From Candidatus Gottesmanbacteria bacterium (GTDB lineage: Bacteria; Patescibacteriota; Microgenomatia; UBA10105; UBA927): a DNA stretch of 64,000 bases. Position numbers and translations under genes: made by a program. The notes under the pieces were generated by a model. That model searched no databases, was not told the origin of the DNA, and was given only the letters and a program-made list of their open reading frames with translations. Positions 1-64,000 of this stretch are shown here, one piece after another (within the stretch, counting starts at the first letter, position 1; the number at the start of each line of letters is the position of its first letter). The DNA lies in contig JAHFKK010000001.1 of NCBI GenBank assembly GCA_023245335.1, positions 936,019 through 1,000,018 on the forward strand, written 5' to 3'.

Positions 1-66
1 ACGCACGGAAAAATTAAACACGTTCATTGGTTTATTTTAGCATGTCCTAACTGACACATAATAAGA

Positions 67-1791
67 CTAAACCACTCCGTGTTCAATTTTTAGTCTGCTC
101 ATTTTCCCGGCGATCTCCTCTTCCTCGACGCCGAAATCAGAAAGTAATCGGTTCACGATAGAGAGCGCTGCCTCAAACTCAGGCTGGACGACGACCTGTA
201 CACCCAGGGACTTCAAGTGCCGCTGATCTTCTTCGTGATGCGTACGGCATATAATTTTTATCTTTCTGTTGAGGGATAACGCGTTCCCGATAATCATTTC
301 CTGCGTATGCCGGTCCGGAATCGCGATGACTATCGCCTTAGCTAGATCGACCTGGGCATAGTCAAGTACTTCCTTGTCCGCCGGGTCACCGTATATCGTC
401 TGAATTCCGGATTCTTTCAGAGTTTTCAAGGTCGTCTGATTATAGTCAACGACAAGAAACGGGACTCCAGCCATCTGTAGCGCACGGCCTATATACCGCC
501 CCACTCTGCCGTAGCCACATATGACCACGTGATCCGTGATGGGATATCCTTCGTCCCTCGGAAATTCATTCTCCCGCTCTTCTTCCCGAAAAAATTTCGG
601 AAAACGTCTGGCAAGTGCGGCGAATCCATAGTACACGTCGTGACTTCTCGTAATAAGCGGTGCGCTTATCATGATGGTGAGAAATGTAACCGCAACGAGA
701 ATCGCGGCATGCGTGTCATTGAGGGCGCCGGCGGCAACCCCCGCACGAGCGAGAACAAATCCGAACTCGCTGACCTGCGTGAGGTAGAGCCCAACCAAAA
801 ATGCGGTCTTACGGTGATAATTCATGAAACGAAGCAATCCGAAGCTTATAAACCATTTGACCAAAACGACGCTTGCGGTCAACGCAAGGACAACCGGCCA
901 CACCGTGAACACCGCACTTATGGGTAACGACATCCCCAGAGACACAAAGAAAACGACGGCAAACAGATCCCGCAACGGCCTGATTTCGGCAAATATCGCG
1001 TGATTCTGACTCGTCTCGGCAACGAGTAGACCCGCGAGAAACGCACCAAGGGTTATAGAAAGACCGACCGCATATGTGGTGAGTCCCACAAAAAATACGA
1101 TCCCGATGGTCGTGAGAAGCAAAAGTTCGCGGTTACGGAATGAGCTCACTGCCGTAAGGAGTTTGGGAACCCCGTGTCGGCCCAGATAGACGACAACGGC
1201 AAGGACGACTCCCGCTTTCAGCATCGCGAGGATGACCGTCCCAAAGGAGGCTATGACCGATGTGCTTCCCGAACTTTTAGAAACCGCTGCTAGAAGGATA
1301 AGAATGGGAACAACAGCAAGGTCCTGCACGACCAGCCATCCGGTGGCTACCTCACCCGGTACAGAATCAAGTTCACCGCGTTCGGAAAGGAGCTTCACGA
1401 CAATTGCCGTCGAGGAAAGGGCAGCGGCAGCTCCCAAGTACAGAGCCGGCACAAAACCCACCTGAAAAAGAACCAGGACAAGAAGGACCACAAAAAATGT
1501 CACGAGAATCTGTGCGATTGCTGGCCAGGCAATGACGTGCAGGATACGCCGGAGTTTATGAAATGAGAACTCTATGCCGAGAGCAAACAGTAGAAGCGTC
1601 ACCCCACCTTGGGAAACCATCTCTACTATCGGGTGATTAATTATGCCCGGAAGAAATGTGGCAACCACGATGCCGCCCGCGATATACCCCAGTATAGAGG
1701 GCAGCCGCAGCCGGATCGCGATGACTCCCCCGCCGATCGCTGCGGCAAGGAGAAGAAGAAATGTCGTTATGAGAGAAAGACTGGAAGACAC
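67..1791 (-). CDS. Monovalent cation:proton antiporter (CPA2/Kef-type) with C-terminal TrkA-N/RCK NAD-binding domain
   Basis: Multi-TM N-terminal half; C-terminal half has a Rossmann motif VVICGYGRVGRYIGRAL...VVDYN typical of RCK/TrkA-N domains fused to Kef-type exchangers. Confidence 0.8.
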   Translation of the reverse strand: MSSSLSLITTFLLLLAAAIGGGVIAIRLRLPSILGYIAGGIVVATFLPGIINHPIVEMVSQGGVTLLLFALGIEFSFHKLRRILHVIAWPAIAQILVTFFVVLLVLVLFQVGFVPALYLGAAAALSSTAIVVKLLSERGELDSVPGEVATGWLVVQDLAVVPILILLAAVSKSSGSTSVIASFGTVILAMLKAGVVLAVVVYLGRHGVPKLLTAVSSFRNRELLLLTTIGIVFFVGLTTYAVGLSITLGAFLAGLLVAETSQNHAIFAEIRPLRDLFAVVFFVSLGMSLPISAVFTVWPVVLALTASVVLVKWFISFGLLRFMNYHRKTAFLVGLYLTQVSEFGFVLARAGVAAGALNDTHAAILVAVTFLTIMISAPLITRSHDVYYGFAALARRFPKFFREEERENEFPRDEGYPITDHVVICGYGRVGRYIGRALQMAGVPFLVVDYNQTTLKTLKESGIQTIYGDPADKEVLDYAQVDLAKAIVIAIPDRHTQEMIIGNALSLNRKIKIICRTHHEEDQRHLKSLGVQVVVQPEFEAALSIVNRLLSDFGVEEEEIAGKMSRLKIEHGVV

Positions 1792-1844
1792 ATCAATGTC
1801 GTCACACCGGCAAAGTCAAAGGCAACATCTCATCAATATTTTCT

Positions 1845-2585
1845 TTACGCTTTTGACGTTTGATGTATGACGCTATTCATATCATCCGGTATCGGAGCCT
1901 CGACGTCAACCCGAGCCCCTCCCGTCGGGTGGGTAAATGTCACTTTCCACGCGTGCAGCATGACACGCGGCGCCCACACACGATCTGATCGTGACGTCTT
2001 TCTGCCGGCGTATTGCCAGTCTCCGACAATCGGATGGTTTATATATTTGAGGTGCACCCGAATCTGATGCGTGCGGCCCGTTTCGGGATATAACTCAACG
2101 AGACTTATTTCTTCTTTCTGTTTGCCGTTGGGCGTGATCCATGAATTGTGGACGGTATATCGCGTCACCGCTTCTTTTCCTCCGGGGACGATACCGAACC
2201 GCTCGCGGTTCCAAGGAAGCCGACCTACCGGCGCCCGAATTTCTCCGATCTGGGGAACCACACGCCCGTGCACGATGGCAAGATACGTCTTTTTGATGAT
2301 GCGTTCCTTAAATTGCCGCTGAAGTTCAACAAACGCTACAGGGTTTTTGGCGATGAGAAGACATCCGGAAGTTTCTTTATCTATCCGGTGTACAATGCCG
2401 GCGCGTTCGGAGAATATCTTTTCTTCATCTGTCGAAGGTGTAAACTCATTACTTTTTATGAAGACCTCGGCCCAATCCTGCACCGTCTCCCCTTGAACCG
2501 ATTCAGCGCGATTGACGACAATTCCCGGAGGCTTATTTACAACGAGCAGATCCGAATCTTCCAATAGTATGGGAATGGCTATCAT
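1845..2585 (-). CDS. RluA-family 23S rRNA/tRNA pseudouridine synthase
   Basis: HRIDKETSGCLLIAKN catalytic Asp motif and S4-like N-terminus. The start was moved to the internal Met (MIAIPILLED...), which gives an ATGA overlap with the upstream dksA-like stop. Confidence 0.8.
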   Translation of the reverse strand: MIAIPILLEDSDLLVVNKPPGIVVNRAESVQGETVQDWAEVFIKSNEFTPSTDEEKIFSERAGIVHRIDKETSGCLLIAKNPVAFVELQRQFKERIIKKTYLAIVHGRVVPQIGEIRAPVGRLPWNRERFGIVPGGKEAVTRYTVHNSWITPNGKQKEEISLVELYPETGRTHQIRVHLKYINHPIVGDWQYAGRKTSRSDRVWAPRVMLHAWKVTFTHPTGGARVDVEAPIPDDMNSVIHQTSKA

Positions 2586-2962
2586 GCCTTCGCTTTTTGT
2601 TTCGCAGTCAATTCCTTTTCGTGCGTGAGACACAATGTGGCAGTCGGCATGATGGCTAATCGATCCGTGTCGATCATCTGGCCGCAGACGCTGCAAAAGC
2701 CATACGTACCGTCGGTGATCCGGCCGAGAGCCTTTTCTACATTTGTAAGCTGCTGCTTGAGCTCATCAACGAGCGCGGCAACCCGATCATGATTCGATTC
2801 TTCATTTGCTTCCGTATCGGAGGCTGCGTTGTCGTTTGTCCGGTCTAGATCAGTAAACGGATCTTGGACATTGAGCTCTCGCATCCGCGCAAGGAGCCGG
2901 GCTTTCTCTTCCGTCAAATGCTTCTCGAGATCAACGAGTGTGTCTTTTGGAAACTGTTGCAT
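2582..2962 (-). CDS. DksA/TraR family C4-type zinc-finger protein
   Basis: C-terminal CSVCGQMIDTDRLAIMPTATLCLTHEK four-Cys finger after a coiled-coil N-terminus; TGA stop overlaps the rluA-like ATG. Confidence 0.7.
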   Translation of the reverse strand: MQQFPKDTLVDLEKHLTEEKARLLARMRELNVQDPFTDLDRTNDNAASDTEANEESNHDRVAALVDELKQQLTNVEKALGRITDGTYGFCSVCGQMIDTDRLAIMPTATLCLTHEKELTAKQKAKA

Positions 2963-3773
2963 AAAATATTTTCCCTTTCTCCGCTATAAACGAATGAACG
3001 GCGTGGGTGATTGGTCGTATCGATTCTCTCCCTCCGCCGCGCACATACAGCACACCAATACATTCAGCAAAAATGCCAATCAAGATCCATTGATTGGCAG
3101 TCAAGCCTCCCCAGTATACTGTACTTTCTTTCAGAAATTCAAGAGCAAACATAAAAACACTGTATAGAAAAAAGAACCAAACGCCGACAATGCCATACGC
3201 CCACTTTTTGGCGGCCGCAATCGTGGTGAGCTTCACCATAAGGGTACTCAACAACACCAGTGCCATCATTTCATAGAGTTCTACGGGATGACGCCCCCCC
3301 GCGAAGCCGACAAATCGAATTGCCCACGGAAGTGCTGTTCTCTTCCCGATTTCTAATCCGCTCATAAGTGCCGCTGTCTCGCCGATGATGATAGGAAGCG
3401 GTAACGCAACCGGCAGCGAATCCAGGACAAGACCGAGACGTACTTTATACCGGCGGCAGAGGACGATAAGCGTCGCGAGTCCCCCGACTAACGCGCCGAG
3501 CCAGGATAAACCGGGGGCAATCCAAAGAGCCGGTATAAGAAGCAATGACTTCCCGATAAAGAGATTTAAATGCGTTACGACAAAACCAAGCCGGGCGGTG
3601 AAAAGCGCAAAAATGGTACTGTAAAACGTGAGGTCAAACACCCGGTCCTCCTCGACAGCCCACCGCCGGAGCGACCGCCATACCAAAAACGAATATGCCA
3701 GCCATGCCAAAACCAAAAGGATATTCGAGACGAAGACCGATACATGCGCTATGGGAAACTCTATGGGCATCAT
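2931..3773 (-). CDS. Prolipoprotein diacylglyceryl transferase-like membrane protein (Lgt-like)
   Basis: Polytopic membrane protein with a degenerate Lgt signature (FAGGRHPVELYEM) and C-terminal LYSVFMFALEFLKES resembling the Lgt YSxxRFxxEFxRE segment; assigned by eye. Confidence 0.5.
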   Translation of the reverse strand: MMPIEFPIAHVSVFVSNILLVLAWLAYSFLVWRSLRRWAVEEDRVFDLTFYSTIFALFTARLGFVVTHLNLFIGKSLLLIPALWIAPGLSWLGALVGGLATLIVLCRRYKVRLGLVLDSLPVALPLPIIIGETAALMSGLEIGKRTALPWAIRFVGFAGGRHPVELYEMMALVLLSTLMVKLTTIAAAKKWAYGIVGVWFFFLYSVFMFALEFLKESTVYWGGLTANQWILIGIFAECIGVLYVRGGGRESIRPITHAVHSFIAEKGKIFYATVSKRHTR

Positions 3774-3790
3774 ATATCTATTCTACCGCA

Positions 3791-5083
3791 TCAAACTTTT
3801 TTTGCGTATCGAAATCGGTAGAGGCCGTATGAAAATACACACAATCCCAAAAAGAATATGACTTTCCCGACGCCGATAAGATCCGCAAGTACCCCGCTGA
3901 CGACAACGGGCAGGATGCCTGCTCCGCCGACGGAAGCAGAAAGGATGCCATACACCCGGCCCCGGACTTCACCGACCGCTTCTTTCTGGATAATGCTGTT
4001 TGACGGCACGTCCAAAAAACTGTTCGCGACACCCAGTAAGAAAAACAGTCCGAGAGCGATCGTCAAAACGAGTCCGCGGGGCACTAAGGTAAACCAAAAC
4101 GCATTGGTAGCCGCAAATATTGCCGAGACGAGCATGAGAATGGATCCTGCGGAAAGGACGCCGATATTAATGAGTCTGCCGGCAGGAAATTTGTACCCTC
4201 GGTTGCCCATCCACAATGCACCGGAAAGAATACCCAAGATAGTCGGTCCCACGATAAGAACCGACGCATCCCGTATATCGATCCTGAGAACTTTATCTGC
4301 AAAGCCAGGGCCGAGCGTCCCGAGAAGGACGAGGATAATTTGCGTACCGGTGAGAAGAACAACCGCGTCACGGAGAACGTGTGAACGAGCCACATACTGG
4401 AGACCTTCCCGCAAATCAGTCAATAGCCGCCTGAAAATATACGCCAAGTCATAGTGGAAAATATACCGGAGACTGCGCACCCCCTCACCTTGTGGTGGTA
4501 TGCCGGAGACAGAAATTGCCGCACCGACAAACAAAAGAAACAACATAAGATGTGCGCCTTCCCGACCGAATATCCGTAAAGCCGGGCCTGCAAAAATAAA
4601 TCCGACTGCCATACTGCTATAAAACGTAAAGGAAAATAAGCTGTTAGCGGATACGAGGTGTGTTTTCGGAACGAACTGCGGGATAAGCGGAACTTCGGAA
4701 GGTGTCGTCAACTGCATGATAATGGCGTAGAAAAAGACCAAAAGATAAATCGCTGCAATCTGATGGGGCAAAAGAAACACGGGAATGATAAGTAGCGCCC
4801 GGGTGATATGCGATACCAAAAGCACTGCACGCCGGTCAAGCCGGTCGACTATGACGCCTCCGACCGCGCCGAAAAGAAGAGACGGCAAACCATATGATAA
4901 AAAAAGGCCGGATACGGCAGTGTTACTCCCTGTACGTCGGTAGAGTAAAATCGCGAGCAGGAAGATAAGCATGTTGCTCGCAAGCTGTGATGCCATCTGT
5001 CCCAGCCAAAGTCTCCGAAATAACCGATTCCGAAGGACGTCCAAAATAGGGTGAACCTGCTGGGTAATCTGTGTGACCTTCAT
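3791..5083 (-). CDS. MFS transporter
   Basis: 12-TM profile; motif GAVGGVIVDRLDRR between TM2 and TM3, typical of the major facilitator superfamily. Confidence 0.8.
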   Translation of the reverse strand: MKVTQITQQVHPILDVLRNRLFRRLWLGQMASQLASNMLIFLLAILLYRRTGSNTAVSGLFLSYGLPSLLFGAVGGVIVDRLDRRAVLLVSHITRALLIIPVFLLPHQIAAIYLLVFFYAIIMQLTTPSEVPLIPQFVPKTHLVSANSLFSFTFYSSMAVGFIFAGPALRIFGREGAHLMLFLLFVGAAISVSGIPPQGEGVRSLRYIFHYDLAYIFRRLLTDLREGLQYVARSHVLRDAVVLLTGTQIILVLLGTLGPGFADKVLRIDIRDASVLIVGPTILGILSGALWMGNRGYKFPAGRLINIGVLSAGSILMLVSAIFAATNAFWFTLVPRGLVLTIALGLFFLLGVANSFLDVPSNSIIQKEAVGEVRGRVYGILSASVGGAGILPVVVSGVLADLIGVGKVIFFLGLCVFSYGLYRFRYAKKV

Positions 5084-5131
5084 AATCGTATGTATTTTGC
5101 AACTTTTCTCATCTTATCATACAATTTCCTT

Positions 5132-5605
5132 ATGACCGCAACCGCTCATGCCCTGGTCGCAGGCAGTATTGCCGCCCATTTCACCGACCCCGCAACCGCC
5201 ATCCTCCTTGCGCTCACGTCTCACTATGTCATGGACAGCATCCCCCACTGGGACTTCGGAACCGATTGGCGAACCCGTCCGAAGGCACAAACCGGCGCGC
5301 TCGCGATCCTTGAGACACTTTTTGGCATGACCGTCGCCGTATGGGCATTCCATGGTATTGTCGCCTTACCGCTTCTTCTTGCGACCATCGTCGTCTCATT
5401 GCTGCCGGACTGGCTGGAAACGCCGTGGTATATATTTTTCGCGCGCCGTGACTCTAAAGGAGTATCGAAACATGCTCCCCTTTTGGAAAAATTATCATAC
5501 GGATTTTATAAAGTGCCAAACGTCTTTCATACCAAAGCATCAATGGGTTTTGGATTACTCACACAGGCAGTCACCGTCGGGTTCTTCTATATCCTTCTCA
5601 AGTAA
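5132..5605 (+). CDS. Membrane-bound metal-dependent hydrolase-like protein (DUF457/YdjM-like)
   Basis: Small 4-TM protein with conserved His/Asp (HYVMDSIPHWDFG). The ORF track start at 5051 overlaps the divergent MFS gene, so the internal Met at 5132 was chosen. Confidence 0.4.
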   Translation: MTATAHALVAGSIAAHFTDPATAILLALTSHYVMDSIPHWDFGTDWRTRPKAQTGALAILETLFGMTVAVWAFHGIVALPLLLATIVVSLLPDWLETPWYIFFARRDSKGVSKHAPLLEKLSYGFYKVPNVFHTKASMGFGLLTQAVTVGFFYILLK

Positions 5606-5612
5606 CCGTGCG

Positions 5613-6569
5613 TCATGTACGTCGTACACGAATGAGGCCGGAGCACGGAATAATCTTGATCGTATTCTTTTCAAACTCATCTAGGAGTAGGTTCATCCCG
5701 AGACTATCGGAACTCATGTGACCCGCGATAACCAGATTGATGTGGTACTTGATCGCTTCCTTACGGTGTTCTTCCCCGGCGTGCATACCGATAACCGTGC
5801 CCACTCCCGCCATAGCCAATTTTTCGTAAATAATATGTGAAGGTTCTGTGCCTCCGGTGAATTCGATAGGGGCAATCTTTCCGGCCCTGTTTTTGGGGTC
5901 ACCGGCAAATATCACGGGACCTGCTTTCCCTTTCATCGCTTCGATGTATTCCGGTTCTGCTTTCAAAACTTCCAATACTTCTCCGACTGTTTCCGGTTTT
6001 CGTTTTTCGAAAAGCTTTTCCATGTACGTATGAACGAGATTGTCCGTGATCGTATGGGTGCTCATAAATGCAAAGCCCAGTAATCTCGCGGCGTCAATTG
6101 CCTGGGTGTGATTTATAGGACTAAACCGACGCTGGACCTCACCGATCCTATCGCGCATGACGCCTTCGGCGATATTTATCGGTACGCCGTATTTCGCCCA
6201 AATATCCGCCTGCACATCCATAACTTCATGAAGAGCCGCGAGTGACCCGCCTTCCGGATGATGCGTCAAAAGTAAATCGATTCCCTCGCCTTTTTGGTTC
6301 AGACGATCGGCAAGAAGCACCTCAGCCGCGTTTATATCTATGCCGGCCATAATGGTGTCTACGTCGAGGTCGGACTTCCCGAGATAAATGCGCGAATCCG
6401 TATACGGATTCGTCAAATCTTCCGTGTCAAATTCTTTTTGCTTGGATTTGGGAAGTTCTGCGTATTCCTTTTTCCTGCGGGCAAGCATTTTTTCGACGCC
6501 TCCCTTTCCGCGTGGATCCGCTTCTATACCCATTTTTACCGCTAACGCATACAGGTTTTGTAGTTTCAT
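5613..6569 (-). CDS. Nif3-family dinuclear metal-centre protein (YqfO/GTP cyclohydrolase 1 type 2 homolog)
   Basis: LLLTHHP and C-terminal AGHMSSD motifs matching Nif3 (ThHP...GHYxsE). Start trimmed to MKLQNLY because the longer ORF runs into the tRNA. Confidence 0.7.
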   Translation of the reverse strand: MKLQNLYALAVKMGIEADPRGKGGVEKMLARRKKEYAELPKSKQKEFDTEDLTNPYTDSRIYLGKSDLDVDTIMAGIDINAAEVLLADRLNQKGEGIDLLLTHHPEGGSLAALHEVMDVQADIWAKYGVPINIAEGVMRDRIGEVQRRFSPINHTQAIDAARLLGFAFMSTHTITDNLVHTYMEKLFEKRKPETVGEVLEVLKAEPEYIEAMKGKAGPVIFAGDPKNRAGKIAPIEFTGGTEPSHIIYEKLAMAGVGTVIGMHAGEEHRKEAIKYHINLVIAGHMSSDSLGMNLLLDEFEKNTIKIIPCSGLIRVRRT

Positions 6570-6599
6570 ATCCAAAATTGTATCACATCTTCCTTGGAG

Positions 6600-6684
6600 T
6601 GGCGTGGGAGAGACTCGAACTCTCACGAAGTGTTATCTTCACAGGTTTTTGAGACCTGCGCGTCTACCATTCCGCCACCACGCC
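6600..6684 (-). tRNA. tRNA-Leu (anticodon CAA), type II with long variable arm
   Basis: Reverse complement reads GGCGTGG-TG-GCGGAATGGTAGACGC...CAGGT-CTCAAAA-ACCTG...long variable arm...GAGAG-TTCGAGT-CTCTC-CCACGCC-A. Acceptor and T stems pair, the D-arm is tRNA-Leu-like, and the anticodon loop is CU-CAA-AA. Confidence 0.85.
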
Positions 6685-6731
6685 CTATGGGTATTATACT
6701 GCAAAAACGCGGGCAACGAGAAGCCGGGGTA

Positions 6732-8084
6732 TTAATTAGCGGCGGGTGGTTGTACCTCCGTATGTTTCCGTTCGACGGAATAGAATCGGATCCGGTCACC
6801 GCGGAAAATAAGGTCTATCTCGCCCAAGGGACCGTTCCGGTGCTTGGCGATCCTGAGCTTGGTCGGAATCTGTTCGCCCCACATCGTCTGATCGGCTTCC
6901 TCTCGGTAGATAAACATGACAACGTCTGCATCCTGTTCGATGGAACCGGACTCGCGTAAGTCAGAAAGTTCCGGTACTCTCGTCCCCCGCGCTTCTACCG
7001 CCCGCGACAGTTGTGAACAGGCAAGAACCGGAATACGGAGCTCACGCGCGAGATTTTTCAGACTCTGGGATATGATGGATACTTCCTGCACGCGGTTATC
7101 AAATTTACGGCCGGCATCGGCAAGCTGTAAATAGTCGACGATAATGAGCTTCACGCCGTGCTCCACCTGAAGCCTCCGGGCTTTCGTCCGCATTTCGACG
7201 ATATTCATGCCCGGCGTATCGTCGACATACAGCGGCGCCTCGGCCAACTCCCCCATGGCATCGGATAGCTTGGTGAAGTCATCGTCGGTAAGCCGTCCGG
7301 TTTTCAACCGCCAGGCGTCTATATCCGCCTGCGATACGAGGAGCCGGTCCACCAATTCTTCCTTGCTCATTTCCAGAGAAAATATGCCAGTCGGAATTTT
7401 TTCCTTGACCGTCGCGTATTGGGCGATATTGAGTATCATCGCGGTTTTGCCCGTGCCGGGTCGGGCGGCTAGGATAATAAGGTTCGCGTCCTGCATCCCG
7501 GCGAGCTTACTATCGAGTTCCGTAAATCCGGTCGGTATTCCCCGGAGTCCTCCGGCTCGTTTATGAAGTTCGTCCAACCGGTCAAACGACGAGGCCAATG
7601 CATCCTTAATCGGGATAAAATCGCGCCGAGTGGTTGACTGGGATATAGCAAAGATCTCCTGTTCCGCCTCTTCGACGATATCTCGTGCGTTACCTTCTTC
7701 TTTGAACGCAAGTTCCGTAATTTTGGCGGCCGACTGGACGAGCTGCCGCTTGGTCGCCTGCTCCTGGATGATGCGCGCATATTGCTCCGCATGCGCGCTG
7801 GTCGGAACGATATTGAGAAGTTCCGAAAGATACGCGGCTCCTCCGACACCCTTAAGTGACCCTGTTTTTTTCATCTGCGCCGTGACCGTCACGACGTCAA
7901 TTGGTTCATGTGCTTCATAAAGCTCCATCATCGCGGAATAAATGAGTCCGTTGGCGTCTTTGTAGAAATGGTGCGGCCGCAAAAACTCAGCGACATCTAT
8001 CATGGTGTCTTTATCGATGAGAATAGCTCCCAGGACGGACTGTTCGGCAACATCATCATGGGGCGGGACTTTCACGTTTGGCAT
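6732..8084 (-). CDS. dnaB: Replicative DNA helicase DnaB
   Basis: N-terminal DnaB helicase domain (DVAEQSVLGAILID), Walker A GARPGTGKT, RecA-like C-terminal fold. Confidence 0.9.
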   Translation of the reverse strand: MPNVKVPPHDDVAEQSVLGAILIDKDTMIDVAEFLRPHHFYKDANGLIYSAMMELYEAHEPIDVVTVTAQMKKTGSLKGVGGAAYLSELLNIVPTSAHAEQYARIIQEQATKRQLVQSAAKITELAFKEEGNARDIVEEAEQEIFAISQSTTRRDFIPIKDALASSFDRLDELHKRAGGLRGIPTGFTELDSKLAGMQDANLIILAARPGTGKTAMILNIAQYATVKEKIPTGIFSLEMSKEELVDRLLVSQADIDAWRLKTGRLTDDDFTKLSDAMGELAEAPLYVDDTPGMNIVEMRTKARRLQVEHGVKLIIVDYLQLADAGRKFDNRVQEVSIISQSLKNLARELRIPVLACSQLSRAVEARGTRVPELSDLRESGSIEQDADVVMFIYREEADQTMWGEQIPTKLRIAKHRNGPLGEIDLIFRGDRIRFYSVERKHTEVQPPAAN

Positions 8085-8143
8085 AGAAACAACGAGCAGA
8101 ATAATCGTTGACCCATACCCTGTTCATGACGAACAGTATGAGA

Positions 8144-8791
8144 TTACTCAAGGACGACTATCTGCATCTCCGCGGGCAGTTTGTCTTTGGTGACGGACAA
8201 TTTGGGAACCGGAACAACACCCTCTTTGCCCATTTCTTTCAAAAATAACGAGACCGGGGAAAGTTTTTCTTTCAGCATGGCGCTCGACTGATTCGCCGCA
8301 TAGTGCATCGGGATAACGATCTTCGGATCGATCGCAGCAACCACACCCGCCGCAACCTTGGCATCGATCGTAAAAAACCCGCCAACCGGAACAAAGAGCA
8401 CATCGACGCCATCCAATATATCCACCTGTTGGCTCGTGAGCTCGTGTCCGAGATCGCCAAGATGCGCAAACCGTACGCCATCCAGCTCGATACGATATGC
8501 GGTATTTTTGCCGCGCACATTTCCGCCTTCCGCGTCGTGAAACGTCGACACACCGATGACCCCCGCTCCCTTTATCTCATACTCGCCCGGCCCGCGAATG
8601 ACAAACGGCGTGCCCGAAACGGAAGCAACGTGATTGTGATCCGGATGTTCGTGAGAAATCGTGACGACGTCTGCTTCTACATTCTTGGGAAATTTCAGGC
8701 CAACTTTCGCTGAATCGTACGGATCAGTTACGACGGTCACCGTCTTGCCTCGGAGCTTAAAGGCTGCATGTCCAAGCGGAAGTATATCCAT
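8144..8791 (-). CDS. MBL-fold metal-dependent hydrolase (UPF0173-like)
   Basis: HxHxDH motif (ISHEHPDHNH) and downstream His/Asp ligands. Confidence 0.8.
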   Translation of the reverse strand: MDILPLGHAAFKLRGKTVTVVTDPYDSAKVGLKFPKNVEADVVTISHEHPDHNHVASVSGTPFVIRGPGEYEIKGAGVIGVSTFHDAEGGNVRGKNTAYRIELDGVRFAHLGDLGHELTSQQVDILDGVDVLFVPVGGFFTIDAKVAAGVVAAIDPKIVIPMHYAANQSSAMLKEKLSPVSLFLKEMGKEGVVPVPKLSVTKDKLPAEMQIVVLE

Positions 8792-8930
8792 AGTATTTGC
8801 AATTTATAACAGATTTGGGTATCCTAATCAACGCCCCCTCTTGCTATAAGCTGTGGGGACTGCCTCTTTAGTCTTTTGATTTTATTCTCTTTAATATTAA
8901 TATTTTTATATCGCCGGCATCGTATTGCAT

Positions 8931-9386
8931 ATGAATAAAGACGCGGTACTTGCAACAGTCATAGGATTTGGCGTCGGCCTGGTCATTGCCGGGCTGGTTT
9001 TTTTGGGGCCTACGCTTTTCAAAAATCTACCGCATTTCTCTCTGCCGAACCTGTCATTTTTATCTTCACTTGTACCAAAAAATCGAGGGGCACACCCTAC
9101 CCCCACTCCGACCCCGGGCACGCATGCACTTACCGTAGAGAGTCCGCTTCCCGAAGCAATAGAACCCAAAAATGAAACACTCATTTCCGGTAACGCCCCG
9201 GCCAATGCAATTGTCGTATTAGAGGGTGAAAGCAACGAGGCGGTCGTCATAGCAACTCCACAAGGAGCATACGCCGGAAAAGTGTCGTTAGGAGAAGGAA
9301 AGAACGCTCTTCGTGTCACGAGTTATTCTGGTAAAGAAGTACAAACTCAAAGCTTGACGGTGTACTACACACCCGAAAATTTTTAA
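8931..9386 (+). CDS. Hypothetical membrane-anchored protein with Ig-like beta domain
   Basis: N-terminal TM helix, Pro/Thr linker, beta-rich C-terminus. A promoter-like TTGATT-N16-TAATAT lies upstream. Confidence 0.45.
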   Translation: MNKDAVLATVIGFGVGLVIAGLVFLGPTLFKNLPHFSLPNLSFLSSLVPKNRGAHPTPTPTPGTHALTVESPLPEAIEPKNETLISGNAPANAIVVLEGESNEAVVIATPQGAYAGKVSLGEGKNALRVTSYSGKEVQTQSLTVYYTPENF

Positions 9387-9389
9387 CGT

Positions 9390-10205
9390 ATGAAAAAAAA
9401 TCTCTCACCATTCGCTTTCATTCTTCTCGTCATCTTCCTCGCCGCATTCGCCCGGCCAGTCTATGCAGTCGTCGGAACGACACCAACCGTGCTTCCGACC
9501 TCACCGCCCGCTACAACATCGGCTGATATACAAATCGAAAAGCTCAAAGAGCGCCTTGCAACCAAAGTCGCGGAACTCCGGACGCTCGTGAAGCGCGCGA
9601 TGTTCGGCACGGTCAAAACGGTCTCGGTCGCTTCCGCAACAGTCGAAACCAGCACCAAAGACATAAAGATTGAATTGGGCGACGGCGTGTCAGTCGCACA
9701 AATAATAAGCGGCAAACGGACGACGCTCACAACCGATGATATATCCGTCGGCGATCCGATCACAGTGTTCGGCACCTACGACAACACACTCGATCTTCTG
9801 AAAGCGCAGTTTATCTTCATAGAAAGTAGTATCGTCACGCAACACATCTCCGGCACGGTCAGCGACATAAGCGCAAAAGATTTTACGATGACAGTACATA
9901 CACCGGAAGGTCGCACCATCGTTGTCGATGTCGAGAAAACCACAAAAGCGACGTCCTGGAATAAAGCTGATGGCGTTACCAAGTCAGGATTTTCCAAAAT
10001 CGCAGTCGGTGATACGGTCCATGTGGCGGGCGTCGCCGAACCCAAAAAGGACGATCACATAAGCGCGAACCGCATACTGGATCTCGGTAACCTGTCGGGG
10101 GCAGTACCCAGCCCGACAGCAACACCTACCGTGGTTGCCTCCGATAGCGCGACTCCCAAACCAACCGCCAAATCCGCGAAAACAACGCTGTCTCCCACCC
10201 CATAG
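9390..10205 (+). CDS. Secreted DUF5666-like repeat protein
   Basis: Signal peptide (MKKNLSPFAFILLVIFLAAFARPVYA), two internal beta-domain repeats, Pro/Thr/Ser-rich C-terminal tail. Confidence 0.5.
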   Translation: MKKNLSPFAFILLVIFLAAFARPVYAVVGTTPTVLPTSPPATTSADIQIEKLKERLATKVAELRTLVKRAMFGTVKTVSVASATVETSTKDIKIELGDGVSVAQIISGKRTTLTTDDISVGDPITVFGTYDNTLDLLKAQFIFIESSIVTQHISGTVSDISAKDFTMTVHTPEGRTIVVDVEKTTKATSWNKADGVTKSGFSKIAVGDTVHVAGVAEPKKDDHISANRILDLGNLSGAVPSPTATPTVVASDSATPKPTAKSAKTTLSPTP

Positions 10206-10244
10206 CGCTTGTCCTCCGATATATTCACGTGTTACCATGCTGAT

Positions 10245-10622
10245 ATGAGTAAGAAACTTGCCGCATATCCGACATCGGAAATGGTCGCGTTATTTAACGC
10301 GATTCAAGAGATTCGTTCAGACGAGGAAGCAGCCAATTTTTTTCGGGATCTTCTGACGATTGCGGAACTTAAGGAATTCGCCAATCGGTGGCAAATGGTC
10401 AAACGCCTTGTACGCGGAGAGTCATATCTCAAAATCGCTCGTGACCTGCACGTTTCCACGACAACCGTCGGAAGAGTCGCCCACTGGCTCAATAACGGTA
10501 GTGGTGGATATAAAGCGGTAGCTTCCCGATTGTTCGATACCCGTAAGAATCCGGATTATCATGAATCTCCCAGATTCCGATCCGGCAAACTTGCCGGCTG
10601 GCGCAAACCCAACGAGCTATAA
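10245..10622 (+). CDS. YerC/YecD family TrpR-like DNA-binding protein
   Basis: Matches the YerC/YecD Trp-repressor-like fold: LFNAIQEIRSDEEAANFFRDLLTIAELKEFANRWQMVKRL...YLKIARDLHVSTTTVGRV helix-turn-helix. Confidence 0.7.
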   Translation: MSKKLAAYPTSEMVALFNAIQEIRSDEEAANFFRDLLTIAELKEFANRWQMVKRLVRGESYLKIARDLHVSTTTVGRVAHWLNNGSGGYKAVASRLFDTRKNPDYHESPRFRSGKLAGWRKPNEL

Positions 10623-10715
10623 CCTACGTTAATTATTGGCCGGACACTTTCCCTCCCCTCACCTATTCTTTCCCCGCTGCACATACTCTTAGGCATGTAG
10701 TACGGAAGCTGTATG

Positions 10716-10744
10716 TTGACACAATTGTATTAACGTGTTAACAT
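10716..10744 (+). promoter_or_regulatory. Sigma70-like promoter TTGACA-N17-TAACAT embedded in a TAACATG repeat cluster
   Basis: -35 TTGACA at 10716-10721, 17-nt spacer, -10 TAACAT at 10739-10744. Confidence 0.4.
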
Positions 10745-10775
10745 GCTAACATGTTAATATGATAACATCATAACC
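10730..10775. repeat. Cluster of about five degenerate 8-mer direct repeats (tTAACaTG)
   Basis: ttaacgtg-ttaacatg-ctaacatg-ttaatatg-ataacatc read directly in sequence. Confidence 0.5.
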
Positions 10776-10997
10776 AGAAAGCAATATGAATATCACGACC
10801 AACATCAATATGATCAATGTCAAAAGTCTCACTGACTTCTCTATGACCGTAGCCTTTGCGGCTTCTTCGCGTTGCCATCATCGCCTCAACCAAACCTACG
10901 CGTGGTTGAGTTGAGAATCTCTTTCTTCTAAGCATCAGCACCATTATTTCTCCCCTCTCCCATTCGCGGGTTTATATGTTCCGCGTCATAAAAGGAG

Positions 10998-11255
10998 GTG
11001 AATACCTTGAAAGAACAAAATGGGGAACGGGTCACTATAACAGTACAAACACTTGAGGAATTACGGGAATTTGAGCCATGGGGAAATGAGTATAAACAAG
11101 GCGAAAAGGCCCGGGCACGTCTCAGGCAACGGATCCAGCTTGGATTACCAGTCAGGATATCGGTTTCCAAAAAAAGTCTATTAGACCGGTTAGTAGGATC
11201 GTCTCGTATCATCTCTAATCAATCGACCATGTATGACAATAAAGGCGGGCATTAA
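10998..11255 (+). CDS. Hypothetical small protein
   Basis: AGGAGG RBS upstream; probable TTG start at about 11007; no recognisable domain. Confidence 0.35.
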   Translation: MNTLKEQNGERVTITVQTLEELREFEPWGNEYKQGEKARARLRQRIQLGLPVRISVSKKSLLDRLVGSSRIISNQSTMYDNKGGH

Positions 11256-11269
11256 TACCGATAGAATTT

Positions 11270-12346
11270 ATGTATAATCGGACTACTATGAACAATCCGA
11301 TCCTCATCACCAACCCGACAAACATCCGGTACCTGACCGGATTTGTCGGCGTGGCGCCCGAAGAGCGCGAAGCGTACGCTTTGCTGACTCAAAAACATAT
11401 ATTCCTTTTTACAAACGCTTTGTATAAAGAGTCAGCAAAGAATCTCCAATCTCCAATATCCAATATCCAATTACAATTCGTAGAAATCTCACGGGAAAAT
11501 CCTATATCTTCCGAACTCGCAAGGATCACCGCTGAATTCAATATAAAAAAGCTTGGATTTGAAGACGACAACCTGACGGTCGCAGAGCTCACCAAACTGA
11601 AACAAGTGTTGACTGACGTTAGCCTCGTTTCGACAAGAAATAGAATCGAAACGCTTCGGATGACAAAAAACAAAGAGGAAGTCGAGGCCATCCGACTGGC
11701 AGCAAAAATCACGGACCAATGCTTCACGTATATCATCAAACGTATCCGACCCGGAATCACCGAGTCACGACTCGCATGGGAAATAGAAAGCTTTTGCAAA
11801 GTCCGGGCAGGAGATAACGCATTCTCCCCCATCGTCGCCTTTAACGAACACAGCTCCCAACCGCATTATCAGTCCCGGAGCAATAGTCCCCTGCGGCGTG
11901 GGTCGCTTGTTCTTATGGACTTCGGCGCGAAAGTAAACGGATACTGCGCAGATATGACGCGCGTCGTTTTTTTGGGGTCTCCCAAACCGGAATGGAAAAA
12001 GGCCTATGAGACGGTTCTAGCGGCTAACGAAAAAGCGCTTAGTCTCCTTCGTTCAGGCGAGCGCCACGGCGCAACACTCGATGCAGCTGCCAAAGAAGTG
12101 ATCGCCGAAGCCGGATTCCCCCCGTACCCGCACAGCCTCGGACATGCCGTAGGACTCGCGATCCACGAAGCACCAAGACTAACTACTATGAAGGATGAAA
12201 TGCTCGCGCCCGATATGGCCGTCACGGTCGAACCCGGCGTGTATATCGAGGGCCGGTATGGCATTCGCATCGAAGATTTGGTGCGTATCAAAGATACAGG
12301 GATTGAAACACTTTCAGGTAGCCCAAAACAGCTACAAATCGTGTAA
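11270..12346 (+). CDS. M24-family Xaa-Pro aminopeptidase
   Basis: Pita-bread fold metal ligands: HSLGHAVGLAIHE and VEPGVYIEGRYGIRIEDLV; N-terminal creatinase-like domain. Confidence 0.85.
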   Translation: MYNRTTMNNPILITNPTNIRYLTGFVGVAPEEREAYALLTQKHIFLFTNALYKESAKNLQSPISNIQLQFVEISRENPISSELARITAEFNIKKLGFEDDNLTVAELTKLKQVLTDVSLVSTRNRIETLRMTKNKEEVEAIRLAAKITDQCFTYIIKRIRPGITESRLAWEIESFCKVRAGDNAFSPIVAFNEHSSQPHYQSRSNSPLRRGSLVLMDFGAKVNGYCADMTRVVFLGSPKPEWKKAYETVLAANEKALSLLRSGERHGATLDAAAKEVIAEAGFPPYPHSLGHAVGLAIHEAPRLTTMKDEMLAPDMAVTVEPGVYIEGRYGIRIEDLVRIKDTGIETLSGSPKQLQIV

Positions 12347-12356
12347 ACCCAAATTA

Positions 12357-12385
12357 TTGACACGGCAGTACTGTCAGGATATACT
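12357..12385 (+). promoter_or_regulatory. Consensus sigma70 promoter TTGACA-N17-TATACT
   Basis: -35 TTGACA 12357-12362, 17-nt spacer, -10 TATACT 12380-12385. Confidence 0.55.
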
Positions 12386-12391
12386 ACAGGA

Positions 12392-12513
12392 CATATGAAG
12401 ACCGCACAGAATACCGTTTGGTATCATACCCACCAGGTAACTGGCGGATTTTCCGTGCGATAAAACACACACGCATAGAAAATAGTAACCCGCCAGCCCG
12501 GCGGGTTTTTTTT
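12392..12513 (+). promoter_or_regulatory. Leader/attenuator-like element: leaderless 22-codon uORF plus mutually exclusive antiterminator and terminator
   Basis: uORF ATG 12395 encodes MKTAQNTVWYHTHQVTGGFSVR*. CTGGCGG (12438-12444) is the exact complement of CCGCCAG in the 5' arm of the terminator hairpin CCCGCC-AGCCC-GGCGGG+T8 (12489-12513). An alternative GNRA hairpin CCAG-GTAA-CTGG is also possible. Confidence 0.45.
12489..12513 (+). terminator. Rho-independent terminator
   Basis: CCCGCCagcccGGCGGG followed by TTTTTTTT, immediately upstream of the aminotransferase RBS GGGAGG. Confidence 0.7.
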
Positions 12514-12526
12514 GTGGGAGGAATCT

Positions 12527-13564
12527 ATGAAATTACCAAAAGCTTACGCAACAGTTGTACAAAAACGCACGATAGACATGACCGTGAGCGTGAATCCGCT
12601 CGGGTGTTCTCCCCGTGCGCTCCAAGCGCTTAATTCTATGTCGACTGCCGATGTCAGTACCTACCCTGACCAAAAAAGGCTTCTATCCTCCCTAGCGGTG
12701 AGGTACGATATGCGACCGGATATGATCCTTTTGGGAATCGGGTCAGAACAACTCATAAAGCTCGTTTGCCAGACATTTTTAAAGCGTCAGGATACTGCAT
12801 TCGTGGAATCCGGCTCCTTCTTTCTTTTCTCCAGAGAACCGAAAATTCTTGGCGCAAGAGTCGTATTTTTTGACTTTAACAACGCTAAGAGATTCCGAAA
12901 AAGGCCCACACTTCTGTTTCTCGCCAATCCGACTACGCCCGCCGGTATTAATCGGACAAACGAAGAAATACTTCAGGTTATAGACCTCGTTAATCCTATG
13001 ATTGCAGTGGTTGATGAGGCAAACGGTGAATTCAGAAATGGTTCGCTTATTTCGGATATCCGGAAACGCAGGAATCTCGTTGTTTTACGGACGTTCTCAA
13101 AAACACTCGGCCTTGCGGGACTACGGATCGGCATGGCATTCGGGAACTCGGATGTCATATCCCGCATGGGTGAACTGCAACAACCGTTTCCTGTCACGTC
13201 AGCGGCCTTAGCCGCGGCGGAAGCCGCACTCGACGACATATCATTTACCCGTAAAACTATACGGTTCGTGAAGGCTGAACGGGCCTTCCTGACAAAAGAA
13301 TTGATTACGAGAGGTTTTTCGGTATCTCCATCGGTGACCAATAATCTGTTCATATCCGGAAAAAACATAAAAAAAGTGATCTGCGAATTAGAAAACCGTG
13401 GTGTAAGCGTAATCGACGGCGCATACTTCCCCGGTAATACGCAGCCCGGATTCCGCATATCTCTGAGAGATAGAAGAACCAATCGTAAATTCTTGTCGAA
13501 AGTTGACGAAGTGCTCGCTTGTATGGGACAAAATAAGTTGATAGGATCAAAGGAGATTCTATGA
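12527..13564 (+). CDS. Class I/II PLP-dependent aminotransferase, histidinol-phosphate aminotransferase-like
   Basis: HisC-like blocks: NPLGCSP, LANPTTPAG, VDEANGEF, RTFSKTLGLAGLRIGMAFG (PLP-binding Lys). GGGAGG RBS; ATGA overlap with hisS. Confidence 0.75.
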   Translation: MKLPKAYATVVQKRTIDMTVSVNPLGCSPRALQALNSMSTADVSTYPDQKRLLSSLAVRYDMRPDMILLGIGSEQLIKLVCQTFLKRQDTAFVESGSFFLFSREPKILGARVVFFDFNNAKRFRKRPTLLFLANPTTPAGINRTNEEILQVIDLVNPMIAVVDEANGEFRNGSLISDIRKRRNLVVLRTFSKTLGLAGLRIGMAFGNSDVISRMGELQQPFPVTSAALAAAEAALDDISFTRKTIRFVKAERAFLTKELITRGFSVSPSVTNNLFISGKNIKKVICELENRGVSVIDGAYFPGNTQPGFRISLRDRRTNRKFLSKVDEVLACMGQNKLIGSKEIL

Positions 13565-14772
13565 ACACAACACAACCGCTCAAGGGTTTCCGGGATTTCC
13601 TCCCGGCCGAGGCAGCCAAAAGAAAATGGCTGAGGGATAAGCTCGCCGCGATCTGCGAATCATGGGGGTATTTGCCGGTTGAGACGCCGACCCTCGAACC
13701 TTTGGAAATTTTTACCGGCGCAATCGGCGAAGATGAAAAACTGTTCTTTAAGTTCAAAGACCAGGGCGATCGTGATGTAGCGCTCCGATATGACCAAACG
13801 GTGCCGACCTGCCGGCTCATCGCCGAATACCAAAACTCACTGACATTCCCTTTTAAGCGCTACCAAATCCAGCCCGCTTTCCGCGCCGAGAAGCCGCAGA
13901 AGGGCAGATACCGCGAATTCACCCAGGTGGACGCGGATATCTTCGGCATCAAAACTCCGGACGCAGATGCCGAAACCATCGCGCTCTCTCTCGATATTTA
14001 TAAACAGCTTGGATTTAAACGCCCGCTCGTACGCATCAACACCCGCGCCCTATTTAAAGACATACCTTATGGAGCAATCGTTTCTATCGACAAAATCAAA
14101 AAAATCGGCGGCGAAGGCGTGCTCGCCGAGATGAACCGCAAAGGCATTTCGTCCGATAAGGCAAAAGAGTATCTCAACTACGTCAAAAATCTGACTCCCA
14201 ATGAAGAAATCACGTTTATCCTGAAGTATCTCAAGGACTACGGATTCCCGGACGACTGGTATGAATTTGATCCGACGATCGCCCGCTCCTTCTCCTACTC
14301 CATGGGCCCCATATGGGAAGTGGAAATACCGGAAGCCGGCGGATTATCAGTCCTCGGTGGAGAGCGCTACGACGGTCTAATCGAAAAATTAGCAGGCAAA
14401 GATATAGGCGGCACGGGATTCGGACTGGGATTTGACCGGACACTCGAAGCGGCTGACGCACTCGGGCTCACCCCGACCATCACGACAAGCGGGCAGATAT
14501 TGATGACGGTGTTTGCGGTGGGTAGCCTGCCGCAAGCGCTCGAGATCACCCGTTTGCTACGAAGCGGCGGCGTCTACACCGACCTGTATCCGGCTCCCGA
14601 TAAACTGGACAAACAGTTAAAGTACGCGGACAGGAAAGGCATCCCCTACGTCGTCATCCAGGGGCCCGATGAAGCCAAACGCAACGTCATGAAGCTCAAA
14701 AATATGCAGACCAAAGAACAGGAAGAGCTCACTGTCCAACAGGTCATCGACAAACTCACCGTCGCTTCATAA
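13561..14772 (+). CDS. hisS: Histidine--tRNA ligase
   Basis: Class II aaRS motif 2 FRAEKPQKGRYREFTQ, HisRS-specific blocks, C-terminal anticodon-binding domain. Confidence 0.9.
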   Translation: MNTTQPLKGFRDFLPAEAAKRKWLRDKLAAICESWGYLPVETPTLEPLEIFTGAIGEDEKLFFKFKDQGDRDVALRYDQTVPTCRLIAEYQNSLTFPFKRYQIQPAFRAEKPQKGRYREFTQVDADIFGIKTPDADAETIALSLDIYKQLGFKRPLVRINTRALFKDIPYGAIVSIDKIKKIGGEGVLAEMNRKGISSDKAKEYLNYVKNLTPNEEITFILKYLKDYGFPDDWYEFDPTIARSFSYSMGPIWEVEIPEAGGLSVLGGERYDGLIEKLAGKDIGGTGFGLGFDRTLEAADALGLTPTITTSGQILMTVFAVGSLPQALEITRLLRSGGVYTDLYPAPDKLDKQLKYADRKGIPYVVIQGPDEAKRNVMKLKNMQTKEQEELTVQQVIDKLTVAS

Positions 14773-14810
14773 GTCTTGATACTTTCCCCGCAATACGGAA
14801 TACTGATGAA

Positions 14811-15758
14811 GTGAGTAAAAAACGCATTAACGCATATCTTCTCCTCCTTCTGGTCTCCGTCATATGGGGAGCCGCAAGCCCGATCGTCAAGTATGCACTC
14901 ACCTGGTTCCATCCCGTCATATTCCTCACATACCGATTTTTTCTTAGCTCCATTATCGCGCTTATCATTTTCGGCGCAGAGCCCGCTACATTCCCCAAAA
15001 AAGCGAGAGACAAATCACTTGCGTTTCTGACTATGATGCTCTCGACGCCGATCGCGTTGGGGCTTTTCTTCCTTGGATTATCCAAAACGTCTGCACTCTC
15101 CGGAAGCCTTATAACCGCAGGCGCCCCCATCCTCCTGGTTGCGGCGGGGGCACTTTTTCTCCACGAGCGAGTCTCAAATACGGAAAAAGTCGGAATAGTC
15201 ATAACAATTATCGGGACGTTCATGATCGCAATCGGCCCCCTGGTCTTTAACAACACGGCGAATCATTTCGGTACGCTGGAAGGAAATCTCATCATGGTGC
15301 TGGCAACAATTGCCGACCTATCGGCGACCCTATTCACCAAAATATGCATGGATCGGGGTATATCGTTGCGGCTTCTCGCACACGGACAATTTGTCCTGGG
15401 GCTTATTATCTTCCTCCCGATCCTTCTTCTCCGGCATCCTATCGTATCCATAGCAGCAACCGTCGTTGACGCTCCCTGGTCTGCACATGCGGCCGTGTGG
15501 TTTATGGCGCTGATCTCGGGATCGCTTGCCTATACTCTCCGTGACCATGGACTCCGATGGGTTGAGGTGTCGGAAGCGGCAATTTTCACCTACCTGCAGC
15601 CAATCTGGGCAGCCATCCTTTCCATTCTTTGGCTCGGTGAGCCGATTACTACGTCATATATAATTGGCGGCGGCATACTCACCCTCGGCGTCTGTATCTC
15701 CGAATACCGGGGAAAGCGGGTTCCAGCCGTGGTCCACCGTCGACACAAGCGTAAATAG
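14811..15758 (+). CDS. EamA/DMT-family transporter
   Basis: 10 predicted TM helices in two EamA-like repeats. Confidence 0.8.
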
Positions 15759-15777
15759 ATGCTATAATAGCCTTCTT

Positions 15778-16080
15778 ATGAAATCCGGCATCCACCCCAA
15801 ATGGTATCCAAACGCCGTCGTTTCGTGTGCCTGCGGCAACACGTTTACGGTCGGGTCCACCAAGGATAAAATTCAGGTTGATATCTGCAGCCATTGTCAT
15901 CCGTTCTATACCGGTGAGATGAAATTTGTCGATGCCATGGGTCGTGTCGAACGATTCCAGACCAAACAAAAACAGGCAGCGACCAGCGGCTATGTCTCCA
16001 AAAAGAAGAAAAAGCAGCTTCGATCCGCGTCCGACCAAACGCCGAAATCCCTCAAGGAAATGCTCATGGGCTTGAAGTAG
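15778..16080 (+). CDS. rpmE: 50S ribosomal protein L31 (zinc-binding type) with Lys-rich C-terminal extension
   Basis: [46 protein letters not shown] is canonical L31. The ORF track start at 15664 was trimmed; TATAAT lies at 15762. Confidence 0.85.
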
Positions 16081-16109
16081 CTCGTTCTTTATTTTTCCAT
16101 ACATAGAGT

Positions 16110-16808
16110 ATGAATACTGATATCGCCATCATGGAATTCCGTGCGGGTCCCGGCGGAGATGAAGCGCGGATCTGGTCGCAGGACCTCATGCGCATGTACT
16201 CACGATATGCGGTCATTCTCGGATGGAAAGTCGAACAGCTCGACGAGGGCGTCATACGCATCCGTGGGACCGATGTATTTACCAAACTCCAGTACGAGGC
16301 CGGTACACACCGCGTCCAGCGTACCCCGACTACAGAACGCCACGGGCGTATACATACCTCAACCGCGACGATCGCGGTACTTCCCGATGTCCCGGAAAAT
16401 GAAATATACATCCGTCCGGAGGACATAGAGTGGGATTTCTATAGAAGCGGCGGCAAAGGCGGCCAAAATGTGAATAAAGTAAGTTCGGCCGTCCGCATAC
16501 GCCATAAGCCGACCGGCATCGTCGTCCAATGCCAGACGGAACGGGATCAATACCAAAACCGCCAAGTCGCGCTCGGCATGCTGAGGGCAAAGCTCTGGGA
16601 GCAACAGCTCCTCGATCGGGAAAAGTCCGTGAGTGAACAGCGAAGCGTCATCGGCCGGGGCATGCGCGCGGAAAAGATCCGCACCTACAACTTCCCCCAG
16701 AACCGCGTCACCGATCACCGGATCAACAAAAGCTGGCACAACCTTGAGGACATCATGAACGGCAAAATGCAAAAAATTACGGAAGCGATGATTTCTATGC
16801 AAACCTAA
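16110..16808 (+). CDS. prfA: Peptide chain release factor 1 lacking N-terminal domain 1
   Basis: PxT-type codon recognition segment RVQRTPTTERHGRIHTS, GGQ motif SGGKGGQNVNK, RF1-type C-terminus RTYNFPQNRVTDHRI. Only 232 aa; it begins where E. coli RF1 is at about residue 110. Confidence 0.8.
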   Translation: MNTDIAIMEFRAGPGGDEARIWSQDLMRMYSRYAVILGWKVEQLDEGVIRIRGTDVFTKLQYEAGTHRVQRTPTTERHGRIHTSTATIAVLPDVPENEIYIRPEDIEWDFYRSGGKGGQNVNKVSSAVRIRHKPTGIVVQCQTERDQYQNRQVALGMLRAKLWEQQLLDREKSVSEQRSVIGRGMRAEKIRTYNFPQNRVTDHRINKSWHNLEDIMNGKMQKITEAMISMQT

Positions 16809-16853
16809 GTCTTCTCTTTTTTTTATTTAAAAATTGCGGAGCGTCCCCAAAAA

Positions 16854-17270
16854 TTATTTCTTTTTTTTCGGATAAAATTCCGGATTCTGCTTCTCAAATT
16901 CAGCATCGATATCATCAAGGTCTTGCAGTCTCCGAACCTCAGGAATTCTTCGCTGAAGTATACCCTTCGCAAGGCGCTCAAGTTTACTCGATACGTGCTG
17001 AACTCGCGCACCTGCATCAGGATCAGTCAAACTGAATGCGCCGCCGTTATTACCGTGGACTTTCTTAAACCCCTTATGAAAACTGTCACTCTCGTCTTCT
17101 ATCCCCTTTCTTAGCCTTGGCTCGACGGGCGCAAGCGGAGGTTGTCCTTTTCTATTGCGTTGATGCGCCAGTGTCATTGCGTCAGATACCGCAGCTAAAT
17201 TGTGCTTCTCCTTCCCGTAGTTGGCTAAATCTATAGGCAAAATCTCTGAGTAATCAGCATCGGTTGACAT
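16854..17270 (-). CDS. Hypothetical acidic protein
   Basis: Only long ORF in the gap between prfA and htrA; no recognisable motif. Confidence 0.3.
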   Translation of the reverse strand: MSTDADYSEILPIDLANYGKEKHNLAAVSDAMTLAHQRNRKGQPPLAPVEPRLRKGIEDESDSFHKGFKKVHGNNGGAFSLTDPDAGARVQHVSSKLERLAKGILQRRIPEVRRLQDLDDIDAEFEKQNPEFYPKKKK

Positions 17271-17279
17271 AATTAGGAG

Positions 17280-18476
17280 TTATCCCTGCGTCCCCAGTGT
17301 AACAGATTTGGTGAGGGTCTTGCCATCCCGCCAGATTTCGACGGAGATCGTATCCCCGACCTTCTTGCCGCTCACGACGTGGGAGAGGTCATTGGTGTCC
17401 GTGAGCTTATCACCGTTTATTTTTGTGATGATATCATCCGCCTGTATGCCCGCTTTATCCGACGGACTGCCGGATACGACACTTGCCACATAGGCGCCCT
17501 CCGGAATATCATTGAGAATCGCCATCTGGCGCGTAATCATGCGGAATTCTACCCCCATATACGGCCGGTTAAACTGACCGGTGGAATTGAAGTTCGAAAC
17601 GGCATCCTTGACCACATTTATGGGAAGCGCGAAGCCGATGCTCTGTCCTTGCTGTGCGACAGCTGTATTCACGCCGATCGCCTGTCCCGCGGAATTAAGA
17701 AGCGGCCCGCCGGAATTGCCGGGGTTGATCGCCGCATCCGTCTGGATGACGTTATCGAGCTTCTCCGTCACGTCACCGAACGTCCCTCCGGCCGTGATTC
17801 CCCGCCCGACACCTGATATGACGCCGGTCGTCACGGTGTTACGGAATTCTCCGAGCGCGGTGCCTATGGCTATGGCTGTCTGACCGACTTTAATCTTTGT
17901 GGAGTCGCCCATCTCTATGGGTTTGAGGTTAGTCGCGTTAATTTTGATGATCGCCAGGTCATTATCCGGATCGCGATATATCTTGATGACGTCATATGAT
18001 CTGTTGTCATTGGTGATGACACGGTACTTCATCTGCGTGTCAGAGACGACGTGCTTATTGGTCACGATGAGCCCATCAGTACTTATGATGAAGCCCGATC
18101 CGATATCCTGTTCCTGATTCTGACCCTGTGTTGATCGAGGTAACGGCTGCTGAGGGATCGCCTGGTTAAACGGATCGAATGGATTCTGGAAAAGATCGCT
18201 TATGCGGCTGGTTTGCGTGACCCCTATCGTGACAACCGAGGGCGATGCTTTATCGACGACATCGGTGACGACGCTTTCTTCGTTAACAACTCTAAAATTA
18301 GCACTGGGCAGTGTCGCCGGCCCTTGCGGCAGATGGACGTACCGGTCAAAAAATTGCCAGTTGAGTCCAAAAACTCCCGACGAAACCGCCCCGCCCACAA
18401 GAAACAGTACTACAGCAATGCCCAATAGCCATTTATGTAGTTTCATACCATCTTTTGAACGATATTCCTTGCCCAC
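17280..18476 (-). CDS. HtrA/DegP-family serine endoprotease with PDZ domain
   Basis: N-terminal TM helix, trypsin-like catalytic triad region (GNSGGPLLN), C-terminal PDZ. GTG start preceded by AGGAGG. Confidence 0.85.
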   Translation of the reverse strand: MGKEYRSKDGMKLHKWLLGIAVVLFLVGGAVSSGVFGLNWQFFDRYVHLPQGPATLPSANFRVVNEESVVTDVVDKASPSVVTIGVTQTSRISDLFQNPFDPFNQAIPQQPLPRSTQGQNQEQDIGSGFIISTDGLIVTNKHVVSDTQMKYRVITNDNRSYDVIKIYRDPDNDLAIIKINATNLKPIEMGDSTKIKVGQTAIAIGTALGEFRNTVTTGVISGVGRGITAGGTFGDVTEKLDNVIQTDAAINPGNSGGPLLNSAGQAIGVNTAVAQQGQSIGFALPINVVKDAVSNFNSTGQFNRPYMGVEFRMITRQMAILNDIPEGAYVASVVSGSPSDKAGIQADDIITKINGDKLTDTNDLSHVVSGKKVGDTISVEIWRDGKTLTKSVTLGTQG

Positions 18477-18605
18477 TGCGCCTCCTAGTTATACCTTCGT
18501 TACCTGAAAAAATACTGAAAAATATTCGCTACAAATCCGATCTTACGGCGAAACAAACCCTTATTCGGGATTACCATTCCGCCTCCCTCAGGGATCGCAA
18601 TAAAA

Positions 18606-19925
18606 TTATTGTAATAGGAGTTCGATCCCTTTGGCAAGTTGTGCGTCTTGGGTGGCAGTCGCAGTATCTGATAGTGTGACGACGACGTCGGGAGTAAGTC
18701 CCTTTTGGCTGATCGAGTTGCCGCTCGGAAGTAACCATTTACCGGTCGTCACATGAACTGCGGCCCCGCCCGAAAGATCAAACGGAGTTTGTACTGTGCC
18801 TTTGCCGAATGTGGTTTCTCCTATAAGTTTCGCGCGCTTGTCATCATGGAGAGCGCCGGAGACGATTTCCGCGGCAGATGCACTTCCTTTGTTGACCAGA
18901 ACGACCATGGGTATATCCAGAAGTTTGCCGGTGCGGTCTATGGGATAGTTCTGCACGCTGCCGTCACTGTTTACCTGGGAAACGACCGCTCCGCTGCGCA
19001 AAAACTCGCTTGCGATGTAGACTGCGCCGTCGAGGTACCCGCCGGGATTATTGCGTAAATCAAAAACCAGACCGGTTATCTTCCCGCCGGATTGCTGTTT
19101 GGACAATATATCGGCTACGGCTTTGTTCCAGTCGGTATTGGTCGTGTCGCCAAACCGGCTAAGGGATATGTAGGCAATCCGCTGGGATTTATCCAGAAGT
19201 TGAGCGGCGTCTGATGCGCCCGATATCTCGGTAATTTCAGCCGGAGTTTTCACCCACCAGACGACGGAGGGAACCGTGATGGTCGACCGCACGATATCGA
19301 TCTCTACCGGCTTGCTCGTTGCCTGCACGTGGAGGATAAGAAGCTTCACTTTAGAGCCCTTCGGACCGCGGATTTTATTTACCGTCTGGTCGACCGTCCA
19401 CCCCGTCGTATCGACATCATCGACTTTGAGTATGAAATCATTGGGTTTGAGCCCTGCGGCTTCCGCGGGCGTACCATGGAGAGGAGAAACGATGATCACC
19501 CGGCCGTCTTTCGTGCCGAGCTGTGCACCGATCCCTTCAAACGCTCCGCCCAGATCCTGTTTGAACTGCGTATTCTCCTGCGGCGGGAAAAATGAAGTGA
19601 ACGGATCGCCGACTGCGGCGACCATCCCGGAAATCGCGCCGTACACGAGCTTCTGCTGGTCGATCATCTTGGGATCGACGTAATTTTGCGTCAGCTTAGT
19701 CCAGACGTCCCAAAACAAACTAAAGTCAACGGTATTGCCGGCCGGCTGCTTCATGTTTACCACGACCCGACGGTCCGCGACACCGCCGCCCACAGACACC
19801 TGATGGGTACCCAACTGATAGCCGATACCTCCGGCAATGAGGAGAACCGCAATAGAAAGAATGAGGTTTCTGATGTTGGAGACCGGGAGGGGTTTCATCA
19901 ATATATAATATCCAATACCTGACAT
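18606..19925 (-). CDS. S41-family C-terminal processing peptidase (Ctp)
   Basis: PDZ domain plus S41 catalytic blocks LVFDLRNNPGGYL and VVLVNKGSASAAEIVSGAL (Ser/Lys dyad). Confidence 0.85.
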   Translation of the reverse strand: MSGIGYYILMKPLPVSNIRNLILSIAVLLIAGGIGYQLGTHQVSVGGGVADRRVVVNMKQPAGNTVDFSLFWDVWTKLTQNYVDPKMIDQQKLVYGAISGMVAAVGDPFTSFFPPQENTQFKQDLGGAFEGIGAQLGTKDGRVIIVSPLHGTPAEAAGLKPNDFILKVDDVDTTGWTVDQTVNKIRGPKGSKVKLLILHVQATSKPVEIDIVRSTITVPSVVWWVKTPAEITEISGASDAAQLLDKSQRIAYISLSRFGDTTNTDWNKAVADILSKQQSGGKITGLVFDLRNNPGGYLDGAVYIASEFLRSGAVVSQVNSDGSVQNYPIDRTGKLLDIPMVVLVNKGSASAAEIVSGALHDDKRAKLIGETTFGKGTVQTPFDLSGGAAVHVTTGKWLLPSGNSISQKGLTPDVVVTLSDTATATQDAQLAKGIELLLQ

Positions 19926-19980
19926 CGGATCAATAACCTATCTCTGGGTATCGCTCATTGTGAATTGGGAATAGAGGGCA

Positions 19981-20223
19981 TTAGGCCCGTACGACAAACG
20001 GAATAAGTGCGACGATGCGTGCGCGTTTGACAGCGTTTTCGAGTCTACGCTGATGCTTGGCGCAGACGCCGCTTCGTGCGCGACCCAAAAACTTCCCGCG
20101 TTCGGTGATGTACTTCCCCATCATGGGGGTGTCTTTGTAGTCCGGATTCGTTTTCGCTGCGCAAAAAGGACAGTTCGTCGGAACCGGTCTCAATTTCTTT
20201 ACAAATTTTCTCGATTTCATCAT
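19981..20223 (-). CDS. rpsR: 30S ribosomal protein S18
   Basis: CPFCAAKTNPDYKDTPMMGKYITERGKFLGRARSGVCAKHQRRLENAVKRAR is canonical S18. Confidence 0.85.
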   Translation of the reverse strand: MMKSRKFVKKLRPVPTNCPFCAAKTNPDYKDTPMMGKYITERGKFLGRARSGVCAKHQRRLENAVKRARIVALIPFVVRA

Positions 20224-20232
20224 ATATGTGTA

Positions 20233-20739
20233 TTAAAACGGAATGTCATCCGGATTTACATCCTCAGCTCCCGTCGGTTTCCCGTCTGCTTTCGGCTCTT
20301 CTTTCACGGCCTTTTTCTTCGGTGCCGCTTCTTCTACCGGCTTCTCGACTTTCGGCTCATCGACTGGTGCCGTCTGCCCTTCGTCTCCTGCCGTAATCGG
20401 GCGCCTCGAGTCCAGTACGATCATGTCTTCTATGACGATCTCTGTACTGGTCCTTTGCGAGCCGTCTTGGGCCTGCCAAGCGCTCGTCCGGAGCCTGCCC
20501 TCGACATACACTTTGCGTCCTTTGGCGAGCAACTGGCTGCAGAGTTCTGCGAGTTTGTTCCAGGCAACCGCCCGGTGAAACTCTGTCTCTTCCTTCTTCT
20601 CTCCGCTGTCGGTGACCCACGTCCTATTCGTCGCTATGCCGATCGTACAAACTGCGGCTCCGGTCGGTGTATACCGTAATTCCGGATCCCGGGTCAGGTT
20701 TCCGATGAGCGTGACCTTGTTAAGACTTCTGCTCGACAT
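20233..20739 (-). CDS. ssb: Single-stranded DNA-binding protein
   Basis: OB-fold N-terminus (VTLIGNLTRDPELRYTPTGAAV), Gly/Pro/acidic linker and C-terminal DDIPF tail. Confidence 0.9.
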   Translation of the reverse strand: MSSRSLNKVTLIGNLTRDPELRYTPTGAAVCTIGIATNRTWVTDSGEKKEETEFHRAVAWNKLAELCSQLLAKGRKVYVEGRLRTSAWQAQDGSQRTSTEIVIEDMIVLDSRRPITAGDEGQTAPVDEPKVEKPVEEAAPKKKAVKEEPKADGKPTGAEDVNPDDIPF

Positions 20740-20759
20740 ATACCCTCCTTCCCAACCTA

Positions 20760-21098
20760 TTACTCCTTGCCCGCCATAGCATTCTTGTCCGTCGTAGTTT
20801 TAACGGAGGCGGACGCGTCGGCGGGTTTGACCGTCAAAAGGAATCGTAATATTTCTTCCATGAGTTTCGTCTTTTTCTCTATATCGCCTGTTTTGAGTGT
20901 TCCCTCGACAGTAGCAACAAGATATGTCGCTTCCGTTTGCTTTTTGATGTCGTAGGCAAGATGTTTTTTGCCAAGAGAGGTAACTTCTTTGACTGTGGCG
21001 CCATCACCCACGAGTTTTTTCACAAGATCAGTCTGTGCTTTCTCCGCCGTCATGTCGACTGCGGGAGAAACCAAAACCATAAGTTCATACGTTGTCAT
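20760..21098 (-). CDS. rpsF: 30S ribosomal protein S6
   Basis: MTTYELMVLVSP... S6 fold; conserved rpsF-ssb-rpsR order. Confidence 0.85.
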   Translation of the reverse strand: MTTYELMVLVSPAVDMTAEKAQTDLVKKLVGDGATVKEVTSLGKKHLAYDIKKQTEATYLVATVEGTLKTGDIEKKTKLMEEILRFLLTVKPADASASVKTTTDKNAMAGKE

Positions 21099-21141
21099 AG
21101 GAGGAATCTTACCATAGGGAGGCTAAAAATCCAAGGAGGAA

Positions 21142-22209
21142 TCAGCTTCCAATCTTAAATTCGACCACATCGCCGTCCCGCATTTCGTATTCTTTGCCTT
21201 CACTTCGCACTTTGCCCTGCTCGCGGGCCTTTACCCAACCCCCTGCTCCCACAAAGTCGGTTAAGGACACGACATCCGCCTTGATAAATTTCTTCTCAAA
21301 GTCCGTGTGGATGACGCCTGCGGCCTGCGGCCCTTTCGTACCCTTCACGATCGTCCACGCACGCGATTCGATGATCCCGCACGTGAGAAACGATATGAGG
21401 CCAAGCATCTCGTAGGCTTTCGCGATCAAACGGTCGAGTCCGGACGCGTCGAGTCCGAGTTCTTTAAGGTACGCAACCTGCTCATCGACCGCCATGCTGG
21501 CAAGTTCCGATTCGGTCTTCGCGCAAATCATGATCGAAGGTTGTACGTCGCCTTTAACCGAATTCAGTTGATTTTCCGACACGTTATAGACGTAAAGAAC
21601 GGGCTTCATGGAAAGTAACTGCAAATCCCGGACGAGAATGCGCTCTTCCGAATCCGTAATCACCTCGCGCGCGGGTTTACCGGTATTGAGTCCCGCGATG
21701 AGCTTCTGGATGAGGACCCAGCGTTCCTGGATCTTCTTGTCATTCACGCCTCGGGGTTCGGCCTGCTTGGTAAGCGTCTGGAGGTCAGCGAGTACTAGCT
21801 CCGTCTCCACGATCTCCCGATCGCGCCCGGCATCCACATCCCCTGCCACATGCACGACGGAAGGATCTTCAAAGAATCGAAGCACGTTGACGATAAGGTC
21901 CGTTTCCCGGATATGCGACAGGAATTTATTTCCCAGTCCTTCCCCCACCGATGCACCCTTCACCAATCCTGCAATATCAACAAATTCTACGACCGCGGGA
22001 ACCAGGGGCGGCAGTTTCCCTTCCGTCGCTTCGACTACTTTCGCTAAAGCCGCTAAACGATCATCCGGCACGGGCACGACGCCGATATTCGGTTCGATCG
22101 TCGTAAACGGATAATTCGCCGCCTCCGCAACCTGCTTTTTCAAAAGCGCGTTAAATAGCGTGCTTTTCCCCGCGTTTGGAAGTCCGACTATCCCTATCTG
22201 TAGTCCCAT
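21142..22209 (-). CDS. ychF: Ribosome-binding ATPase YchF
   Basis: G1 GLPNAGKST, Obg-like GTPase fold, C-terminal TGS domain. Confidence 0.9.
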   Translation of the reverse strand: MGLQIGIVGLPNAGKSTLFNALLKKQVAEAANYPFTTIEPNIGVVPVPDDRLAALAKVVEATEGKLPPLVPAVVEFVDIAGLVKGASVGEGLGNKFLSHIRETDLIVNVLRFFEDPSVVHVAGDVDAGRDREIVETELVLADLQTLTKQAEPRGVNDKKIQERWVLIQKLIAGLNTGKPAREVITDSEERILVRDLQLLSMKPVLYVYNVSENQLNSVKGDVQPSIMICAKTESELASMAVDEQVAYLKELGLDASGLDRLIAKAYEMLGLISFLTCGIIESRAWTIVKGTKGPQAAGVIHTDFEKKFIKADVVSLTDFVGAGGWVKAREQGKVRSEGKEYEMRDGDVVEFKIGS

Positions 22210-22225
22210 ATGCCATGTACTCCTT

Positions 22226-22885
22226 TCATAATATTTCTAATTCAGAAATTGCATTTGCTGCAGAAACCAACTTCGCTTGCAGTGACTTATCTTGTTCTAG
22301 CATAACCAGATACAAGTCGATTGCTTGAATAAGATCATAGTATAAGCTATTAATTGATATCGCTAGGTATTCACTTTTATCATCTGGTCCAGAAATCTTT
22401 CCTACATGCCTGATTCCAGAAACTTCAATCTGCCCAATTCTAACTGTAGCATTCTCTCGTAGTCCCTTATAAGCAAGCCAAAATAGAGCCCGGCCATCTT
22501 GCTGAAGAAATGACTTCGGCTGGTACAAATGAACTAAACCATGTCTATACATTTTGTAAAGAACCTCGCCATTTAACTTGTAATAAGGATCAATTTTTTC
22601 ACCCATTACCTCCTTGATAAATTTAATTGACTGATCTGAAGTGGATATTTCTCTTATTTTTCCTTTGCTGTTCTTAAATTTTTTATCCAACTTCTCGTCA
22701 TACCCGCTATACAAAGTTCCTAAAAAATCGATAAAACACAGAATTTGACGGCTGGCACCAAAGTAACCACCTTGGTCTTGTCCAATATGGAGAATCGGTG
22801 CAATTTCGAGAAGTATTTGCTCCTTCAGTTCTTCTCCTAGAAAACTCTTCATTCTTGCCAAGCTCATGTTTTTATCTATTGCCAT
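22226..22885 (-). CDS. Hypothetical protein in an AT-rich island, with Rx4H (HEPN-like) motif
   Basis: GC roughly 35-40% against roughly 55% elsewhere; 219 aa; motif YRHGLVH; no other recognisable domain. Confidence 0.5.
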   Translation of the reverse strand: MAIDKNMSLARMKSFLGEELKEQILLEIAPILHIGQDQGGYFGASRQILCFIDFLGTLYSGYDEKLDKKFKNSKGKIREISTSDQSIKFIKEVMGEKIDPYYKLNGEVLYKMYRHGLVHLYQPKSFLQQDGRALFWLAYKGLRENATVRIGQIEVSGIRHVGKISGPDDKSEYLAISINSLYYDLIQAIDLYLVMLEQDKSLQAKLVSAANAISELEIL

Positions 22886-23206
22886 ATTTTTGCTTTTCTT
22901 AAATTCGGTAAAACAAAATTAAACCTAAATCGTATCGATGGGATAGTGCAATGTAGTTCTCGACTTTCAGATTCATGATGGAATTGTATCAGAGTGGTGA
23001 ATATTTTGTGAATTCAGGTGACAAGGAATTTGAACGTATATGGCTAAGGACGCTGTTACTATAAATTATTTGGCGCAAGTATTTCCGAACAAAGCTATAT
23101 TCCACGACACAGGTCAGCACCAACATACGTTTCTCTGACCATCAAGGTCCACTTCGTATGTTTTCTAACTGTGTATTGAATTCCCTCTTGTACTACAATG
23201 AAGTAA

Positions 23207-24082
23207 GTGGACAAGTTGGACAAGGTCATAGAGGATATCACTTCCCTGAAAATCCAGGGAGCGACGAACGTCGCACTCGCGGTCCTCGACTATATAGAAG
23301 AAGCGATCACCACAAACCCCAATCACTCCCCGCCTGACATAGAGTACCTGGGGACCAGACTCGCCTACGCAAGACCCACCGAGCCGCTCGCACAAAATGC
23401 GATCCGGTATATTTTTTCCGATACGTCCGCATCCCTCGTTTCCAGAATCACGCACTACCGGACATTCATCCAGGAAGGCAAACGGTCCATCCCGGCAAAC
23501 GGCAAACCGCTTCTCGTAGACGGCGGATCGTATCTCACGCTCTGCCACTCGTCGACCACCGTATCGCTTTTCCGCGAGGCACGGGCGGGCGGCGCGATGT
23601 TTAGCATGTACGTCGCGGAAACGCGGCCTCTTTATCAGGGCAGGATCACCGCCAATGAACTCATCCGCTTGGGGTTTGATGACATCACCATGATCATCGA
23701 TGACGTCGCGGTCTCCTTACTTGAAGGCCGCAAAGGCAAAATCGATGCGGTATTTATCGGCGCGGATCTCCTAGCCGATACCGGGTTTGTGAATAAAGTC
23801 GGAAGTCTCGCCGTGACGGCAGCTGCGCATCGCAACCACATCCCCGTGTATTCGTTATCGACATTACTGAAATTTGACCCGCGGCCATACACCCCGGCAG
23901 TCATCGAAAAGCGGGACTCCCATGAGATATGGGACGACGCGCCTAAAGAACTGCAATTTTACGCGCCTGCGTTTGACTACGTGCCGTATTTTCCGAACGT
24001 CCACATCGTCTGTGAGGCTGGCATCATTCCGGGCAAGAAAGTAAAGTCAGCCGCAGTAAAACAATATCCGTTCCTGGCATAA
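23207..24082 (+). CDS. eIF-2B alpha/beta/delta-like ribose-1,5-bisphosphate isomerase (e2b2 family)
   Basis: N-terminal IQGATNVALAVL and central Rossmann-like blocks of the eIF2B/MtnA family; immediately upstream of RuBisCO. Confidence 0.75.
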   Translation: MDKLDKVIEDITSLKIQGATNVALAVLDYIEEAITTNPNHSPPDIEYLGTRLAYARPTEPLAQNAIRYIFSDTSASLVSRITHYRTFIQEGKRSIPANGKPLLVDGGSYLTLCHSSTTVSLFREARAGGAMFSMYVAETRPLYQGRITANELIRLGFDDITMIIDDVAVSLLEGRKGKIDAVFIGADLLADTGFVNKVGSLAVTAAAHRNHIPVYSLSTLLKFDPRPYTPAVIEKRDSHEIWDDAPKELQFYAPAFDYVPYFPNVHIVCEAGIIPGKKVKSAAVKQYPFLA

Positions 24083-24089
24083 TAAACCT

Positions 24090-25328
24090 ATGGCTAATCC
24101 CTATCAGCACTACTTATCGCTCCATGAATCGGTCGATCCCACGAAGCACATCATCGCGACATTTGCGCTCTCGGTAACCGGTGAGCCGTTTGACCAGACC
24201 GCAGGGGGTGTCGCTGCGGAATCATCGGTCGGTACGTGGACGGATGTCGGGCTTGAGGACAAAAAAATCTGGGATATGCTGCACGCGAAAGTGACCGACG
24301 CGGATGAAAAGACGGGCACGATCACGATCGCCTATCCCCTTGACCTTTTTGAACCCGGCAGTATCCCGCAGCTTCTCTCATCTATTGCAGGCAACGTCTT
24401 CGGGCTCAAGGAAATATCACGTCTGCGGCTTCTCGACCTCGCGTTTCCGGAAGTCTACGTCAAAAGCTTCCCCGGCCCGGCGCTCGGCGTAGACGGCATC
24501 CGCAACCTCACGGGTGTCCGTGACCAACCGATCCTGGGGTCCATCATCAAACCCAAACTGGGACTCTCAAGCGCCGACCACGCCAAAGCCGCGATGGAAG
24601 TTTTTGATGAAGGCATACACCTCGTCAAGGACGACGAAAACCTGACCAGCATGTCGTTCAACAACTTTTACACCCGCGTGGATGAAGTGACGGACCGCAT
24701 GAATGAGAAGCATTATCTGGAAATCGGCAAGGCAAAAGTATACGCGTTTAATATCACGGCAAGTTACGAAGAAATGATGAAACGGGCAAACTACGTCCGG
24801 GACAAAGGCGCTAATTGTCTCATGATGGATGTCCTGACCGCAGGATTCAGCGGGGTCGCCGGCATACGAAATAGGAACTACGGCCTCATGATCCACGGAC
24901 ACCGCGCCATGCACGCGGCATTTACCCGGTCCCAAGAATACGGCGTCACCATGATGGTCATCGCCAAACTCGCGAGGCTCACTGGCGTCGACTCGTTTCA
25001 CACCGGCACCGTCGTCGGCAAAATGCAGGGCGGCAAGGATGAAGTGGTCAAGATCAACAATTTCCTCCGCTCGGATTGGTATGGCCTTAAGCCGGTACTG
25101 CCGACCGCTTCCGGCGGACTCCACCCCGGACACATTCCGGACCTTATGCACATCCTCGGCAACGATATGCTCCTCAACTTCGGCGGAGGCATCCACGGGC
25201 ATCCCGACGGCACACCCGCAGGCGCAAGGGCCGTGGTCCAGGCGACCTATGCAACACTATTAGGCGTTCCCCTCGCCCAAGCGAAAGAAAGCAAAGAACT
25301 CCAACGCGCACTCGAAAAGTGGCAATAA
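24090..25328 (+). CDS. Ribulose-1,5-bisphosphate carboxylase/oxygenase large subunit, form II/III (CPR/archaeal type)
   Basis: Active-site blocks GSIIKPKLGLS (carbamylated Lys), GIHLVKDDENL and GGGIHGHPDG; about 410 aa as for form III-like enzymes. Confidence 0.85.
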   Translation: MANPYQHYLSLHESVDPTKHIIATFALSVTGEPFDQTAGGVAAESSVGTWTDVGLEDKKIWDMLHAKVTDADEKTGTITIAYPLDLFEPGSIPQLLSSIAGNVFGLKEISRLRLLDLAFPEVYVKSFPGPALGVDGIRNLTGVRDQPILGSIIKPKLGLSSADHAKAAMEVFDEGIHLVKDDENLTSMSFNNFYTRVDEVTDRMNEKHYLEIGKAKVYAFNITASYEEMMKRANYVRDKGANCLMMDVLTAGFSGVAGIRNRNYGLMIHGHRAMHAAFTRSQEYGVTMMVIAKLARLTGVDSFHTGTVVGKMQGGKDEVVKINNFLRSDWYGLKPVLPTASGGLHPGHIPDLMHILGNDMLLNFGGGIHGHPDGTPAGARAVVQATYATLLGVPLAQAKESKELQRALEKWQ

Positions 25329-26302
25329 TGTCATCCTTTATGCGGCGCATATTCGCACTCGCTTTACTCGCCCTCCTCTCTATCGCGCTTGCCACAGCCA
25401 TCGCAATAGTAGTGTCGAGGTACATCGCAATAAAAACGCATTTCGTCACCAACATTCCGAAAGACTCGCTCACGTACCCGTCTCCAAATGCCCCGAAATA
25501 CTATTACGAACCCAAGCCAAACTCGACAAGTTCCGAAAAGCCTGATTGGCTGCCCTATACGGCGACATACACATATAATAATGAGGGATTTAATACTGCG
25601 GCCAACGTTTCAGCCGATAAACCGGACCATGTATTCCGCATTATCGCCTTGGGCGATTCTTTCACGTTCGGGCAATATGTAAATACCGCCGATAATTATC
25701 CTTCCCTGCTAGACACTCGGCTCAACAGTACGGCGTGCACGAAACAAACGAAATTTGAGGTACTTAATTTGGGGATGTCCGGATATGATCTCCAGTATGC
25801 GGTCGAACGCTTCGCCCGCCACGGACAACCATACCATCCTGACCTTGTCATCTGGCTCATCAATGACTTTAATCTATTGCAGATACACGAACTCCTGACT
25901 CCCCTGGAACAAACGATCATCCAAAATACGACAGATTCGTCAAGGCAAAAATATTATGCGGAAAACGATTATTATTTCGCCCGCATCCAGGCGACTGCTG
26001 ACCTGCAAAAAAAATACGGGCAGGCAAATATTTTGGACCAGCAAAAACAATTTCTCGCCCGGCTGACTTCCGTATATCCGGGACCGCTTGCGCTATTTAT
26101 GTTTACGGCCCCGATGACCGGCCCGAGAACTATCGTCCGCGACTACATAGCGGCACGAAAAAACAGTTACTTCGCAGAGCTGCCAAACCTGACTGATACG
26201 TCTTTGTTCCCTGACGGGCATCCGAGTAAAATAGGTCAGACAGCAATCGCAGACGGCGTGTACACCTATCTCACGTCCCATAAGCTTGTTCCCTGCCCAT
26301 AA
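25328..26302 (+). CDS. SGNH/GDSL-family hydrolase, membrane-anchored
   Basis: N-terminal TM helix; GDSL block IIALGDSFTFG and LNLGMSGYD block. ATG overlaps the RuBisCO stop (TAATG). Confidence 0.7.
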   Translation: MSSFMRRIFALALLALLSIALATAIAIVVSRYIAIKTHFVTNIPKDSLTYPSPNAPKYYYEPKPNSTSSEKPDWLPYTATYTYNNEGFNTAANVSADKPDHVFRIIALGDSFTFGQYVNTADNYPSLLDTRLNSTACTKQTKFEVLNLGMSGYDLQYAVERFARHGQPYHPDLVIWLINDFNLLQIHELLTPLEQTIIQNTTDSSRQKYYAENDYYFARIQATADLQKKYGQANILDQQKQFLARLTSVYPGPLALFMFTAPMTGPRTIVRDYIAARKNSYFAELPNLTDTSLFPDGHPSKIGQTAIADGVYTYLTSHKLVPCP

Positions 26303-26308
26303 CACACC

Positions 26309-27772
26309 ATGAAAATCCGGCTCCACATCATCGCATTTCTTGCCGGCATACTTCCTTTCGTCTTTCTCACCAAGGCACTTCTCTTCACCAATCCTCCGGT
26401 CTGGCCGGATGAACCGGTATTTACGTCGATCGCAAAGCATGTTGCGGACACCGGCAAAATCGGCACCGTCATATACGGAATCAATGATTTCAAAACCGAC
26501 CAGGGATCATTTCCCTACCCGCCGGTGTATTTTTGGGTGTTGGGAGCGTGGGGGAAATATTTCGGATTCTCTATCGCATCTGTTCGCGCGTTATCGATCG
26601 GTATCGCACTCCTCACCCTCCTTATTCTCTACGGCATACTTATCGAGCTCTTTAAAAAACCATACGTCGCCACCATAGGGCTTATCCTCATTACGACCGA
26701 TATTTGGTTTAACCGAATTTCCCGGCTCGGCCGGATGGAAATATTAGTAAGCTTCTTTACCGCCGCCGCCTTCTATGCGTTTCTTATCATGCGAAGACAA
26801 AAACGGATACGCGCGGGTCACATCCTCCTCACGGGCGTGCTCGCTGCCGCCGCGTTTCTCACGCATCCCATAGGCATACTCGCGACCATGACGATCTCCG
26901 CGCTGACCGTCATGTCCCGCATACGCAAAAGCGACAAAATCAAAATAATTTCCTGTTTGGTTATTTGCCTTACCGCCCTCACCGGCATATGGCTCGTAAG
27001 CTTGGGCACGATATTTCCGTATTTCCTGAAAGAGCTTCGCTACGCGGCGCTTCGCAAGTCAACGCTCCCGCCATACATCCTGCATCTTGTCACCACGTCC
27101 GACGTCTGGAAATATATATGGCTCGGGCACCTCACGCTCTTTGCTATCGCGCTCAACCAGATCTATAGGCGGAAAAAATATTCCGTACTGTTTTTTCTCG
27201 TTCCTGTCATCCTCGCGTACGGTCTTGTCTATTTCGGGACAGAGATGTGGTACATAGGATATCTCCAACCCTGGATGACGTTCTTCTCTATCGCGACCCT
27301 GCTCTCTATAAATAAGCGCACGCTGTTGTATCAGTTCACTGTTCTTCTCATTATTGTCATAACCGTTATCAACGTCATCATGTTCGGGACAAACGCCGGC
27401 GTCTCCGACACCATCCATGCCGCCGGTGGGAATTATGCAAAGTTTTCTCAAGCTGTCGATAAAGAAGTACCCCAACGTGCACGGGTGCTTGTCTCCGTGA
27501 TCCCGGATCCGACGTATCTCCTTTGGGAAAAAAGGAGTACTACCGGCGTATTGGAATTTTTCATGCCTCCTCTGAACACCGCATCGAATTATAAAAAAAT
27601 CCTCGATACTGTCGACGTAGTCGTCGCCAATAAGTTTCTTGAACCGATGCTGCCGTCCTATGTACGGCAAAATACCGCAGGGACTCCGAGGACGATATAC
27701 TCCGGGGGCTATTCCGCAACCGTATATATCCTGGTACCCAAAAACCAGCGCGTCTACACCGCGGGCAAATAG
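26309..27772 (+). CDS. GT-C fold glycosyltransferase (PMT/ArnT-like, GT39/GT83)
   Basis: Polytopic membrane protein of about 12 TM helices; N-terminal loop VWPDEPVFTSIAKH typical of PMT/ArnT-like enzymes. Confidence 0.65.
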   Translation: MKIRLHIIAFLAGILPFVFLTKALLFTNPPVWPDEPVFTSIAKHVADTGKIGTVIYGINDFKTDQGSFPYPPVYFWVLGAWGKYFGFSIASVRALSIGIALLTLLILYGILIELFKKPYVATIGLILITTDIWFNRISRLGRMEILVSFFTAAAFYAFLIMRRQKRIRAGHILLTGVLAAAAFLTHPIGILATMTISALTVMSRIRKSDKIKIISCLVICLTALTGIWLVSLGTIFPYFLKELRYAALRKSTLPPYILHLVTTSDVWKYIWLGHLTLFAIALNQIYRRKKYSVLFFLVPVILAYGLVYFGTEMWYIGYLQPWMTFFSIATLLSINKRTLLYQFTVLLIIVITVINVIMFGTNAGVSDTIHAAGGNYAKFSQAVDKEVPQRARVLVSVIPDPTYLLWEKRSTTGVLEFFMPPLNTASNYKKILDTVDVVVANKFLEPMLPSYVRQNTAGTPRTIYSGGYSATVYILVPKNQRVYTAGK

Positions 27773-27824
27773 GGACAAGGGGCAATCGCCCATTCCCTGT
27801 ATACCTATCGGATATCTAGAAACA

Positions 27825-28583
27825 TCAAGGACTCACTCGTCTTTTGGCATCAATAAGAAATTCGTTTTTATCTTTCGGGTCAAGAAAATCTACAGTAAAA
27901 TTTGCCATCTCGCGCTGGGAATACCGGGACGGATTGCCATCAAATACGGTCCGTTTCTCAGGCCTGATAGCGGTAAGCGGAGATCGGGCGAGTCCGTTCG
28001 GATTGACGAAGAATGAAACGCTGTCGTCGTTATTCCATCCAGTTATAAACCGAAACCCGACCGCTTGTGCTATCTCGCGTAGCCGGCCATAAAAAGAAGT
28101 GGCTATCCGCTTATGCTGGAGATCAGTTCTATCCGTATAATCAGAGACGCGCAGCTGACCGTTCCCGTAATTTGCCAAAATTATTTTCAGAAACACGAAA
28201 TCATGGAAATTTATCCCATCCTCCAATACGCTTGGGTACGCGTTATGAAACGCATCCACTCCCCGCGGAACGGGAGTACTATGATCCATGTTGTACTGTT
28301 CCTGATACGCATAAAATACTCTCCGACTGCTGACCGGTCGTTTGCGGCGCTCCGCTACTACAAACTCCAGCTTTCCCGCCATCCGCGGCAGACGGACCAC
28401 GCGGACTTTTTCAGGATCCTCGGCGAAATCAAATATGCGGGGTGCAGCGAAATACCGTAATGCACGCTTAGGGATAATAAATTTTTGAAATTCAGGAGGG
28501 TTGAGCGCCTTATAAAAAGCCTGCCGATCCTGCGCTAGTATAGCCGGTGTCGTTGTTGATTCGTGTGCCATACTCTTATGCAT
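27825..28583 (-). CDS. Hypothetical cytoplasmic protein
   Basis: 252 aa, no TM helix, no recognisable motif; AAGGGA RBS. Confidence 0.45.
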   Translation of the reverse strand: MHKSMAHESTTTPAILAQDRQAFYKALNPPEFQKFIIPKRALRYFAAPRIFDFAEDPEKVRVVRLPRMAGKLEFVVAERRKRPVSSRRVFYAYQEQYNMDHSTPVPRGVDAFHNAYPSVLEDGINFHDFVFLKIILANYGNGQLRVSDYTDRTDLQHKRIATSFYGRLREIAQAVGFRFITGWNNDDSVSFFVNPNGLARSPLTAIRPEKRTVFDGNPSRYSQREMANFTVDFLDPKDKNEFLIDAKRRVSP

Positions 28584-28591
28584 AAGTCCCT

Positions 28592-28852
28592 TTGGAAATT
28601 ATCGTGAAGAATTGTACCATAGATCTTATGAAACTCACGATCATCGCCCACCCCAACGCCAAAAACCCCCGCGTAGAAACGGATCTTTTGGGGACACTCC
28701 ATGTCTATGTGAACGCTCCTCCTTTGGAAGGCAAAGCAAACAAGGCGGTCGTTGAGGCGCTTGCCGAGTATTATACGGTGAAGAAAAGCGCAATTACGCT
28801 CCTCTCGGGCCATAAATCCAAAAATAAACGGTTTGAGATCATGGGCATATAA
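28592..28852 (+). CDS. DUF167/YggU-family protein (UPF0235)
   Basis: LTIIAHPNAKNPRVE...LHVYVNAPPLEGKANKAVVEALAEYYTVKKSAITLLSGHKSKNKRFEI matches the YggU consensus. Confidence 0.7.
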   Translation: MEIIVKNCTIDLMKLTIIAHPNAKNPRVETDLLGTLHVYVNAPPLEGKANKAVVEALAEYYTVKKSAITLLSGHKSKNKRFEIMGI

Positions 28853-28889
28853 CGCATCGCTCCCAGCTAGCATGGGAACGATATACACG

Positions 28890-29111
28890 TTACCCTTTCA
28901 GGCTTTGGTCTTCTGCCGAGCGTTCTCGACGATGATCCCTATCATACTGTGCGCCTATTCGCCGCGCTTCCCGTACGCTCAAACCACGGGACTGGGCATT
29001 TCTCCAAATACTAAAACGTATTGCCCTGCGCATCCGTGCATCATGTAACCGTTGCTCTGCGGCTTCCATAAGACCAAGTGCTCCGTAATGAATTTGTTCT
29101 ATTAGCTTCAT
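28890..29111 (-). CDS. Hypothetical small Arg-rich protein
   Basis: Strong RBS GGAGGTG with 6-nt spacer before the MKLIEQ start; 73 aa. Confidence 0.4.
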   Translation of the reverse strand: MKLIEQIHYGALGLMEAAEQRLHDARMRRAIRFSIWRNAQSRGLSVREARRIGAQYDRDHRRERSAEDQSLKG

Positions 29112-29177
29112 ACCACTCACCTCCTTTCGTTATCGGAGCATACAAGGGAGATGTTGATATGTAAAATTTAGGGATAT

Positions 29178-29861
29178 TTGTTACTTTTATATGATTGTGT
29201 TATATTTATATTAATGATAAAAATAACTGACATAATTAAAGAAATGCTCGAGGCTGATGACGTGGCCCGAGAAGCTTTGAAGCTCAACTATCTCAACCTT
29301 TCCGCCTACGCCAAGCGGATACGTCCGAGTATCGAAGCCAAACTCTATAAACCCGTTGCCATGGGATCGATGATCGTAGCGCTCTCACGACTACAAAAGA
29401 CGTTTGAGGCGGAACCGGACTATCGCCCGGCTATACGTATAGAAACCATGTCCATACACCCCAACCTCGCCGAAATTACGTTTGAAAAAACCACCGACAC
29501 CCTGTCCGCAGCTTCCACACTAAAGGAGGCGATCACCAATACGGACGCGTTTTTTGCCGTGACCCAAGGAACGAACGAACTGACCATGATCTTTGACGCC
29601 AAACACGTCACGGAAGTACTCGCCCATTTCATGCGCAAGCCCAAAGGCCAGTATGCGGCCCTGACTGCCGTCACGGTCCGTTTCGTGGAGGCAGACTATA
29701 TAGAAGTACCCAATATGATCTTCACTCTGGTCTCCGCGCTCGCCGTCAAACGCATCAACCTCATCGAAATAGTCTCCACATTTACGGAGTTATCCTTTAT
29801 CGTGCGAAGTAAAGACGCCAACCGCACGATCGAAGCGCTATCATCGTTTTTGTCCGCTTAA
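29178..29861 (+). CDS. Hypothetical protein (ACT-like alpha/beta repeats?)
   Basis: Only long ORF here; probable start at the internal Met 29214; no signature motif. Confidence 0.45.
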   Translation: MLLLYDCVIFILMIKITDIIKEMLEADDVAREALKLNYLNLSAYAKRIRPSIEAKLYKPVAMGSMIVALSRLQKTFEAEPDYRPAIRIETMSIHPNLAEITFEKTTDTLSAASTLKEAITNTDAFFAVTQGTNELTMIFDAKHVTEVLAHFMRKPKGQYAALTAVTVRFVEADYIEVPNMIFTLVSALAVKRINLIEIVSTFTELSFIVRSKDANRTIEALSSFLSA

Positions 29862-30841
29862 CTCAACTCAAGGCTGCCGGAAGCCCGAAGTTCCGTAAGT
29901 ATTGCAAGAATCTCTTCGGGGCTATTGGTCTCCATGCAACGCACCCGCCACTCGGTTGCGCCACGGAAGCCGGAAACGTAAATCTTAAAAAATTTACGGA
30001 GTATCGGGAAATTTTTACGGTCTTTCCACACCTCATCGAATAACCGTACGTGCCGTTCCATGATATCCAGGAGTTCCTTGGGCGTCCCTACATGGGGACC
30101 CGACCGGTCGAATGCCCACATATTATTAAATATCCCTCTGCCGATCATGACGCCGTCTACGCCATATGTTTGATGTTTTGCGATCGCATCTTTCACGTCC
30201 GCAACATCGCCGTTACCGACGATGACGGTAGGAATCTTCATCCTGTCCCGAATCTTCACCACTTTGCCTATTTCATCCCAGTGGGCCGGAACTTTCGACA
30301 GTTCTGCGACGGTCCGGCCATGTACCGTAAGTGCGTCTATTCCCTGCTCCAGAAGAAAGGTCAGCCACCGTTCGGTCACGATCGCCTTATTTCCTATCCG
30401 TGCTTTGACGCTCACCGGTATCGTTTTGCCCGCGGCTTTCACTCCATCTTTCATGGCCTGAATGACCGCTTTCGCAACATCGGGAGTGTCGATGAGGGCA
30501 CCGCCGGCACCGCCCTTCATGACCGTTTTGTCCGGACAACCGGTGTTTAAGTCGACGCCAACGAAACCCATACCCGCGATTGCTTTGGTAATCTCAAATA
30601 TCGTATCCGGATTCCTGCCCCAAATCTGGGCGATAATCGGCGACTCCACATCCGTAAACAACAACTTATCCCTGACTATGTCTCTCCCCGGCGAGCAATA
30701 GCCGTCCGCACTGGTAAACTCGCTGACGAAAAGATCCGGCCTTGCGATTTCCGCGACTATACGCCGAAATACCGTATCGGCAACCCCGTCAAGCGGGGCT
30801 AGGACAGTAAATGGCCGCGGGAGTGACTGCCAGATGTTCAT
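29858..30841 (-). CDS. tRNA-dihydrouridine synthase
   Basis: FMN-binding TIM-barrel blocks AQIWGRNPD and VDLNTGCPDKTVMKGGAGGAL (catalytic Cys). Confidence 0.85.
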   Translation of the reverse strand: MNIWQSLPRPFTVLAPLDGVADTVFRRIVAEIARPDLFVSEFTSADGYCSPGRDIVRDKLLFTDVESPIIAQIWGRNPDTIFEITKAIAGMGFVGVDLNTGCPDKTVMKGGAGGALIDTPDVAKAVIQAMKDGVKAAGKTIPVSVKARIGNKAIVTERWLTFLLEQGIDALTVHGRTVAELSKVPAHWDEIGKVVKIRDRMKIPTVIVGNGDVADVKDAIAKHQTYGVDGVMIGRGIFNNMWAFDRSGPHVGTPKELLDIMERHVRLFDEVWKDRKNFPILRKFFKIYVSGFRGATEWRVRCMETNSPEEILAILTELRASGSLELS

Positions 30842-30946
30842 CGGGAAATTGTAGCACAGGAGGGAGAATCATAGAATGTGAGATATCTCGTTTACTTTTT
30901 CCTCCAAGATGAGTAACCTTATAGTAATCCTGAAAGGAATCACGCT

Positions 30947-32131
30947 ATGAAATTATTTATCCGCACCTGTATCGCCGTCCTCGCCCTTCCTCTCATCCTC
31001 GTGGCACCCGTTGCCGCACGGGGCACGAATCCCCCCAAAATCGTCATGCTCGAAAAAAATACCATCGTCAATCATGATTATTTCGCCGCAGGCGACTCTA
31101 TCACTGTCTCCGGTACCGTAAATGGCGATGCATATGTCGCGGGCGGCACGGTCACGATGAACGGGACGATCAATGGAGACTTATTTGTCGCGGGCGGCAC
31201 GGTCAACATAAGCGGCAACATATTGCATGACCTGCGGGCCGCAGGCGGCACCATCAATATAAGTGCACCTATTCCTGGAAACATCACGGTCGCCGGAGGC
31301 AATGTAAATGTCGCAAAAGATGCGCGTATCGGAGGAAGCATCCTTGCCGGTGCCGGAACTCTTGAACTTTTGAGCCCCGTCGGACGGGGCATGAACGTCG
31401 GCGCAGGTACGCTCACGATCGGCAACCGCGTCAATGGTGATGTCACCGCAGGAGCAGGCACCCTCTCAATGCTTCCCGATGCCACTGTCACGGGTAACCT
31501 CAATTATTGGAGCAAAAACGATGCGACTCTGGGGACGGGAGCCACAGTATCGGGCTTACTGGTACGTCACGAACCGCCTGCGAAGATGGAACGTAAACTC
31601 CCGGGGATGACGGCAGATAAGGGTATCGTCATGACGAAAGTATTCGCCGGCATATTCGCCGTATGGAGCGTCGTAAATTTCCTGGTCGCCTTCATCCTGG
31701 GCCTTATTATCTTTGCTGTTCTGCCGGTGTTTACCGGGAAAACGATCGACGCATTCCGGAAACAACCGCTTGCTGATTTTGGCATAGGATTACTGACGGT
31801 TATCGCGCTTCCGGTCCTTGCGATTGTCTTGTGTGTCACGATCATCGGTCTGCCGCTCGGAATTTTCCTGTTTGCGGCACTCGGATTACTCGTTGTAGTC
31901 GTGCACGTCTATATAGGACTCGCGTTGGGAACGATCATCATGGGTGGTCTCAAGATGAAATCCGGTCGGACACTCACCTACCTCGTCGGGTTAATCGTGC
32001 TTCTTATCGTATCGTTCATTCCCGTAGTGGGAGGACTCACGAAATCCATCCTGGGACTTATCGTCCTCGGCGCGCTCGTAACCCAAAAATACGAGGTCGC
32101 GAAACAGATGCGCGCAAAAAAACTGGTCTGA
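30947..32131 (+). CDS. Bactofilin-like beta-helix repeat protein with C-terminal polytopic membrane domain
   Basis: Signal peptide, then tandem approximately 18-aa repeats (GDxxVAGGTVNIxGxI...), then four or more TM helices. Confidence 0.55.
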   Translation: MKLFIRTCIAVLALPLILVAPVAARGTNPPKIVMLEKNTIVNHDYFAAGDSITVSGTVNGDAYVAGGTVTMNGTINGDLFVAGGTVNISGNILHDLRAAGGTINISAPIPGNITVAGGNVNVAKDARIGGSILAGAGTLELLSPVGRGMNVGAGTLTIGNRVNGDVTAGAGTLSMLPDATVTGNLNYWSKNDATLGTGATVSGLLVRHEPPAKMERKLPGMTADKGIVMTKVFAGIFAVWSVVNFLVAFILGLIIFAVLPVFTGKTIDAFRKQPLADFGIGLLTVIALPVLAIVLCVTIIGLPLGIFLFAALGLLVVVVHVYIGLALGTIIMGGLKMKSGRTLTYLVGLIVLLIVSFIPVVGGLTKSILGLIVLGALVTQKYEVAKQMRAKKLV

Positions 32132-32152
32132 GAAACGCACGCAGGTCGGGAA

Positions 32153-32737
32153 TTACTTTTTCTCTGCAAGAATGAGTATCCATGGAAACGGAGTCAGTAT
32201 CTTCGTGACGGTAAATCCATGTGTTGCGACGAACTCGATGAATTGCGACCGCGTCCAGTGACGCAGATGTTCTGCCGGATTTCCCCAGCGGCGCCAATTT
32301 TTACCACGGACAAAATTTGCGACCCTGAACCACGGTTCGTTCGGCACCGACAGAAGGACATATTTTTTCGACACGCGACGAAGCTCCCGAAGCGCTTTGG
32401 CGGGTTGTGTAAGGTGCTCGAGCACTTCGTTACACAAGACGAGATCATACGATGCGTCCGGAGCGTGCAGTCCGTAGATATCCCCCTTGCCGATATCCAG
32501 CGCGGGCAGCTTCGCGCACGCGATCCCCAACGCCTGTTCCGATATGTCAATGCCCGTCAAATTCGCTCTTCGGACAACTAACCTCGCAAGCGTATATCCT
32601 TCTCCGCATCCGACGTCTATAATGCGCTCGGCGTGAACGGTATCGACCAATAGTAACAACTGGCGGTAAAAATTTTCTATGAGCATCCGCTGGATGGGAT
32701 TCTTGCTCTGGTGCTTCCCGTAGTTAGTGGATGTCAT
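32153..32737 (-). CDS. Class I SAM-dependent methyltransferase
   Basis: Motif I VIDVGCGEGY and motif II LVLCNEVLEHL; start trimmed to MTSTNYGK. Confidence 0.75.
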   Translation of the reverse strand: MTSTNYGKHQSKNPIQRMLIENFYRQLLLLVDTVHAERIIDVGCGEGYTLARLVVRRANLTGIDISEQALGIACAKLPALDIGKGDIYGLHAPDASYDLVLCNEVLEHLTQPAKALRELRRVSKKYVLLSVPNEPWFRVANFVRGKNWRRWGNPAEHLRHWTRSQFIEFVATHGFTVTKILTPFPWILILAEKK

Positions 32738-32741
32738 AGTA

Positions 32742-34391
32742 TTACCGCACCACCACCGCTTTATATACACTATGAGTGTGATCCGGCGCCTGAAAGGTAT
32801 AGACCGGCTGGTCTTTGGGAAATACATCCGTATTCCCGTTGACGATAACGAGTGACCCTTTTGGAAAAAAAGCTGCTGCATGCGGCAATTTCTTCACGTC
32901 GTCGGGTATGAAGACGAAGTACAGTGAACCAAACTGATATCCGTTGAGATTCCATACCGGTATCGTATGCGCGGTATTCTGATGGAAAACAGCCGGGGTG
33001 AGCCCGGTAAGAAACGCATATTGTGTCACCCAGGGAAGCGTCCCGTCAAAAAAGACATACGAGTATGCATACTGGTGTGCTACCCCGTAGCGTATAGCAT
33101 CGTTTTGTTCCTTTGACCACCATTCGGACGCATAGACCGGATAGTCAAAAAAATATGTGAACAGGTACGATGAGATATATACCGCAATGATGACTACGGT
33201 GCCGACTTTTGTCACCAGCTTCACCACCCCCTGATACCGCGAGACTCGGTCTAAAACGACACCGAGTCCATACGCGCTAAACATAATCGGCACCGGAAGC
33301 ATCATGACACTCCTATAAATATAACTGCCGGATGATAGCCCGCCCGGCAACGGACCGATGAGGAGCCACGAAAGAAGCAAATAACGTAACCTCTTCTTTT
33401 TTGTCCATACATAGAAGAAACCAAGAAAGAATAACGGAAGCTCAAACAAGTGATATTCTCCGTGATTTCCGACCGCGCGCTGCAGGTTCCCGGACCCGTT
33501 GACGAAAAACCAGTCCAGAGAAAAGATATTGACGTAACTCGTAAGGACATGTTTATACCCGACCGTCACTTTATTATGAAACAGGCGTGAAAGCCAGCGC
33601 GGCGCAGTACTCAATAGTTGTTCTCCTCCGGCAGTCGCTGCTATCTGTTGCGGATCGAAGACGCTCGATCGCTCATAATCATGAATCACGCCAGACGCAA
33701 AAATACGATACAGGACCGTCCCAAAAATTACCCAGAATATGAATGACGTTTTCAAAACCGACCACCGAATCGGCTGTATATGCGGCCACTTATAAATCGT
33801 CAAAACGATCAAAAATGGAACCAAAAAGAGCCTGGGCGCATCATATGAATATAAAGACAGTGCAAAAAGGGCAAACGACAGTGCGTATCGCCACATATGC
33901 CGTGAGGCCGTCAAAAAATAATACGTACCCGAAAGCACCAAGACCAGAGACAGTGATTCCAAAAGTCCCTGACGCGAAATCTGTATCGCCCAGGGATTCA
34001 CCGACATAAGAAACGCGGCAATAAGGGCAATACGCGTATCCCGGGTTAGGGACTTCACAATACCAAACAACGCGAGTATCGAGACGATGCCAAGGAGTGC
34101 CGACGGCAAACGATCCACGTATGTGTGTAGTCCGAACGCGCCTACAAACGGCACGAGTATCCAGCTGAGAAGCGAAGGGAACGTTCCGCCGATATTCGTA
34201 TCCCGAAATCCAACGAGCTTCACCTGACCGGATAAGTCTTTTCCGGTTTTGAGGAGACTATACGCCGTATAACCGGTAAGCGCCTCATCCGCGTGCAGTC
34301 CCGAGGGTATCGAATCCAACTGCCACAGCCGGATGAACCCTCCCGCAATGACAATAATCCCAAGTACATACCACACGACTCGTTTGGACAT
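32742..34391 (-). CDS. GT-C fold glycosyltransferase (PMT/ArnT-like, GT83/GT39)
   Basis: Polytopic; N-terminal loop HADEALTGYTAYSL resembles the DE/HAD motif loop of PMT/ArnT enzymes. Confidence 0.7.
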   Translation of the reverse strand: MSKRVVWYVLGIIVIAGGFIRLWQLDSIPSGLHADEALTGYTAYSLLKTGKDLSGQVKLVGFRDTNIGGTFPSLLSWILVPFVGAFGLHTYVDRLPSALLGIVSILALFGIVKSLTRDTRIALIAAFLMSVNPWAIQISRQGLLESLSLVLVLSGTYYFLTASRHMWRYALSFALFALSLYSYDAPRLFLVPFLIVLTIYKWPHIQPIRWSVLKTSFIFWVIFGTVLYRIFASGVIHDYERSSVFDPQQIAATAGGEQLLSTAPRWLSRLFHNKVTVGYKHVLTSYVNIFSLDWFFVNGSGNLQRAVGNHGEYHLFELPLFFLGFFYVWTKKKRLRYLLLSWLLIGPLPGGLSSGSYIYRSVMMLPVPIMFSAYGLGVVLDRVSRYQGVVKLVTKVGTVVIIAVYISSYLFTYFFDYPVYASEWWSKEQNDAIRYGVAHQYAYSYVFFDGTLPWVTQYAFLTGLTPAVFHQNTAHTIPVWNLNGYQFGSLYFVFIPDDVKKLPHAAAFFPKGSLVIVNGNTDVFPKDQPVYTFQAPDHTHSVYKAVVVR

Positions 34392-34462
34392 GATGATCGT
34401 AATAATAACATGAAAACAACCGGATGTACTCGAAATGACCCGCATTGGGTTACGGGTTTCCT

Positions 34463-35182
34463 TTATTCATCCGGTGTCTCGCCGGTTATGGTAACGAGTG
34501 TCCCCGGGTGATCTGCGGTCGCATAGGTCGTCGTCGTCGCAGTCACGGGATCGGCCCAGTCAAAAAGTTTCCCTGCATCCTCCGGCCGGATGTTTACGCA
34601 TCCGTGACTCATCGGATGCCCAAAATTATTATGCCAATACGCCCCATGTAGACTGAAGCCGGCACTTTTCGGTACTTGGTCGTTATAGAAAAACATCGTA
34701 TACGGTACGTTATAGAGGTTGTAATATGTCCCGTCCGCCTGATCCCCGCCTTCCATATGGGTATACCGGAGCTTTATCCATATATGGAAATCTCCCGTGG
34801 GTGTCGGATGCCACCTGCCGGAAGCGATGGGAAATGACATCGCGACATTACTCCCCTCATAGGCGGTCAGTGTTTGCGTCGAAAGGTCTACATAGATATG
34901 TTTGACCGCCGTCGTTTCCCCTAAAACCCTTGAGGACTTTTGGAGATTGGTAAGCGACGATGGGAGTGCGACACGCTCTCCCATAAACGTACTCGTCTTC
35001 CCCGGCTGAAAGCTACCGGTGAGATCATTGACACAGCTAATGGAGTTGGCACAGTAGGCAGTGCCATCAACGCGGAAAAGCAGCATATAGAGCGCAACAA
35101 CCACGATGATGAATCCTGTCAGGAGAAAAGCGACAAGAATCCAGGGTATATGCGTTCGTTTGGTTCGCTTCTTTTGTTTCAT
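34463..35182 (-). CDS. L,D-transpeptidase (YkuD domain)
   Basis: N-terminal TM anchor; catalytic block HGAYWHNNFGHPMSHGCVNI (His...Cys). Confidence 0.8.
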   Translation of the reverse strand: MKQKKRTKRTHIPWILVAFLLTGFIIVVVALYMLLFRVDGTAYCANSISCVNDLTGSFQPGKTSTFMGERVALPSSLTNLQKSSRVLGETTAVKHIYVDLSTQTLTAYEGSNVAMSFPIASGRWHPTPTGDFHIWIKLRYTHMEGGDQADGTYYNLYNVPYTMFFYNDQVPKSAGFSLHGAYWHNNFGHPMSHGCVNIRPEDAGKLFDWADPVTATTTTYATADHPGTLVTITGETPDE

Positions 35183-35189
35183 AGGTCAT

Positions 35190-35813
35190 CTACCGATGGG
35201 CAAGCTCGATAAAATTTCTCCCCCACATATCAAACCAATACGAGAACCCTATCGATTTATCCGCGGCGTAGGTCATGACATGGAGAAGCGACGGATCATC
35301 CCAACCCGTTACATCACGAAGTGCTACATCCGGCAATTTTTCATGAAAAATCTGAGAAACATCAACGGCAGGTTGTCCGTCGCCGAATGCTTCTCCGTTT
35401 GACTGAAAGACCTGAACCGAGAGCCCTTGGGGAGAAGTTATTTTTACAAAAACGAATTTATTATCCGGAGACCAGCTGTTCGGAGGCAGTATGAGGTCAT
35501 CTGACACTGGCAGGACGGTTTGATACAAAACGGTGCGGTTAGCTCCTGATATATCAGACGTCGTCACCACATACGCCGATTCGGTGGCCGTCAGGGTGAC
35601 CCGCTTCATGGTAAGCTTCCTGGTCCCGTCGGGCGCGTGTACGTCCGAAAGCGTCGTCGTGACATGCGTTGACGGCACGGATACCGGGGGCGCTTGCGAT
35701 ACCGCAAGGAGCGTAAACGGCAGTGTCCTATGTTGCGTCACTGCAATTGCCACGGTGATGATAACTAAACTGCCCACTGTTATAGCAAAATCCCTTAGAG
35801 TAAAGTGATTCAT
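35190..35813 (-). CDS. Hypothetical secreted protein
   Basis: Signal peptide or TM helix, beta-rich; no motif. Confidence 0.45.
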   Translation of the reverse strand: MNHFTLRDFAITVGSLVIITVAIAVTQHRTLPFTLLAVSQAPPVSVPSTHVTTTLSDVHAPDGTRKLTMKRVTLTATESAYVVTTSDISGANRTVLYQTVLPVSDDLILPPNSWSPDNKFVFVKITSPQGLSVQVFQSNGEAFGDGQPAVDVSQIFHEKLPDVALRDVTGWDDPSLLHVMTYAADKSIGFSYWFDMWGRNFIELAHR

Positions 35814-35816
35814 AGA

Positions 35817-36326
35817 TTATGACCGCAAGCCCAATGATTTGTGGACGCGGCGTTTTTTCGTCGTGCGGCGGGCGAAATTTTTAGACATGACACTTATGTT
35901 ACCGTCGATTTCCAGGACCGCCAAATCTACATCGGCAACTTTTTCTACGCCGTGCTCCCGGACCGCAGCCTCCAGCTCTTCGTAGCTAATTTCCGCCCGG
36001 CGCAGATGATCGTCATTTACCTTTCCCTTATAAATAATAAGGAGCGCCTCGCCCTGCAAGAAACGACTGATATGTCGTGACCGAAACAGGAGGTTTTTCA
36101 AAAGCCAGTTCGCGATGAATAAACCACTCGCCGCTGCGACCCCGCCAAGAAGCGACGTATTATCCCCCACCATGGCATTTTGCACGGCGTTGGACAAAAG
36201 AAGAATAAAAACCAGATCGATGATTGATAGCTGTGCGAGTTCTTTCTTGCCGAAAAGGCGTATGGCAAGGATGATAAACAGATAAATAACGATTGAGCGA
36301 CCTATAACGGCAAGAACGTCAACCAT
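35817..36326 (-). CDS. DUF421/YetF-family membrane protein
   Basis: Three N-terminal TM helices plus a cytoplasmic domain matching YetF-like proteins. Confidence 0.7.
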   Translation of the reverse strand: MVDVLAVIGRSIVIYLFIILAIRLFGKKELAQLSIIDLVFILLLSNAVQNAMVGDNTSLLGGVAAASGLFIANWLLKNLLFRSRHISRFLQGEALLIIYKGKVNDDHLRRAEISYEELEAAVREHGVEKVADVDLAVLEIDGNISVMSKNFARRTTKKRRVHKSLGLRS

Positions 36327-36410
36327 ATGATTGATTACTTCCCTGGTATCAGGGTACCGCGTTAGGCTCCGAAAGAAAAGGGTTATCTCCCGTACATCGG
36401 TTTATCACAC

Positions 36411-36443
36411 AAAAAAAGCGGCCCTTGAGGGGCCGCCTTTTTC
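36411..36443. terminator. Bidirectional rho-independent terminator
   Basis: AAAAAAA-GCGGCCCtTgaGGGGCCGC-CTTTTTCT perfect hairpin with flanking A and T runs. Confidence 0.7.
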
Positions 36444-36457
36444 TGCGAATGATGTTT

Positions 36458-36919
36458 TTATTCCCGTCCGGACTGCAATTCCAATCCTTCGTGTAAACCC
36501 TGGTTTGCATGATTACCAAACTGTCCCCGCTCTTCCGTCTGCACATTCACGCCCTTCGAATGCTCATCCTGTTCGGATGATTCTCCCTCGTCTTCCTCTT
36601 CATCGCCGCCCCGTATAATCGAGTGCAGGAATCCGGTCGGAATCGGCGTGATGGTCGGCGTAGGACTGACCGTTACTTCCGTGGTCGGCGTAGGCGTAGG
36701 ACTAATTCCCGTCGCTGACGTAGGAGTTGGTGTCGATGTCGGACTGTCTGTCGGACTGGGTGTTATGTCGTCATTGGCGGATACCGTTGCCTGCGTATGG
36801 ACGCCGCCCAATAATTCGCTATTGTGATTAAACGCAACGATTGCCCCGAGACCTCCTAATCCGACAAACGCAGATAACAAAAGACTGGCAAGTGATACAA
36901 ACCCATTTTGTGCTTTCAT
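36458..36919 (-). CDS. Secreted Pro/Thr-rich acidic protein
   Basis: GGAGG RBS, signal peptide, (TPTPT)n low-complexity linker, acidic DEEEDEGE tail. Confidence 0.5.
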   Translation of the reverse strand: MKAQNGFVSLASLLLSAFVGLGGLGAIVAFNHNSELLGGVHTQATVSANDDITPSPTDSPTSTPTPTSATGISPTPTPTTEVTVSPTPTITPIPTGFLHSIIRGGDEEEDEGESSEQDEHSKGVNVQTEERGQFGNHANQGLHEGLELQSGRE

Positions 36920-37005
36920 ACATGCCTCCTTTAAAAGGAAAACCGCATTGTATTCGGTCTTCGTGTAAAGTAGTAACGAATGAGGAGCGTATTCGTAACA
37001 GCGGA

Positions 37006-37752
37006 TCATTCATCCCGTGATGTCTCGCCTTTTTGATCGCCGGAGCGCGGAATTTCGATCTGGATTCCCTTCACGTCCGCAGGCGGCGTGGCGGACAGAT
37101 CAACGTGTTGCAGTTCAATCGTCGGATGCGGGGTTATCTCGGGAGTCGGATGCCTATCGCCCGATTGCCTGCCTTCTTCATGATTTTTTCCATCGTCTGA
37201 CTTCGTATCAGTACCACCGTGTTGTGTAGATTGCCGGAAAGACTCCAGCGTCTTTTCTGCAGCCTTTGCATGCGTCTCCACCTCGGAAGCATCGACGCCC
37301 TTTGCTTGTTCCATGGAATGTACCGTATCGTTAAAAGACGACACGGCACGCTCGACATCTTCGCTGGTCCTGTCATCCCTACCATCCGTTACCTCCTGCA
37401 CGCGCCTATCAATAAGAATCGTTGCAACAGACGTCTTGAGCCCTGTCGTTGGCGCGAGATGGAGAGCCGCCTGTTCGCTTGCGGTTTTTATGGGATAGAG
37501 CGGGTTTCCGGGCTTACTATACTGCGCGGCATATACAACCGCGCCGCCGACAAAGACCGATGCCAGGGCAAATCCCCCAACCAAACGCGCGATATGATAC
37601 GTGAGATGTATGCGCTCAAGTATCGAAGCCCGCCTTCCGATGAATGCCGTATTCATGAGCCGTATGCGCGCATTTTCCTGAAACGTCGCCCGGGGCGCTG
37701 CCTCAGGAATAGTTTTCATCGTCCGCAATATGTCTTCTAGCGATTGTTTCAT
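37006..37752 (-). CDS. Putative anti-sigma factor (single-pass membrane protein)
   Basis: 4-nt overlap with the upstream ECF sigma gene; central TM helix; no enzymatic motif. Confidence 0.5.
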   Translation of the reverse strand: MKQSLEDILRTMKTIPEAAPRATFQENARIRLMNTAFIGRRASILERIHLTYHIARLVGGFALASVFVGGAVVYAAQYSKPGNPLYPIKTASEQAALHLAPTTGLKTSVATILIDRRVQEVTDGRDDRTSEDVERAVSSFNDTVHSMEQAKGVDASEVETHAKAAEKTLESFRQSTQHGGTDTKSDDGKNHEEGRQSGDRHPTPEITPHPTIELQHVDLSATPPADVKGIQIEIPRSGDQKGETSRDE

Positions 37753-38291
37753 ACCCGCAAAATCTCCTTAAGTTTCTGTATCGCCCGACTCTGGAGGACC
37801 CGGACATGACTCACGGGTTTTTCCAAAATCCGACTAATCTCTTCATTATCCAGCTCTTCAATAAATTTGAGGACAATAATCTCGCCGTAGGTCTCCGGCA
37901 ACTTCGGGATGGCGCTGCGGACGTCCTCCATCTGCAATGCGGTCACTGTCTGCTCCTCGGGAGATGTGCCGGGATCAGGAACATGTAATGCCTCCTCAAG
38001 CGGAACGACCGCTACCTTATGTTCCCGATAAAAATCAATAATCATATTACGCGCAATGCGGAAAACCCATGCTTCAAACGGAATTCCCCGCTCGTCAAAC
38101 TGACCGATATGCTCAAATATCCGCACGAATATCTGCTCGGTCAGATCTTCTGCATCTTCCCGGCTCGTGACACGAAAATAGACGAACCGATAGACACGTG
38201 CGACTAACGCGTCGTAGAGTTCGCCCAGAGCCGACCGATCGGCAGCCTTGCAGCGAGCGACGATATGATCGATAGTACTATCTCTCCTCAT
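37749..38291 (-). CDS. ECF-type sigma-70 family RNA polymerase sigma factor
   Basis: Region 2 (RVYRFVYFRVTSREDAEDLTEQIFVRIF) and region 4 helix-turn-helix (DNEEISRILEKPVSHVRVLQSRAIQKL). Confidence 0.8.
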   Translation of the reverse strand: MRRDSTIDHIVARCKAADRSALGELYDALVARVYRFVYFRVTSREDAEDLTEQIFVRIFEHIGQFDERGIPFEAWVFRIARNMIIDFYREHKVAVVPLEEALHVPDPGTSPEEQTVTALQMEDVRSAIPKLPETYGEIIVLKFIEELDNEEISRILEKPVSHVRVLQSRAIQKLKEILRV

Positions 38292-38384
38292 ATACTGAAA
38301 CGAGACGCAGCCGATTTCGTAACAGCATCATACCAAATTCAGCCTACTTCGGGCGATCGCCTAAGTGATACAATCACCTCACCC

Positions 38385-39959
38385 ATGAGGACTCACCGGA
38401 TACTTTGGCTCATCGCGCTTCTATTTTTGGTCATCGGGTGCCTCACGATACATGACTACAACATCACCTGGGACGAACCCGAGAATTTCATGATCGGCAG
38501 GATTTACTTCAACGCATACCTCCATCCGCTTTCAGACATCCTTGCACACCCGACGACACTCCCAATCCCTCCACCCCTGCCTTTCCGAACGGAAACGCAT
38601 TATGAACGATATCCGCCGTTTGCGGACACGCTCGCCTCCATTACCTCGTTCGCCCTTGGTGAGCGCGCAAAGCTCCTCGATCCTATCGCGGCCCATCATC
38701 TCACCGCAGTTATATTCGGATCTCTTGCCATACTTACGACCGGACTCATCACCGTCGAGCTGACCGAGTCCCCGATTGCCGCTATAGTCGCCGCACTCGC
38801 GCTTGCCACCTATCCGCTGTTTATCGGGTTAAGCCACACCGACATCAAAGACGTACCGGGGGCCGCGATGTTTACGCTCACGATATATACGATTCTTCGC
38901 GCTATCAAAAAGAAATCATACATCACCACACTTATCGCGGGTATGACGTGGGGTATGGCTCTGGCAACAAAAGTTTCAAATACGTTTGCACCGGTTGTTA
39001 TCGCCGTCACGCTTCTTCTGACAATGCGTGTATGGCATCGCCGCCTTCTCCATCAGTCGATAAACCATGTCGTACTTTTTTCCCTGGCAGGTGGCACGTC
39101 ACTTCTCGCTGCTTGGCCCTGGCTTATCACGGACACTATCCCACACCTATTATTAATTTATCAGTATATAAACGAGGTTGGGAGAGGATTACCTGTGTTG
39201 TTCGCCGGCCGAGTCTATCACGCCGGTATTGATACACCTTGGTATTATGCGCCAGTATCTATTGCTGTCGTCACTCCTATCCCCATGCTTCTTGCCGCTA
39301 TCTTAGGTATCGGGGTAAGTATTCATCGCCAAAAAAATGAACAGGGAAAGCCTCTCCTCCTGCTTCCGGTCGTTTGGGTATGTATCATACTTACTCGCTA
39401 TCTCTTTCCGTCTATCACTGTCTACAACGGTATACGACAATTTTTGGAAGTTATACCTGCTATAGCCATACTGACCGGCATCGGCGTCGGTTGGATCATA
39501 CGGAAATTCGGAACTATGACACGATTTTCCCCAATATTGACGGCACTTACTCTCGCGGTTCTTTTTATTCCGACCGCACGAAACGACGTCGTATTACATC
39601 CGTATGAGATGCTCTATTTCAACAGAATGAGCGGCGGAATCCAAAAAGCCTCAACAACGTATGAATTCGACTATTGGGGATTTTCTGCCGGCGAACTGGT
39701 TAAACGCGTCAACGCATTGCCCGAAGTCCAGGGGAAAACGGTAAATATAAATTGGCTGGATTTCCCGTCCTGGTATTTCCCTGATAACCGCCTTACATTC
39801 GTCCCGAGTGACGCAAGCCCCGATTACGTGATCGTGCCTCATTCCGAAAACTTTTTTGTAGGCGCCAAAACATACTGGGACACACACGGGAGACGTCTCT
39901 ACACCATAACACGGGTGGGCGCTGAAGTCGGCTACCTGTACGAGGCGGTGAAACCCTGA
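38385..39959 (+). CDS. GT-C fold glycosyltransferase (PMT/ArnT-like)
   Basis: Polytopic membrane protein; DEPENF loop motif after TM1. The ORF track start at 38265 overlaps the divergent sigma gene, so the internal Met was used. Confidence 0.65.
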   Translation: MRTHRILWLIALLFLVIGCLTIHDYNITWDEPENFMIGRIYFNAYLHPLSDILAHPTTLPIPPPLPFRTETHYERYPPFADTLASITSFALGERAKLLDPIAAHHLTAVIFGSLAILTTGLITVELTESPIAAIVAALALATYPLFIGLSHTDIKDVPGAAMFTLTIYTILRAIKKKSYITTLIAGMTWGMALATKVSNTFAPVVIAVTLLLTMRVWHRRLLHQSINHVVLFSLAGGTSLLAAWPWLITDTIPHLLLIYQYINEVGRGLPVLFAGRVYHAGIDTPWYYAPVSIAVVTPIPMLLAAILGIGVSIHRQKNEQGKPLLLLPVVWVCIILTRYLFPSITVYNGIRQFLEVIPAIAILTGIGVGWIIRKFGTMTRFSPILTALTLAVLFIPTARNDVVLHPYEMLYFNRMSGGIQKASTTYEFDYWGFSAGELVKRVNALPEVQGKTVNINWLDFPSWYFPDNRLTFVPSDASPDYVIVPHSENFFVGAKTYWDTHGRRLYTITRVGAEVGYLYEAVKP

Positions 39960-39960
39960 T

Positions 39961-41769
39961 TTATCCTACCAAATCATACTTCTCAAGTGCCTTCATTCGC
40001 TCCTCTCCTGTGGCACCCAAGAGCGTTTTCTGAAGCATGATCATCTTGGCGTAGAGTCCCGACGTTTGTTTCATGAGATCCTTGGGGGTCCCAAACTGCG
40101 ATATTTTTCCCTCCGAGAGAACGAGGATCTTATCCACTCCCGACAATGTTGAGAGCCGGTGCGCGATGATAATCGTCGTTTTGCCGCGCGTCAGATGATC
40201 CAATCCCTGCTGGACCAGAAGTTCCGACCGGCTGTCGAGTGAACTCGTCGCTTCGTCGAGAATGATAAGCGGTGCATCATGGAGAATGGCCCTCGCTATG
40301 GCAAGACGCTGCTTCTGTCCGCCGGAAAGTTTCACCCCGCGCTCCCCGATAGTGGTTTCGTATTTCTTCTCAAGCGTATCTATAAATTCCGTCGCATTGG
40401 CGAGTCTTGCAGCTTCTCGAACTTCTGCATCGGTCGCGTCCGGGCTGCCATACCGGATATTTTCTGCAATCGTTCCCGAGAATAACAGCGCATCCTGGAA
40501 TACGATGGATATATGTTTGCGAAGCGATTCAGCGGTAACACCGCTGACGTCTTTTCTCGCCAGACGGATACTACCCAAGCGCGGGACATAATATCGGAGG
40601 ATAAGGTTCACAAGCGTTGACTTCCCCTGCCCGCTTTCGCCGACAAGAGCTAGCTTCTCTCCGTAGCCCAACGCAAACGAAATATCTTTAAGGACATCTC
40701 GTTTGTTCCCGTAGGAAAACGATACACCATCAAATGATAGGCTCGATCCTTTGGGCGTCTTCGGCCAAGTGAGTGCTGCGGCACCAGCCCGATCCTGTAT
40801 GATCTGCGACGTAGCGAGTACGGCAAAAAAATCTTTACTGCCGGCATCCGCCTGCTGTATTTGCCCGATGATAAACGACATGGCAAAGAGCGGAAACCGG
40901 GCCTGATTGACGAGCTGAAGCATAAGGGTCATTTCACCCAACGTGTAAGATCTCCGGTACGTCATAAACAGGATATAGGAAACGATACAAAAAAGAATGA
41001 TGTTGAGCGCAATCCTCCTATAGAAATCAAAGATATGCCATTCTTTGGATTGCACGCGCGTAATTTTTTCGATTTCGTCACGGGCCCGCCGAAACGCACC
41101 AAATTCGAATACTTCCCCCAAAAACGCTTTCACTACCCGTATGCCCGCGAGACTTTCAAGCGCTCTCCCCTGAGACATATCTGCGATCGCGTTTTTTTCT
41201 CCTTCGTGTTTCCCCCACGCCATCGAGGACCGATGGGTGATCACGATATAGATCGGAAACAACGCGGCCAAAAGAATTGCGACGATCGGTGAATAGAACA
41301 TAAGGATCGCGATCGTAATGATGGCGGTTAAGAAAAACGGCAGGAAGTTGTTCGTCGCGTTCTGGATGAAATTGGTGATGCTTTCTATGCCTCTATACAT
41401 TTTGTTCACGAGATTCCCGACCGCTATGTTGTCAAAGTACCCGACATCCAGACTTAATACGTGCTTATAAAATTTTGCCGATAAATACGACTGCAGTTTC
41501 ACGGCTAACAGATCGCCGATATACATGCCTACCGCGGTAAGTATCGTACCAAAAATGTCGGAAACGATGAGAATAGCGAGCGCCACATAGAGAATGTGCA
41601 ATTCGTTTTTACCGGTCAACAGTTGCGCAGTGATGCCGTCAACGATTTGCTTGAGGACAAAAGGCCCGACGAAACTCAAAAGCGATGATGCGATGATAAA
41701 AATACTCATCCCGACGTACCAACCGGTGAACGACTTGGTGAAGCGGAATATATTGAAAATGTTTTTCAT
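39961..41769 (-). CDS. ABC exporter, fused permease/ATPase (MsbA-like)
   Basis: 6-TM domain plus NBD with Walker A GESGQGKST, signature LSGGQKQRLAIARA, Walker B ILDEATS. Confidence 0.9.
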   Translation of the reverse strand: MKNIFNIFRFTKSFTGWYVGMSIFIIASSLLSFVGPFVLKQIVDGITAQLLTGKNELHILYVALAILIVSDIFGTILTAVGMYIGDLLAVKLQSYLSAKFYKHVLSLDVGYFDNIAVGNLVNKMYRGIESITNFIQNATNNFLPFFLTAIITIAILMFYSPIVAILLAALFPIYIVITHRSSMAWGKHEGEKNAIADMSQGRALESLAGIRVVKAFLGEVFEFGAFRRARDEIEKITRVQSKEWHIFDFYRRIALNIILFCIVSYILFMTYRRSYTLGEMTLMLQLVNQARFPLFAMSFIIGQIQQADAGSKDFFAVLATSQIIQDRAGAAALTWPKTPKGSSLSFDGVSFSYGNKRDVLKDISFALGYGEKLALVGESGQGKSTLVNLILRYYVPRLGSIRLARKDVSGVTAESLRKHISIVFQDALLFSGTIAENIRYGSPDATDAEVREAARLANATEFIDTLEKKYETTIGERGVKLSGGQKQRLAIARAILHDAPLIILDEATSSLDSRSELLVQQGLDHLTRGKTTIIIAHRLSTLSGVDKILVLSEGKISQFGTPKDLMKQTSGLYAKMIMLQKTLLGATGEERMKALEKYDLVG

Positions 41770-42075
41770 TCCGGGTTAGATTATGAATCTTCGAAATATG
41801 ACAACTCCCGAATTTATTGTACGATTCGTTACAAAAATTGTCGATTCCATGAGTTTCTATCATACTACAATTCCACGGGTTTCGTCCTTTACAGAAATGA
41901 CATGATAGAGAGGAGTGACGGAACGCTGTCGATGAAAGGAGCGGTATGAAAAAATATTGTCAATCCTCCACATCTGACTTGTGACCAAAGTATACGCATA
42001 AGGAGCAAGGCCCGGATCCCGCATGAATGAGCACACGCTTGATTTTCGACCCAAAGCGTAGCACAATAGTATGCA

Positions 42076-42477
42076 ATGAGGAAAACACCAAACACATTCA
42101 TCTACGTCATCGCGCTTTTCGGACTCATAATCGTCGGCGTCGTCACCACCGCAATTATAAACGTCGTCAAAAACAACCAGACAGCACCGACGGATATACG
42201 CGCTCGCGCAGGGGTCGTCAACATCATCAAATTGGTAGGCACGGTCGCAAGCGTCAATAGTGCGGACGGGACGCTAATGGTCGAGAATGTACAATTCAGT
42301 CCGGAAAGCAGGAGCGGTCCGGCAATCAATTACGGCACGTGGACAGTCACGATTCCGACAAGCTTCAACCTTTTATCCGCTTCCGTGGGAACGAACGTGA
42401 GTTTTGTCGTGAACGCATCTTCATTTGATGTCGCGACCCACAAAGTCAGCGCAACACAAATCACGGTAACCCGCTAA
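42076..42477 (+). CDS. Hypothetical membrane-anchored beta-domain protein
   Basis: N-terminal TM helix followed by a beta-rich domain similar in character to the 9390 protein. Confidence 0.45.
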   Translation: MRKTPNTFIYVIALFGLIIVGVVTTAIINVVKNNQTAPTDIRARAGVVNIIKLVGTVASVNSADGTLMVENVQFSPESRSGPAINYGTWTVTIPTSFNLLSASVGTNVSFVVNASSFDVATHKVSATQITVTR

Positions 42478-43304
42478 CGAAGTCCATCGAGTGTATGACT
42501 CTCCCCGGCGTTTACTGTCCGTTCTGGCATATCGTGACGAATGATATGGGCCGACCCTGTCCCCAACACCTCAAACGTGTTCTTTGCGCTGTCGATACAG
42601 CAGGCTGTCGTTTCGTCGATTCCCAGAATTGTTATGTTGGGAGGCAGCATACGACGAAGTGTCTCAAATCGCTTCATGCCCATCCAGCAGCGCGTCGTAT
42701 CAAAATCCTCGCCCTCCGTGTTATTCCAATGGGGTATCACGGCAATGGAAATCCCGTAGGGCTTCAATATATCTAATCCCTCTATCCAGTGGATATCCTC
42801 ACCGGCTTTATATATTTCGTACACCGGAAGTGCTACGCGGCCGATCGCGACGGCGGTCGCCGATCCCAAACAAAGCGTCGCTCCCCGTGCGTGAGCCTCC
42901 ATCATGCGCTTCCAGGCGAGCGTATCCCGAAGGTGGGTAATCACATAGCTCGGGCTCCCTGCCCCGCTGTAGAGATAATCAATCTCCCGTATGACATCGA
43001 CCGTGCTTGGGGTATTTGTACTTTTCTCTCCGTCTCTGCGCCAGGCAGGGATGCGCACGATATCGGGTTTCCAGTCGCGTAAATGCTCACGGAAAAAGTC
43101 TTCCATACGCTCCGGCCATCCGTGCATCGCGTTCACCTCGAATCCCGTCGGCGTTTCTAGAATTCCGATTTTTACCGGCGCTGAAAGCGACACACGCCGA
43201 AAAACATCTTCATGTATTTTCCGGCCCGTAGGGGTAAGCTCACCGGAACCGAATAAAACGATGACGCCGGGGGTACGGCTATCACGGCCGGAGCGCCGCG
43301 TCAT
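42474..43304 (-). CDS. Class I glutamine amidotransferase-like / peptidase S51-like protein
   Basis: Flavodoxin-like start VIVLFGSGE; possible nucleophile elbow LCLGSATAV; assignment weak. Confidence 0.4.
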   Translation of the reverse strand: MTRRSGRDSRTPGVIVLFGSGELTPTGRKIHEDVFRRVSLSAPVKIGILETPTGFEVNAMHGWPERMEDFFREHLRDWKPDIVRIPAWRRDGEKSTNTPSTVDVIREIDYLYSGAGSPSYVITHLRDTLAWKRMMEAHARGATLCLGSATAVAIGRVALPVYEIYKAGEDIHWIEGLDILKPYGISIAVIPHWNNTEGEDFDTTRCWMGMKRFETLRRMLPPNITILGIDETTACCIDSAKNTFEVLGTGSAHIIRHDMPERTVNAGESHTLDGLR

Positions 43305-44746
43305 ATGGTCTTTTTTTTTACACGGGAGCCCTGAGGCGTATCCTCTATTTCATATCCGCTCTTGACGATTTGATCGCGGACCGTATCGGATTCTGCGAAT
43401 TTTTTGGCGGCGCGGAATTCATCCCGTTTACGAAGCAGCGCTTGAATGCCGGCAGGCGCCTCTTCCTCCGTCGGCGCTTCAGAAATGTCGGCAAGCTTGA
43501 GACCCAAGACGTCATCAAAATCGAGAAGTAAATCAAATTTATCCTGACTCGGCACATTGGATTTGATAAGCTCCCAGACGACCGCGAGGGCCTGCGGAGT
43601 ATTCATGTCGTTTCCGAGTGCCGAATCAAATTTAGCGCGATACGCGTCTACTTTGGCAAGCTTCTCTTCACTAAGTGCTGAGCGTTCGCGTTTCTCCGCT
43701 TTCAGTTTGCTAATCTGAATTCGTAACTCCGACAGTGCTGATTGCGCAGCATGCAAGGATTCCCAGGTAAAATTGAGTTCGCTGCGGTACTGACTCGTCA
43801 AGTAAAAATATCGGAGCGCCAAAGGATCAATTCCTTTCTTTATCACGTCCTCGACGGTATAAAAATTACCGAAACTCTTACTCATTTTTTTACCGTCTAC
43901 GCGCAGAAAATTATAGTGTATCCAGTACTTCACGAACGGTTGACCGGTCGCTCCCTCACTTTGGGCGATTTCATTGGGATGATGAACCGGTATGTGGTCA
44001 ATGCCGCCGGTGTGAATGTCAAAACTGTCGCCGAGGTATTTCATGCTCATCGCCGAACACTCGATATGCCAGCCAGGGAAACCGTCGCCCCAGGGGCTAT
44101 CCCAATGCATCGCATGATCCGCAAATCTCCCGACACGTTTAAACCATAGCGCGAAATCCGCAGGATGTTTTTTGTGTTCTCCGGTTTGCACGCTGTCGCG
44201 AACCGCTGTTTTTTTCTCCGTGAGTTTCTGGCGCCCGAAAAGTTTATCGTATCCCGGAAAGGTCGTCACGTCGTAGTAGACCGCTTCAGGCGTTTCGTAG
44301 GCGTGACCGCGATCCACGAGCTTTTGTATGAGGGCAATCTGCTCGGCTATGTGCTCCGTGGCTTTACAGATAACGCTCGGCCGCAAGACGTTTAATGAAT
44401 CCATTGTGGTATAAAAATGATCAGTATAAAATTTCGCTACATCCCACACGGTCTTGCCGTACTTTTTTGCACCCTTTTCCATTTTGTCCTCACCCTCATC
44501 CGCGTCTGATGCCAAATGTCCGACATCCGTCACGTTCTGAACATGCGTCACGTCATACCCGAAACGCGTAAGTATGCGCCGTAATACATCGTCACCGACA
44601 TACTTGCGGCCATGGCCGATATGCGCGTAGTCATAGACGGTCATACCGCACGTATAGAGACCCACTTTGGGAGGATGTATGGGCACAAAATCTTCTATCT
44701 TCCGGGTAAAACTGTTATAGATATGAAGCATAGGCAATCTCCACAA
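43301..44746 (-). CDS. cysS: Cysteine--tRNA ligase
   Basis: HIGH motif (HIGHGRKY), KMSKS motif (KMSKSFGN), zinc-binding Cys residues. Confidence 0.9.
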
Positions 44747-44779
44747 AATACCTTATAGGAGTATATCATACCAAAAATC

Positions 44780-46210
44780 TCAATTCGGTTGATGCAGGAT
44801 TCGGTATACGGATGTTTCATGCGACCGGAAGAAAAGGTCGATATTGCCGTTCTTCTCTAAATTAATAACGCTCGTGATGAACCGCTCGCGGGGGATGAGA
44901 AAGCTTCGTTCATCCCAGTCTCTGGACGTATCGACGATAAGGTAAGAGGGCTTCCCCGCCCAGCGTAACCAATCACAGGTTTTTACCCCGCACGGGCTAT
45001 TTTCCGTAAAGTCCTTCGTCATCGGATATAAGGTGAAAACCAAGGGTCGTTCACTCAAATGCGGGGTAATGTTATTTTGACTGACCACGGATGCGTCTTT
45101 CGGCAGCTGCCGTATCCCCCGCTCGATATCCGTAACACTAGCAGGCATTGTCCAAAACCATCGCTTGGTAAGGTAGCTTAGCGGCAAATGCAGAACGTAC
45201 TGCAGCGCGAGCGCGCAGACAACAAGATAGATCGCGATATAGACCGTGTTCAATTTCTTCCACCGACTGATCACATCTATCGTCGGCAACGCAAGTAATA
45301 CCCCAAGTGTCACCCGATAATGCATAAATAATCCCTGTGCAGCAGTGAAATTCGGAGCGAAAACAAAATAATGGGCCATATCCCCTATCGCTGGAAGGAG
45401 CGTAAGTACGGAGGCGACAGGAAGGAATCCGAACCAGCCAAGCGAATAGAGCCAGGTCTGTCGCTTGTCAGCCGAATCGTAGAACAAAGAAAGACTCACA
45501 TGCTTTCCCAGACCATCCGCAGTTGCATACCGATAGCCATCATGAGTGAAGTGCGGAAAGTAGACGCCAAAAATCGCCGCAAAGTACAGGAGGGATATGA
45601 TTCCGGCAAAAAGAGAATTTCGGTCGCGGCGACGCAAAAAATATACTGCGCTGACGAGCCCGGTCAGAAGTGCTACATCTTCTTTTGAGATAATGGCAAG
45701 TACGAGCGTGATGAATATCCAATGGGTTTGCTCCGCATCCAGAAAGTATATAAACCACGCGAGCGCTGCGGCGCCGAAACTAAGACTGTGTACGTCAAAC
45801 CACACCGCGTTCTGCATGCCGTAAAACATGAGAAAACTTACAAGGAGAGCAAAACATACAACCGGACGTAGCTTCTTTTTCCGGGCTAATAGATAAACAG
45901 GAATCCCTGAAAAGCTAAGCGCTGCCGCCTGCAGTACGAGAAGCATTATCGGACTCCGGTAGAGCCAATAAAACGGTGCTATGAGTACATACATAAGCTC
46001 GACATGATCCGTGAGGATTGAGGTAAACGGATACGCCTGGACCGTCGTGATGGGTGCGCGCAAAATGCTGTAGAGCCAGACAATCTGATCGGTAATACCC
46101 AGATCAAATCCATAGGAACCGAAGTGAAGGTGCCGGATAACCGAAAGAACAGAATAACACACGGCAAAGCCCAAACAAATGAGGATGACCCAACGCAGCT
46201 CTTTTTTCAC
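44780..46210 (-). CDS. DUF2079-like polytopic membrane protein (predicted GT-C-type)
   Basis: At least 12 TM helices, periplasmic C-terminal domain; N-terminal pattern resembles DUF2079. Confidence 0.5.
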   Translation of the reverse strand: MKKELRWVILICLGFAVCYSVLSVIRHLHFGSYGFDLGITDQIVWLYSILRAPITTVQAYPFTSILTDHVELMYVLIAPFYWLYRSPIMLLVLQAAALSFSGIPVYLLARKKKLRPVVCFALLVSFLMFYGMQNAVWFDVHSLSFGAAALAWFIYFLDAEQTHWIFITLVLAIISKEDVALLTGLVSAVYFLRRRDRNSLFAGIISLLYFAAIFGVYFPHFTHDGYRYATADGLGKHVSLSLFYDSADKRQTWLYSLGWFGFLPVASVLTLLPAIGDMAHYFVFAPNFTAAQGLFMHYRVTLGVLLALPTIDVISRWKKLNTVYIAIYLVVCALALQYVLHLPLSYLTKRWFWTMPASVTDIERGIRQLPKDASVVSQNNITPHLSERPLVFTLYPMTKDFTENSPCGVKTCDWLRWAGKPSYLIVDTSRDWDERSFLIPRERFITSVINLEKNGNIDLFFRSHETSVYRILHQPN

Positions 46211-46222
46211 AAAAAAAATTAA

Positions 46223-46708
46223 TTAATCCTGCCGCACGTTTCTACTCATCTCCGTGCTTGATTTCTTCGCCTTCATTCCGTAGAGATCACCCCTCGGACG
46301 TTTGCCGCCGCTTTTGGGCAGGGCCTGTTTCTGCGCCTCCGCCTTTTGCTTCTTTTCTGCTTCCTTCTTTTGTTTTTCCTCTTCCTGAAGTTTCTCCCAA
46401 ACGGTAGGTTCCTTTTGCTGGGAGGTTTTACCGGAAATTTCCTCAAGTGCCTTTCGCGCAATTGCGGACTTCACTTCCTCGCTTTGGCCTGAAGCCGGCG
46501 CTTGTATTCCTTCTTCCTGACCTGGAATTTGCGGGGTATTTTGCGATTGCTGCTTTGGATTCTTTTTTCCTCCCGACGAAACACCAAGACTTTCAAGCGC
46601 CTTGCCTGCAATGTCTTTGGGGGCCTGCACAGCTTCCTGTGCCACGTCTTTGCCGATTTGTTCTATCGACTCGCCTATTTGACCTAAAATTGATCCGGGA
46701 TTTGCCAT
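46223..46708 (-). CDS. Hypothetical Lys/Glu/Gln-rich low-complexity protein
   Basis: Charged, probably disordered; coding status supported only by length and position. Confidence 0.35.
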   Translation of the reverse strand: MANPGSILGQIGESIEQIGKDVAQEAVQAPKDIAGKALESLGVSSGGKKNPKQQSQNTPQIPGQEEGIQAPASGQSEEVKSAIARKALEEISGKTSQQKEPTVWEKLQEEEKQKKEAEKKQKAEAQKQALPKSGGKRPRGDLYGMKAKKSSTEMSRNVRQD

Positions 46709-46709
46709 A

Positions 46710-47009
46710 TTACGCGAATCCTAATTGTTGTTTCGCAGCTATACTCATCCGATCCATATTCCACGGCGGTTCAAACGTCAACTCTACGCGGACTTCTTTG
46801 ACACCGGGTAACTTCCCCACTTCTTTTTTGATGGGGTCTGCGATAAGAGAAAATAGCGGGCACCCGATGGTCGTCAGGGTCATAGTGATTTCGACGACCG
46901 ACCCTTTGGATTTGATGCCGTATATAAGACCCAGATCCCACAGCGACACCCCGATCTCCGGATCCGGTATGTTTCTCAGTATTTCTTCAACTTGTTTTTT
47001 GGTTACCAT
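46710..47009 (-). CDS. DUF59/MIP18-family Fe-S cluster assembly protein (SufT-like)
   Basis: NIPDPEIGVSLWDLGLIYGI...TLTTIGCPL conserved Cys block. Confidence 0.7.
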   Translation of the reverse strand: MVTKKQVEEILRNIPDPEIGVSLWDLGLIYGIKSKGSVVEITMTLTTIGCPLFSLIADPIKKEVGKLPGVKEVRVELTFEPPWNMDRMSIAAKQQLGFA

Positions 47010-47011
47010 AT

Positions 47012-47626
47012 CTAATACTGCGTTCGTCCTTCCAGCGCTCTTGAGAGCGTCACCTCATCGGCGTATTCGATGTCCGCCCCGACCGGCAAGCCATGCGCGA
47101 GTCTGGTAATTCTGATTTTTCGCTCACTGCCTTGGTCAATTTGTTTCTGTATATACATGGCGGTCGCCTCCCCCTCCATGTTGGGATTCATAGCGAGAAT
47201 GACTTCCTCCACATGATCCTCCCGATCACTCACCCGTTTCAACAAATCAGCAAGATATATTTCATCCGGGCCGATGTTATTTAAAGGATCAATCGATCCG
47301 TGCAGCACATGATAGACGCCTTTAAACTTTCCGGTCTTTTCTATCGACAGGACATCGGTCGGTTGCTCGACGACGCAGATAAGCGTTTTTGTTCTCCCCG
47401 GATTGCTGCAAATGATACAGGGATCCTGCTCCGTCACATTTTTGCATAACGAACAAAGGACGGTATTTTTTTTGAGATTCGTGAGACTGTCCGCAAAACC
47501 TTCAAGATCCTCCTGCGGTACATGGAGAAGATAAAACGCCAGCCGTTGGGCCGTTTTGGGACCCACACCCGGAAGTTTCTCAAAACTCTCTATTAATCGC
47601 GATAAGCTTTTTGGTAGAAGTGACAT
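47012..47626 (-). CDS. recR: Recombination protein RecR
   Basis: HhH N-terminus, C4 zinc finger CSLCKNVTEQDPCIICSNPGR, Toprim domain. Confidence 0.9.
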   Translation of the reverse strand: MSLLPKSLSRLIESFEKLPGVGPKTAQRLAFYLLHVPQEDLEGFADSLTNLKKNTVLCSLCKNVTEQDPCIICSNPGRTKTLICVVEQPTDVLSIEKTGKFKGVYHVLHGSIDPLNNIGPDEIYLADLLKRVSDREDHVEEVILAMNPNMEGEATAMYIQKQIDQGSERKIRITRLAHGLPVGADIEYADEVTLSRALEGRTQY

Positions 47627-47704
47627 GGGTTCGTCCTCATACTATACAACAGTCAGAATAATTCAGCAGGTAGACTCGTTGGTAATAGAACAATTTTAGC
47701 GCAT

Positions 47705-48607
47705 TTAGTGCGCAATGGCATCAGAGAGAAGCTTAGCTACCGAAACAACGGTGAGTTTGGCGAAATGTTTTGATCTCGGAATCGCTATCGTATCAGTCAC
47801 GATAACTTCGTTTATGAAACTGTCGGAAAGAAGTGCCACGGCCTCACCGGCAAATACGGCGTGCGTCGCGAGAAAATAGATCGCTTTAGCGCCTTTTTCA
47901 TGCAGAAACTCACTAGTTTTTACCGCGGTCGCGCCGGTATTTATGATGTCATCAAAAATAATAATGGGTTTCCCCGCGACATCACCGGAAATACCGGTCA
48001 CTGTGACTCCCCCCGTTTCGACACTTCTCGTTTTATCTAAATACACGATCTGAAGTCCGACCTCCTTCGCAAACCGTTCGGAGCGGGACTTCCCACCTTT
48101 GTCCGGTGAAACAACAACTGCTTGTTCCCATTTGCCCTTACACTTGGCTTTGAGAGCCTCGGCAAGTACTTCGTGGGTAGACAGCTCGACTGCCGGGATA
48201 TGGAAAAACGGGACAACTGCCTCTGAATGCAGTTCGCAGGCAATGACCCGGTCAAAGCCCGCCGCTTCAATAAATTTCGCGACCAACTGGGCGGATATGG
48301 CTTCTCCTTTGCGGAACGCCTTATCCTGTTTACTGTATCCCATCCACGGAATAACTGCGGTGACTCGTTTGGCACTGAGGCTCTTGAGCGCCTGGCCGAC
48401 AAGGCATAATTCAACCAAACGCTGATCCGCAATTGTCGAAAGCGACTGGATGACGAAGACATCCTTGTCAGCGACGTCTTCTTTCACATATACCCGGCAT
48501 TCGTTATCGATGAAACGCGTTATCTCGACTCCCCCTAATAGTGTATGTGACTCTTTCGCGACGGATCGGGAAAGGGACGGATTAGAAGTACCCGAAAGAA
48601 GAATCAT
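47705..48607 (-). CDS. prs: Ribose-phosphate pyrophosphokinase
   Basis: PRPP-binding loop IIFDDIINTGAT; ELHSEAVVPFFHIP divalent-cation site. Confidence 0.9.
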   Translation of the reverse strand: MILLSGTSNPSLSRSVAKESHTLLGGVEITRFIDNECRVYVKEDVADKDVFVIQSLSTIADQRLVELCLVGQALKSLSAKRVTAVIPWMGYSKQDKAFRKGEAISAQLVAKFIEAAGFDRVIACELHSEAVVPFFHIPAVELSTHEVLAEALKAKCKGKWEQAVVVSPDKGGKSRSERFAKEVGLQIVYLDKTRSVETGGVTVTGISGDVAGKPIIIFDDIINTGATAVKTSEFLHEKGAKAIYFLATHAVFAGEAVALLSDSFINEVIVTDTIAIPRSKHFAKLTVVSVAKLLSDAIAH

Positions 48608-49332
48608 TGGCTTAATCCTAACAAAGTAAGTACCCGTTCGTCCAGAAGCGAGCTGACCGCAAGGTCAGCGCCTGCCGCAATGAGCGAAGCGACCGTATCC
48701 AAATGACCGGTGGCGACGCCCAATGCCATGACGCCCGCAGCTTTTGCGGCACGGATGTCATGAACCGTATCGCCGATGACGACGACTTCCTCTGCAAGAA
48801 ACGTACGGCCGAAACGCTTCTTTGCCTGAGCGATGCCCTCACGAACCAAATCCTCACGTTCTTCCATGCTGTCGCCGAACGCACCAAAATGAAAATGTCC
48901 GTCATATCCGGCGTTTTTTAGCTTCAGCCATGCGTTCTTTTCCACGTTACCCGTCACCAATCCGTAATATATGGCAGGCGGTGGCGGAAGACGGCGAACC
49001 AACTGCATTGCATCCTGAATAGGGGCATACGTAATGCTTCCATCCTTCACGGCGGCTTTCAGATATTTATGAAATACGTCCCTGCCCTCCAGAAATTTCT
49101 CGTCGAACCGTTCACGCGATATGCCCACGAGCTGGGCTATTTTCCACATGATCTTTTTGTCTACCATCCCGTTATAGGAGTTTACGTCGAGCGGGATGGT
49201 CACGGGTACGTGGTAGGTTTCCTCAAATACGGCACGTAAACGGAATTCCCAATAGGCGATACTTTTGTCCGTAACCTGGGTAAGCGTCCCATCGATATCA
49301 AATAATACGAGTGTTTTGTGAGAATTTTTCAT
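48604..49332 (-). CDS. HAD-superfamily hydrolase (subfamily IA)
   Basis: Motif I LVLFDIDGTLT; motif IV GDTVHD. Confidence 0.8.
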   Translation of the reverse strand: MKNSHKTLVLFDIDGTLTQVTDKSIAYWEFRLRAVFEETYHVPVTIPLDVNSYNGMVDKKIMWKIAQLVGISRERFDEKFLEGRDVFHKYLKAAVKDGSITYAPIQDAMQLVRRLPPPPAIYYGLVTGNVEKNAWLKLKNAGYDGHFHFGAFGDSMEEREDLVREGIAQAKKRFGRTFLAEEVVVIGDTVHDIRAAKAAGVMALGVATGHLDTVASLIAAGADLAVSSLLDERVLTLLGLSQ

Positions 49333-49351
49333 GACGCGATGGCATAAAAAA

Positions 49352-50566
49352 CTATGCCGTCTTCTTTGGGTATATTTCTAATGCTTTTTTGAGGAGCTCG
49401 ACACAGCGGGTTATAGCGACAGTATTTAATACGTACGCAATACGCACTTCGTTTTTCCCTTTGCCCGGCGTCGCATAGAACCCGGCAGCCGGAGCTAACA
49501 TGAATGTCTCGTTGTTATCCCGAAAGTCTGTAAGTAACCATTGGCAAAAATGTTCTGCATCATCAATCGGTAATCCGACGATCGTATAAAATGCGCCTTC
49601 TGGTTTGGGGATGACGACACCGGGTATGGCACGAAGCCCTTCATACAAAACGTCACGGCGCTTTTCGAATTCCGCATGTATCGCATCCAAAAACGGTTGC
49701 GGCACTTCCGAAAGTTTGGCGGCGACCAGCTGATCGATAAGTCCGGCCGACAATCTCCCCTGCCCGATATGCAGGACGCCTTGCATAATTTCCGTATTCC
49801 TGGAAACTAATGCACCGATACGCAAACCGCAGACACTATACCGTTTCGACAAACTGTCGAGCATGATCGCCTGATCCGGGATCTCCTCCATATAGGAAAG
49901 AAGCGACGTTTGTTTCCTACCGTCATAGGCATATTCCCTGTAAACCTCATCCGAGAGCAAAAATAATTCATGCTTTTTCACGATACGCACCAGCATCTCC
50001 ATCTCTTCTTTGGTATAGACCGTACCAGTGGGATTATTGGGCGTGCAGATAAGAATTGCTTTGGTTTTGCGGGTGATCATTTTTTCTATTTCCGCCTCTG
50101 CCGGCAAATGAAAGCCCGTATCGGCAGTCGTCAGCACCGGGACAAGTTTGACGCCATGAACGATCGCATAGGAATTATAATTACTGTAAAACGGCTCAAA
50201 TACAATAACTTCGTCAGCGGTGTCGCATGTCGCAAATAGCGCCCACGAAATGGCTTCTGATCCTCCCATGGTCACCTGAATATCTCTCGTCTCAAGAAAT
50301 GAAAAGCCCAAACCGTGATAATAGGAATTAAGTGCCGTAAGAAGCGGAGCCTCCCCGTGAGAATTGGCGTAGCCGATCGGATTCCTATCCCAGGCACGCA
50401 CGGCCTCCATCATGACCTCCGGAGTTTCTATGTCGGGGTCGCCGATATTGAAATGATACACTTTGACACCCTCTTTTTTCGCAGCGTCTGCAAACGGCAC
50501 GAGTTTACGGATGGGTGACGCGGGAACAGTCACCAGACGATCTGATACAGGAAGCGGTTTCATCAT
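49352..50566 (-). CDS. Class I PLP-dependent aminotransferase (AspC-like)
   Basis: PLP-Lys block SLSKRYSVCGLRIGALV, NPTGTVYTKEEM block. Confidence 0.8.
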   Translation of the reverse strand: MMKPLPVSDRLVTVPASPIRKLVPFADAAKKEGVKVYHFNIGDPDIETPEVMMEAVRAWDRNPIGYANSHGEAPLLTALNSYYHGLGFSFLETRDIQVTMGGSEAISWALFATCDTADEVIVFEPFYSNYNSYAIVHGVKLVPVLTTADTGFHLPAEAEIEKMITRKTKAILICTPNNPTGTVYTKEEMEMLVRIVKKHELFLLSDEVYREYAYDGRKQTSLLSYMEEIPDQAIMLDSLSKRYSVCGLRIGALVSRNTEIMQGVLHIGQGRLSAGLIDQLVAAKLSEVPQPFLDAIHAEFEKRRDVLYEGLRAIPGVVIPKPEGAFYTIVGLPIDDAEHFCQWLLTDFRDNNETFMLAPAAGFYATPGKGKNEVRIAYVLNTVAITRCVELLKKALEIYPKKTA

Positions 50567-50627
50567 GTTATTGTATCAAATCAGTCGAGTCCTGTGGAGA
50601 AATCATGCAGATACGCAACAAAACGGA

Positions 50628-51896
50628 TTATGTTCCCTCCTGCCAGCTGGTGAGGTAATGCTTTTGCTCTCGGGTCAGGTGATCTAACTTCACCCCCATC
50701 GCAGCAAGTTTCAGTCGTGCGATTTCGGAATCCATCTTCGGGCTTATGGTATAGACTTTGACCTTAAGATTCCCTTTATTCTTCACAAAAAATTCTGCGG
50801 CGAGCGCCTGATTCGCGAAGCTCATGTCCATGACCTCCGCCGGATGTCCTTCCGCGGCCGCCAAATTGATAAGCCTGCCTTCGCCCAGAATAAATCTGCG
50901 CGTGCCGTCCTTGAGTGTATATTCATCGACAAACGGCCGGATCCTTCGGGTGGATTTGGCTTTTTTCGCAAGTGCTGCGACAGCAATCTCTACGTCAAAA
51001 TGGCCGGAATTTGCCATGACCGCGCCATCTTTCATGCGCAGCATGTGGTCTAGAGATATGACGTTTTTGTCCCCGGTCACTGTGACAAAAATATCACCGG
51101 TTTTGAGGGCGTCCTTAAGCCGCTTGACGGAAAATCCGTCCATGACCGCTTCCAGGGCTTTAATCGGATCTACTTCGACGACAGTGACGTGCGCTCCCAT
51201 TCCTCTCGCCCGTGACGCCAGTCCCCTGCCGCACCATCCATAGCCGCACACCACAAACACTTTACCGGCGAGCAGCATATTGGTCGCCCGCATGATGCCG
51301 TCCAACGTCGACTGTCCGGTGCCGTAGCGATTATCAAACATGTGTTTGGTATTGCTGTCATTGACGGCAAAGACGGGAATTTTGAGGGCTTTATCTTTGG
51401 CCATCGCCTTAAGCCGTATGACTCCCGTCGTCGTCTCTTCATTGGATCCAATAAGTTCTTTTAACTGTCCCGGTCTTTCTTTATGAAGAAGTGAGACGAG
51501 ATCCGCTCCGTCGTCCATAGTGATCATGGGATGCGTATCAAGGACCGCATTGAGGTGTTTGTAATACGTCTTGGTGTCCTCGCCCTTTATAGCGTATGTG
51601 GGTATACCATGGTCTTTGACCAGACTGGCAGCCACATCATCCTGGGTAGAGAGCGGGTTACTGGCGCACAGAGAAATTTCTGCCCCACCGGCTTTCAAAA
51701 CAAGCATGAGGTTGGCAGTTTCTGCAGTGACATGGAGACAAACTCCAAGCCGCATACCTTTCAGGGGTTTTTCTGCAGCGAACCGTTTGCCGATACCTCG
51801 CAATACACCCATCTGATTGCCTGCCCATTCGATCCGGTTCTTCCCGAGGGCCGCCAAGGTCATATCCTTCACATCATGCGAAACAATTTTTGCCAT
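50628..51896 (-). CDS. ahcY: Adenosylhomocysteinase
   Basis: SAHH signature region, NAD-binding [14 protein letters not shown]-terminal dimerisation tail. Confidence 0.9.
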
Positions 51897-51963
51897 AGGT
51901 CTCCTTAAATGAATTTAAACATTGTCTGTTATAACAACCCAATTTCATCTAGTCAATAACTGA

Positions 51964-52617
51964 TTATTTTTGCAGACACGCTAATAACTCTTTAAGGGCG
52001 TTGCTTAACTTTATCATGCTGAGGTCAAGTCGCGTAGCAAAACTTGCAACCTCTTCCTTTTCAACGATATCAACAGGACTTTTTAACGCCATAAGTTTTA
52101 TGCCATTCATATAGCAAACTTGAGCGATCGACCCTAATTCCATATCGACAACCGCTGGATGAAACAGCTGATATAACCGGCCTCCTTCTTTTTGATCAGA
52201 AAGAACTTTATCGCCGGTCAAACAAATCCCTTTTTTCCAACTATGATTTCCTCGTATTGTCATAAGAGGTAACTTTATTTTTTCAACTTTGTGTATTCTC
52301 CCCAACGGATACCCTAATTTCGTCTGATCGAGATCATATTGGATGACATGTGTCGGCATAACAATGTCGCCTAAACTAACCTCTTTCATGAATCCGCCGC
52401 TTATCCCGACGTTTATAATCCACTCAGGATTATCATGATCTATAACATACTGCGTGACCGCAGCCGCGTGAACTTTGCCGATATTCGTCTGGACGAGACG
52501 GTATGAGTTTCCTACCCAATCCTTGGTAAATCCATACGATTGTAGCCTTTTGAGGTGAAGATTCTTTGCGAGAGGTTCGGTCTCAAATTCTGCTGCAGCG
52601 AGAACAATTATTTTCAT
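51964..52617 (-). CDS. mtnN: 5'-methylthioadenosine/S-adenosylhomocysteine nucleosidase
   Basis: PNP/UDP-1 fold; VVDMELGSIAQV catalytic block (VDMES-like). Confidence 0.75.
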   Translation of the reverse strand: MKIIVLAAAEFETEPLAKNLHLKRLQSYGFTKDWVGNSYRLVQTNIGKVHAAAVTQYVIDHDNPEWIINVGISGGFMKEVSLGDIVMPTHVIQYDLDQTKLGYPLGRIHKVEKIKLPLMTIRGNHSWKKGICLTGDKVLSDQKEGGRLYQLFHPAVVDMELGSIAQVCYMNGIKLMALKSPVDIVEKEEVASFATRLDLSMIKLSNALKELLACLQK

Positions 52618-52637
52618 GGAGGTATGTGTAGACTGAC

Positions 52638-53225
52638 TTACAAATTCGCGGAATCGGCAGTGAGAGGCAAATATAATTTTACTTCTCCGACGAATCCGTC
52701 TTTGTACGCGACTGCGTTGGGTATGATCCCTGCTTTTTGAAATCCCAGTTTTTCATACACGTGCAGCGCTCTCGGATTATTTTCAAAGCAGGATAACGTG
52801 AGCAATCGTAGCCCGAGAGCTTTCGCCTCGTCAATAAGCGCTTTCATAAGTTCCGTCCCTATGCCTTCATCACGATAGGCAGCTGCTAACGAAAGTCCCA
52901 GATGACCCACATGACTATGCCGATACTTACCCCGATCTGCCCGACCATTACCAGCAAAGGCGCCGTTTACAAATACCGAAATATTGACTGACTCATTTTT
53001 CTCGATACGGTCCAACATCTCGTCAAACCACTTACGTTCCTCTTCTTCTGTCGGAGCAGTTCCCGCAAGTTCTATAAACGTGTCTTCTGACACTAAATCA
53101 CAAGCGAAATTCCATACGCCGGTGAAATCATCCTTCGTCGGGTAACGAAAAACGACATCGTTCCCTTTTTTACTTTTGAATTGTCGCACGACCTTGCCTT
53201 GTTCCATATGGTAATGTGTTAACAC
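52638..53225 (-). CDS. GNAT-family N-acetyltransferase
   Basis: Motif A region RLLTLSCFENNPRALHVYEKLGFQKAG. Confidence 0.75.
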   Translation of the reverse strand: MLTHYHMEQGKVVRQFKSKKGNDVVFRYPTKDDFTGVWNFACDLVSEDTFIELAGTAPTEEEERKWFDEMLDRIEKNESVNISVFVNGAFAGNGRADRGKYRHSHVGHLGLSLAAAYRDEGIGTELMKALIDEAKALGLRLLTLSCFENNPRALHVYEKLGFQKAGIIPNAVAYKDGFVGEVKLYLPLTADSANL

Positions 53226-53242
53226 GCTAATATCTTTCGTGA

Positions 53243-54190
53243 CTACAATTGCGGGCGTTCATCATACGTATCTTTGTATCTTTTCACGAATTCCTTAACA
53301 GTATAGTGATGCGTCACCGTACCGTACTTCTCGACCGTGTATACTGCGGCGACCGCGCCCATCTGGCCGCACGCCTCAAGCGGCAAGCCGCGGACATATC
53401 CGGCAATAAATCCGCCCCGATAGGCGTCACCCGCACCCGTAGGGTCGCTCACCCTTTTGGCTTTGGCAGGCTTCACGTGGATCGCTTCATGTCGGGTCTC
53501 GATAATCGACCCTTTGGCTCCGAGTGTCGTCACCACAGCCTTGGGGCCCATGACGAGTAAGTCTTCGTGCGTGACATCCAGCTTATCCGCAATAAGATCG
53601 ATTTCATAATCATTGCCGATGAGTATCTCCGCGCCCGTTATTCCTTCCCGCAACTCACTAGCTGTAAACGTACCGATCTGAAAGGCCGGATCGTAAAGGT
53701 ACGGGCACGCGAGCTTCTGACATTCCCGCACAAAGTTCTTCATGGCGGTCGGATCCTGCGGTGAAATGACCGCAAACGCCGGATGAACGTCGCTTTTCGT
53801 GACGGAAAGTGATGACGCAAATTTCTGCGCACCGACATAAAACGAACCGATCTGGTTATCGTCCGTATCGGTGACGACGAAATAACAACTGGTCGGCTCT
53901 TTCTCAAACACGGATATGTGCGACACACTGATGGCATGCTTTTTGAGAAACGCCGCATAGGGGGCAAAGTCATTGCCGGCAACGGAGAGAATATCCGGCT
54001 CTACTTCTAGAAGCTTCAGGGAATACGCGATATTGCCGGCTGTGCCGCCGAACTGTTTACTTAAGCGGTCCGCAAGAAAGGAAAGGGATATTTTGTGGAT
54101 ATTATCCGGCATGATCCGGTCTGAAAATCGCCCGGAAAAATCCATGATGTAATCAAACCCAAGAGAACCGGTGACCAAAACGTGCTTCAC
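53243..54190 (-). CDS. PfkB-family carbohydrate/nucleoside kinase
   Basis: C-terminal DPTGAGDAYRGGFIAG signature and N-terminal GG motif. Confidence 0.85.
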   Translation of the reverse strand: MKHVLVTGSLGFDYIMDFSGRFSDRIMPDNIHKISLSFLADRLSKQFGGTAGNIAYSLKLLEVEPDILSVAGNDFAPYAAFLKKHAISVSHISVFEKEPTSCYFVVTDTDDNQIGSFYVGAQKFASSLSVTKSDVHPAFAVISPQDPTAMKNFVRECQKLACPYLYDPAFQIGTFTASELREGITGAEILIGNDYEIDLIADKLDVTHEDLLVMGPKAVVTTLGAKGSIIETRHEAIHVKPAKAKRVSDPTGAGDAYRGGFIAGYVRGLPLEACGQMGAVAAVYTVEKYGTVTHHYTVKEFVKRYKDTYDERPQL

Positions 54191-54191
54191 G

Positions 54192-54458
54192 TTATTGTTG
54201 GAAATTTTTGGATAGCTCGGCGAGTTTCATCGCAGCCGCTTGTTGGGATTTTTTGATAGCTTCGTTTAATCCCTCACGCATATTTTCGTTGGGTACGCCA
54301 TCAATCTCCACCACTTTGACATTCTGATTACCCGTAAGGACGATCCGGACATTTCCTTTGACCACTTCGAATTCCTCCTGCTCAAGGGCGGCTTGGATCT
54401 GCATCGCCTGCTTTCGCATCGCATTGACATCACCTAACGCTTTAAATGGATTAAACAT
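54192..54458 (-). CDS. YbaB/EbfC nucleoid-associated protein
   Basis: MFNPFKALGDVNAMRKQAMQIQAALEQEEFEV...; conserved dnaX-ybaB order. Confidence 0.85.
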   Translation of the reverse strand: MFNPFKALGDVNAMRKQAMQIQAALEQEEFEVVKGNVRIVLTGNQNVKVVEIDGVPNENMREGLNEAIKKSQQAAAMKLAELSKNFQQ

Positions 54459-54541
54459 ACAATATCCTTTCTGTCATTGCGATAAACGTTCGTTTTGAAG
54501 CAATCCCGATGGAATCGCCGCACTTCGTTCGCGATGACGGA

Positions 54542-55957
54542 TCATTTCTTTCCTAATACTATCTCAATTTTTACCTTTTCGCCAAATAATTTTTTGAGGA
54601 CATCCCCGAGCACTTGTTTCGTGTGCACTTCTGCAAGTTTTTCCTGATGAAACTTATAGAACGCTTCGATGGTTACTATACCACCTTCCACTGCCTTGGG
54701 TCTAGAGGAACGGAGGACTCCTGCGACCGAGTGGTTATAGGGCTTGGTCGCGACGATAAAATCAGGCCAATGCTCAACGAGCTTCTCAAACGTCAATAAT
54801 CCCAAAGACGGAACGGGCGGATCTCCTCCCGCAACGGCCGGAGGAGCAGAATGAACGACCGGTGCGGGATCCGGCGCTTTCTCTTTGACTACCGGCTTGG
54901 GCTCGACCGGCGGATCCTCCACTATCACCACTCGTTCGGTACAAAACTCTATGATTGCAACTGTTACCGGAAGTTTCGGGACGGGGCTTAAACGCAGTTC
55001 GGTATATGCCCTCATGAAAACGCTGATGGCGTGATTTGCTTCCGAGGATGTCCACCCGGCCTCTTCCGATCCTGTCGCTGCGGCAACTAGTTTCTGTTCC
55101 AAGTCTCCTAAAATATCAACGAGGAACGCTTTCATGTCACGCCCGTCATCCTGCATTGTATCGACGTCGTGGAGTGCGGCTTTCGTATCATGAGTAAGAA
55201 GGTGGGATAAAAACGCCCCTCGCTCGGTCGCGTCCGAGAGGGATAATGTCTTCCCGACCGTAGCTGACGTAATATCCCCTTTGGTGAAGCTCACCTGCTC
55301 GAGGTATTTCACGGCATCCCGAAAGGATCCATCGGCATTTTTTGCGATACGCGAAAGAGCTTCCGCATCGATCGTGATCTTCTCCGCTTTTGCTATACGC
55401 GAAAGCGCATGGAGTAATTCCTCCGATGTCGCTTTGCCGAATGATATGATCATGCACCGGGATTGTATGGTCGATGGCACTTTCTCGCGATCCGTGGTCG
55501 CTAAGACAAACACGGCGTGCGCGGGGGGCTCTTCGAGCGTTTTCAGGAGTGCGTTAAATGCTTCGGTCGTCAGCATGTGAACCTCGTCTATGATATACAC
55601 GGTGTATGGAGAAGATACGGGCGTAAATCCGATGCGGTCCCGAAGCTGACGGATTTCATCAATGCCGCGGTTACTCGCTGCATCCATCTCTATGACGTCA
55701 AGACTCGTGCCGCTTGCGACCGCCCGACACTGTTCGCAATTTCCGCATGGACCGTGCTTCGTCGGCTTCTCGCAGTTAAAAAGTTTTGCGATTACTCTCG
55801 CGGCTGTCGTCTTCCCCGCCCCCTTGGGGCCGGTAAAAAGATATGCATGAGGTAGTTCTTTTTTTTCTTTGTGGAGAAGCGCGAGTAATTGCTCTCGAAC
55901 GACGGCGTTATCTATATCTTCGATAACCTGCGGGCGATACGTGCGGTAAAAGGACAT
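54542..55957 (-). CDS. dnaX: DNA polymerase III subunit gamma/tau
   Basis: MSFYRTYRPQ start, Walker A GPKGAGKTT, zinc module CGNCEQC, SRC sensor motif. Confidence 0.9.
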   Translation of the reverse strand: MSFYRTYRPQVIEDIDNAVVREQLLALLHKEKKELPHAYLFTGPKGAGKTTAARVIAKLFNCEKPTKHGPCGNCEQCRAVASGTSLDVIEMDAASNRGIDEIRQLRDRIGFTPVSSPYTVYIIDEVHMLTTEAFNALLKTLEEPPAHAVFVLATTDREKVPSTIQSRCMIISFGKATSEELLHALSRIAKAEKITIDAEALSRIAKNADGSFRDAVKYLEQVSFTKGDITSATVGKTLSLSDATERGAFLSHLLTHDTKAALHDVDTMQDDGRDMKAFLVDILGDLEQKLVAAATGSEEAGWTSSEANHAISVFMRAYTELRLSPVPKLPVTVAIIEFCTERVVIVEDPPVEPKPVVKEKAPDPAPVVHSAPPAVAGGDPPVPSLGLLTFEKLVEHWPDFIVATKPYNHSVAGVLRSSRPKAVEGGIVTIEAFYKFHQEKLAEVHTKQVLGDVLKKLFGEKVKIEIVLGKK

Positions 55958-56006
55958 AGGCCAATCTTAAATCGAAAATGCTAAAACGAAAAGCTATCAA
56001 TTTATA

Positions 56007-56402
56007 TTATTCCGGATGATGGATCCCCAAGAGATGATTAATCCCGTGCTCAATAAGCTCAATGATTTTGTCATCGACGAGTTTATTCTCATCTGTCGCC
56101 TCCAGTACCGCCTGCGGGTAAGACACGACGACGTCGCCTAAGCGGAGTATCCCATCAGGCACCTCTACGAACGGAGCTGCGGGCTGAGAAGGATCGTTCT
56201 GGGGAAATGATAAAACATCGGTCGTCGCGTCTAGTTTACGATAGGTGAGATTTAATTCCTGCATCCTCCGGTCTCCGACAATCGAAATACTAACCTCAGT
56301 CTTACTCTTCACGCGCGTGGAAAGATAGGAAATAACTGCATCTTTGATTTTTTGAGTGGTGACCGGAAAGTGGGATTCTGTGTGAAATAAAACGGTGATC
56401 AT
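56007..56402 (-). CDS. ybeY: rRNA maturation endoribonuclease YbeY
   Basis: HGINHLLGIHH zinc-binding H-x-x-x-H...H motif. Confidence 0.85.
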   Translation of the reverse strand: MITVLFHTESHFPVTTQKIKDAVISYLSTRVKSKTEVSISIVGDRRMQELNLTYRKLDATTDVLSFPQNDPSQPAAPFVEVPDGILRLGDVVVSYPQAVLEATDENKLVDDKIIELIEHGINHLLGIHHPE

Positions 56403-56404
56403 TC

Positions 56405-56857
56405 TTATTGAGTTTTGGCAGTCATGAGTGACTTCAGTATTCCTGACACGCGCCCTCCATCGGCTTGGTCCTTCACGGCGGCCATCGCTTTACCCATCAT
56501 GGGACCGAACTCGCCGCCCCCGGCTACTACAGGCGCAAGTATTGCTTTAAGTTTCTCATCAGAAAGTTGTTTGGGTACGTACGACTCCAGAATCGTAAGC
56601 TGTGCCTTTTCTTTAGCGGCAAGTTCTGTACGCCCGACCTTCTCAAATGCCTCAACGGATTCTTTGTGGGTTTTGACCTGTTTTTTGATGACGTCTAAGA
56701 CATCCGCATCGGTGACTTTTGTATCCGCATCGATACCGTATTTGGCAATCGCTACGTTTTTAACTGCAGAAATGAGAAACCGCAACGTATCGACGGTCAT
56801 GGCGTCATGCCGTTTCATCGCGTCAGTGACGGTTTGCTGTAGCATTTGAAGCATCAT
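56405..56857 (-). CDS. GatB/YqeY domain protein
   Basis: Full-length match to the YqeY helical domain. Confidence 0.8.
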   Translation of the reverse strand: MMLQMLQQTVTDAMKRHDAMTVDTLRFLISAVKNVAIAKYGIDADTKVTDADVLDVIKKQVKTHKESVEAFEKVGRTELAAKEKAQLTILESYVPKQLSDEKLKAILAPVVAGGGEFGPMMGKAMAAVKDQADGGRVSGILKSLMTAKTQ

Positions 56858-56863
56858 AAAGCG

Positions 56864-57064
56864 TTATGAGTTATTACGCATTTTTCGTGCGTGACGCAAT
56901 CTGCGTTTCAATTCTTTTTTCTGCTCTTTGCGCCTCTCGGCGGGTTTGACGTAAAATTCACGCTTTTTGAGGTCCTGTAAAATTCCCTCGTTGAGAACTT
57001 TGCGCATAAATTTACGGATAAGTGCATCTGATGTATCTCCTGGTTGTGCTTTGACGAATACCAT
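56864..57064 (-). CDS. rpsU: 30S ribosomal protein S21
   Basis: MVFVKAQPGDTSDALIRKFMRKV...KPAERRKEQKKELKRRLRHARK. Confidence 0.85.
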   Translation of the reverse strand: MVFVKAQPGDTSDALIRKFMRKVLNEGILQDLKKREFYVKPAERRKEQKKELKRRLRHARKMRNNS

Positions 57065-57206
57065 AAATGAAAAAACACCGCCTTTCTTAGAAAGAGTTTC
57101 CCGATATACAATCGGGATTACTCTTTCTTAGACCCGCCGCTCAACCGCTCTTTGTGCCGTCTACGAATAGTAGTGAAAAGGCACAAAGTAAGGTTAGGCG
57201 GGTAAT
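57065..57206 (-). promoter_or_regulatory. Highly structured leader upstream of rpsU (two long hairpins)
   Basis: Minus strand: CCCGCC..CTTTGTGCC(21 nt)GGCACAAAG..GGCGGG nested hairpin, then an approximately 20-bp-arm imperfect palindrome TCTAAGAAAGAGTAATCCCGAT-TGTATA-ATCGGGAAACTCTTTCTAAGA. Confidence 0.3.
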
Positions 57207-57626
57207 CTATCTCATCTTTTCTTTGATCTTTTCTGCTATCCCGGCGAAATCTTTATTCGTGAGTTTTCTTGCCGGAAGTGACTGTATTATACCACCTCCA
57301 TCGCCCTCATAGCGAGGCAGAATATGGACGTGAAGGTGCTTCACCCCCTGCGGCTCCCCGTGGTTAATACCGATGGAAAGAATCTTTGTCTTATAGGCTT
57401 TTTCGGCGGCGGCGGCGACCTTTTGGACGCTTCTCATAAGCAGCCCCAGTTCTTTCGGCGTATAGTCCAGTATCGTCTCACCGTGCTTTTTGAGGATAAC
57501 CATGGTGTGTCCGTCGGTTGCTCCGAATATGTCTAAGAATGCCCTGGTGTCCGCATCCTCATAGACCGTGTAAGAAGGAATTTCATTGGCAACCAATTTA
57601 CAAAATATGCAGTCGCTCATACGCAT
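57207..57626 (-). CDS. HIT-family nucleotide hydrolase/transferase
   Basis: Histidine triad GVKHLHVHILP; zinc-finger-like CxxC at the N-terminus. Confidence 0.85.
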   Translation of the reverse strand: MRMSDCIFCKLVANEIPSYTVYEDADTRAFLDIFGATDGHTMVILKKHGETILDYTPKELGLLMRSVQKVAAAAEKAYKTKILSIGINHGEPQGVKHLHVHILPRYEGDGGGIIQSLPARKLTNKDFAGIAEKIKEKMR

Positions 57627-58447
57627 ACCTCCTTTATGACATCGACGATTTCCGAAAGGTTACGTTTCGATGGTTTCATATCGGGATTTTTGGCACTGCC
57701 GTTTAGAATCATGTGACGTGAGGCATGGAGGAACCACGTGGCGTACGGTTCGTCCTTTTTCAGTCGCTCATATAATTTGGTGAGATCAATCTCTTCTTTG
57801 GGAAGCGTTTTAATCCGAAGATATCCTTTCTTAGGATCCTTCCGGATGACGAGTGCAAATCCCCGCTTCTGTGCCTGATGAATGACTTCATCGTTGACCG
57901 TTTCAAATGCCGCGCCTTTCCCCCACTTGGTTTCAAAGACCGCCGCGTTTTCCAATTCTTTCTCCGCCCAAATCTTATTGAGCATGACTTTATATATGCC
58001 ATCCAGAGACTGGAATCCGAGTTCCATAATCTTCACCGGATTATCGGAAAACAAAAGCCGCCAGCCGTCGATCTGGGCGACCATACCGAAGTCCCAAAAG
58101 TCCGCTGCCGGATTCGGGAAAAATACTTCCCGGAAGTGATCGATTTCATTGACGACCGCGATCATCCGCTCAAGTGCAGGATCCGGGCCATGCATACGTT
58201 TGGCTTCCTCATACACAAGCATAGAGGCACAGGTGTCCGCATCCGACTGATGATGGTCGAATTTCCCGAAGCCCGTATCGGTATGCAGGATTTCCGGGTC
58301 GCTGTCGGGATCCATTTTATTGAGTGTCGTCCCCGCCGGCACAAATGCAAGCATCGCCTCCTCCCATCCCGGCCAAAACGTCTTCACGATCCAGGCACTG
58401 GTTATCGCATCAAGATCCGGACCGATATGGACGACTATAGTTTTCAT
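57617..58447 (-). CDS. DHH-family phosphoesterase-like protein
   Basis: Motif I HIGPDLDAITSA and motif III GFGKFDHHQ. Confidence 0.6.
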   Translation of the reverse strand: MKTIVVHIGPDLDAITSAWIVKTFWPGWEEAMLAFVPAGTTLNKMDPDSDPEILHTDTGFGKFDHHQSDADTCASMLVYEEAKRMHGPDPALERMIAVVNEIDHFREVFFPNPAADFWDFGMVAQIDGWRLLFSDNPVKIMELGFQSLDGIYKVMLNKIWAEKELENAAVFETKWGKGAAFETVNDEVIHQAQKRGFALVIRKDPKKGYLRIKTLPKEEIDLTKLYERLKKDEPYATWFLHASRHMILNGSAKNPDMKPSKRNLSEIVDVIKEVCV

Positions 58448-58525
58448 ACCATGTAGTATACCATGTGAAAAAGCGACTGAGTGATATTCTCAGAAAGAAA
58501 TCAATGAGGATCAACCTACGCCGAA

Positions 58526-58816
58526 TCAAGGAAGCTTATTCGTTAACTCATCCAGTTTTGTAAGGACTTCCCATGCATGAACCTGGATAGCCTCCTTCGA
58601 GGTATTTCGCTTCGCACTTAAATTTGCACGCCTGCCTCTCATCAACGCCTGTCCGAAGTTCCCCCATGATCGGTCTACCTGTACCCCGACGGATTTCAGA
58701 TCTAGACCCTCTGCCCTCGACACATCAACCTTTGCACTCCCAACCACTACAAGAACTGCTCTTGTATGATCCGGAAACGGTAATTTCTTCAAAACTTCCA
58801 GTGCGCTTTGAGCCAT
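58526..58816 (-). CDS. Hypothetical small protein
   Basis: 96-aa ORF with no motif in an otherwise non-coding 450-bp gap. Confidence 0.25.
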   Translation of the reverse strand: MAQSALEVLKKLPFPDHTRAVLVVVGSAKVDVSRAEGLDLKSVGVQVDRSWGNFGQALMRGRRANLSAKRNTSKEAIQVHAWEVLTKLDELTNKLP

Positions 58817-58901
58817 AGATATCCTTTCGGGGCAGAATGACGACTACAATTGGCATCTTTATAACTCCCCGTAAGAAAAAAGTCAATAAAATATAGGTCT
58901 G

Positions 58902-60134
58902 CTATGTCCCTGTCAATGTAGACATCACCGCTTGTAAAGGAATCAGCTTCGCCTCTTTCTCACTGCGTTTCTTCAGCTCAATCTGATCTCCCGTCTTGGC
59001 AGAGACGACAAGTCGAAGCGGTATACCGATGAGATCCGCATCGCCAAATTTGACCCCTGCCGATACTTTTCTATCATCCCAAAGCACTTCAACATGATTT
59101 TTTTGCAGTGTTTCATAGAGAACGTGTGCTTTTTCCTCCCCGCCGGGCAAGGAAACGAGATGTACCGCAAACGGCGCAATCTGCGGAAACCAAACAATAC
59201 CCCGGTCATCATGGGAGACCTCTACGGCGGTCCCCATGACGCGCGTCGGTCCGATGCCGTAACTGCCGAACCATACCGGTTTTTTCTGTCCCGTTTCGTC
59301 GGTAAAACTGACTTTCATTTTTTCGGCGTACCACTTTCCCAATGGAAAAATGTTACCGACTTCGATAGATTTGCCTGTACGGATATCCTTTTTCCCGCAC
59401 AAAGGACACGTATCTATTTTTTCGTCCATCAATTCTTTATTGACTCCCCAATCACAGGTACCGCAATAAAATATAGTGTCTTCACCGCCGTCTGAAAGCA
59501 CCTGAAACTCATGCGTGTGTTTATCGGTAAATACTCCGCCGCTTGCTTCTGTAACCCTAATCTCAAATCCCAATCGCTTAAAGATCTTTTTATATGCTTC
59601 TTTCACCTTTTCGTAGTATTCCATGAGATCTTCTTCCGATACGTGTGCGCTATAAAGATCTTTCATCATAAATTCCCGTCCTCGCAGGATTCCGCTTCTC
59701 GCGCGAGGTTCGTTACGGAACTTTGTCGAAAAATGATATACGGCGACGGGCAAATCCTGATAACTTTGGATATGCTTTCGCAGCAAATCCATAACGATCT
59801 CCTCATGAGTAAAAGATAACGCATACTCGTGTTCACGCGAGTCTTTCAGTTTATACAAAATTTCTGCTGCTTTATCCCACCTACCGGTTTCATTCCAAAT
59901 TTCCTTCGGATGCAGAAGCGGCATGAGCATCTCCTGTCCGCCTATGGCGTTCATTTCTTCGCGGATTATCTCGTTAATCTTGGTAACCACGCGAAATCCA
60001 AGCGGCAGAAGCGTCCAACTCCCCGCCATGAGTTGATCCACAAACCCTGCACGTACCAAGAGTTGATGGTTGACGCTCTCTGCGCCGGTTGGCGCAGTTT
60101 TTTTCGTTTTTGGAAATACATTCGAATACTTCAT
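58902..60134 (-). CDS. proS: Proline--tRNA ligase (compact form)
   Basis: Class II motif 2 FRNEPRARSGILRGREFMMKDLYS, motif 3 region, ProRS-like N-terminus; C-terminal CxxC zinc knuckle. Confidence 0.85.
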   Translation of the reverse strand: MKYSNVFPKTKKTAPTGAESVNHQLLVRAGFVDQLMAGSWTLLPLGFRVVTKINEIIREEMNAIGGQEMLMPLLHPKEIWNETGRWDKAAEILYKLKDSREHEYALSFTHEEIVMDLLRKHIQSYQDLPVAVYHFSTKFRNEPRARSGILRGREFMMKDLYSAHVSEEDLMEYYEKVKEAYKKIFKRLGFEIRVTEASGGVFTDKHTHEFQVLSDGGEDTIFYCGTCDWGVNKELMDEKIDTCPLCGKKDIRTGKSIEVGNIFPLGKWYAEKMKVSFTDETGQKKPVWFGSYGIGPTRVMGTAVEVSHDDRGIVWFPQIAPFAVHLVSLPGGEEKAHVLYETLQKNHVEVLWDDRKVSAGVKFGDADLIGIPLRLVVSAKTGDQIELKKRSEKEAKLIPLQAVMSTLTGT

Positions 60135-60143
60135 ATACCCTCC

Positions 60144-60479
60144 TTAATAGAGTTTACCACCAATAACTGCTTTTTCTTTATCAGGAACGATCAGTATACA
60201 TTCATGATCTCCATCCGGCACACCTAACGTCAGTACTTCCGATAAAAAGGGTCCGATTTGCCGGGGAGGAAAATTGACGACGCCAAGGACCTTTTTCCCC
60301 TTGAGCGCGTCTTTCGTGTAGTGCTTGACGAGCTGTGCACTGGATCGTTTGACCCCGATCTCCGGACCGAAGTCGATCGTGAGTTTATACGCGGGTTTAC
60401 GCGCTTCGGGGAAATCGTCAACGGCAGTGATGATGCCGACCCGGACATCCAATTTTAGAAAATCATCATATGTTGCCAT
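60144..60479 (-). CDS. tRNA-binding protein (CsaA/Trbp111-like OB-fold, MetRS C-terminal domain homolog)
   Basis: FLKLDVRVGIITAVDDFPEARKPAYKLTIDFGPEIG...VVNFPPRQIG matches the EMAP/Myf tRNA-binding domain; AGGAGG RBS. Confidence 0.8.
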   Translation of the reverse strand: MATYDDFLKLDVRVGIITAVDDFPEARKPAYKLTIDFGPEIGVKRSSAQLVKHYTKDALKGKKVLGVVNFPPRQIGPFLSEVLTLGVPDGDHECILIVPDKEKAVIGGKLY

Positions 60480-60500
60480 ATTCCTCCTTTTTTACCATCA

Positions 60501-60655
60501 AAAAACCCGCCACCCCACTCTCGGGGTAAGGACGGGTAATCGTGGTACCACCTTACGTTACTTCTTATTACTGCTGTCACGGGCTTACCCGTTTCCGTTC
60601 TTGGCGGAACCGCTTGTCCTGTTCGGTGGCAGGACTTATAACGCGTTTATGAACA
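60501..60655 (-). ncRNA. T-box-like riboswitch leader (proline specifier) with intrinsic terminator
   Basis: Minus strand AAGGUGGUACCACG (T-box consensus AGGGUGGNACCGCG). GUAAGG...CCUUAC antiterminator helix shares its 3' arm with the terminator ACCCGUCCUUACCCCgagaguGGGGUGGCGGGU-U6. Upstream hairpin GUCCUG-CCACCGAA-CAGGAC displays CCA/CCG. Confidence 0.6.
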
Positions 60656-60661
60656 TCCATT

Positions 60662-60691
60662 ATTATATCTTTTACTGCTTCTCGCCGTCAA
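60662..60691 (-). promoter_or_regulatory. Consensus sigma70 promoter TTGACG-N18-TATAAT driving the T-box leader
   Basis: -35 at 60691-60686 (overlaps the rseP stop), -10 at 60667-60662. Confidence 0.5.
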
Positions 60692-61806
60692 CCTCCGTGG
60701 GCCAAACGAAGAATGTCATTAATGGAAACTAACAAAATCAATCCCAAAAGGATGACCATACCAATCTGATGCGCATTTCGTTCAAAGACCGGATTTACCC
60801 GTCGGCGGAATATCTTCTCCAAAAAGACAAATGCGAGCCTACCGCCGTCGAGTGCGGGAATCGGCAGGATGTTGAGAATCGCAAGATTGAGAGATAGTAT
60901 GCTCGCAAGCTCCAATACCGCTTCCCACCCGAACTGTATTGCCTGTCCGGTTACCTGCGCTATACCTATGGGTCCGGCCACTTCTGCCTGGGGCCGCCGG
61001 AGTTTCGCAAGCTGTCCGATGGTAGTTCCGAGCGATACGATCATATCCCGCCCGCGGGAAAGGTTGATGACCAAGGCTTTTCCCGGAGCTTCCGTAAGAC
61101 TGTATTTATGAACCTTGAGATCCGAAAGGATAGCGACACCCATCGGTCCCTGGCCGCTGGGCGGGTTGACGCGCGGCGTAAGTGTCAAATGATACGTCTG
61201 GCCACTGCGAAGAACCGTCACGTCTATCGCCTTCCCTGCGTTGATATGGGTAAATTGAATAATCTCATCGGTCATGATCGGATTGTGAATACCCGCGGCA
61301 TCGGGATTCTCCGCTAAAGTCATATCCGTAATGACATCATGAACTTGAAATCCCGCAGTTGCGGCAGGCGTCCCGGGCATGACGGTCGCTATATGCACGC
61401 TCACCGGTTCCTTCACTCCATGGACCAGAAGAAACGTGGTGATCCCCACGGCCAGGAGAAAATTCATAAATACTCCGGCGGTCAGGATGACGGCACGCTC
61501 TTTCTTGGTTCTCGCCCAAAAGTACTCTTTTGCCTTAGCGCCTTTTACTTTTGATTTTTGTGCGTCCTCAAGGTCTTCTCCTGCAAGGCGTACAAATCCG
61601 CCGATCGGGAGCCAATTCAGGGAATAAATCGTGTTGCCGAATTTCTTGCCGGCGGCCCGCGGGGGCAAACCCAAACCAAATTCCTCGACGCGGACTCCGA
61701 TGATTCTGGCTGCGGCAAAATGTCCAAATTCATGAATCAGAACGAGGACGGTAAGAATAGCCAAAAATATAACGACCGTAAGTACCATAAACGAGTATGT
61801 AACCAA
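60688..61806 (-). CDS. rseP: RIP zinc metalloprotease RseP (site-2 protease)
   Basis: HEFGH zinc motif in TM1, PDZ domain, C-terminal LDGG motif. Confidence 0.85.
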   Translation of the reverse strand: MVTYSFMVLTVVIFLAILTVLVLIHEFGHFAAARIIGVRVEEFGLGLPPRAAGKKFGNTIYSLNWLPIGGFVRLAGEDLEDAQKSKVKGAKAKEYFWARTKKERAVILTAGVFMNFLLAVGITTFLLVHGVKEPVSVHIATVMPGTPAATAGFQVHDVITDMTLAENPDAAGIHNPIMTDEIIQFTHINAGKAIDVTVLRSGQTYHLTLTPRVNPPSGQGPMGVAILSDLKVHKYSLTEAPGKALVINLSRGRDMIVSLGTTIGQLAKLRRPQAEVAGPIGIAQVTGQAIQFGWEAVLELASILSLNLAILNILPIPALDGGRLAFVFLEKIFRRRVNPVFERNAHQIGMVILLGLILLVSINDILRLAHGG

Positions 61807-61862
61807 TATACCAAGTTACTATACCAACAATCGAGGGGGAAATTAAAAACAGTGAGGTCTTC

Positions 61863-62426
61863 TTATACCTGGAGGAGTTCCGCTTCTTTTTTCTCTCCCA
61901 TAGTGTCGATTTCTGCTATCATCTCATCGGTCAGCTCCTGGACCCTTTTTTCACCCAATGCCTTTTCGTCTTCCGATACGGTCCCTTCGCTCTCCATTTT
62001 CGTAAGTTCCTTCATCGATTCGTGCCGCACCTGCCGCACCATGATACGGCCGCCTTCTAATTTGGTTTTAGCGAGCTTGATGTATTCCTGACGGCGTTCT
62101 TCAGAAAGCGGCGGCAGAGAAATACGTATGATTTCGCCGTCGATGACCGGTGTGAGTCCTACATTAGCCGCTTCCAACCCTCGCTGGATTTCGGTAATAA
62201 TAGAAGGATCGTATGGCGAGATGACGATCATTTTCGCTTCCATTGTCGTGATCGTCGCAAGTTCCATCATTTTGAGATACTGTGTACCGCCGTAAACTGC
62301 GATAACGATATTTTCTACAAGCGCGGGGGTAGCTCTGCCGGAACGGATGGATGCAAGGTCCGCATGCGTGACGTCTATCGCTTTCTTCATCCGCTCGCGC
62401 GTAGCATTAATGACCGGGTCTATCAT
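61863..62426 (-). CDS. frr: Ribosome recycling factor
   Basis: Full-length match (MIDPVINATRERMKKAIDVTHADLASIRSGRATPALVE...). Confidence 0.9.
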   Translation of the reverse strand: MIDPVINATRERMKKAIDVTHADLASIRSGRATPALVENIVIAVYGGTQYLKMMELATITTMEAKMIVISPYDPSIITEIQRGLEAANVGLTPVIDGEIIRISLPPLSEERRQEYIKLAKTKLEGGRIMVRQVRHESMKELTKMESEGTVSEDEKALGEKRVQELTDEMIAEIDTMGEKKEAELLQV

Positions 62427-62538
62427 GGATATACGTATACTATCACAGCATTTTTTCCATTGCGAGAAGCGAAGCGACGAAGCAATCCCAATAAGATTGC
62501 CACGCCGTCGGAACGGACTCGCAATGACATAAAAGGAA

Positions 62539-62997
62539 TTATTCTCCCAGTTGCATGCGGGTAAATTTGGCGACGGTGATGTTCTCGCCGAGTTTGGCGA
62601 CCGTGAGCTTAATAAAGTCTGAAATTGCCACTTTCGGATCCCGGATATACGGACTTTTGAGAAGTTCCGCGACGTTTTTCGGATTCATCGACGCAACCTG
62701 GAGCGTGAGCTCATGAGCAAGCGCTTTAAATTCATCTGTTCTTGCGACAAAATCCGTTTCGCACCGCAGTTCTACCAATACCCCGACTTTGCCGTCTTGA
62801 TGGACATAGGAACTCACGATACCCTGTGAGGTTTCTTTGCCTTCTTTTTTGGATGCCTTTTCCAAACCGCGTTCGACGATAAGCTTCTTCGCTTTCGCGT
62901 AATCGCCTTTGGCGTCCTCAAGAGCCACCCGGCAATCCGCAATACCTGCGAGTGTTTCCTGACGAAGTTTTTTGAGAAGATCTATAGAAATATCCAT
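62539..62997 (-). CDS. tsf: Elongation factor Ts (short form)
   Basis: UBA-like N-terminus LLKKLRQETLAGIADCRVALEDAKGDYAKAKKLI plus a single core domain; 152 aa. Confidence 0.85.
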   Translation of the reverse strand: MDISIDLLKKLRQETLAGIADCRVALEDAKGDYAKAKKLIVERGLEKASKKEGKETSQGIVSSYVHQDGKVGVLVELRCETDFVARTDEFKALAHELTLQVASMNPKNVAELLKSPYIRDPKVAISDFIKLTVAKLGENITVAKFTRMQLGE

Positions 62998-63029
62998 ACG
63001 CCTCCTAACTCTTCGGGCTCATCCCAAGA

Positions 63030-63859
63030 TTATTGCGCTCGGCCCATCTTCACAGATGACGCGACTACTTTTTCTTCTTCTGCCTTCGGTGCCGCTGCGG
63101 CCGTTTCCTCTGCTTTCTTCTTGGCTTTCTCCGCTTCCTTTTGAGCTTTCTCTGTGGCTACCGCCGCTTCTTTTTCCGCTTGTTCGCGGCCCTCGCGGTA
63201 TGCATCTCCTAACGCGTTCATGATGAGCTGTACGGAACCCACCGCATCGTCATTTGCCGGAATCACATATTCTATATCCTCTGGATTCGCATTGGTATCG
63301 ACAATGCCGACGACCGGTATGTTCATACGGTGTGCTTCCCGTACTGCCGCCTGCTCTTTACGGACGTCGACAACCACAATGGCATTGGGTAACGCTGAAA
63401 GCGCGAGTACTCCGGCGTAATCGACATTTAGCCGCTCAAGATATCGAGCGAGCTTCGTTTGTTCGTGTTTGGGAAATTTTTTCCATCCGCCGTTGACCTG
63501 ATCGTCCATCATTTTTTTGATTTTCAGGAGATTCTTATGCACGCCCTCCCAATTGGTCATGAATCCGCCGATCCATCGCTGGACGAGATAGGACGCTCCT
63601 GCGTTGACCGCTGCTTCTTTCACGACACCTCTCGCCTGCCGTTTGGATCCGACGAAAAGTACCGTCCCGCCTTTTGCTGCCGTATCACGGACAAACTCCA
63701 TAGCACGATCGAGCCCTGACTTGGTTTTCGCAAGGTCGATGATGTGGATACCGTCTTTTTCCTGCCAGATGAAGGACGCTGCCTTCGGGTGCCAGCGCTC
63801 GGCTTTATGACCGAAATGGCATCCTGCTTCCAATAGTTGTTCCAGTGTTATGTCTTGCA
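63030..63859 (-). CDS. rpsB: 30S ribosomal protein S2
   Basis: GCHFGHKAERWHP, IHIIDLAKT, VLFVGSKRQA blocks; acidic/Lys-rich C-terminal tail; start trimmed to MQDITLEQ. Confidence 0.9.
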
Positions 63860-64000
63860 TAAAAAAACTCCAAAGATACGCTCTTTGGAGTCCAAAGTTG
63901 CGTATCTCTTGACCTTCCACCCGATACCCTTTTTGGGGAGAGATACTTCTTCAGGTGTGCAGAATAAAGATGATTATATCCTAATTACTATGCTTGACGC

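Follow-up and report, generated by a model that had tools for sequence, protein, structure and literature searches.

A candidate leader-peptide transcription attenuator upstream of an aminotransferase-hisS operon in Candidatus Gottesmanbacteria

An intrinsic terminator placed immediately before the operon of an essential aminoacyl-tRNA synthetase raises the question of how that operon is expressed. We analyzed such an arrangement in a 64,000-nucleotide stretch of a Candidatus Gottesmanbacteria contig (the window). A reading made without database searches (the sequence-only reading) had described here a promoter, a 22-codon uORF, a strong terminator, a ribosome-binding site and a hisC-like gene coupled to hisS by an ATGA overlap. 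All these elements are present in the sequence (Table 1).

The leader and the operon behind it

The leader promoter matches the consensus at 11 of 12 positions. It is the joint best among eight promoter-like sites detected between positions 9000 and 17000, a region in which the number of such sites is not above shuffled expectation. Transcription would start 2-5 nt before the uORF ATG, against the 2-3 nt that had been given. The fold of the leader is distinguished from that of shuffled sequences (z = -5.25). A search of the 64 kb window for GGCGG..CCGCC..GGCGGKTTT gave a single match, against 0 expected. As had been read from the letters, the region 2 segment CUGGCGG is the exact complement of CCGCCAG in the 5' part of the terminator. 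The uORF stop codon lies just past the 5' arm of hairpin P3, at the start of its loop. In the minimum-energy fold of the window leader, the SD region of the aminotransferase gene is partly paired with the leader 5' end.

Table 1. Positions of the leader elements and of the downstream genes in the window
Feature	Positions	Strand	Remarks
-35 hexamer TTGACA	12357-12362	+	read from the sequence; promoter scan
-10 hexamer TATACT	12380-12385	+	17-nt spacer after TTGACA; promoter spans 12357-12385
Putative transcription start	~12391-12393	+	2-5 nt before uORF ATG
uORF MKTAQNTVWYHTHQVTGGFSVR, 22 codons + UAA	12395-12463	+	ATG at 12395; leaderless or near-leaderless
Sensor codon cluster TGG TAT CAT ACC CAC (W9 Y10 H11 T12 H13)	12419-12433	+	
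uORF His codons	CAT 12425-12427; CAC 12431-12433	+	
Hairpin P1 (regions 1:2) CCACCAG-GUAA-CUGGCGG	12430-12447	+	A.C mismatch
Core of hairpin P1, CCAG-GUAA-CUGG	12433-12444	+	read from the sequence
Region 2 CUGGCGG, antiterminator 5' strand	12441-12447	+	within uORF codons 16-18
Hairpin P3 UUUUCCGUGCG ... CGCAUAGAAAA	12449-12482	+	places region 2 next to region 3
Intrinsic terminator (regions 3:4) AACCCGCC-AGCCC-GGCGGGTT	12487-12507	+	T8 at 12506-12513
Terminator including U8 tract	12487-12513	+	stem written AACCCGCC-AGCCC-GGCGGGUU
Antiterminator 3' strand CCGCCAG	12490-12496	+	terminator 5' arm plus two loop bases
Aminotransferase SD GGGAGG	12516-12521	+	ATG at 12527
HisC-like class I/II aminotransferase gene	12516-13564, including SD	+	Pfam PF00155
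hisS (histidine--tRNA ligase)	13561-14772	+	TIGR00442, 337 bits (cutoff 287); ATGA overlap with aminotransferase stop at 13561-13564
EamA-family transporter gene	14811-15758	+	syntenic; probable operon member

The aminotransferase scored 195 bits against the hisC model TIGR01141, under its cutoff of 276; in the PDB, HisC and a putative phenylalanine aminotransferase come closest to it. The taxonomic assignment is based on HisRS hits bearing the names Patescibacteria or Gottesmanbacteria. Public annotation puts the start of this gene 17 codons downstream of position 12527; we favour 12527 because it agrees with the 345-aa homologs and with the SD. The EamA gene, probably the last gene of the operon, is found 3' of hisS in eight of ten hisS-linked loci (window, L005, L007, L009, L010, L011, L018 and L019), the other two (L014 and L015) being without downstream annotation. 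The promoter scan detected no plus-strand promoter-like site between the leader promoter and position 14776, just past the hisS stop. Between the U-tract and the aminotransferase ATG there are just 13 nt, too few for a promoter, so that RNA polymerase must pass the terminator to transcribe the operon.

Conservation of the uORF and of the alternative pairings

Twelve more distinct leaders were found 5' of orthologous aminotransferase genes (45-66% protein identity), and the set analyzed (window, L005, L007, L009, L010, L011, L012 and L014 to L019) represents about six to seven independent lineages. A DNA-pattern scan of metagenomes led to three loci, corresponding to a second copy of the L005 leader (L013) and to the new leaders L014 and L015. 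Scanning a genome collection with the aminotransferase protein gave one distant Dehalococcoidia locus (L001), which was uninformative, and three matches to the region 2/terminator pattern on viral contigs were discarded as unrelated tandem GC hairpins. The distance from the ATG to the terminator end is nearly constant in the 13 leaders (116-132 nt), all of which carry the CCCGCC/GGCGGG-U terminator. The TTGACA-N17-TATACT promoter is identical in the seven leaders of the close clade despite differing spacers; in the more distant leaders the -10 box is of the extended type (TGnTATAAT) and no SD is seen. For 12 of 13 leaders just 6-10 nt lie between the end of the -10 box and the uORF ATG, which argues for a leaderless uORF. 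In five distant leaders with a close -10 box (L011, L016, L017, L018 and L019) the uORF lacks an SD, while the aminotransferase genes have strong ones.

The leader travels with the aminotransferase gene and not strictly with hisS. Ten leaders are hisS-linked; in L012 and L016 the aminotransferase gene is not followed by hisS, and L017, the sole cysS-linked copy, contains three Cys codons in its leader. Upstream, the neighbouring genes differ or diverge in L010, L012, L016 and L017, which excludes that the terminator simply belongs to the upstream peptidase gene. A link to a nearby YerC/TrpR-like gene (10209-10622) was dropped, this gene being missing from the L005, L007 and L009 neighbourhoods.

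The comparison of orthologous upstream regions, which had been suggested as a check, revealed a conserved uORF in every relative examined. Each of the 13 uORFs comprises 21-24 codons and ends with UAA. Frame 0 is free of internal stops, of which the other two frames have 20 and 12. His codons make up 9.1% of frame 0 in the 13 leaders versus a background of 2.3% (4-fold), Tyr codons 6.8% versus 3.4% (2-fold) and Trp codons 3.7% versus 1.3% (2.8-fold). These enrichments were observed in frame 0 only, and the Trp, Tyr and His codons are grouped at codons 8-14. Their order varies by lineage (WYHTH, GYHTH, YGHDH, YWHHE, HWYHY, YHW, WYCHY), as expected of regulatory codons and not of a peptide motif. 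Where the nucleotides of the 5' half can no longer be aligned (window versus L011, L018, L019 and L016), the leaders still share the ATG, the open frame, the UAA and in-frame W/Y/H codons. Compensating +1/-1 indels also preserve the frame and its UAA (GGC GGG TTT TCC GTG CGA TAA versus GGG CGG GTT TCC ATG CGA TAA). C to U changes in region 1 (ACC to ACU, CAC to CAU) were rejected as coding evidence: they are synonymous but also pairing-neutral, the G.U pair being kept, and therefore cannot separate coding from RNA constraint.

A possible dependence on His-tRNA had been suggested from the window leader, which has just two, non-adjacent His codons. At least two His codons are present in all ten hisS-linked leaders, in line with this suggestion. 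However, a purely His-specific sensor is not established, because Tyr and Trp codons are co-conserved and because the same leader type occurs without hisS (L012, L016).

The alternative pairings were analyzed on the same 13 leaders. Alignment with MAFFT followed by RNAalifold recovered the terminator only, region 2 being misaligned by 1 nt, and gap-free segments anchored on the invariant cores alone were used instead. In this register 74.4% of cells pair, versus 29-49% with the partner slid, and the covariation score was reached by just two of 500 shuffles. Each leader has one GGNGG segment at region 2 that pairs with the terminator 5' arm. In every one of the 13 leaders the resulting antiterminator duplex is predicted, its energies of -10.8 to -22.9 kcal/mol being matched by 0-3.2% of 500 shuffles per leader; three of its pairs, extending into the terminator loop, show double changes. 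In the terminator stem, 7/7 pairs are kept over the 13 leaders, two of them with compensatory changes. Compensatory differences in the P3 stem of the close clade can be seen by eye (UUUUC/GAAAA in the window versus UUCC/GGAA in L005; CAUGCGA/UUGCAUG in L010). The GNRA hairpin CCAG-GUAA-CUGG that had been pointed out as a competitor is present in the window, but relatives do not share its tetraloop. At the P1 position a hairpin is predicted in 13/13 leaders, with an energy no better than that of shuffled controls. A significant anti-antiterminator role for P1 is thus unsupported; it is possibly a pause hairpin or a weak anti-antiterminator.

We modelled the effect of a ribosome footprint on the nascent RNA. 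Region 3 was paired (P 0.6-1.0) when the A site was at or before the W/Y/H cluster, and its pairing probability collapsed 0-3 codons past the cluster in 11 of 13 leaders (3' footprint edges +9 to +15). In the model, the antiterminator is available only until the ribosome moves past the cluster. A ribosome placed at the stop codon made the terminator the minimum-energy structure in all 13 leaders; for the full-length RNA with a stalled ribosome, the antiterminator took this place in just seven. In equilibrium folding without a ribosome the antiterminator wins, and for this reason the attenuation scheme would have to rest on kinetics.

Proposed mechanism and competing explanations

By computation, the leaders combine conserved sequence elements of leader-peptide attenuators. 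Each has a 5' ORF with a plausible start (ATG in 13/13), predicted to be translated. The relevant codons are enriched and placed just upstream of the antiterminator strand, and the antiterminator and the intrinsic terminator are mutually exclusive, with region 2 lying inside the uORF. The geometry of ribosome-mediated attenuation noted from the window sequence is thus supported, as a terminator/antiterminator alternative, in all 13 leaders. These features suggest that the element is, with good probability, a ribosome-mediated (leader-peptide) transcription attenuator of the aminotransferase-hisS-(EamA) operon, which most likely would raise expression when charged tRNA is short.

The mechanism that we infer involves a start site next to the uORF, translation of the uORF, ribosome stalling, coupling to the polymerase and some amino-acid specificity. 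The strong promoter would start the RNA 0-5 nt before the AUG, so that a ribosome could load once the 5' end emerges. This ribosome would meet the Trp-Tyr-His-Thr-His codons 9-13 and then region 2, which is able to pair with the terminator 5' arm. If His-tRNA, and perhaps Tyr- or Trp-tRNA, were scarce, the ribosome would stall on the cluster and leave region 2 free to pair with region 3 around P3; no terminator would form and the polymerase would read into the operon. If charged tRNAs were plentiful, the ribosome would proceed over region 2 toward the UAA; with region 2 masked, the CCCGCC/GGCGGG-U8 terminator would form and transcription would stop.

The peptide itself could be the sensor. In the manner of TnaC or SpeFL, a nascent W-Y-H-T-H-P core might respond in the exit tunnel to a free metabolite (histidine or an aromatic compound) and not to tRNA charging. 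The identity of the WYHTH(P) core in six of seven close-clade leaders speaks for such an arrest peptide. So does the recurrence of H-x-H-P, H-E-P or H-Y-P followed by P-T-R/Q-x-V-G-G-F in the L011/L018/L019 clade, where synonymous variation of the Gly-Gly codons (GGU GGG, GGA GGG, GGG GGU) weakens the pairing. Yet the order of W, Y and H varies among lineages, and no conservation of C-terminal residues at a stall site was found in the leaders: clades differ, and the C-terminal half switches frame in close relatives (GGFSVR versus GRVSMR) without loss of the RNA sequence. At the peptide level, conservation is therefore missing for the residues that would lie closest to the peptidyl-transferase centre with the ribosome at the stop codon. 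Antitermination moreover needs a stall at the cluster and not at the stop codon, and the terminator, being intrinsic, needs no Rho site. We therefore consider an arrest peptide very unlikely. A leader that works through RNA alone, as an unrecognised riboswitch or a protein- or tRNA-binding element with its ligand on the 5' part and an incidental open frame, also appears highly improbable. In its favour, pairing can account for a large part of the conserved nucleotides: region 1 is similar to region 3, and a CGCAC close to the 5' end is the complement of GUGCG in P3. The C to U changes described above preserve G.U pairs. The same genome also uses an RNA-only T-box-like leader for proS. Against this, the ATG, the frame, the UAA and the W/Y/H codons outlast the alignability of the 5' half, and MAFFT with RNAalifold revealed no structure conserved across clades in the 5' half of the 13 leaders. 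No Rfam family reached threshold for the leader, either over the whole window or in a sensitive scan of 12300-12560, so that this check, which had been proposed, pointed to no different known family. The T-box family (RF00230) gave no match at E<=10 on 12300-12560, where neither a T-box sequence (AANNNGGGUGGNACCGCG-like) nor a Stem I with specifier loop was found, and the ~45 nt that precede region 2 in the window cannot hold a T-box Stem I. With identical search settings the proS leader is recovered as T-box-like (30.7 bits). This reduced element lies upstream of csaA-proS in the same window, and the two aminoacyl-tRNA synthetase operons thus have different leaders, as had been anticipated.

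It is also conceivable that there is no switch. The element would then be either an independent ~120-nt gene for an sRNA or micropeptide, carrying a promoter and a terminator of its own, or simply the terminator that ends the upstream peptidase gene. The compact promoter-to-terminator unit of ~120 nt fits this reading. In L007 and L014, 110-130 nt separate the terminator from the aminotransferase start, leaving space where a second promoter could lie, and trans activity of terminated attenuator RNAs is known from other systems (rnTrpL, PMC6614838). In the window, however, the spacing behind the U-tract means that transcripts of the essential hisS have to pass the terminator. Whatever gene lies upstream, the divergent one of L017 included, the element is found with the aminotransferase gene. 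The internal copy of the terminator 3' arm, conserved in 13/13 leaders, would be purposeless in a plain sRNA, and the peptide sequence is poorly conserved overall. The small-RNA alternative, which the sequence-only reading had also raised, found no specific support, and we regard the absence of a switch as hardly probable at all. A trans function of the terminated RNA would be compatible with an attenuator.

Within the attenuator explanation, a broader proposal is that the leader senses several amino acids, its codons being tailored to the operon. The products of the HisC-like (histidine/aromatic) aminotransferase would be monitored through the His, Tyr and Trp codons, with further codons matching the co-transcribed synthetase: His for hisS, and three Cys codons where the leader is cysS-linked. 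The leaders would then form a modular family of leaderless attenuators coordinating amino-acid salvage, transport and tRNA charging in reduced-genome Patescibacteria. We hold this proposal to be rather doubtful; if true, codon content would predict the substrates of the uncharacterised aminotransferase.

Relation to known leaders

The principle of such a switch is textbook knowledge, whereas for this sequence family and host group we found no earlier description: our search of the literature on leader-peptide attenuation in Patescibacteria/CPR returned none, and Rfam has no family for the element. Most descriptions of leader-peptide attenuation come from Proteobacteria and Actinobacteria. Patescibacteria generally lack amino-acid biosynthesis. 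A real attenuator would mean that in these ultra-small uncultured bacteria transcription and translation are coupled closely enough for the ribosome to act as sensor, that leaderless uORFs are in use, and that one control acts on an essential synthetase, a HisC-like aminotransferase and a transporter. Conservation of the His, Tyr and Trp codons gives a testable hint at the function of the aminotransferase, and a new RNA family model for CPR genome annotation could be started from the alignment of the 13 sequences.

The enterobacterial his leader (hisL, RF00514) has in common with the present element a short ORF with His codons, overlapping terminator and antiterminator, an intrinsic terminator just before the first structural gene, and read-through upon stalling at His codons. 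In hisL, however, seven His codons are consecutive, against two to three set among Tyr and Trp codons here; its ORF is SD-led and not leaderless, and it controls the His biosynthetic operon and not that of a synthetase. There is no detectable homology between the two (RF00514 was absent both at its gathering threshold and at E<=10 on 12300-12560), and the 1:2 hairpin is weak here. T-box leaders (RF00230) are the usual Gram-positive means of coupling synthetase transcription to tRNA charging through a terminator/antiterminator switch; they bind the tRNA directly, whereas here sensing would be by the ribosome. The best sub-threshold Rfam matches all correspond to leader-peptide attenuators (Trp, Phe and Leu). 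The first of these, Trp_leader (RF00513; 24.9 bits, E = 0.004, gathering score 41), matches over the full model length and resembles the present leader in having just two regulatory codons and a region 2 that is masked by the onward-translating ribosome. Its score nevertheless comes mainly from the terminator and one hairpin, and the regulated genes differ.

In the polycysteine attenuators of mycobacteria, a leaderless short ORF is the first cistron, and stalling at the codons of one amino acid controls the operon (Canestrari et al., bioRxiv 10.1101/834739). A leaderless first-cistron ORF is also predicted for the present leaders, among which the cysS-linked L017 has three Cys codons. The mycobacterial uORFs act on translation by unmasking a ribosome-binding site, while the output here would be a canonical intrinsic terminator. 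Leader-peptide attenuation has been predicted once before in Bacilli (PMC2965389). A computational prediction for Firmicutes, outside Proteobacteria, resembles the present element in combining a His-codon leader peptide with a premature terminator upstream of hisS-family genes. It differs, on a comparison of descriptions only, in its run of His codons and in that the main hisS there uses a T-box. In E. coli, the aminoacyl-tRNA synthetase operon pheST is under ribosome-mediated attenuation, with cognate codons in its leader peptide (pheM). The pheST system concerns Phe in a gamma-proteobacterial host, its leader ORF is SD-led and no aminotransferase is co-transcribed; its sequence is unrelated to the leader described here (Phe_leader RF01859, 17.7 bits versus a gathering score of 55), but of all these systems it is the closest match in regulatory logic.

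Leader elements in the window and in its relatives

All the elements listed in the sequence-only reading were found in the window sequence (Table). The promoter matches the consensus at 11 of 12 positions, a score equalled but not exceeded by other sites in an 8-kb scan. Canonical terminators are very few in the 64 kb, and that of the leader is among them. The leader folds far better than shuffled sequences (z = -5.25), and a search for the pattern GGCGG..CCGCC..GGCGGKTTT returned a single occurrence in the window, with 0 expected.

Table. Positions of the leader elements (upper seven rows, all read from the sequence) and of other features of the window
Feature	Position	Strand	Detail
-35 box	12357-12362	+	TTGACA
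-10 box	12380-12385	+	TATACT, 17-nt spacer after TTGACA
uORF	12395-12463 (ATG 12395)	+	encodes MKTAQNTVWYHTHQVTGGFSVR
Hairpin		+	CCAG-GUAA-CUGG
Region 2	12441-12447	+	CUGGCGG, exact complement of CCGCCAG 12490-12496
Terminator	12487-12513	+	AACCCGCC-AGCCC-GGCGGGUU + U8
Start of the Aminotran_1_2 gene	ATG 12527	+	SD GGGAGG
YerC/YecD gene	10209-10622	+	TrpR-related HTH protein
Uncalled region	10623-11269		~650 nt, no called gene in public annotation
rpmE	~15778-16080		L31
RF1-like gene	16110-16808	+	232 aa
RuBisCO large-subunit homolog	24090-25328	+	
cysS	43301-44746	-	the window's own
T-box-like leader	60505-60650	-	reduced
CsaA-like gene	60144-60479	-	tRNA-binding protein
ProRS gene	58902-60134	-	short, 410 aa

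Contigs carrying aminotransferase homologs (45-66% identity) and one metagenome pattern scan yielded 12 further distinct leaders, and the comparison of orthologs called for earlier revealed a uORF in all 13. Seven leaders form a close clade (the window and loci L005, L007, L009, L010, L014 and L015) and have in common TTGACA-N17-TATACTACAGGA, with spacers unrelated in sequence. The uORFs of the close clade encode MNIARVTVWYHTHPRLGRVSMR, MKNARNTVWYHTHPLPGGFSVR, MMITRTAGWYHTHPCLGGYLVR, MTNAWSHGYHTHPQAGRVSMR, MKSTRITVWYHTHLEEGGFSVR and MNIARVTVWYHTHPHIGRVSMR, and those of more distant hisS-linked loci MKTQMTIAYGHDHPTRQVGGFFVL, MITRQAYSYWHHEPTQTVGGFCMA and METLILNLHWYHYPTRLVGGFFVI. At two loci (MNFAKQINNTYHWNKLLHVADFPI and MKNKNLNYNWYCHYKLHSEADSPI) the aminotransferase gene lies in a polysaccharide gene cluster without a synthetase, and at one (MVYTCAYCRDCYNANHVAGFVVV) it is followed by cysS. 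Since the leader is present with hisS, without a synthetase or with cysS downstream, the gene it belongs to is that for the aminotransferase. The upstream gene makes no difference to its presence: this may encode an M24 peptidase, a small membrane protein or an epimerase, or be divergently oriented. The distance from the uORF ATG to the terminator end is 116-132 nt in every leader. The YerC/YecD gene, two genes upstream of the window leader, is missing at that position in L005, L007 and L009 and is thus probably unrelated to the attenuator.

The Rfam check proposed earlier returned nothing at or above the gathering threshold at the leader. In a sensitive scan neither His_leader nor T-box was listed there; the sub-threshold matches were Trp_leader (24.9 bits, gathering score 41), the Xanthomonas sRNA model sX5 (19.1 against 50), Phe_leader (17.7 against 55) and Leu_leader (13.0 against 50), the three leader models aligning chiefly on the terminator and hairpins. 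The element is outside every Rfam family.

Predicted translation and codon content of the uORF

In 12 of 13 leaders the -10 box ends 6-10 nt 5' of the uORF ATG. In five distant lineages the uORF has no SD, so that leaderless initiation is the sole obvious route, and the aminotransferase genes there have strong SDs. Several features suggest that the uORF is translated. Frame 0, with 296 sense codons, is free of internal stops, of which the other frames have 20 and 12; UAA terminates every uORF; and compensating +1/-1 indels between close relatives preserve both the frame and UAA. Synonymous C to U changes in region 1, the partner of region 2 in the hairpin P1, are uninformative on coding versus RNA constraint, since they preserve G.U pairs as well.

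Relative to a background of 20 long ORFs of the window, frame 0 is enriched in His (9.1% versus 2.3%), Tyr (6.8% versus 3.4%) and Trp (3.7% versus 1.3%), and the other two frames of the 13 leaders show no such enrichment. Enrichment and consistency are both highest for His; Tyr is present in all leaders and Trp in 11. This content is retained in leaders without hisS. Three Cys codons are found in the cysS-linked uORF, where the background frequency of Cys is 0.6%; this match to the synthetase is suggestive, but it is a single case seen post hoc.

The proposed terminator/antiterminator switch

GGNGG occurs exactly once per uORF, 10-16 nt upstream of the stop. In all 13 leaders RNAduplex pairs this segment and its flanks with the terminator 5' arm (region 3) and part of the loop, at -10.8 to -22.9 kcal/mol, which is about as stable as the terminator hairpins or more so; 0-3.2% of 500 shuffles matched these energies. 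In a gap-free alignment anchored on the invariant cores only, 74.4% of cells were paired, versus 29-49% with the partner slid, and the covariation score (0.138) was reached in 2 of 500 shuffles. Double changes affect three pairs extending into the terminator loop (for example CUGG:CCAG, CUUG:CAAG and GGUUGG:CCAACC). The terminator stem is preserved in every leader, with two compensatory pairs. Hairpin P3 lies between regions 2 and 3, the stop codon being just 3' of its 5' arm. P1 is present throughout but is weak, its energy being no better than that of shuffles, and an A.C mismatch breaks it in the close clade.

We modelled the ribosome by cutting the nascent RNA just 5' of the terminator 3' arm and forcing 28 nt around the A-site codon to be unpaired. 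The terminator 5' arm was sequestered (P 0.6-1.0) for a ribosome anywhere up to the Trp/Tyr/His cluster. With the A site 0-3 codons beyond the cluster it was free (P mostly <0.3) in 11 of 13 leaders, an outcome stable across 3' footprint edges from +9 to +15. The terminator was the minimum-energy structure for a ribosome at the stop codon (13/13), and the antiterminator was the full-length one for a ribosome in the cluster (7/13). The equilibrium fold contains the antiterminator even when no ribosome is present, so the role of main anti-antiterminator seems to fall to the translating ribosome itself. Polymerase may pause at P1, which is followed by a U-run.

Stalling at His (and possibly Tyr or Trp) codons would keep region 2 free, and its pairing as antiterminator would let the polymerase proceed to the aminotransferase gene, hisS and the EamA gene; a ribosome translating without hindrance would cover region 2 and lead to termination. 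We consider the leader quite likely to be a ribosome-mediated attenuator. The mechanism proposed in the sequence-only reading is thus supported, but exclusive sensing of His is clearly less certain, Tyr and Trp being kept as well.

An arrest peptide is disfavoured: the C-terminal half changes frame among close relatives, and the Trp/Tyr/His codons are constant in position (codons 8-14) but variable in order, which favours regulatory codons over a peptide motif. A sensor made of RNA only is likewise disfavoured, since the 5' half keeps its ATG, frame and codon content and no structure. A stand-alone sRNA, the alternative offered earlier, or a terminator of the upstream gene would leave two features unaccounted for: the copy of the terminator arm inside the leader and the absence of any other promoter.

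Further potential pairings were noted. CGCAC (12403-12407), near the uORF 5' end and conserved in the close clade, is complementary to GUGCG (12455-12459) in the P3 5' arm; the leader 5' end (12392-12410) pairs with the U-tract/SD region (12510-12530) in the extended fold of the window; and most relatives carry RUG(U)GG 3' of the U-tract. These may be extra layers of alternative pairing. Some relatives, but not the window, have an additional 60-130 nt between terminator and aminotransferase start (L007 ~2206-2500, L014 ~960-1090, and shorter in L005, ~2440-2500), with two strong hairpins such as GTGGTCTCTTAGCAAGAG..CTTAGAGCCAC and ATGGTTTCGTGCGAAGCAC..GCGAAACCAT; this stretch may represent an insertion, or else a second module of regulation.

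The operon, other features and known systems

The aminotransferase resembles HisC, though its 195 bits fall short of the hisC equivalog cutoff of 276; it is also similar to CobD, and among solved structures it comes closest to HisC and to a putative phenylalanine aminotransferase. Its stop overlaps the start of hisS as ATGA, and an EamA transporter gene follows. hisS encodes a bona fide histidine--tRNA ligase, with relatives at 72-85% identity named Patescibacteria group or Candidatus Gottesmanbacteria, which places the host among the CPR bacteria. Only 13 nt separate the U-tract from the aminotransferase ATG, too few for a promoter, and a scan found no promoter-like site on the + strand from the leader promoter to 14776, just past the hisS stop; the essential hisS therefore seems to rely on read-through.

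The T-box-like leader scores 30.7 bits on RF00230 (gathering score 93, E = 5e-5), with T-box sequence UAAGGUGGUACCACG and terminator ACCCGUCC..GGCGGGU-U6. As claimed earlier, the two synthetase operons differ in leader type, csaA-ProRS having a T-box-like leader and hisS none, and the genome thus seems to use both this type and a leader-peptide attenuator. In the window, cysS is separated by 33 nt from the DUF2079 membrane-protein gene that it follows and has no leader, whereas that of L017 lies behind the aminotransferase gene.

In the uncalled region, repeated TTAACAT/GTTAACATG motifs that look operator-like overlap a promoter-like TTGACA at 10716. Beyond it, the region contains two small uncalled ORFs, at 10786-10914 and 11008-11255 (the latter with SD AAAGGAGGTG) and gave no credible Rfam match, the sole one at E<=1 being the eukaryotic microRNA model MIR8643 (22 bits, gathering score 135). 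The RF1-like gene is directly 3' of rpmE and its ORF cannot be extended upstream; its match is restricted to ~106-347 of prfA models, so the protein lacks the N-terminal domain. RuBisCO large-subunit homologs are typical of the CPR nucleotide-salvage pathway.

A His leader peptide was predicted in 2010 upstream of Bacillus hisS paralogs (PMC2965389), and leaderless Cys-codon uORFs are translational attenuators in mycobacteria (10.1101/834739). Literature searches on leader peptides and attenuation in Patescibacteria, and on riboswitches, T-boxes and aaRS in the Candidate Phyla Radiation, found no CPR leader. The working principle proposed for the window leader is that of the enterobacterial his and trp leaders; in regulatory logic the leader comes nearest to the pheST attenuator of E. 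coli, where a synthetase operon is controlled as well.

Follow-up and report, generated by a model that had tools for sequence, protein, structure and literature searches.

What domain 1 does in bacterial class-I release factors has been debated for about twenty years, the proposals being a docking site for RF3, a part by which the L7/L12 stalk recruits the factor, and a late accessory. Most of the evidence on it is from E. coli proteins truncated by engineering. An E. coli RF1 from which domain 1 had been removed (Mora, Zavialov, Ehrenberg and Buckingham 2003) is described as retaining its codon specificity, its release activity in vitro and its function in vivo, and as still being recycled by RF3 (PMC1586002; PMC6076264, citing Mora et al. 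2003). A stimulation of nucleotide exchange on RF3 is also attributed to domain 1 (PMC1586002). Graf et al. 2018 (PMC6076264) found domain I of RF1 linked to uL11 through the C-terminal domain of bL12. RF1 was bound about 20-fold less well by bL12-depleted ribosomes (apparent affinity 9 vs 210 nM), and no direct contact between RF1 and RF3 was present in the cryo-EM states. They also reported that, in domain 2/4 of E. coli RF1, Glu155 and His156 touch the P-site tRNA at its anticodon stem-loop.

Two kinds of natural protein resemble such a construct. PrfH (RF-H, TIGR03072) is likewise a natural class-I release factor homologue without domain 1, of about 200-230 aa and with a GGQ motif, but it has a divergent recognition loop and an RtcB-like partner gene and is accessory. 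The stop-codon-independent rescue factors ArfB, ICT1 and C12orf65 have the GGQ domain and a basic C-terminal tail but no domains 2/4. Full-text literature searches found no description of a naturally domain-1-less RF1, in the CPR or elsewhere. There was no mention of one in the searched passages of the survey of release factor evolution by Burroughs and Aravind 2019 (PMC6514570) or of the analysis of small CPR ribosomes by Tsurumaki 2022 (PMC9297842).

Here we analyzed a short RF1 gene, prfA, in a stretch of 64,000 nucleotides (the window). Its lineage is a Candidatus Gottesmanbacteria-type genome (Microgenomates, Patescibacteria/CPR) of 1.2 Mb; Candidatus Gottesmanbacteria are ultra-small groundwater bacteria. 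What is new is a natural, fixed RF1 without domain 1, the earlier truncated RF1 being a laboratory construct. The short RF1 shares with that construct the removal of domain 1. It differs in being natural, fixed, selected and further trimmed.

The prfA locus and the domains of its product

The features of the locus are listed in Table 1. The prfA ORF runs from an ATG to a TAA and its product begins with MNTD. The start is preceded by TAG-AGT-ATG, an in-frame stop one codon upstream, so that the reading frame is closed to upstream extension. The sequence-only reading had stated that there was no coding capacity for domain 1 upstream and that a gap of 30 bp separated prfA from rpmE. The absence of coding capacity was supported by the in-frame TAG and by a negative HMM search, while the gap was corrected to 29 bp.

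The rpmE gene, which itself ends in TAG, and prfA are probably co-transcribed. Their pairing was kept in loci L017, L019, L110, L112 and L113, within a conserved gene order of hisS-eamA-rpmE-prfA followed by htrA and ctpB on the opposite strand. In the window, the neighbours of prfA were rpmE, a 138-aa ORF and htrA, and no rtcB was adjacent. A sigma-70-like promoter in front of rpmE-prfA was a pattern match alone, with 2 sites found against 1.8 expected. An attenuator, considered as a hairpin plus T-run across the rpmE stop, was rejected as being at the chance level (5 sites, 2.0 +/- 1.5 expected).

Table 1. Features of the prfA locus, in window coordinates
Feature	Position	Strand	Evidence or remark
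prfA, 232-aa RF1, domains 2, 3 and 4 only	16110..16808	+	ORF, Pfam, NCBIfam, PDB, AF2/Foldseek
rpmE (bL31, 100 aa)	15778..16080	+	Pfam L31 over aa 1-63; 37-aa C-terminal extension
rpmE-prfA spacer, 29 bp	16081..16109	+	In-frame TAG at 16104-16106; no space for domain 1
Candidate sigma-70-like promoter, TCGACA / 17-nt spacer / TG-TATAAT	15740..15768	+	11/12 matches, consensus scan
G15-G16-D17-E18, N-terminal tip of helix alpha5	16152..16163	+	Aligned to E. coli G120-E123
Hairpin deletion site (E. coli 150-151 and 155-162, including Glu155, His156)	16242..16247	+	Alignments
P73-T74-T75, PxT tripeptide anticodon in RTPTTE	16326..16334	+	Aligned to E. coli P188-A189-T190
H82-T83-S84 of GRIHTS	16353..16361	+	Aligned to E. 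coli H197-T198-S199; invariant
G117-G118-Q119, catalytic GGQ, domain 3, context GGKGGQNVNK	16458..16466	+	Invariant; RF-1 domain match
138-aa ORF downstream of prfA	16854-17270	-	No Pfam match

Domain searches bore out the earlier view of a 232-aa ORF without domain 1. The Pfam PCRF profile was matched at positions 102-194 of 194 alone (aa 6-88), and the RF-1 domain (PF00472) was complete (2-116 of 116, aa 96-204, E = 5.7e-39). The short RF1 thus starts at the first strand of domain 2, near E. coli residue 106-111. In a search of the PDB, it was aligned with residues 85-321 of T. maritima RF1 (1RQ0, E = 2e-74) and with residues 111-345 of E. coli RF1, as had been proposed from motifs (from about residue 110 of canonical RF1), with E values of the hits about 1e-64 to 1e-74. 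This alignment set A6 of the window's protein against A111 of E. coli RF1.

Domains 2-4 were shared with RF1 of E. coli, T. thermophilus and T. maritima at 45-55% identity over 223-226 residues, and GGDE, PxT, GRIHTS, GGQ and the switch-loop/EKIRTYNFPQ block were common to all. Compared with these canonical proteins, the short RF1 has lost domain 1 (about 105 aa) and about 10 residues of the C-terminal tail, and by alignment with solved RF1s its beta2-beta3 hairpin in domain 2 is shorter by 11 residues. The shorter hairpin and tail had not been part of the sequence-only reading.

The best NCBIfam match was an RF1 model, NF001859 (317.5 bits, from model position 106 of 347), and the other RF1 model, TIGR00019, gave 310.5 bits; RF1 models were aligned from about position 106-114. 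Neither equivalog cut-off (400 bits for NF001859, 423.25 bits for TIGR00019) was reached, because about 105 N-terminal model positions, a third of the model, are missing. Scores for other families were also below their cut-offs. The RF2 model TIGR00020 gave 209.4 bits against a cut-off of 370, and the protein has PTT in place of SP(F/Y). The PrfH model TIGR03072 gave 72.5 bits against 166.65 with the GGQ domain alone aligned. The ArfB model NF006718 gave 53 bits against 100, and in contrast to ArfB, ICT1 and C12orf65 the short RF1 has domains 2/4 complete.

The domain might instead be encoded elsewhere as a separate small protein that joins the short RF1 in trans. PMC1586002 describes domain 1 as a helical bundle that is flexible and folds on its own, which would suit such an arrangement. 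We derived an HMM from the domain 1 of 61 full-length RF1s; as positive controls, it detected the half-domains of the RF1s in loci L018 and L019 and the N-domains of RF2s. Across all six frames of the window, the HMM had no match (best E = 0.41, within dnaB). In 398 kb of related sequence (17 loci), it found nothing beside prfA and recovered just half-domain RF1s and RF2 N-domains. The 138-aa ORF downstream was rejected as a displaced domain 1 (E = 27 with the domain-1 HMM). The window is a small part of the genome, which leaves some room for a gene in two pieces. The intermediates described below, with half a domain or a fused stub of 20 aa, point to erosion and not fission, and we consider a split gene highly improbable.

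No second release factor was found in the window, where a tblastn search with the short RF1 matched the gene itself alone. Among the Pfam-annotated genes of the window and its flanks of about 14 kb, there was no prfB, prfC or prmC. The 49 long ORFs of the window ended in TAA (21), TGA (18) or TAG (10). All three stop codons being in use, the functions of both RF1 and RF2 are required.

Decoding elements, predicted fold and lost contacts

The codon-recognition and catalytic motifs named by the sequence-only reading were located at aa 71-76 (RTPTTE) and aa 117-119 (GGQ). We compared them and the other elements among 31 short homologues. P73 and T75 were invariant, as were Q70 and the switch-loop/domain-4 block R186-xEKIRTYNFPQNRVTDHR. 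G15, G16 and E18 were invariant both among the 31 and in a 54-sequence alignment of RF1 and RF2. From the established structures of RF1 on the ribosome, we take G15-G16-D17-E18 to be the element that recognizes U at the first base and H82-T83-S84 to be the one for the second and third bases of the stop codon; Q70 and the switch-loop/domain-4 block are likewise assigned to stop reading or catalysis by those structures. The GGQNVNK context resembles ICT1-type sequence, the GGQ domain being what the short RF1 has in common with the rescue factors. Every known element for reading UAA/UAG and for hydrolysing peptidyl-tRNA is kept.

A first AlphaFold model, made with 31 close homologues, had a pLDDT of 65 and left domain 4 unresolved; it was superseded by an AlphaFold2 model made with the 54-sequence alignment (mean pLDDT 83.3). 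In a Foldseek search against the PDB, the best match of this model was T. thermophilus RF1 (9mtq/9mtr; E = 2.5e-25, TMq 0.92, rmsd 2.4 A). The top matches were RF1s from termination complexes of T. thermophilus and E. coli, with a query-normalised TM of 0.86-0.92 and an rmsd of 2.4-3.0 A, whereas the free, closed crystal forms of RF1 fitted the model less well overall (TM 0.57-0.58). The short RF1 is thus predicted to have the fold of RF1 domains 2-4, and the agreement with ribosome-bound RF1 indicates that the 232 residues make up a complete release factor of domains 2, 3 and 4. Its release of peptides at UAA and UAG is a prediction, with indirect support from the TAG ends of 10 of the 49 long ORFs and from a dN/dS of about 0.02.

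By the offset of A6 to E. coli A111, the equivalents of Glu155 and His156 lie in the deleted segment of the hairpin. Three peripheral contacts, those of the stalk, the P-site tRNA and the C-terminal tail, have thus been shed, and the decoding and catalytic core has been kept. The short RF1 might then bind the A site directly, without the aid that bL12, through its C-terminal domain, and uL11 give to domain 1. Stop-codon reading would go through GGDE, PTT and HTS, after which the GGQ loop would swing into the peptidyl-transferase centre and the peptide would be released. With three contacts to ribosome and tRNA missing, it probably binds more weakly and departs unaided, which would make assisted recycling less necessary.

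Conservation of the short form and stepwise reduction in relatives

The identical 232-aa protein was present on three independent contigs, including a 340-kb contig from ENA and a 1.22-Mb contig from NCBI. More than 120 protein clusters of 78-100% identity were found, with lengths of 224-256 aa throughout; the contigs that encode them reach 1.23 Mb. A scan of GTDB, with one genome per species, gave 17 species with a gene of 77-87% identity, mostly labelled Candidatus Gottesmanbacteria. In these species and clusters, a short protein of 224-238 aa is encoded at the rpmE-prfA position seen in the window. At all 15 loci examined, an in-frame stop lay 4-17 codons upstream of the short prfA and the N-terminus was of the form MN(T/S/Q)D(I/V)A(I/L)(M/L)EFR.

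For the three pairs that were unsaturated, dN/dS (Nei-Gojobori) was 0.021 (L011/L012), 0.025 (L005/L009) and 0.015 (L004/L006), within an overall range of 0.015-0.07; the remaining pairs had a pN of 0.09-0.17 against a saturated pS of 0.69-0.89. Between the window and L017, RF1 was 77% identical and the flanking genes were 42-83% identical. The short form is fixed across the clade under strong purifying selection (dN/dS about 0.02).

These observations bear on the suggestion of the sequence-only reading that the gene might reflect a mis-assembly, and more widely on errors in sequencing or in the called start and on a pseudogene in decay. One relative, L020, does have a frameshift within its short prfA. 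However, the three contigs with an identical protein, the architecture shared by 17 species and by more than 120 clusters, the upstream stops at the 15 loci and at 16104-16106, the purifying selection and the confident predicted fold all stand against an artefact or a pseudogene, which we regard as effectively refuted.

An exhaustive HMMER search with the short RF1 through 1.84 billion representatives at 50% identity placed one short cluster with the query (P0121, 235 aa, 73% identity). After P0121 came a handful of reduced forms, and then RF1s of 345-368 aa at about 50% identity. The extent of the PCRF match was graded. It covered profile positions 4-194 in P0165 of Dojkabacteria/WS6, a CPR lineage (367 aa), 38-194 in L019 (303 aa) and 43-194 in L018 (325 aa), then 95-194 in P0124 of Candidatus Amesbacteria (256 aa) and 97-194 in the putative ORF P0127 (232 aa), next to 102-194 in the prfA of the window. 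Relatives with half of domain 1 had 303-331 aa, and the Amesbacteria protein had a stub of about 20 aa. The N-termini of about 70 aa in L018, L019, P0123 and P0126 were aligned to the second half of the domain-1 HMM alone (about 52-102), suggesting that the first helices were lost first.

The hairpin deletion was common to all these Microgenomates forms. Two putative ORFs, P0128 (269 aa) and P0152 (242 aa), were without it and fell elsewhere in the tree. In this neighbour-joining tree of RF1 domains 2-4 (about 230 columns), the Gottesmanbacteria RF1 group had a bootstrap of 100/100 and Amesbacteria P0124 was paired with half-domain L018, also at 100/100; deeper nodes were weak (58% for the whole reduced clade). 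The pairing of P0124 with L018 and the separate clade of Gottesmanbacteria imply that a complete or near-complete loss of domain 1 happened at least twice. The sequences thus suggest that the domain was lost progressively, with half a domain, a stub of about 20 aa and no domain as the stages.

As for a full-length prfA at the syntenic site, which the earlier reading had named as a sign against itself, close relatives had none. In the distant L019, the rpmE-prfA site was occupied by the 303-aa form with half of domain 1, which points to progressive loss and not to an artefact.

The short protein could still be an accessory paralogue of RF1, specialised or devoted to rescue in the manner of PrfH or ArfB, with a full-length RF1 encoded elsewhere. 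Of a 1.2-Mb genome, the 64-kb window and about 14 kb on its flanks were covered, the score is under the RF1 equivalog cut-off, and the known natural homologues without domain 1 (PrfH, ArfB/ICT1) are accessory (PMC1586002). Several findings nevertheless argue for orthology. The protein has the full codon-recognition domain with PxT, its gene has rpmE and not rtcB for a neighbour, and the rpmE-prfA position is the one taken by a longer RF1 in L019. The RF1 model was far ahead of those for PrfH and ArfB (317 bits vs 72.5 and 53). As expected of an orthologue, it was closest to the RF1s with half a domain 1 in sister lineages, and a dN/dS of about 0.02 on decoding motifs is unexpected in a redundant copy. 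At the 17 loci, there was no release factor paralogue within 10 kb of the short prfA. An accessory paralogue is therefore improbable in our view. We consider it likely that the short prfA is the orthologous housekeeping RF1, a class-I release factor minimised in nature.

RF2, RF3 and the significance of a minimal RF1

We looked for the RF2 of the lineage in several ways. The GTDB scan returned three RF2 genes by chance, one of which (L022) is from Daviesbacteria; a search with this RF2 returned Daviesbacteria alone, with RF2s of 346-381 aa, mostly 354-366. With an RF2 alignment as the query, JGI metagenomes yielded 80 loci, 78 of them with complete genes of the Microgenomates type (289-365 aa, 57-132 N-terminal residues); 77 of the 78 had at least 330 aa, with 99-132 residues ahead of the GxGGxEA motif.

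A G+C-rich subgroup of these JGI genes (45-51%; the window has 50%) carries GGKGGQNVNKVS, with an unusual Lys as in Gottesmanbacteria RF1. A search with a member of the subgroup, L062, returned 120 clusters, all of 311-352 aa and nearly all of 336 aa, several of which bear the name 'peptide chain release factor 2 [Candidatus Gottesmanbacteria bacterium]'. This 336-aa RF2 is a paralogous class-I factor that shares the domain-3 signature with the short RF1 but differs from it in having SPF for PxT and an N-terminal domain, about 104 aa long, ahead of domain 2. Its gene lies in a conserved ruvC-zip-prfB-x-ftsE-ftsX context. The PCRF match in these proteins began at profile position 64-73, at protein residue 62-73, indicating that domain 1 is real, though shortened. 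Among the assemblies compared, none was common to the short RF1 and the 336-aa RF2; the two are linked by taxon names, the GGKGGQ signature and G+C content. By this evidence, domain 1 was removed from RF1 only and RF2 was spared.

The sparing of RF2 bears on why the domain was lost. As the sequence-only reading proposed, a loss of RF3 from the lineage could have made a domain for interaction with RF3 useless, and prfC was absent from the 64-kb window and its flanks. Two statements in PMC1586002, that nucleotide exchange on RF3 is stimulated by domain 1 and that small genomes are without prfC, are also in keeping with this cause. On the other hand, PMC6076264 describes RF1 without domain I as recycled by RF3 and RF1-RF3 contact as absent from the cryo-EM states. 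In RF2s that carry the name of this candidate phylum, domain 1 is kept, so that the loss of RF3 alone does not make the domain dispensable. Bacteria outside the CPR that are without RF3, such as mycoplasmas, also have a full-length RF1. RF3 loss is thus a possible cause, though a doubtful one, weakened by these points and insufficient.

Beyond orthology, the chances seem to us evenly balanced for a fuller reading. In it, the 232-aa protein would be the only RF1 of the cell and would terminate at UAA and UAG without contact to bL12/uL11 or the P-tRNA stem, probably without RF3, while RF2 would still need domain 1. A slowly growing cell with a 1.2-Mb genome might tolerate the cost in recruitment speed for RF1, evidently not for RF2. 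Such a split would mirror E. coli, in which a truncated RF1 is functional both in vitro and in vivo and domain 1 appears to be more important for RF2.

The databases name the short RF1 in different ways: 'PCRF domain-containing protein' or 'peptide chain release factor-like protein' at NCBI and 'peptide chain release factor 1' at JGI. Under the label 'PCRF domain-containing protein', genomes of Gottesmanbacteria and Amesbacteria appear to be without prfA, and this apparent absence can distort marker-gene and completeness analyses.

That domain 1 is dispensable in the laboratory was already known; its natural loss is a clean experiment on a long-debated domain. The short RF1, the graded intermediates and the intact RF2 together form a comparative system for the contribution of domain 1 to RF1 versus RF2. 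It can be asked whether the loss went alongside the loss of prfC or changes in uL11, bL12 or H43/H44, and how small a stop-codon-specific release factor can be. If the short protein is indeed the sole RF1, it would be a minimal class-I release factor that arose in nature, and Microgenomates would have come to such a form independently at least twice. RF1 and RF2 would then differ in their need for domain 1, possibly in connection with changes in the GTPase-associated centre of the CPR ribosome.

Genes and junctions around prfA

The Pfam L31 model covers only amino acids 1-63 of the bL31 encoded upstream of prfA (see the table), and the Lys-rich C-terminal extension of 37 amino acids is kept in relatives, whose bL31 is 99-121 amino acids long. 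Tsurumaki 2022 (PMC9297842) includes bL31 among the CPR ribosomal proteins of enlarged size.

A hairpin at the rpmE-prfA junction might weakly terminate or attenuate transcription between the two genes, but the number of such sites cannot be told apart from chance (5 seen versus 2.0 +/- 1.5 expected).

The 138-aa ORF downstream of prfA is also present in the identical contigs. Among related short-RF1 loci, prfA is followed directly by htrA, with nothing between, in L110 and L112, and another ORF, of 113 aa, takes its place in L113.

Features in the window
Feature	Position	Strand	Remarks
rpmE (bL31), 100 aa	15778-16080	+
7-bp hairpin across rpmE stop codon, then TCTTTATTTT	16066-16095	+	pattern scan
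138-aa ORF	16854-17270	-	convergent with prfA; no Pfam match
IF-2B-family isomerase and RuBisCO large subunit genes, side by side	23207-25328	+
frr (RRF), 187 aa	61863-62426	-	ordinary-looking
EF-Ts gene, 152 aa	~62539-62997	-	rpsB upstream

Release factor variants in relatives

In the species representative L020 (CAYSAP010000003.1, 8808-9490), a frameshift around codon 101 interrupts the short RF1; it is either a sequencing error or the mark of a pseudogene. In two RF1 representatives from the HMMER search, P0122 (477 aa) and P0125 (481 aa), domains 2-3 occur twice in tandem within the protein, probably as a result of mis-assembly.

SP(F/Y) is a known alternative in the RF2 tripeptide. In RF2 of one Microgenomates sublineage, QSPFNAD is replaced by LSPYNAD (JGI metagenome loci L032, L034, L036, L037, L040, L041, L043, L045 and L052). 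The context of Gottesmanbacteria prfB is conserved as ruvC-zip-prfB-(150-aa ORF)-ftsE-ftsX (L107 and L108; GCA_016194575.1 and GCA_016218255.1), and at both loci the gene is a single frame, with the programmed +1 frameshift site absent.

Other genes of the window

Neighbouring genes for the isomerase and RuBisCO are the usual pair in the nucleotide-salvage (AMP) pathway of CPR bacteria and archaea. EF-Ts is about half as long as its E. coli counterpart, a further trimmed translation factor in a genome with a short RF1.

What the first reader, a model, noticed from the sequence alone, without database searches (positions are those of the whole stretch)
22215..23200. AT-rich island (about 35-40% GC against about 55%) carrying a single 219-aa gene with an Rx4H motif, inserted directly upstream of ychF
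Base composition drops sharply between the ychF start and the e2b2 start. The only gene in the island (22226-22885, minus) ends 16 nt before the ychF ATG and is followed by about 320 bp of AT-rich non-coding DNA. Its product has no housekeeping-family signature but carries YRHGLVH (R-x4-H), the minimal HEPN RNase motif found in Abi, toxin and defence proteins. A compositionally foreign single-gene insertion at a conserved housekeeping promoter region is a typical signature of a horizontally acquired defence or abortive-infection gene. Both that interpretation and the HEPN assignment are inference.
Basis: partly seen in the sequence, partly recalled or inferred. Interest (0 to 1): 0.55.

Follow-up and report, generated by a model that had tools for sequence, protein, structure and literature searches.

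The report
Foreign gene cassette inside ychF start
The AT-rich island is a 767-base foreign cassette, with no recombinase of its own, inserted into the first codons of the housekeeping gene ychF; its one gene belongs to an unnamed protein family that travels with restriction and other phage-defence genes.

Summary
The island is the GC minimum of the window (0.36 against 0.50 +/- 0.03), and the 219-aa ORF ends 16 nt before the ychF ATG.

It is an insertion, not a core gene.
- The original ychF promoter (TTCACA-18-TG-TACAAT) and first codons (MNLKV) lie stranded upstream of the ORF, at 23012-22958.
- ychF now starts with a substitute, MGLQIG, unique among its 120 closest homologues, which start MNLK[VI]G.
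- The closest relative found (ychF 86% identical) has the uninterrupted site.
- Other relatives carry large-serine-recombinase elements, recombinase-less cassettes in tandem, or a SIR2 island at this same site.

The inserted unit is 22191-22957. No recombinase is present in the 64 kb.

The gene product, called X here, has these properties.
- It is under purifying selection (dN/dS 0.04-0.13).
- It moves horizontally: its identities do not track those of ychF, and its GC3 is 0.22-0.37 in every host.
- It has no Pfam, PADLOC, NCBIfam or PDB match.
- Its homologues sit inside Type I restriction operons (hsdM-X-hsdS), behind Type IIG enzymes, and beside Shedu and helicase genes.

The family-wide motif R-[H/N]-G-x-x-H lies at the end of a long helix, as in HEPN RNases. 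No profile or fold search confirms HEPN membership. A defence role is inferred from neighbours only.

The parts
22983..23012 (-). Original ychF promoter, now upstream of the insert: TTCACA, 18 nt, TG-extended TACAAT.
   Evidence: The promoter scan finds it with 10 of 12 matches and a TG extension. The same TGATACAAT box lies 6-7 nt before the intact ychF ATG in the closest relative L072, and before the stranded starts in L010 and L014.
22958..22976 (-). Stranded original ychF start and left junction: ATGAATCTGAAAGTCGAGA, encoding M N L K V plus a mutated Gly codon.
   Evidence: MNLK[VI]G is the N-terminus of most of the 120 closest ychF homologues. The same truncated start followed by unrelated DNA occurs in L010, L014, L036, L067, L020, L017, L056 and L073. 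In the whole window the signature occurs only here and at the real ychF start.
22899..22976 (-). Leader ORF of 25 codons (MNLKVENYIALSHRYDLGLILFYRI): the old ychF start read into the element arm. It stops 13 nt before the ATG of X.
   Evidence: Three-frame translation of the spacer. L014 has an equivalent 25-codon leader ending ...SFYLT* 12 nt before X. That it is translated is inference.
22886..22957 (-). Left arm of the inserted element: 72 nt, GC 0.29.
   Evidence: It is 83% identical to the arm in L036, where the X coding DNA is only 53% identical. It is 65% identical to the arm in L014. It shares the ...TCCCA[CT]...GATTT... pattern with the arms of recombinase-bearing elements.
22226..22885 (-). 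Gene X, 219 aa, the only cargo. Family motif [MILV]-[YWF]-R-[HN]-G-[TL]-[VI]-H-x-[YF]-x-P-K at residues 112-124.
   Evidence: ORF listing. 60 close homologues and 184 cluster representatives. dN/dS 0.04-0.13. AlphaFold2 model with pLDDT 96.5. Column counts.
22210..22225 (-). 16-nt spacer AAGGAGTACATGGCAT carrying the Shine-Dalgarno sequence for ychF.
   Evidence: The same 16-nt spacing with related sequence occurs in L014, L016 and L069.
22191..22209 (-). Substitute ychF start supplied by the element and right junction: ATGGGACTACAGATAGGGA, encoding MGLQIG.
   Evidence: MGLQIG occurs once among the 120 closest ychF homologues, in the window's own protein. All junctions share ATG-N3-YTN-N3-RTN-GGN-A and diverge after it.
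22191..22957 (-). The whole inserted unit: 767 bp, GC 0.362.
   Evidence: Removing it restores TGATACAATTCCATC-ATGAATCTGAAAGTCG(G)GA|TAGTCGGACTTCCAAAC. This matches the uninterrupted site of L072, TGATACAATTCCAGTC-ATGAATTTAAAGGTAGGCA|TCGTCGGACTTCCAAAC.
21142..22209 (-). ychF, the target gene. It is intact, with a replaced N-terminus, and is followed by rpsF, ssb and rpsR on the same strand.
   Evidence: No terminator-like site between 22000 and 23400.
23207..24082 (+). e2b2 (IF-2B family), a divergent host neighbour that marks the host side of the spacer.
   Evidence: The same rbcL-e2b2 ... ychF-rpsF synteny occurs in L010 and L072.

Best explanation
Shown:
- Window 22191-22957 is a foreign 767-bp unit inserted by site-specific recombination into codons 6-7 of ychF.
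- The host promoter and the first codons (MNLKV) were left upstream.
- The element carries a look-alike ychF start (MGLQIG) at its right end, so the GTPase gene stays intact.
- In relatives the same site holds elements whose large serine recombinase gene abuts and overlaps the ychF start. It also holds recombinase-less cassettes, sometimes in tandem.

Inferred about the element:
- The window's copy has no recombinase. It is either an internally deleted element, like the one in L010 but keeping only its left-end gene, or a mini-cassette moved in trans.
- X is transcribed from the captured ychF promoter, behind a 25-codon leader. It is the first gene of the ychF-rpsF-ssb-rpsR transcript, so it is made constitutively.

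Inferred about the protein:
- X is a defence-type effector that works alone or alongside restriction-modification systems.
- The most likely chemistry is a HEPN-like, metal-independent RNase. It would use R114 and H119 at the end of helix 100-120, with D53 in helix 2.
- It would be held inactive until infection, in the way the anticodon nuclease PrrC backs up a Type I restriction enzyme.
- The 5-stranded sheet (residues 133-177) inserted after the motif would be the regulatory or substrate-binding part.
For: Insertion.
- The stranded promoter and MNLKV start lie 91 nt upstream of X.
- 70 of the 120 closest ychF proteins start MNLKVG or MNLKIG, and most others with a near variant. Only the window's starts MGLQIG.
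- The empty site is present in L072, whose ychF is 86% identical.
- L014 has the same mini-unit and L036 has the same left arm.
- A large serine recombinase gene overlaps the ychF start by 59-68 nt in L010 and L074. L020 keeps a C-terminal fragment of one in the same position. L007/L017 and L056 carry the recombinase in elements with the same junction signature.
- Tandem junctions occur in L015 and L016.

Foreignness.
- GC3 of X is 0.32, against 0.62 for ychF.
- X and ychF identities are incongruent: L020-L067 85 against 58%, window-L067 60 against 75%.

Functional gene.
- dN/dS is 0.04-0.13, including between copies without a recombinase nearby.

Defence association.
- hsdR-hsdM-X-102aa-hsdS in L022, L030 and L031.
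- A Type IIG enzyme followed by X after 8 nt in L007, L017, L021 and L067.
- Shedu plus a ResIII endonuclease next to X in L018.
- GmrSD and HsdR near X in L055.
- RadC-MazG-Schlafen helicase followed by X in L024.
- A SIR2 island at the same hotspot in L073.

HEPN-like features.
- R114 in 78 of 79 members, H119 in 79 of 79, and H or N after the R in 70 of 79.
- The motif lies at the C-terminal end of helix 100-120, and was non-helical in the shallower model.
- D or E at position 53 in helix 2 in 71 of 79 members.
- These match the features stated in PMC3710099. That paper also reports at least 16 HEPN clades linked to restriction-modification systems.
- R-x4-H-x-Y is the signature of the HEPN toxin HepT (PMC7641770).
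Against: - No recombinase and no further junction signature in the 64 kb, so mobility of this copy is not shown.
- No dyad symmetry around the crossover in ten ychF starts.
- No HEPN-clan Pfam model, and no family at all, recurs among 79 members even at E <= 10.
- A profile search of PDB sequences finds nothing.
- Foldseek against the PDB gives nothing better than E 0.6 with either model and no significant HEPN hit.
- A 55-residue beta sheet in the helix-3 to helix-4 loop is not a described HEPN feature.
- X matches no PADLOC model.
- It is absent from phage, plasmid and IMG/VR collections.
- In the window it has no restriction-modification partner and no antitoxin-like neighbour.
- Some homologues sit in contexts without recognisable defence genes, for example L028 and L040-44 (methyltransferase, RibD_C, MFS).
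Confidence: 0.55

Rival explanations
1. X is a defence or restriction-linked enzyme of a fold not yet described, not a HEPN RNase. For example it could be a nuclease or hydrolase using H119, H160 and D184 (possibly as a metal site) together with R114 and K140. The R-x4-H resemblance would then be convergent or coincidental.
For: H160 (77 of 79), D184 (76 of 79), W136 and P123 are as conserved as the R/H motif. A pLDDT 96.5 model has no Foldseek neighbour in the PDB. The only near-significant fold match is an uncharacterised Arthrobacter phage protein (E 2.8e-3, TM 0.47). No HEPN profile matches.
Against: The motif position, the polar residue after R and the acidic residue in helix 2 all fit the HEPN description. 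Weak hits to ApaLI (E 0.13) and EcoO109I (E 0.63) do not recur in other members, and there is no D...(D/E)xK pattern.
Confidence: 0.25
2. X serves the mobile element rather than the host. It could be a recombination directionality or accessory factor for the serine recombinase, or an addiction or exclusion function that stabilises the element.
For: X lies within 10 kb of a large serine recombinase of at least two families in L010, L007/L017, L056, L026, L029, L034, L054 and L061. It often lies next to small HTH_17 excisionase-like genes. It sits right beside the element's left arm in the window, L010, L014 and L036.
Against: X stays intact and under purifying selection where no recombinase is nearby: the window, L014, L069, L070. 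It is translationally packed between hsdM and hsdS in Type I operons, which is not a place for a directionality factor. Contigs are short, so a distant recombinase cannot be excluded.
Confidence: 0.12
3. X is an anti-defence (anti-restriction) protein carried by mobile elements to protect themselves on entry.
For: It rides on integrative elements. In L049 and L055 it lies next to a gene with a weak ArdC N-terminal match.
Against: Co-operonic placement inside hsdR-hsdM-X-hsdS operons and directly after Type IIG enzymes suggests cooperation with restriction, not inhibition. Conserved Arg/His/Asp residues suggest an enzyme. No match in phage or plasmid collections.
Confidence: 0.05
4. X is an ordinary, vertically inherited member of the ychF operon in this lineage, and its low GC has a non-historical cause.
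For: X lies directly upstream of ychF in at least five genomes (window, L014, L032, L069, L070). Window-L010 identity of X (70%) is similar to that of ychF (70%).
Against: The stranded ychF start and promoter lie upstream of X. The closest relative has the empty site. The substitute N-terminus is unique. Identities are incongruent in other pairs. GC3 is half that of the host genes.
Confidence: 0.03

Closest known systems
Elements with large serine recombinases integrated at ychF in other phyla: pipolins of Actinobacteria (PMC11551731); a defective pneumococcal prophage whose int gene adjoins ychF and affects its expression (PMC8637289, citing Chen et al. 2019)
   Same: The target gene is the same, and the recombinase gene lies next to ychF. 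The elements carry defence cargo, and the insert can influence ychF expression.
   Different: The hosts here are Microgenomates (Candidate Phyla Radiation). The crossover lies inside codons 6-7, and the element supplies a substitute start. The window's copy has no recombinase and a single gene. No primer-independent PolB was seen in the elements annotated here. The pneumococcal attB is listed as lying between DUF951 and ychF.
SCC elements and recombinase-less pseudo-SCC elements at rlmH (orfX) in staphylococci (from my own knowledge, not checked in a paper here)
   Same: Serine recombinases integrate elements into the end of a conserved housekeeping gene and keep its reading frame. Elements pile up in tandem at the same site. 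Recombinase-less units persist beside complete ones.
   Different: SCC uses the 3' end of rlmH, whereas this uses the 5' end of ychF. Here the insert is placed between the gene and its promoter, so the cargo is driven by the housekeeping promoter.
Restriction-linked HEPN RNases, typified by the anticodon nuclease PrrC inside the EcoprrI hsd operon, and the HepT (DUF86) toxins with the R-x4-H-x-Y motif (PMC3710099, PMC7641770)
   Same: X homologues are embedded in Type I operons. X has R-[H/N]-x3-H at the end of a helix, Y two residues after the H in the close family, and an acidic residue in helix 2.
   Different: X has no ABC ATPase domain (PrrC has one) and no MNT partner (HepT has one). It has a 55-residue beta sheet after the motif. 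No profile or fold similarity was detected.
Integron gene cassettes (from my own knowledge)
   Same: These are promoterless single-gene units inserted site-specifically downstream of a resident promoter and stacked in tandem, as in L015 and L016.
   Different: Integrons use a tyrosine recombinase and attC hairpins. The platform here is the start of an essential-type gene, which each cassette must regenerate.

Membership tests
HEPN superfamily (Pfam clan CL0291) | Conserved R-x4-6-H motif with a polar residue (N, D or H) directly after the R (PMC3710099) | tested here: met
   Among 79 diverse members: R114 in 78, H119 in 79, position 115 is H in 64 and N in 6. Definition quoted.
HEPN superfamily (Pfam clan CL0291) | [quoted passage not shown] | tested here: inconclusive
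   In the pLDDT 96.5 model the motif ends helix 100-120. In the shallower model it was coil. Calling that helix 'helix 3' rests on my mapping of secondary structure only; the coordinates could not be inspected.
HEPN superfamily (Pfam clan CL0291) | Conserved acidic residue in helix 2, typically E-x3-[KR] | tested here: inconclusive
   Position 53 in helix 41-60 is D in 61 and E in 10 of 79 members. However, position 57 is A, S or T, so the E-x3-[KR] form is absent.
HEPN superfamily (Pfam clan CL0291) | Four-helix up-and-down bundle recognisably similar to solved HEPN structures | tested here: not met
HEPN superfamily (Pfam clan CL0291) | Profile similarity to a known HEPN family | tested here: not met
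   hmmscan of the window protein and of 79 members against Pfam-A found no HEPN family even at E <= 10. The profile against PDB sequences found nothing. NCBIfam and PHROGs found nothing.
HEPN superfamily (Pfam clan CL0291) | Metal-independent RNase activity leaving 2',3'-cyclic phosphate | not testable with these tools
   Needs biochemistry.
Integrative elements moved by large serine recombinases | A recombinase gene with Resolvase, Recombinase and zinc-ribbon domains at one end of the element | tested here: not met
   No recombinase homologue in the 64-kb window by tblastn at E <= 1e-3. It is present at the ychF-proximal end in relatives L010 and L074, and in the related elements of L007/L017 and L056. 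The window's unit is therefore a non-autonomous remnant or cassette, not a complete element.
Integrative elements moved by large serine recombinases | Site-specific insertion: a truncated copy of the target at one junction and a regenerated target at the other, in several independent genomes | tested here: met
   Junctions share ATG-N3-YTN-N3-RTN-GGN-A and diverge after it in the window, L010, L014, L036, L067, L020, L017, L056 and L073.
Integrative elements moved by large serine recombinases | An unoccupied target site in a close relative | tested here: met
   In L072 (ychF 86% identical, same rbcL-e2b2 ... ychF-rpsF synteny), TGATACAAT-N7-ATG continues uninterrupted into MNLKVGIVGLPN.
Integrative elements moved by large serine recombinases | att sites with partial dyad symmetry around a central dinucleotide; excision and integration activity | tested here: inconclusive
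   No dyad symmetry was detected at the crossover in ten ychF starts. Activity cannot be tested here.
Known anti-phage defence systems (PADLOC-DB 2.0) | Match to a model of a known or candidate defence protein | tested here: not met
   The window protein has no match. Among 79 members there are only scattered single hits with E > 9e-4.
Restriction-linked second-line effectors (PrrC type) | Gene embedded in a restriction-modification operon | tested here: inconclusive
   Met for homologues: hsdM-X-hsdS in L022, L030 and L031; a Type IIG enzyme followed by X in L007, L017, L021 and L067. Not met for the window's copy, which has no restriction gene beside it.
PD-(D/E)XK restriction endonucleases (ApaLI, EcoO109I) | Significant profile or fold match and a D...(D/E)xK catalytic pattern | tested here: not met
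   RE_ApaLI at E 0.13, below its cut-off and seen in 1 of 79 members. EcoO109I at E 0.63, TM 0.17. The conserved residues do not form the pattern.

The most novel reading that the evidence does not exclude
The start of ychF in Microgenomates works as an integron-like platform. Serine-recombinase elements and recombinase-less single-gene cassettes stack there. Each regenerates the ychF start and is expressed from the captured, apparently leaderless, ychF promoter. X, the commonest cargo seen here, is the founding member of a new-fold family of restriction-linked RNase effectors that also reaches archaea.
Probability: 0.2. Interest if true: 0.75.

Novelty: new variant of a known kind. Interest (0 to 1): 0.6.

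Why it matters
Candidate Phyla Radiation bacteria have tiny genomes and few recognised defence systems or mobile elements. This locus matters for three reasons.
- It shows a defined integration hotspot, the first codons of ychF. Its junctions can be read directly from sequence, and it exchanges restriction systems, SIR2 and the X gene between lineages.
- It gives a simple sequence signature for finding such islands: a stranded MNLK[VI]G start behind a TGnTAnAAT box.
- It points to a compact, widespread and unnamed protein family (at least 184 clusters at 50% identity) with a confident predicted structure that has no solved relative. The family is repeatedly wired into restriction operons. If X is a restriction-linked RNase, it adds a new effector class that can be tested with two point mutants.

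The arrangement also shows how a mobile element can insert a gene between a housekeeping promoter and its gene without harming the host.

Tried and rejected
- **Family scans of X.** Pfam, NCBIfam, PHROGs and PADLOC gave nothing usable. The same was true for 79 diverse members.
- **Searches of PDB sequences.** Neither the single sequence nor the profile found anything.
- **Restriction endonuclease idea.** It came from weak ApaLI and EcoO109I hits. I rejected it because the hits are not significant, do not recur, and no catalytic pattern is present.
- **Public collections.** tblastn of X against phage and plasmid collections and an IMG/VR scan found no homologue.
- **Genome-collection scan with e2b2.** It returned only a distant Gottesmanbacteria locus with a different gene order, which was uninformative.
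- **Position of X in the element.** I first thought X lay outside the recombinase element, on the host side in L010. The stranded ychF start upstream of X showed it lies inside.
- **HepT/MntA pair for a profile-profile comparison.** None was found in the window or the fetched loci.
- **Non-coding features.** Rfam and tRNA scans of the island found nothing. No terminator-like site was found.
- **Dyad symmetry at the crossover.** None was found.
Full report
**1. The observation**

Base composition falls to 0.35-0.39 between about 22200 and 23250, and is 0.53-0.57 on either side. With a 767-nt sliding window this is the lowest-GC stretch of the entire 64 kb: minimum 0.357, mean 0.499, sd 0.03.

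The only sizeable ORF is 22226-22885 on the minus strand, 219 aa. I call it X. Its stop codon is 16 nt before the ychF ATG at 22209. 321 nt of non-coding DNA separate it from the GTG start of e2b2 at 23207. Third-position GC of X is 0.32, against 0.62-0.68 in ychF, e2b2 and RuBisCO. YRHGLVH is at residues 113-119. The description is therefore correct.

**2. What the island is**

Read on the minus strand, the spacer upstream of X contains three things in order:
- a sigma-70-type promoter, TTCACA-18 nt-TG-TACAAT, at 23012-22983;
- six nucleotides later, ATG AAT CTG AAA GTC GAG A, encoding M-N-L-K-V, at 22976-22958;
- then unrelated AT-rich sequence.

MNLK[VI]G is the normal N-terminus of ychF in this group. 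Of the 120 closest ychF homologues, 70 start MNLKVG or MNLKIG, and most others start with a near variant. The window's own ychF is the only one that starts MGLQIG.

The closest relative found is L072, with ychF 86% identical and the same rbcL-e2b2 ... ychF-rpsF gene order. It has the same TGATACAAT box running uninterrupted into ATG AAT TTA AAG GTA GGC ATC GTC GGA CTT CCA. Joining the window's left junction to the sequence after GGGA in the present ychF start restores that arrangement.

So the original start of ychF was cut after codon 6. 767 bp (22191-22957, GC 0.362) were inserted, and the insert brought its own substitute start for ychF.

The same junction signature (ATG-N3-YTN-N3-RTN-GGN-A, then divergence) marks the left ends of islands in L010, L014, L036, L067/68, L020, L007-9/17, L056/57 and L073. 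In the window it occurs only at the two expected places.

**3. What inserts there**

Large serine recombinase genes (Resolvase, Recombinase and zinc-ribbon domains):
- In L010 (ychF 70% identical), 7.3 kb follow X. They hold a small-terminase-like gene, about ten small genes and a large serine recombinase. The last 68 nt of the recombinase gene overlap the substitute ychF start.
- L074 (ychF 78% identical) has an HTH_17 gene and a recombinase of the same kind overlapping ychF by 59 nt.
- L020 keeps only a C-terminal fragment of such a recombinase in that position.
- L007/L017 and L056 carry the recombinase in elements with the same junction signature.

Other cargo at the site:
- L073 has a 4-kb recombinase-less island with a SIR2 gene (PADLOC E 3.5e-19). 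It lies between a stranded start and ychF.
- L067 has a Type IIG restriction enzyme and X behind a stranded start.
- L015 and L016 have two or three successive junctions before ychF. That is, small recombinase-less cassettes in tandem, each ending in a ychF-start mimic.

The window's unit (left arm, X, 16-nt spacer, substitute start) recurs as a unit in L014. Its left arm is 83% identical in L036, although the X coding DNA there is only 53% identical.

The 64-kb window contains no recombinase. The unit is therefore either an L010-type element that lost everything between X and its right end, or a mini-cassette moved in trans. I cannot tell which.

ychF is a reported integration site for serine-recombinase pipolins in Actinobacteria (PMC11551731). 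A defective pneumococcal prophage also adjoins ychF (PMC8637289). So the target is known elsewhere, but this arrangement is not.

**4. Expression (inference)**

- No terminator-like site lies between the old promoter and ychF.
- The stranded start opens a 25-codon ORF that stops 13 nt before the ATG of X. L014 has an equivalent leader.
- X is followed by a strong Shine-Dalgarno sequence (AAGGAG) for ychF.
- X is thus most likely the first real gene of the ychF-rpsF-ssb-rpsR transcript, driven by the captured promoter.
- The -10 box sits 6-7 nt before the old ATG in the window, L010, L014, L072 and L073. This suggests a leaderless native ychF mRNA.

**5. X is a real, mobile gene**

- It has 60 close homologues of 205-230 aa, named only in Gottesman-, Woese- and Roizmanbacteria. 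It has 184 cluster representatives at E <= 1e-3, one of them from a Bathyarchaeota genome.
- dN/dS is 0.04-0.13, including between copies with no recombinase nearby.
- X and ychF identities disagree: L020-L067 85 against 58%, L015-L016 87 against 65%, window-L067 60 against 75%.
- GC3 of X stays at 0.22-0.37 in hosts whose ychF GC3 runs from 0.29 to 0.62.

**6. Neighbourhoods of X elsewhere**

- Directly upstream of ychF in at least five genomes.
- 8 nt behind a 1042-aa Type IIG/ISP-like enzyme (L007-9/17, L021, L067).
- Packed between hsdM and hsdS in hsdR-hsdM-X-102aa-hsdS operons (L022, L030, L031).
- Beside hsdM, hsdS and a GajA/PtuA-like ATPase in a recombinase element (L056/57).
- After Shedu SduA and a ResIII endonuclease (L018/19).
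- Near HsdR and GmrSD (L055).
- After RadC, MazG and a Schlafen-type helicase (L024, L033, L039).
- Next to a second family of serine recombinases and HTH_17 genes (L026, L029, L034, L054, L061).
- A few contexts show no defence gene (L028, L040-44).

This is the profile of a gene of defence islands and integrative elements. It is association, not proof.

**7. What X may do**

No family library, PDB sequence search, phage or plasmid collection recognises it.

AlphaFold2 with 79 sequences gives pLDDT 96.5 and pTM 0.92:
- helices 9-32, 41-60, 64-74, 83-97 and 100-120;
- a five-stranded sheet at 133-177;
- helices 178-198 and 200-214.

Foldseek finds no PDB neighbour (best E 0.96). The only borderline match is an uncharacterised Arthrobacter phage protein in BFVD.

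Residues conserved across the family:

| Residue | Members of 79 |
|---|---|
| R114 | 78 |
| H or N at 115 | 70 |
| G116 | 75 |
| H119 | 79 |
| P123 | 79 |
| Y102 | 76 |
| W136 | 74 |
| H160 | 77 |
| D184 | 76 |
| D or E at 53 | 71 |

According to PMC3710099, HEPN domains have these features:
- R-x4-6-H with N, D or H after the R;
- an acidic residue in helix 2;
- inserts between helices 2 and 3;
- a kinked helix 4.

X fits this list if helices 9-32, 41-60, 100-120 and 178-214 are the four core helices. That paper counts at least 16 HEPN clades linked to restriction systems and proposes a PrrC-like back-up role for them. The close family also has the HepT signature R-x4-H-x-Y.

Against HEPN stand three things: no profile match, no fold match, and the large sheet inserted after the motif. 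I rate 'HEPN-like RNase' at about one in three. A restriction-linked enzyme of another or new fold comes next, and an element-maintenance role third.

**8. Verdict**

- 'Horizontally acquired' is now demonstrated with junctions and an empty site.
- 'Defence gene' is plausible by association.
- 'HEPN' is a reasonable but unproven lead.

What is new:
- the insertion architecture, with cargo placed between a housekeeping promoter and a regenerated gene start, and cassettes stacked at ychF in Candidate Phyla Radiation bacteria;
- an unnamed, confidently folded protein family wired into restriction operons.

Noticed in passing
L015 11967, 13450, 14277 (same as L005 7967, 9450, 10277); L016 10644, 11453: Several successive ychF-start mimics lie before the real ychF. 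Each is followed by a related arm sequence (...TTTTCACC[GA][TC]CCCACAATTTGATTT...) and one to three small genes. These look like tandem recombinase-less cassettes at the ychF start.
   Followed up: partly
L067 6798-6962 (same as L068 5736): A 54-codon copy of the ychF start, with a native-looking TGTTACAAT-N6-ATG promoter, lies 228 nt after X and about 800 nt before the full ychF. A stranded 6-codon start also lies further upstream at 2480. The 54-codon copy does not fit the simple crossover model.
   Followed up: no
window 22983-22976; L010 9815-9831; L014 about 2030-2040; L072 4984-5001: The extended -10 box (TGATACAAT or a variant) ends only 6-7 nt before the original ychF ATG, with no Shine-Dalgarno sequence. 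ychF in these bacteria may be translated from a leaderless mRNA.
   Followed up: partly
L010 16454-18067 and 18000-19058; L074 3413-5059 and 5001-6068: The serine recombinase reading frame runs 59-68 nt into ychF in another frame. Its C-terminus would therefore change between the integrated and excised states.
   Followed up: no
L073 988-5000: A genome with ychF 79% identical has a 4-kb low-GC island (0.36-0.40 against 0.53) at the same site. It carries a SIR2 defence-type gene, a 341-aa gene with a weak CARF/HEPN-TM hit and a 438-aa gene. The 438-aa gene also accompanies the recombinase in L074.
   Followed up: partly
L072 2768-4965: In the closest relative, the e2b2-ychF interval holds a 613-aa gene and a 116-aa gene with no Pfam or PADLOC match, upstream of the intact ychF promoter. 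This interval varies for reasons other than the ychF-start insertions.
   Followed up: no
all X copies: window, L010, L014-L016, L020, L032, L036, L067, L069, L070: X keeps GC3 at 0.22-0.37 whatever the host composition, although synonymous sites between copies are saturated. This suggests either steady re-supply from a low-GC pool or a constraint on the gene.
   Followed up: partly
window 23207-25328: An e2b2 (IF-2B family) gene and a form III-like RuBisCO large-subunit gene lie next to the island. I recall this pair as being linked to nucleotide salvage in Candidate Phyla Radiation genomes.
   Followed up: no
window 51964-52617 (minus): The second lowest GC stretch of the window (0.40) covers a 217-aa ORF. 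It lies directly after a 422-aa ORF that I take, from its sequence alone, to be an adenosylhomocysteinase-like gene; no family scan was run on it.
   Followed up: no
P0204/P0222 (Bathyarchaeota MAG, OGD56814.1): A distant relative of X is 361 aa. The X-like part covers residues 191-314 and follows an unassigned N-terminal region. The family therefore reaches archaea and may occur fused.
   Followed up: no
L057 98-1846 (minus): A 582-aa ABC-type ATPase next to hsdS and hsdM, in the same element as X, matches the GajA, PtuA, AbiL and mad3 defence ATPase models. About 240 C-terminal residues are unassigned.
   Followed up: no
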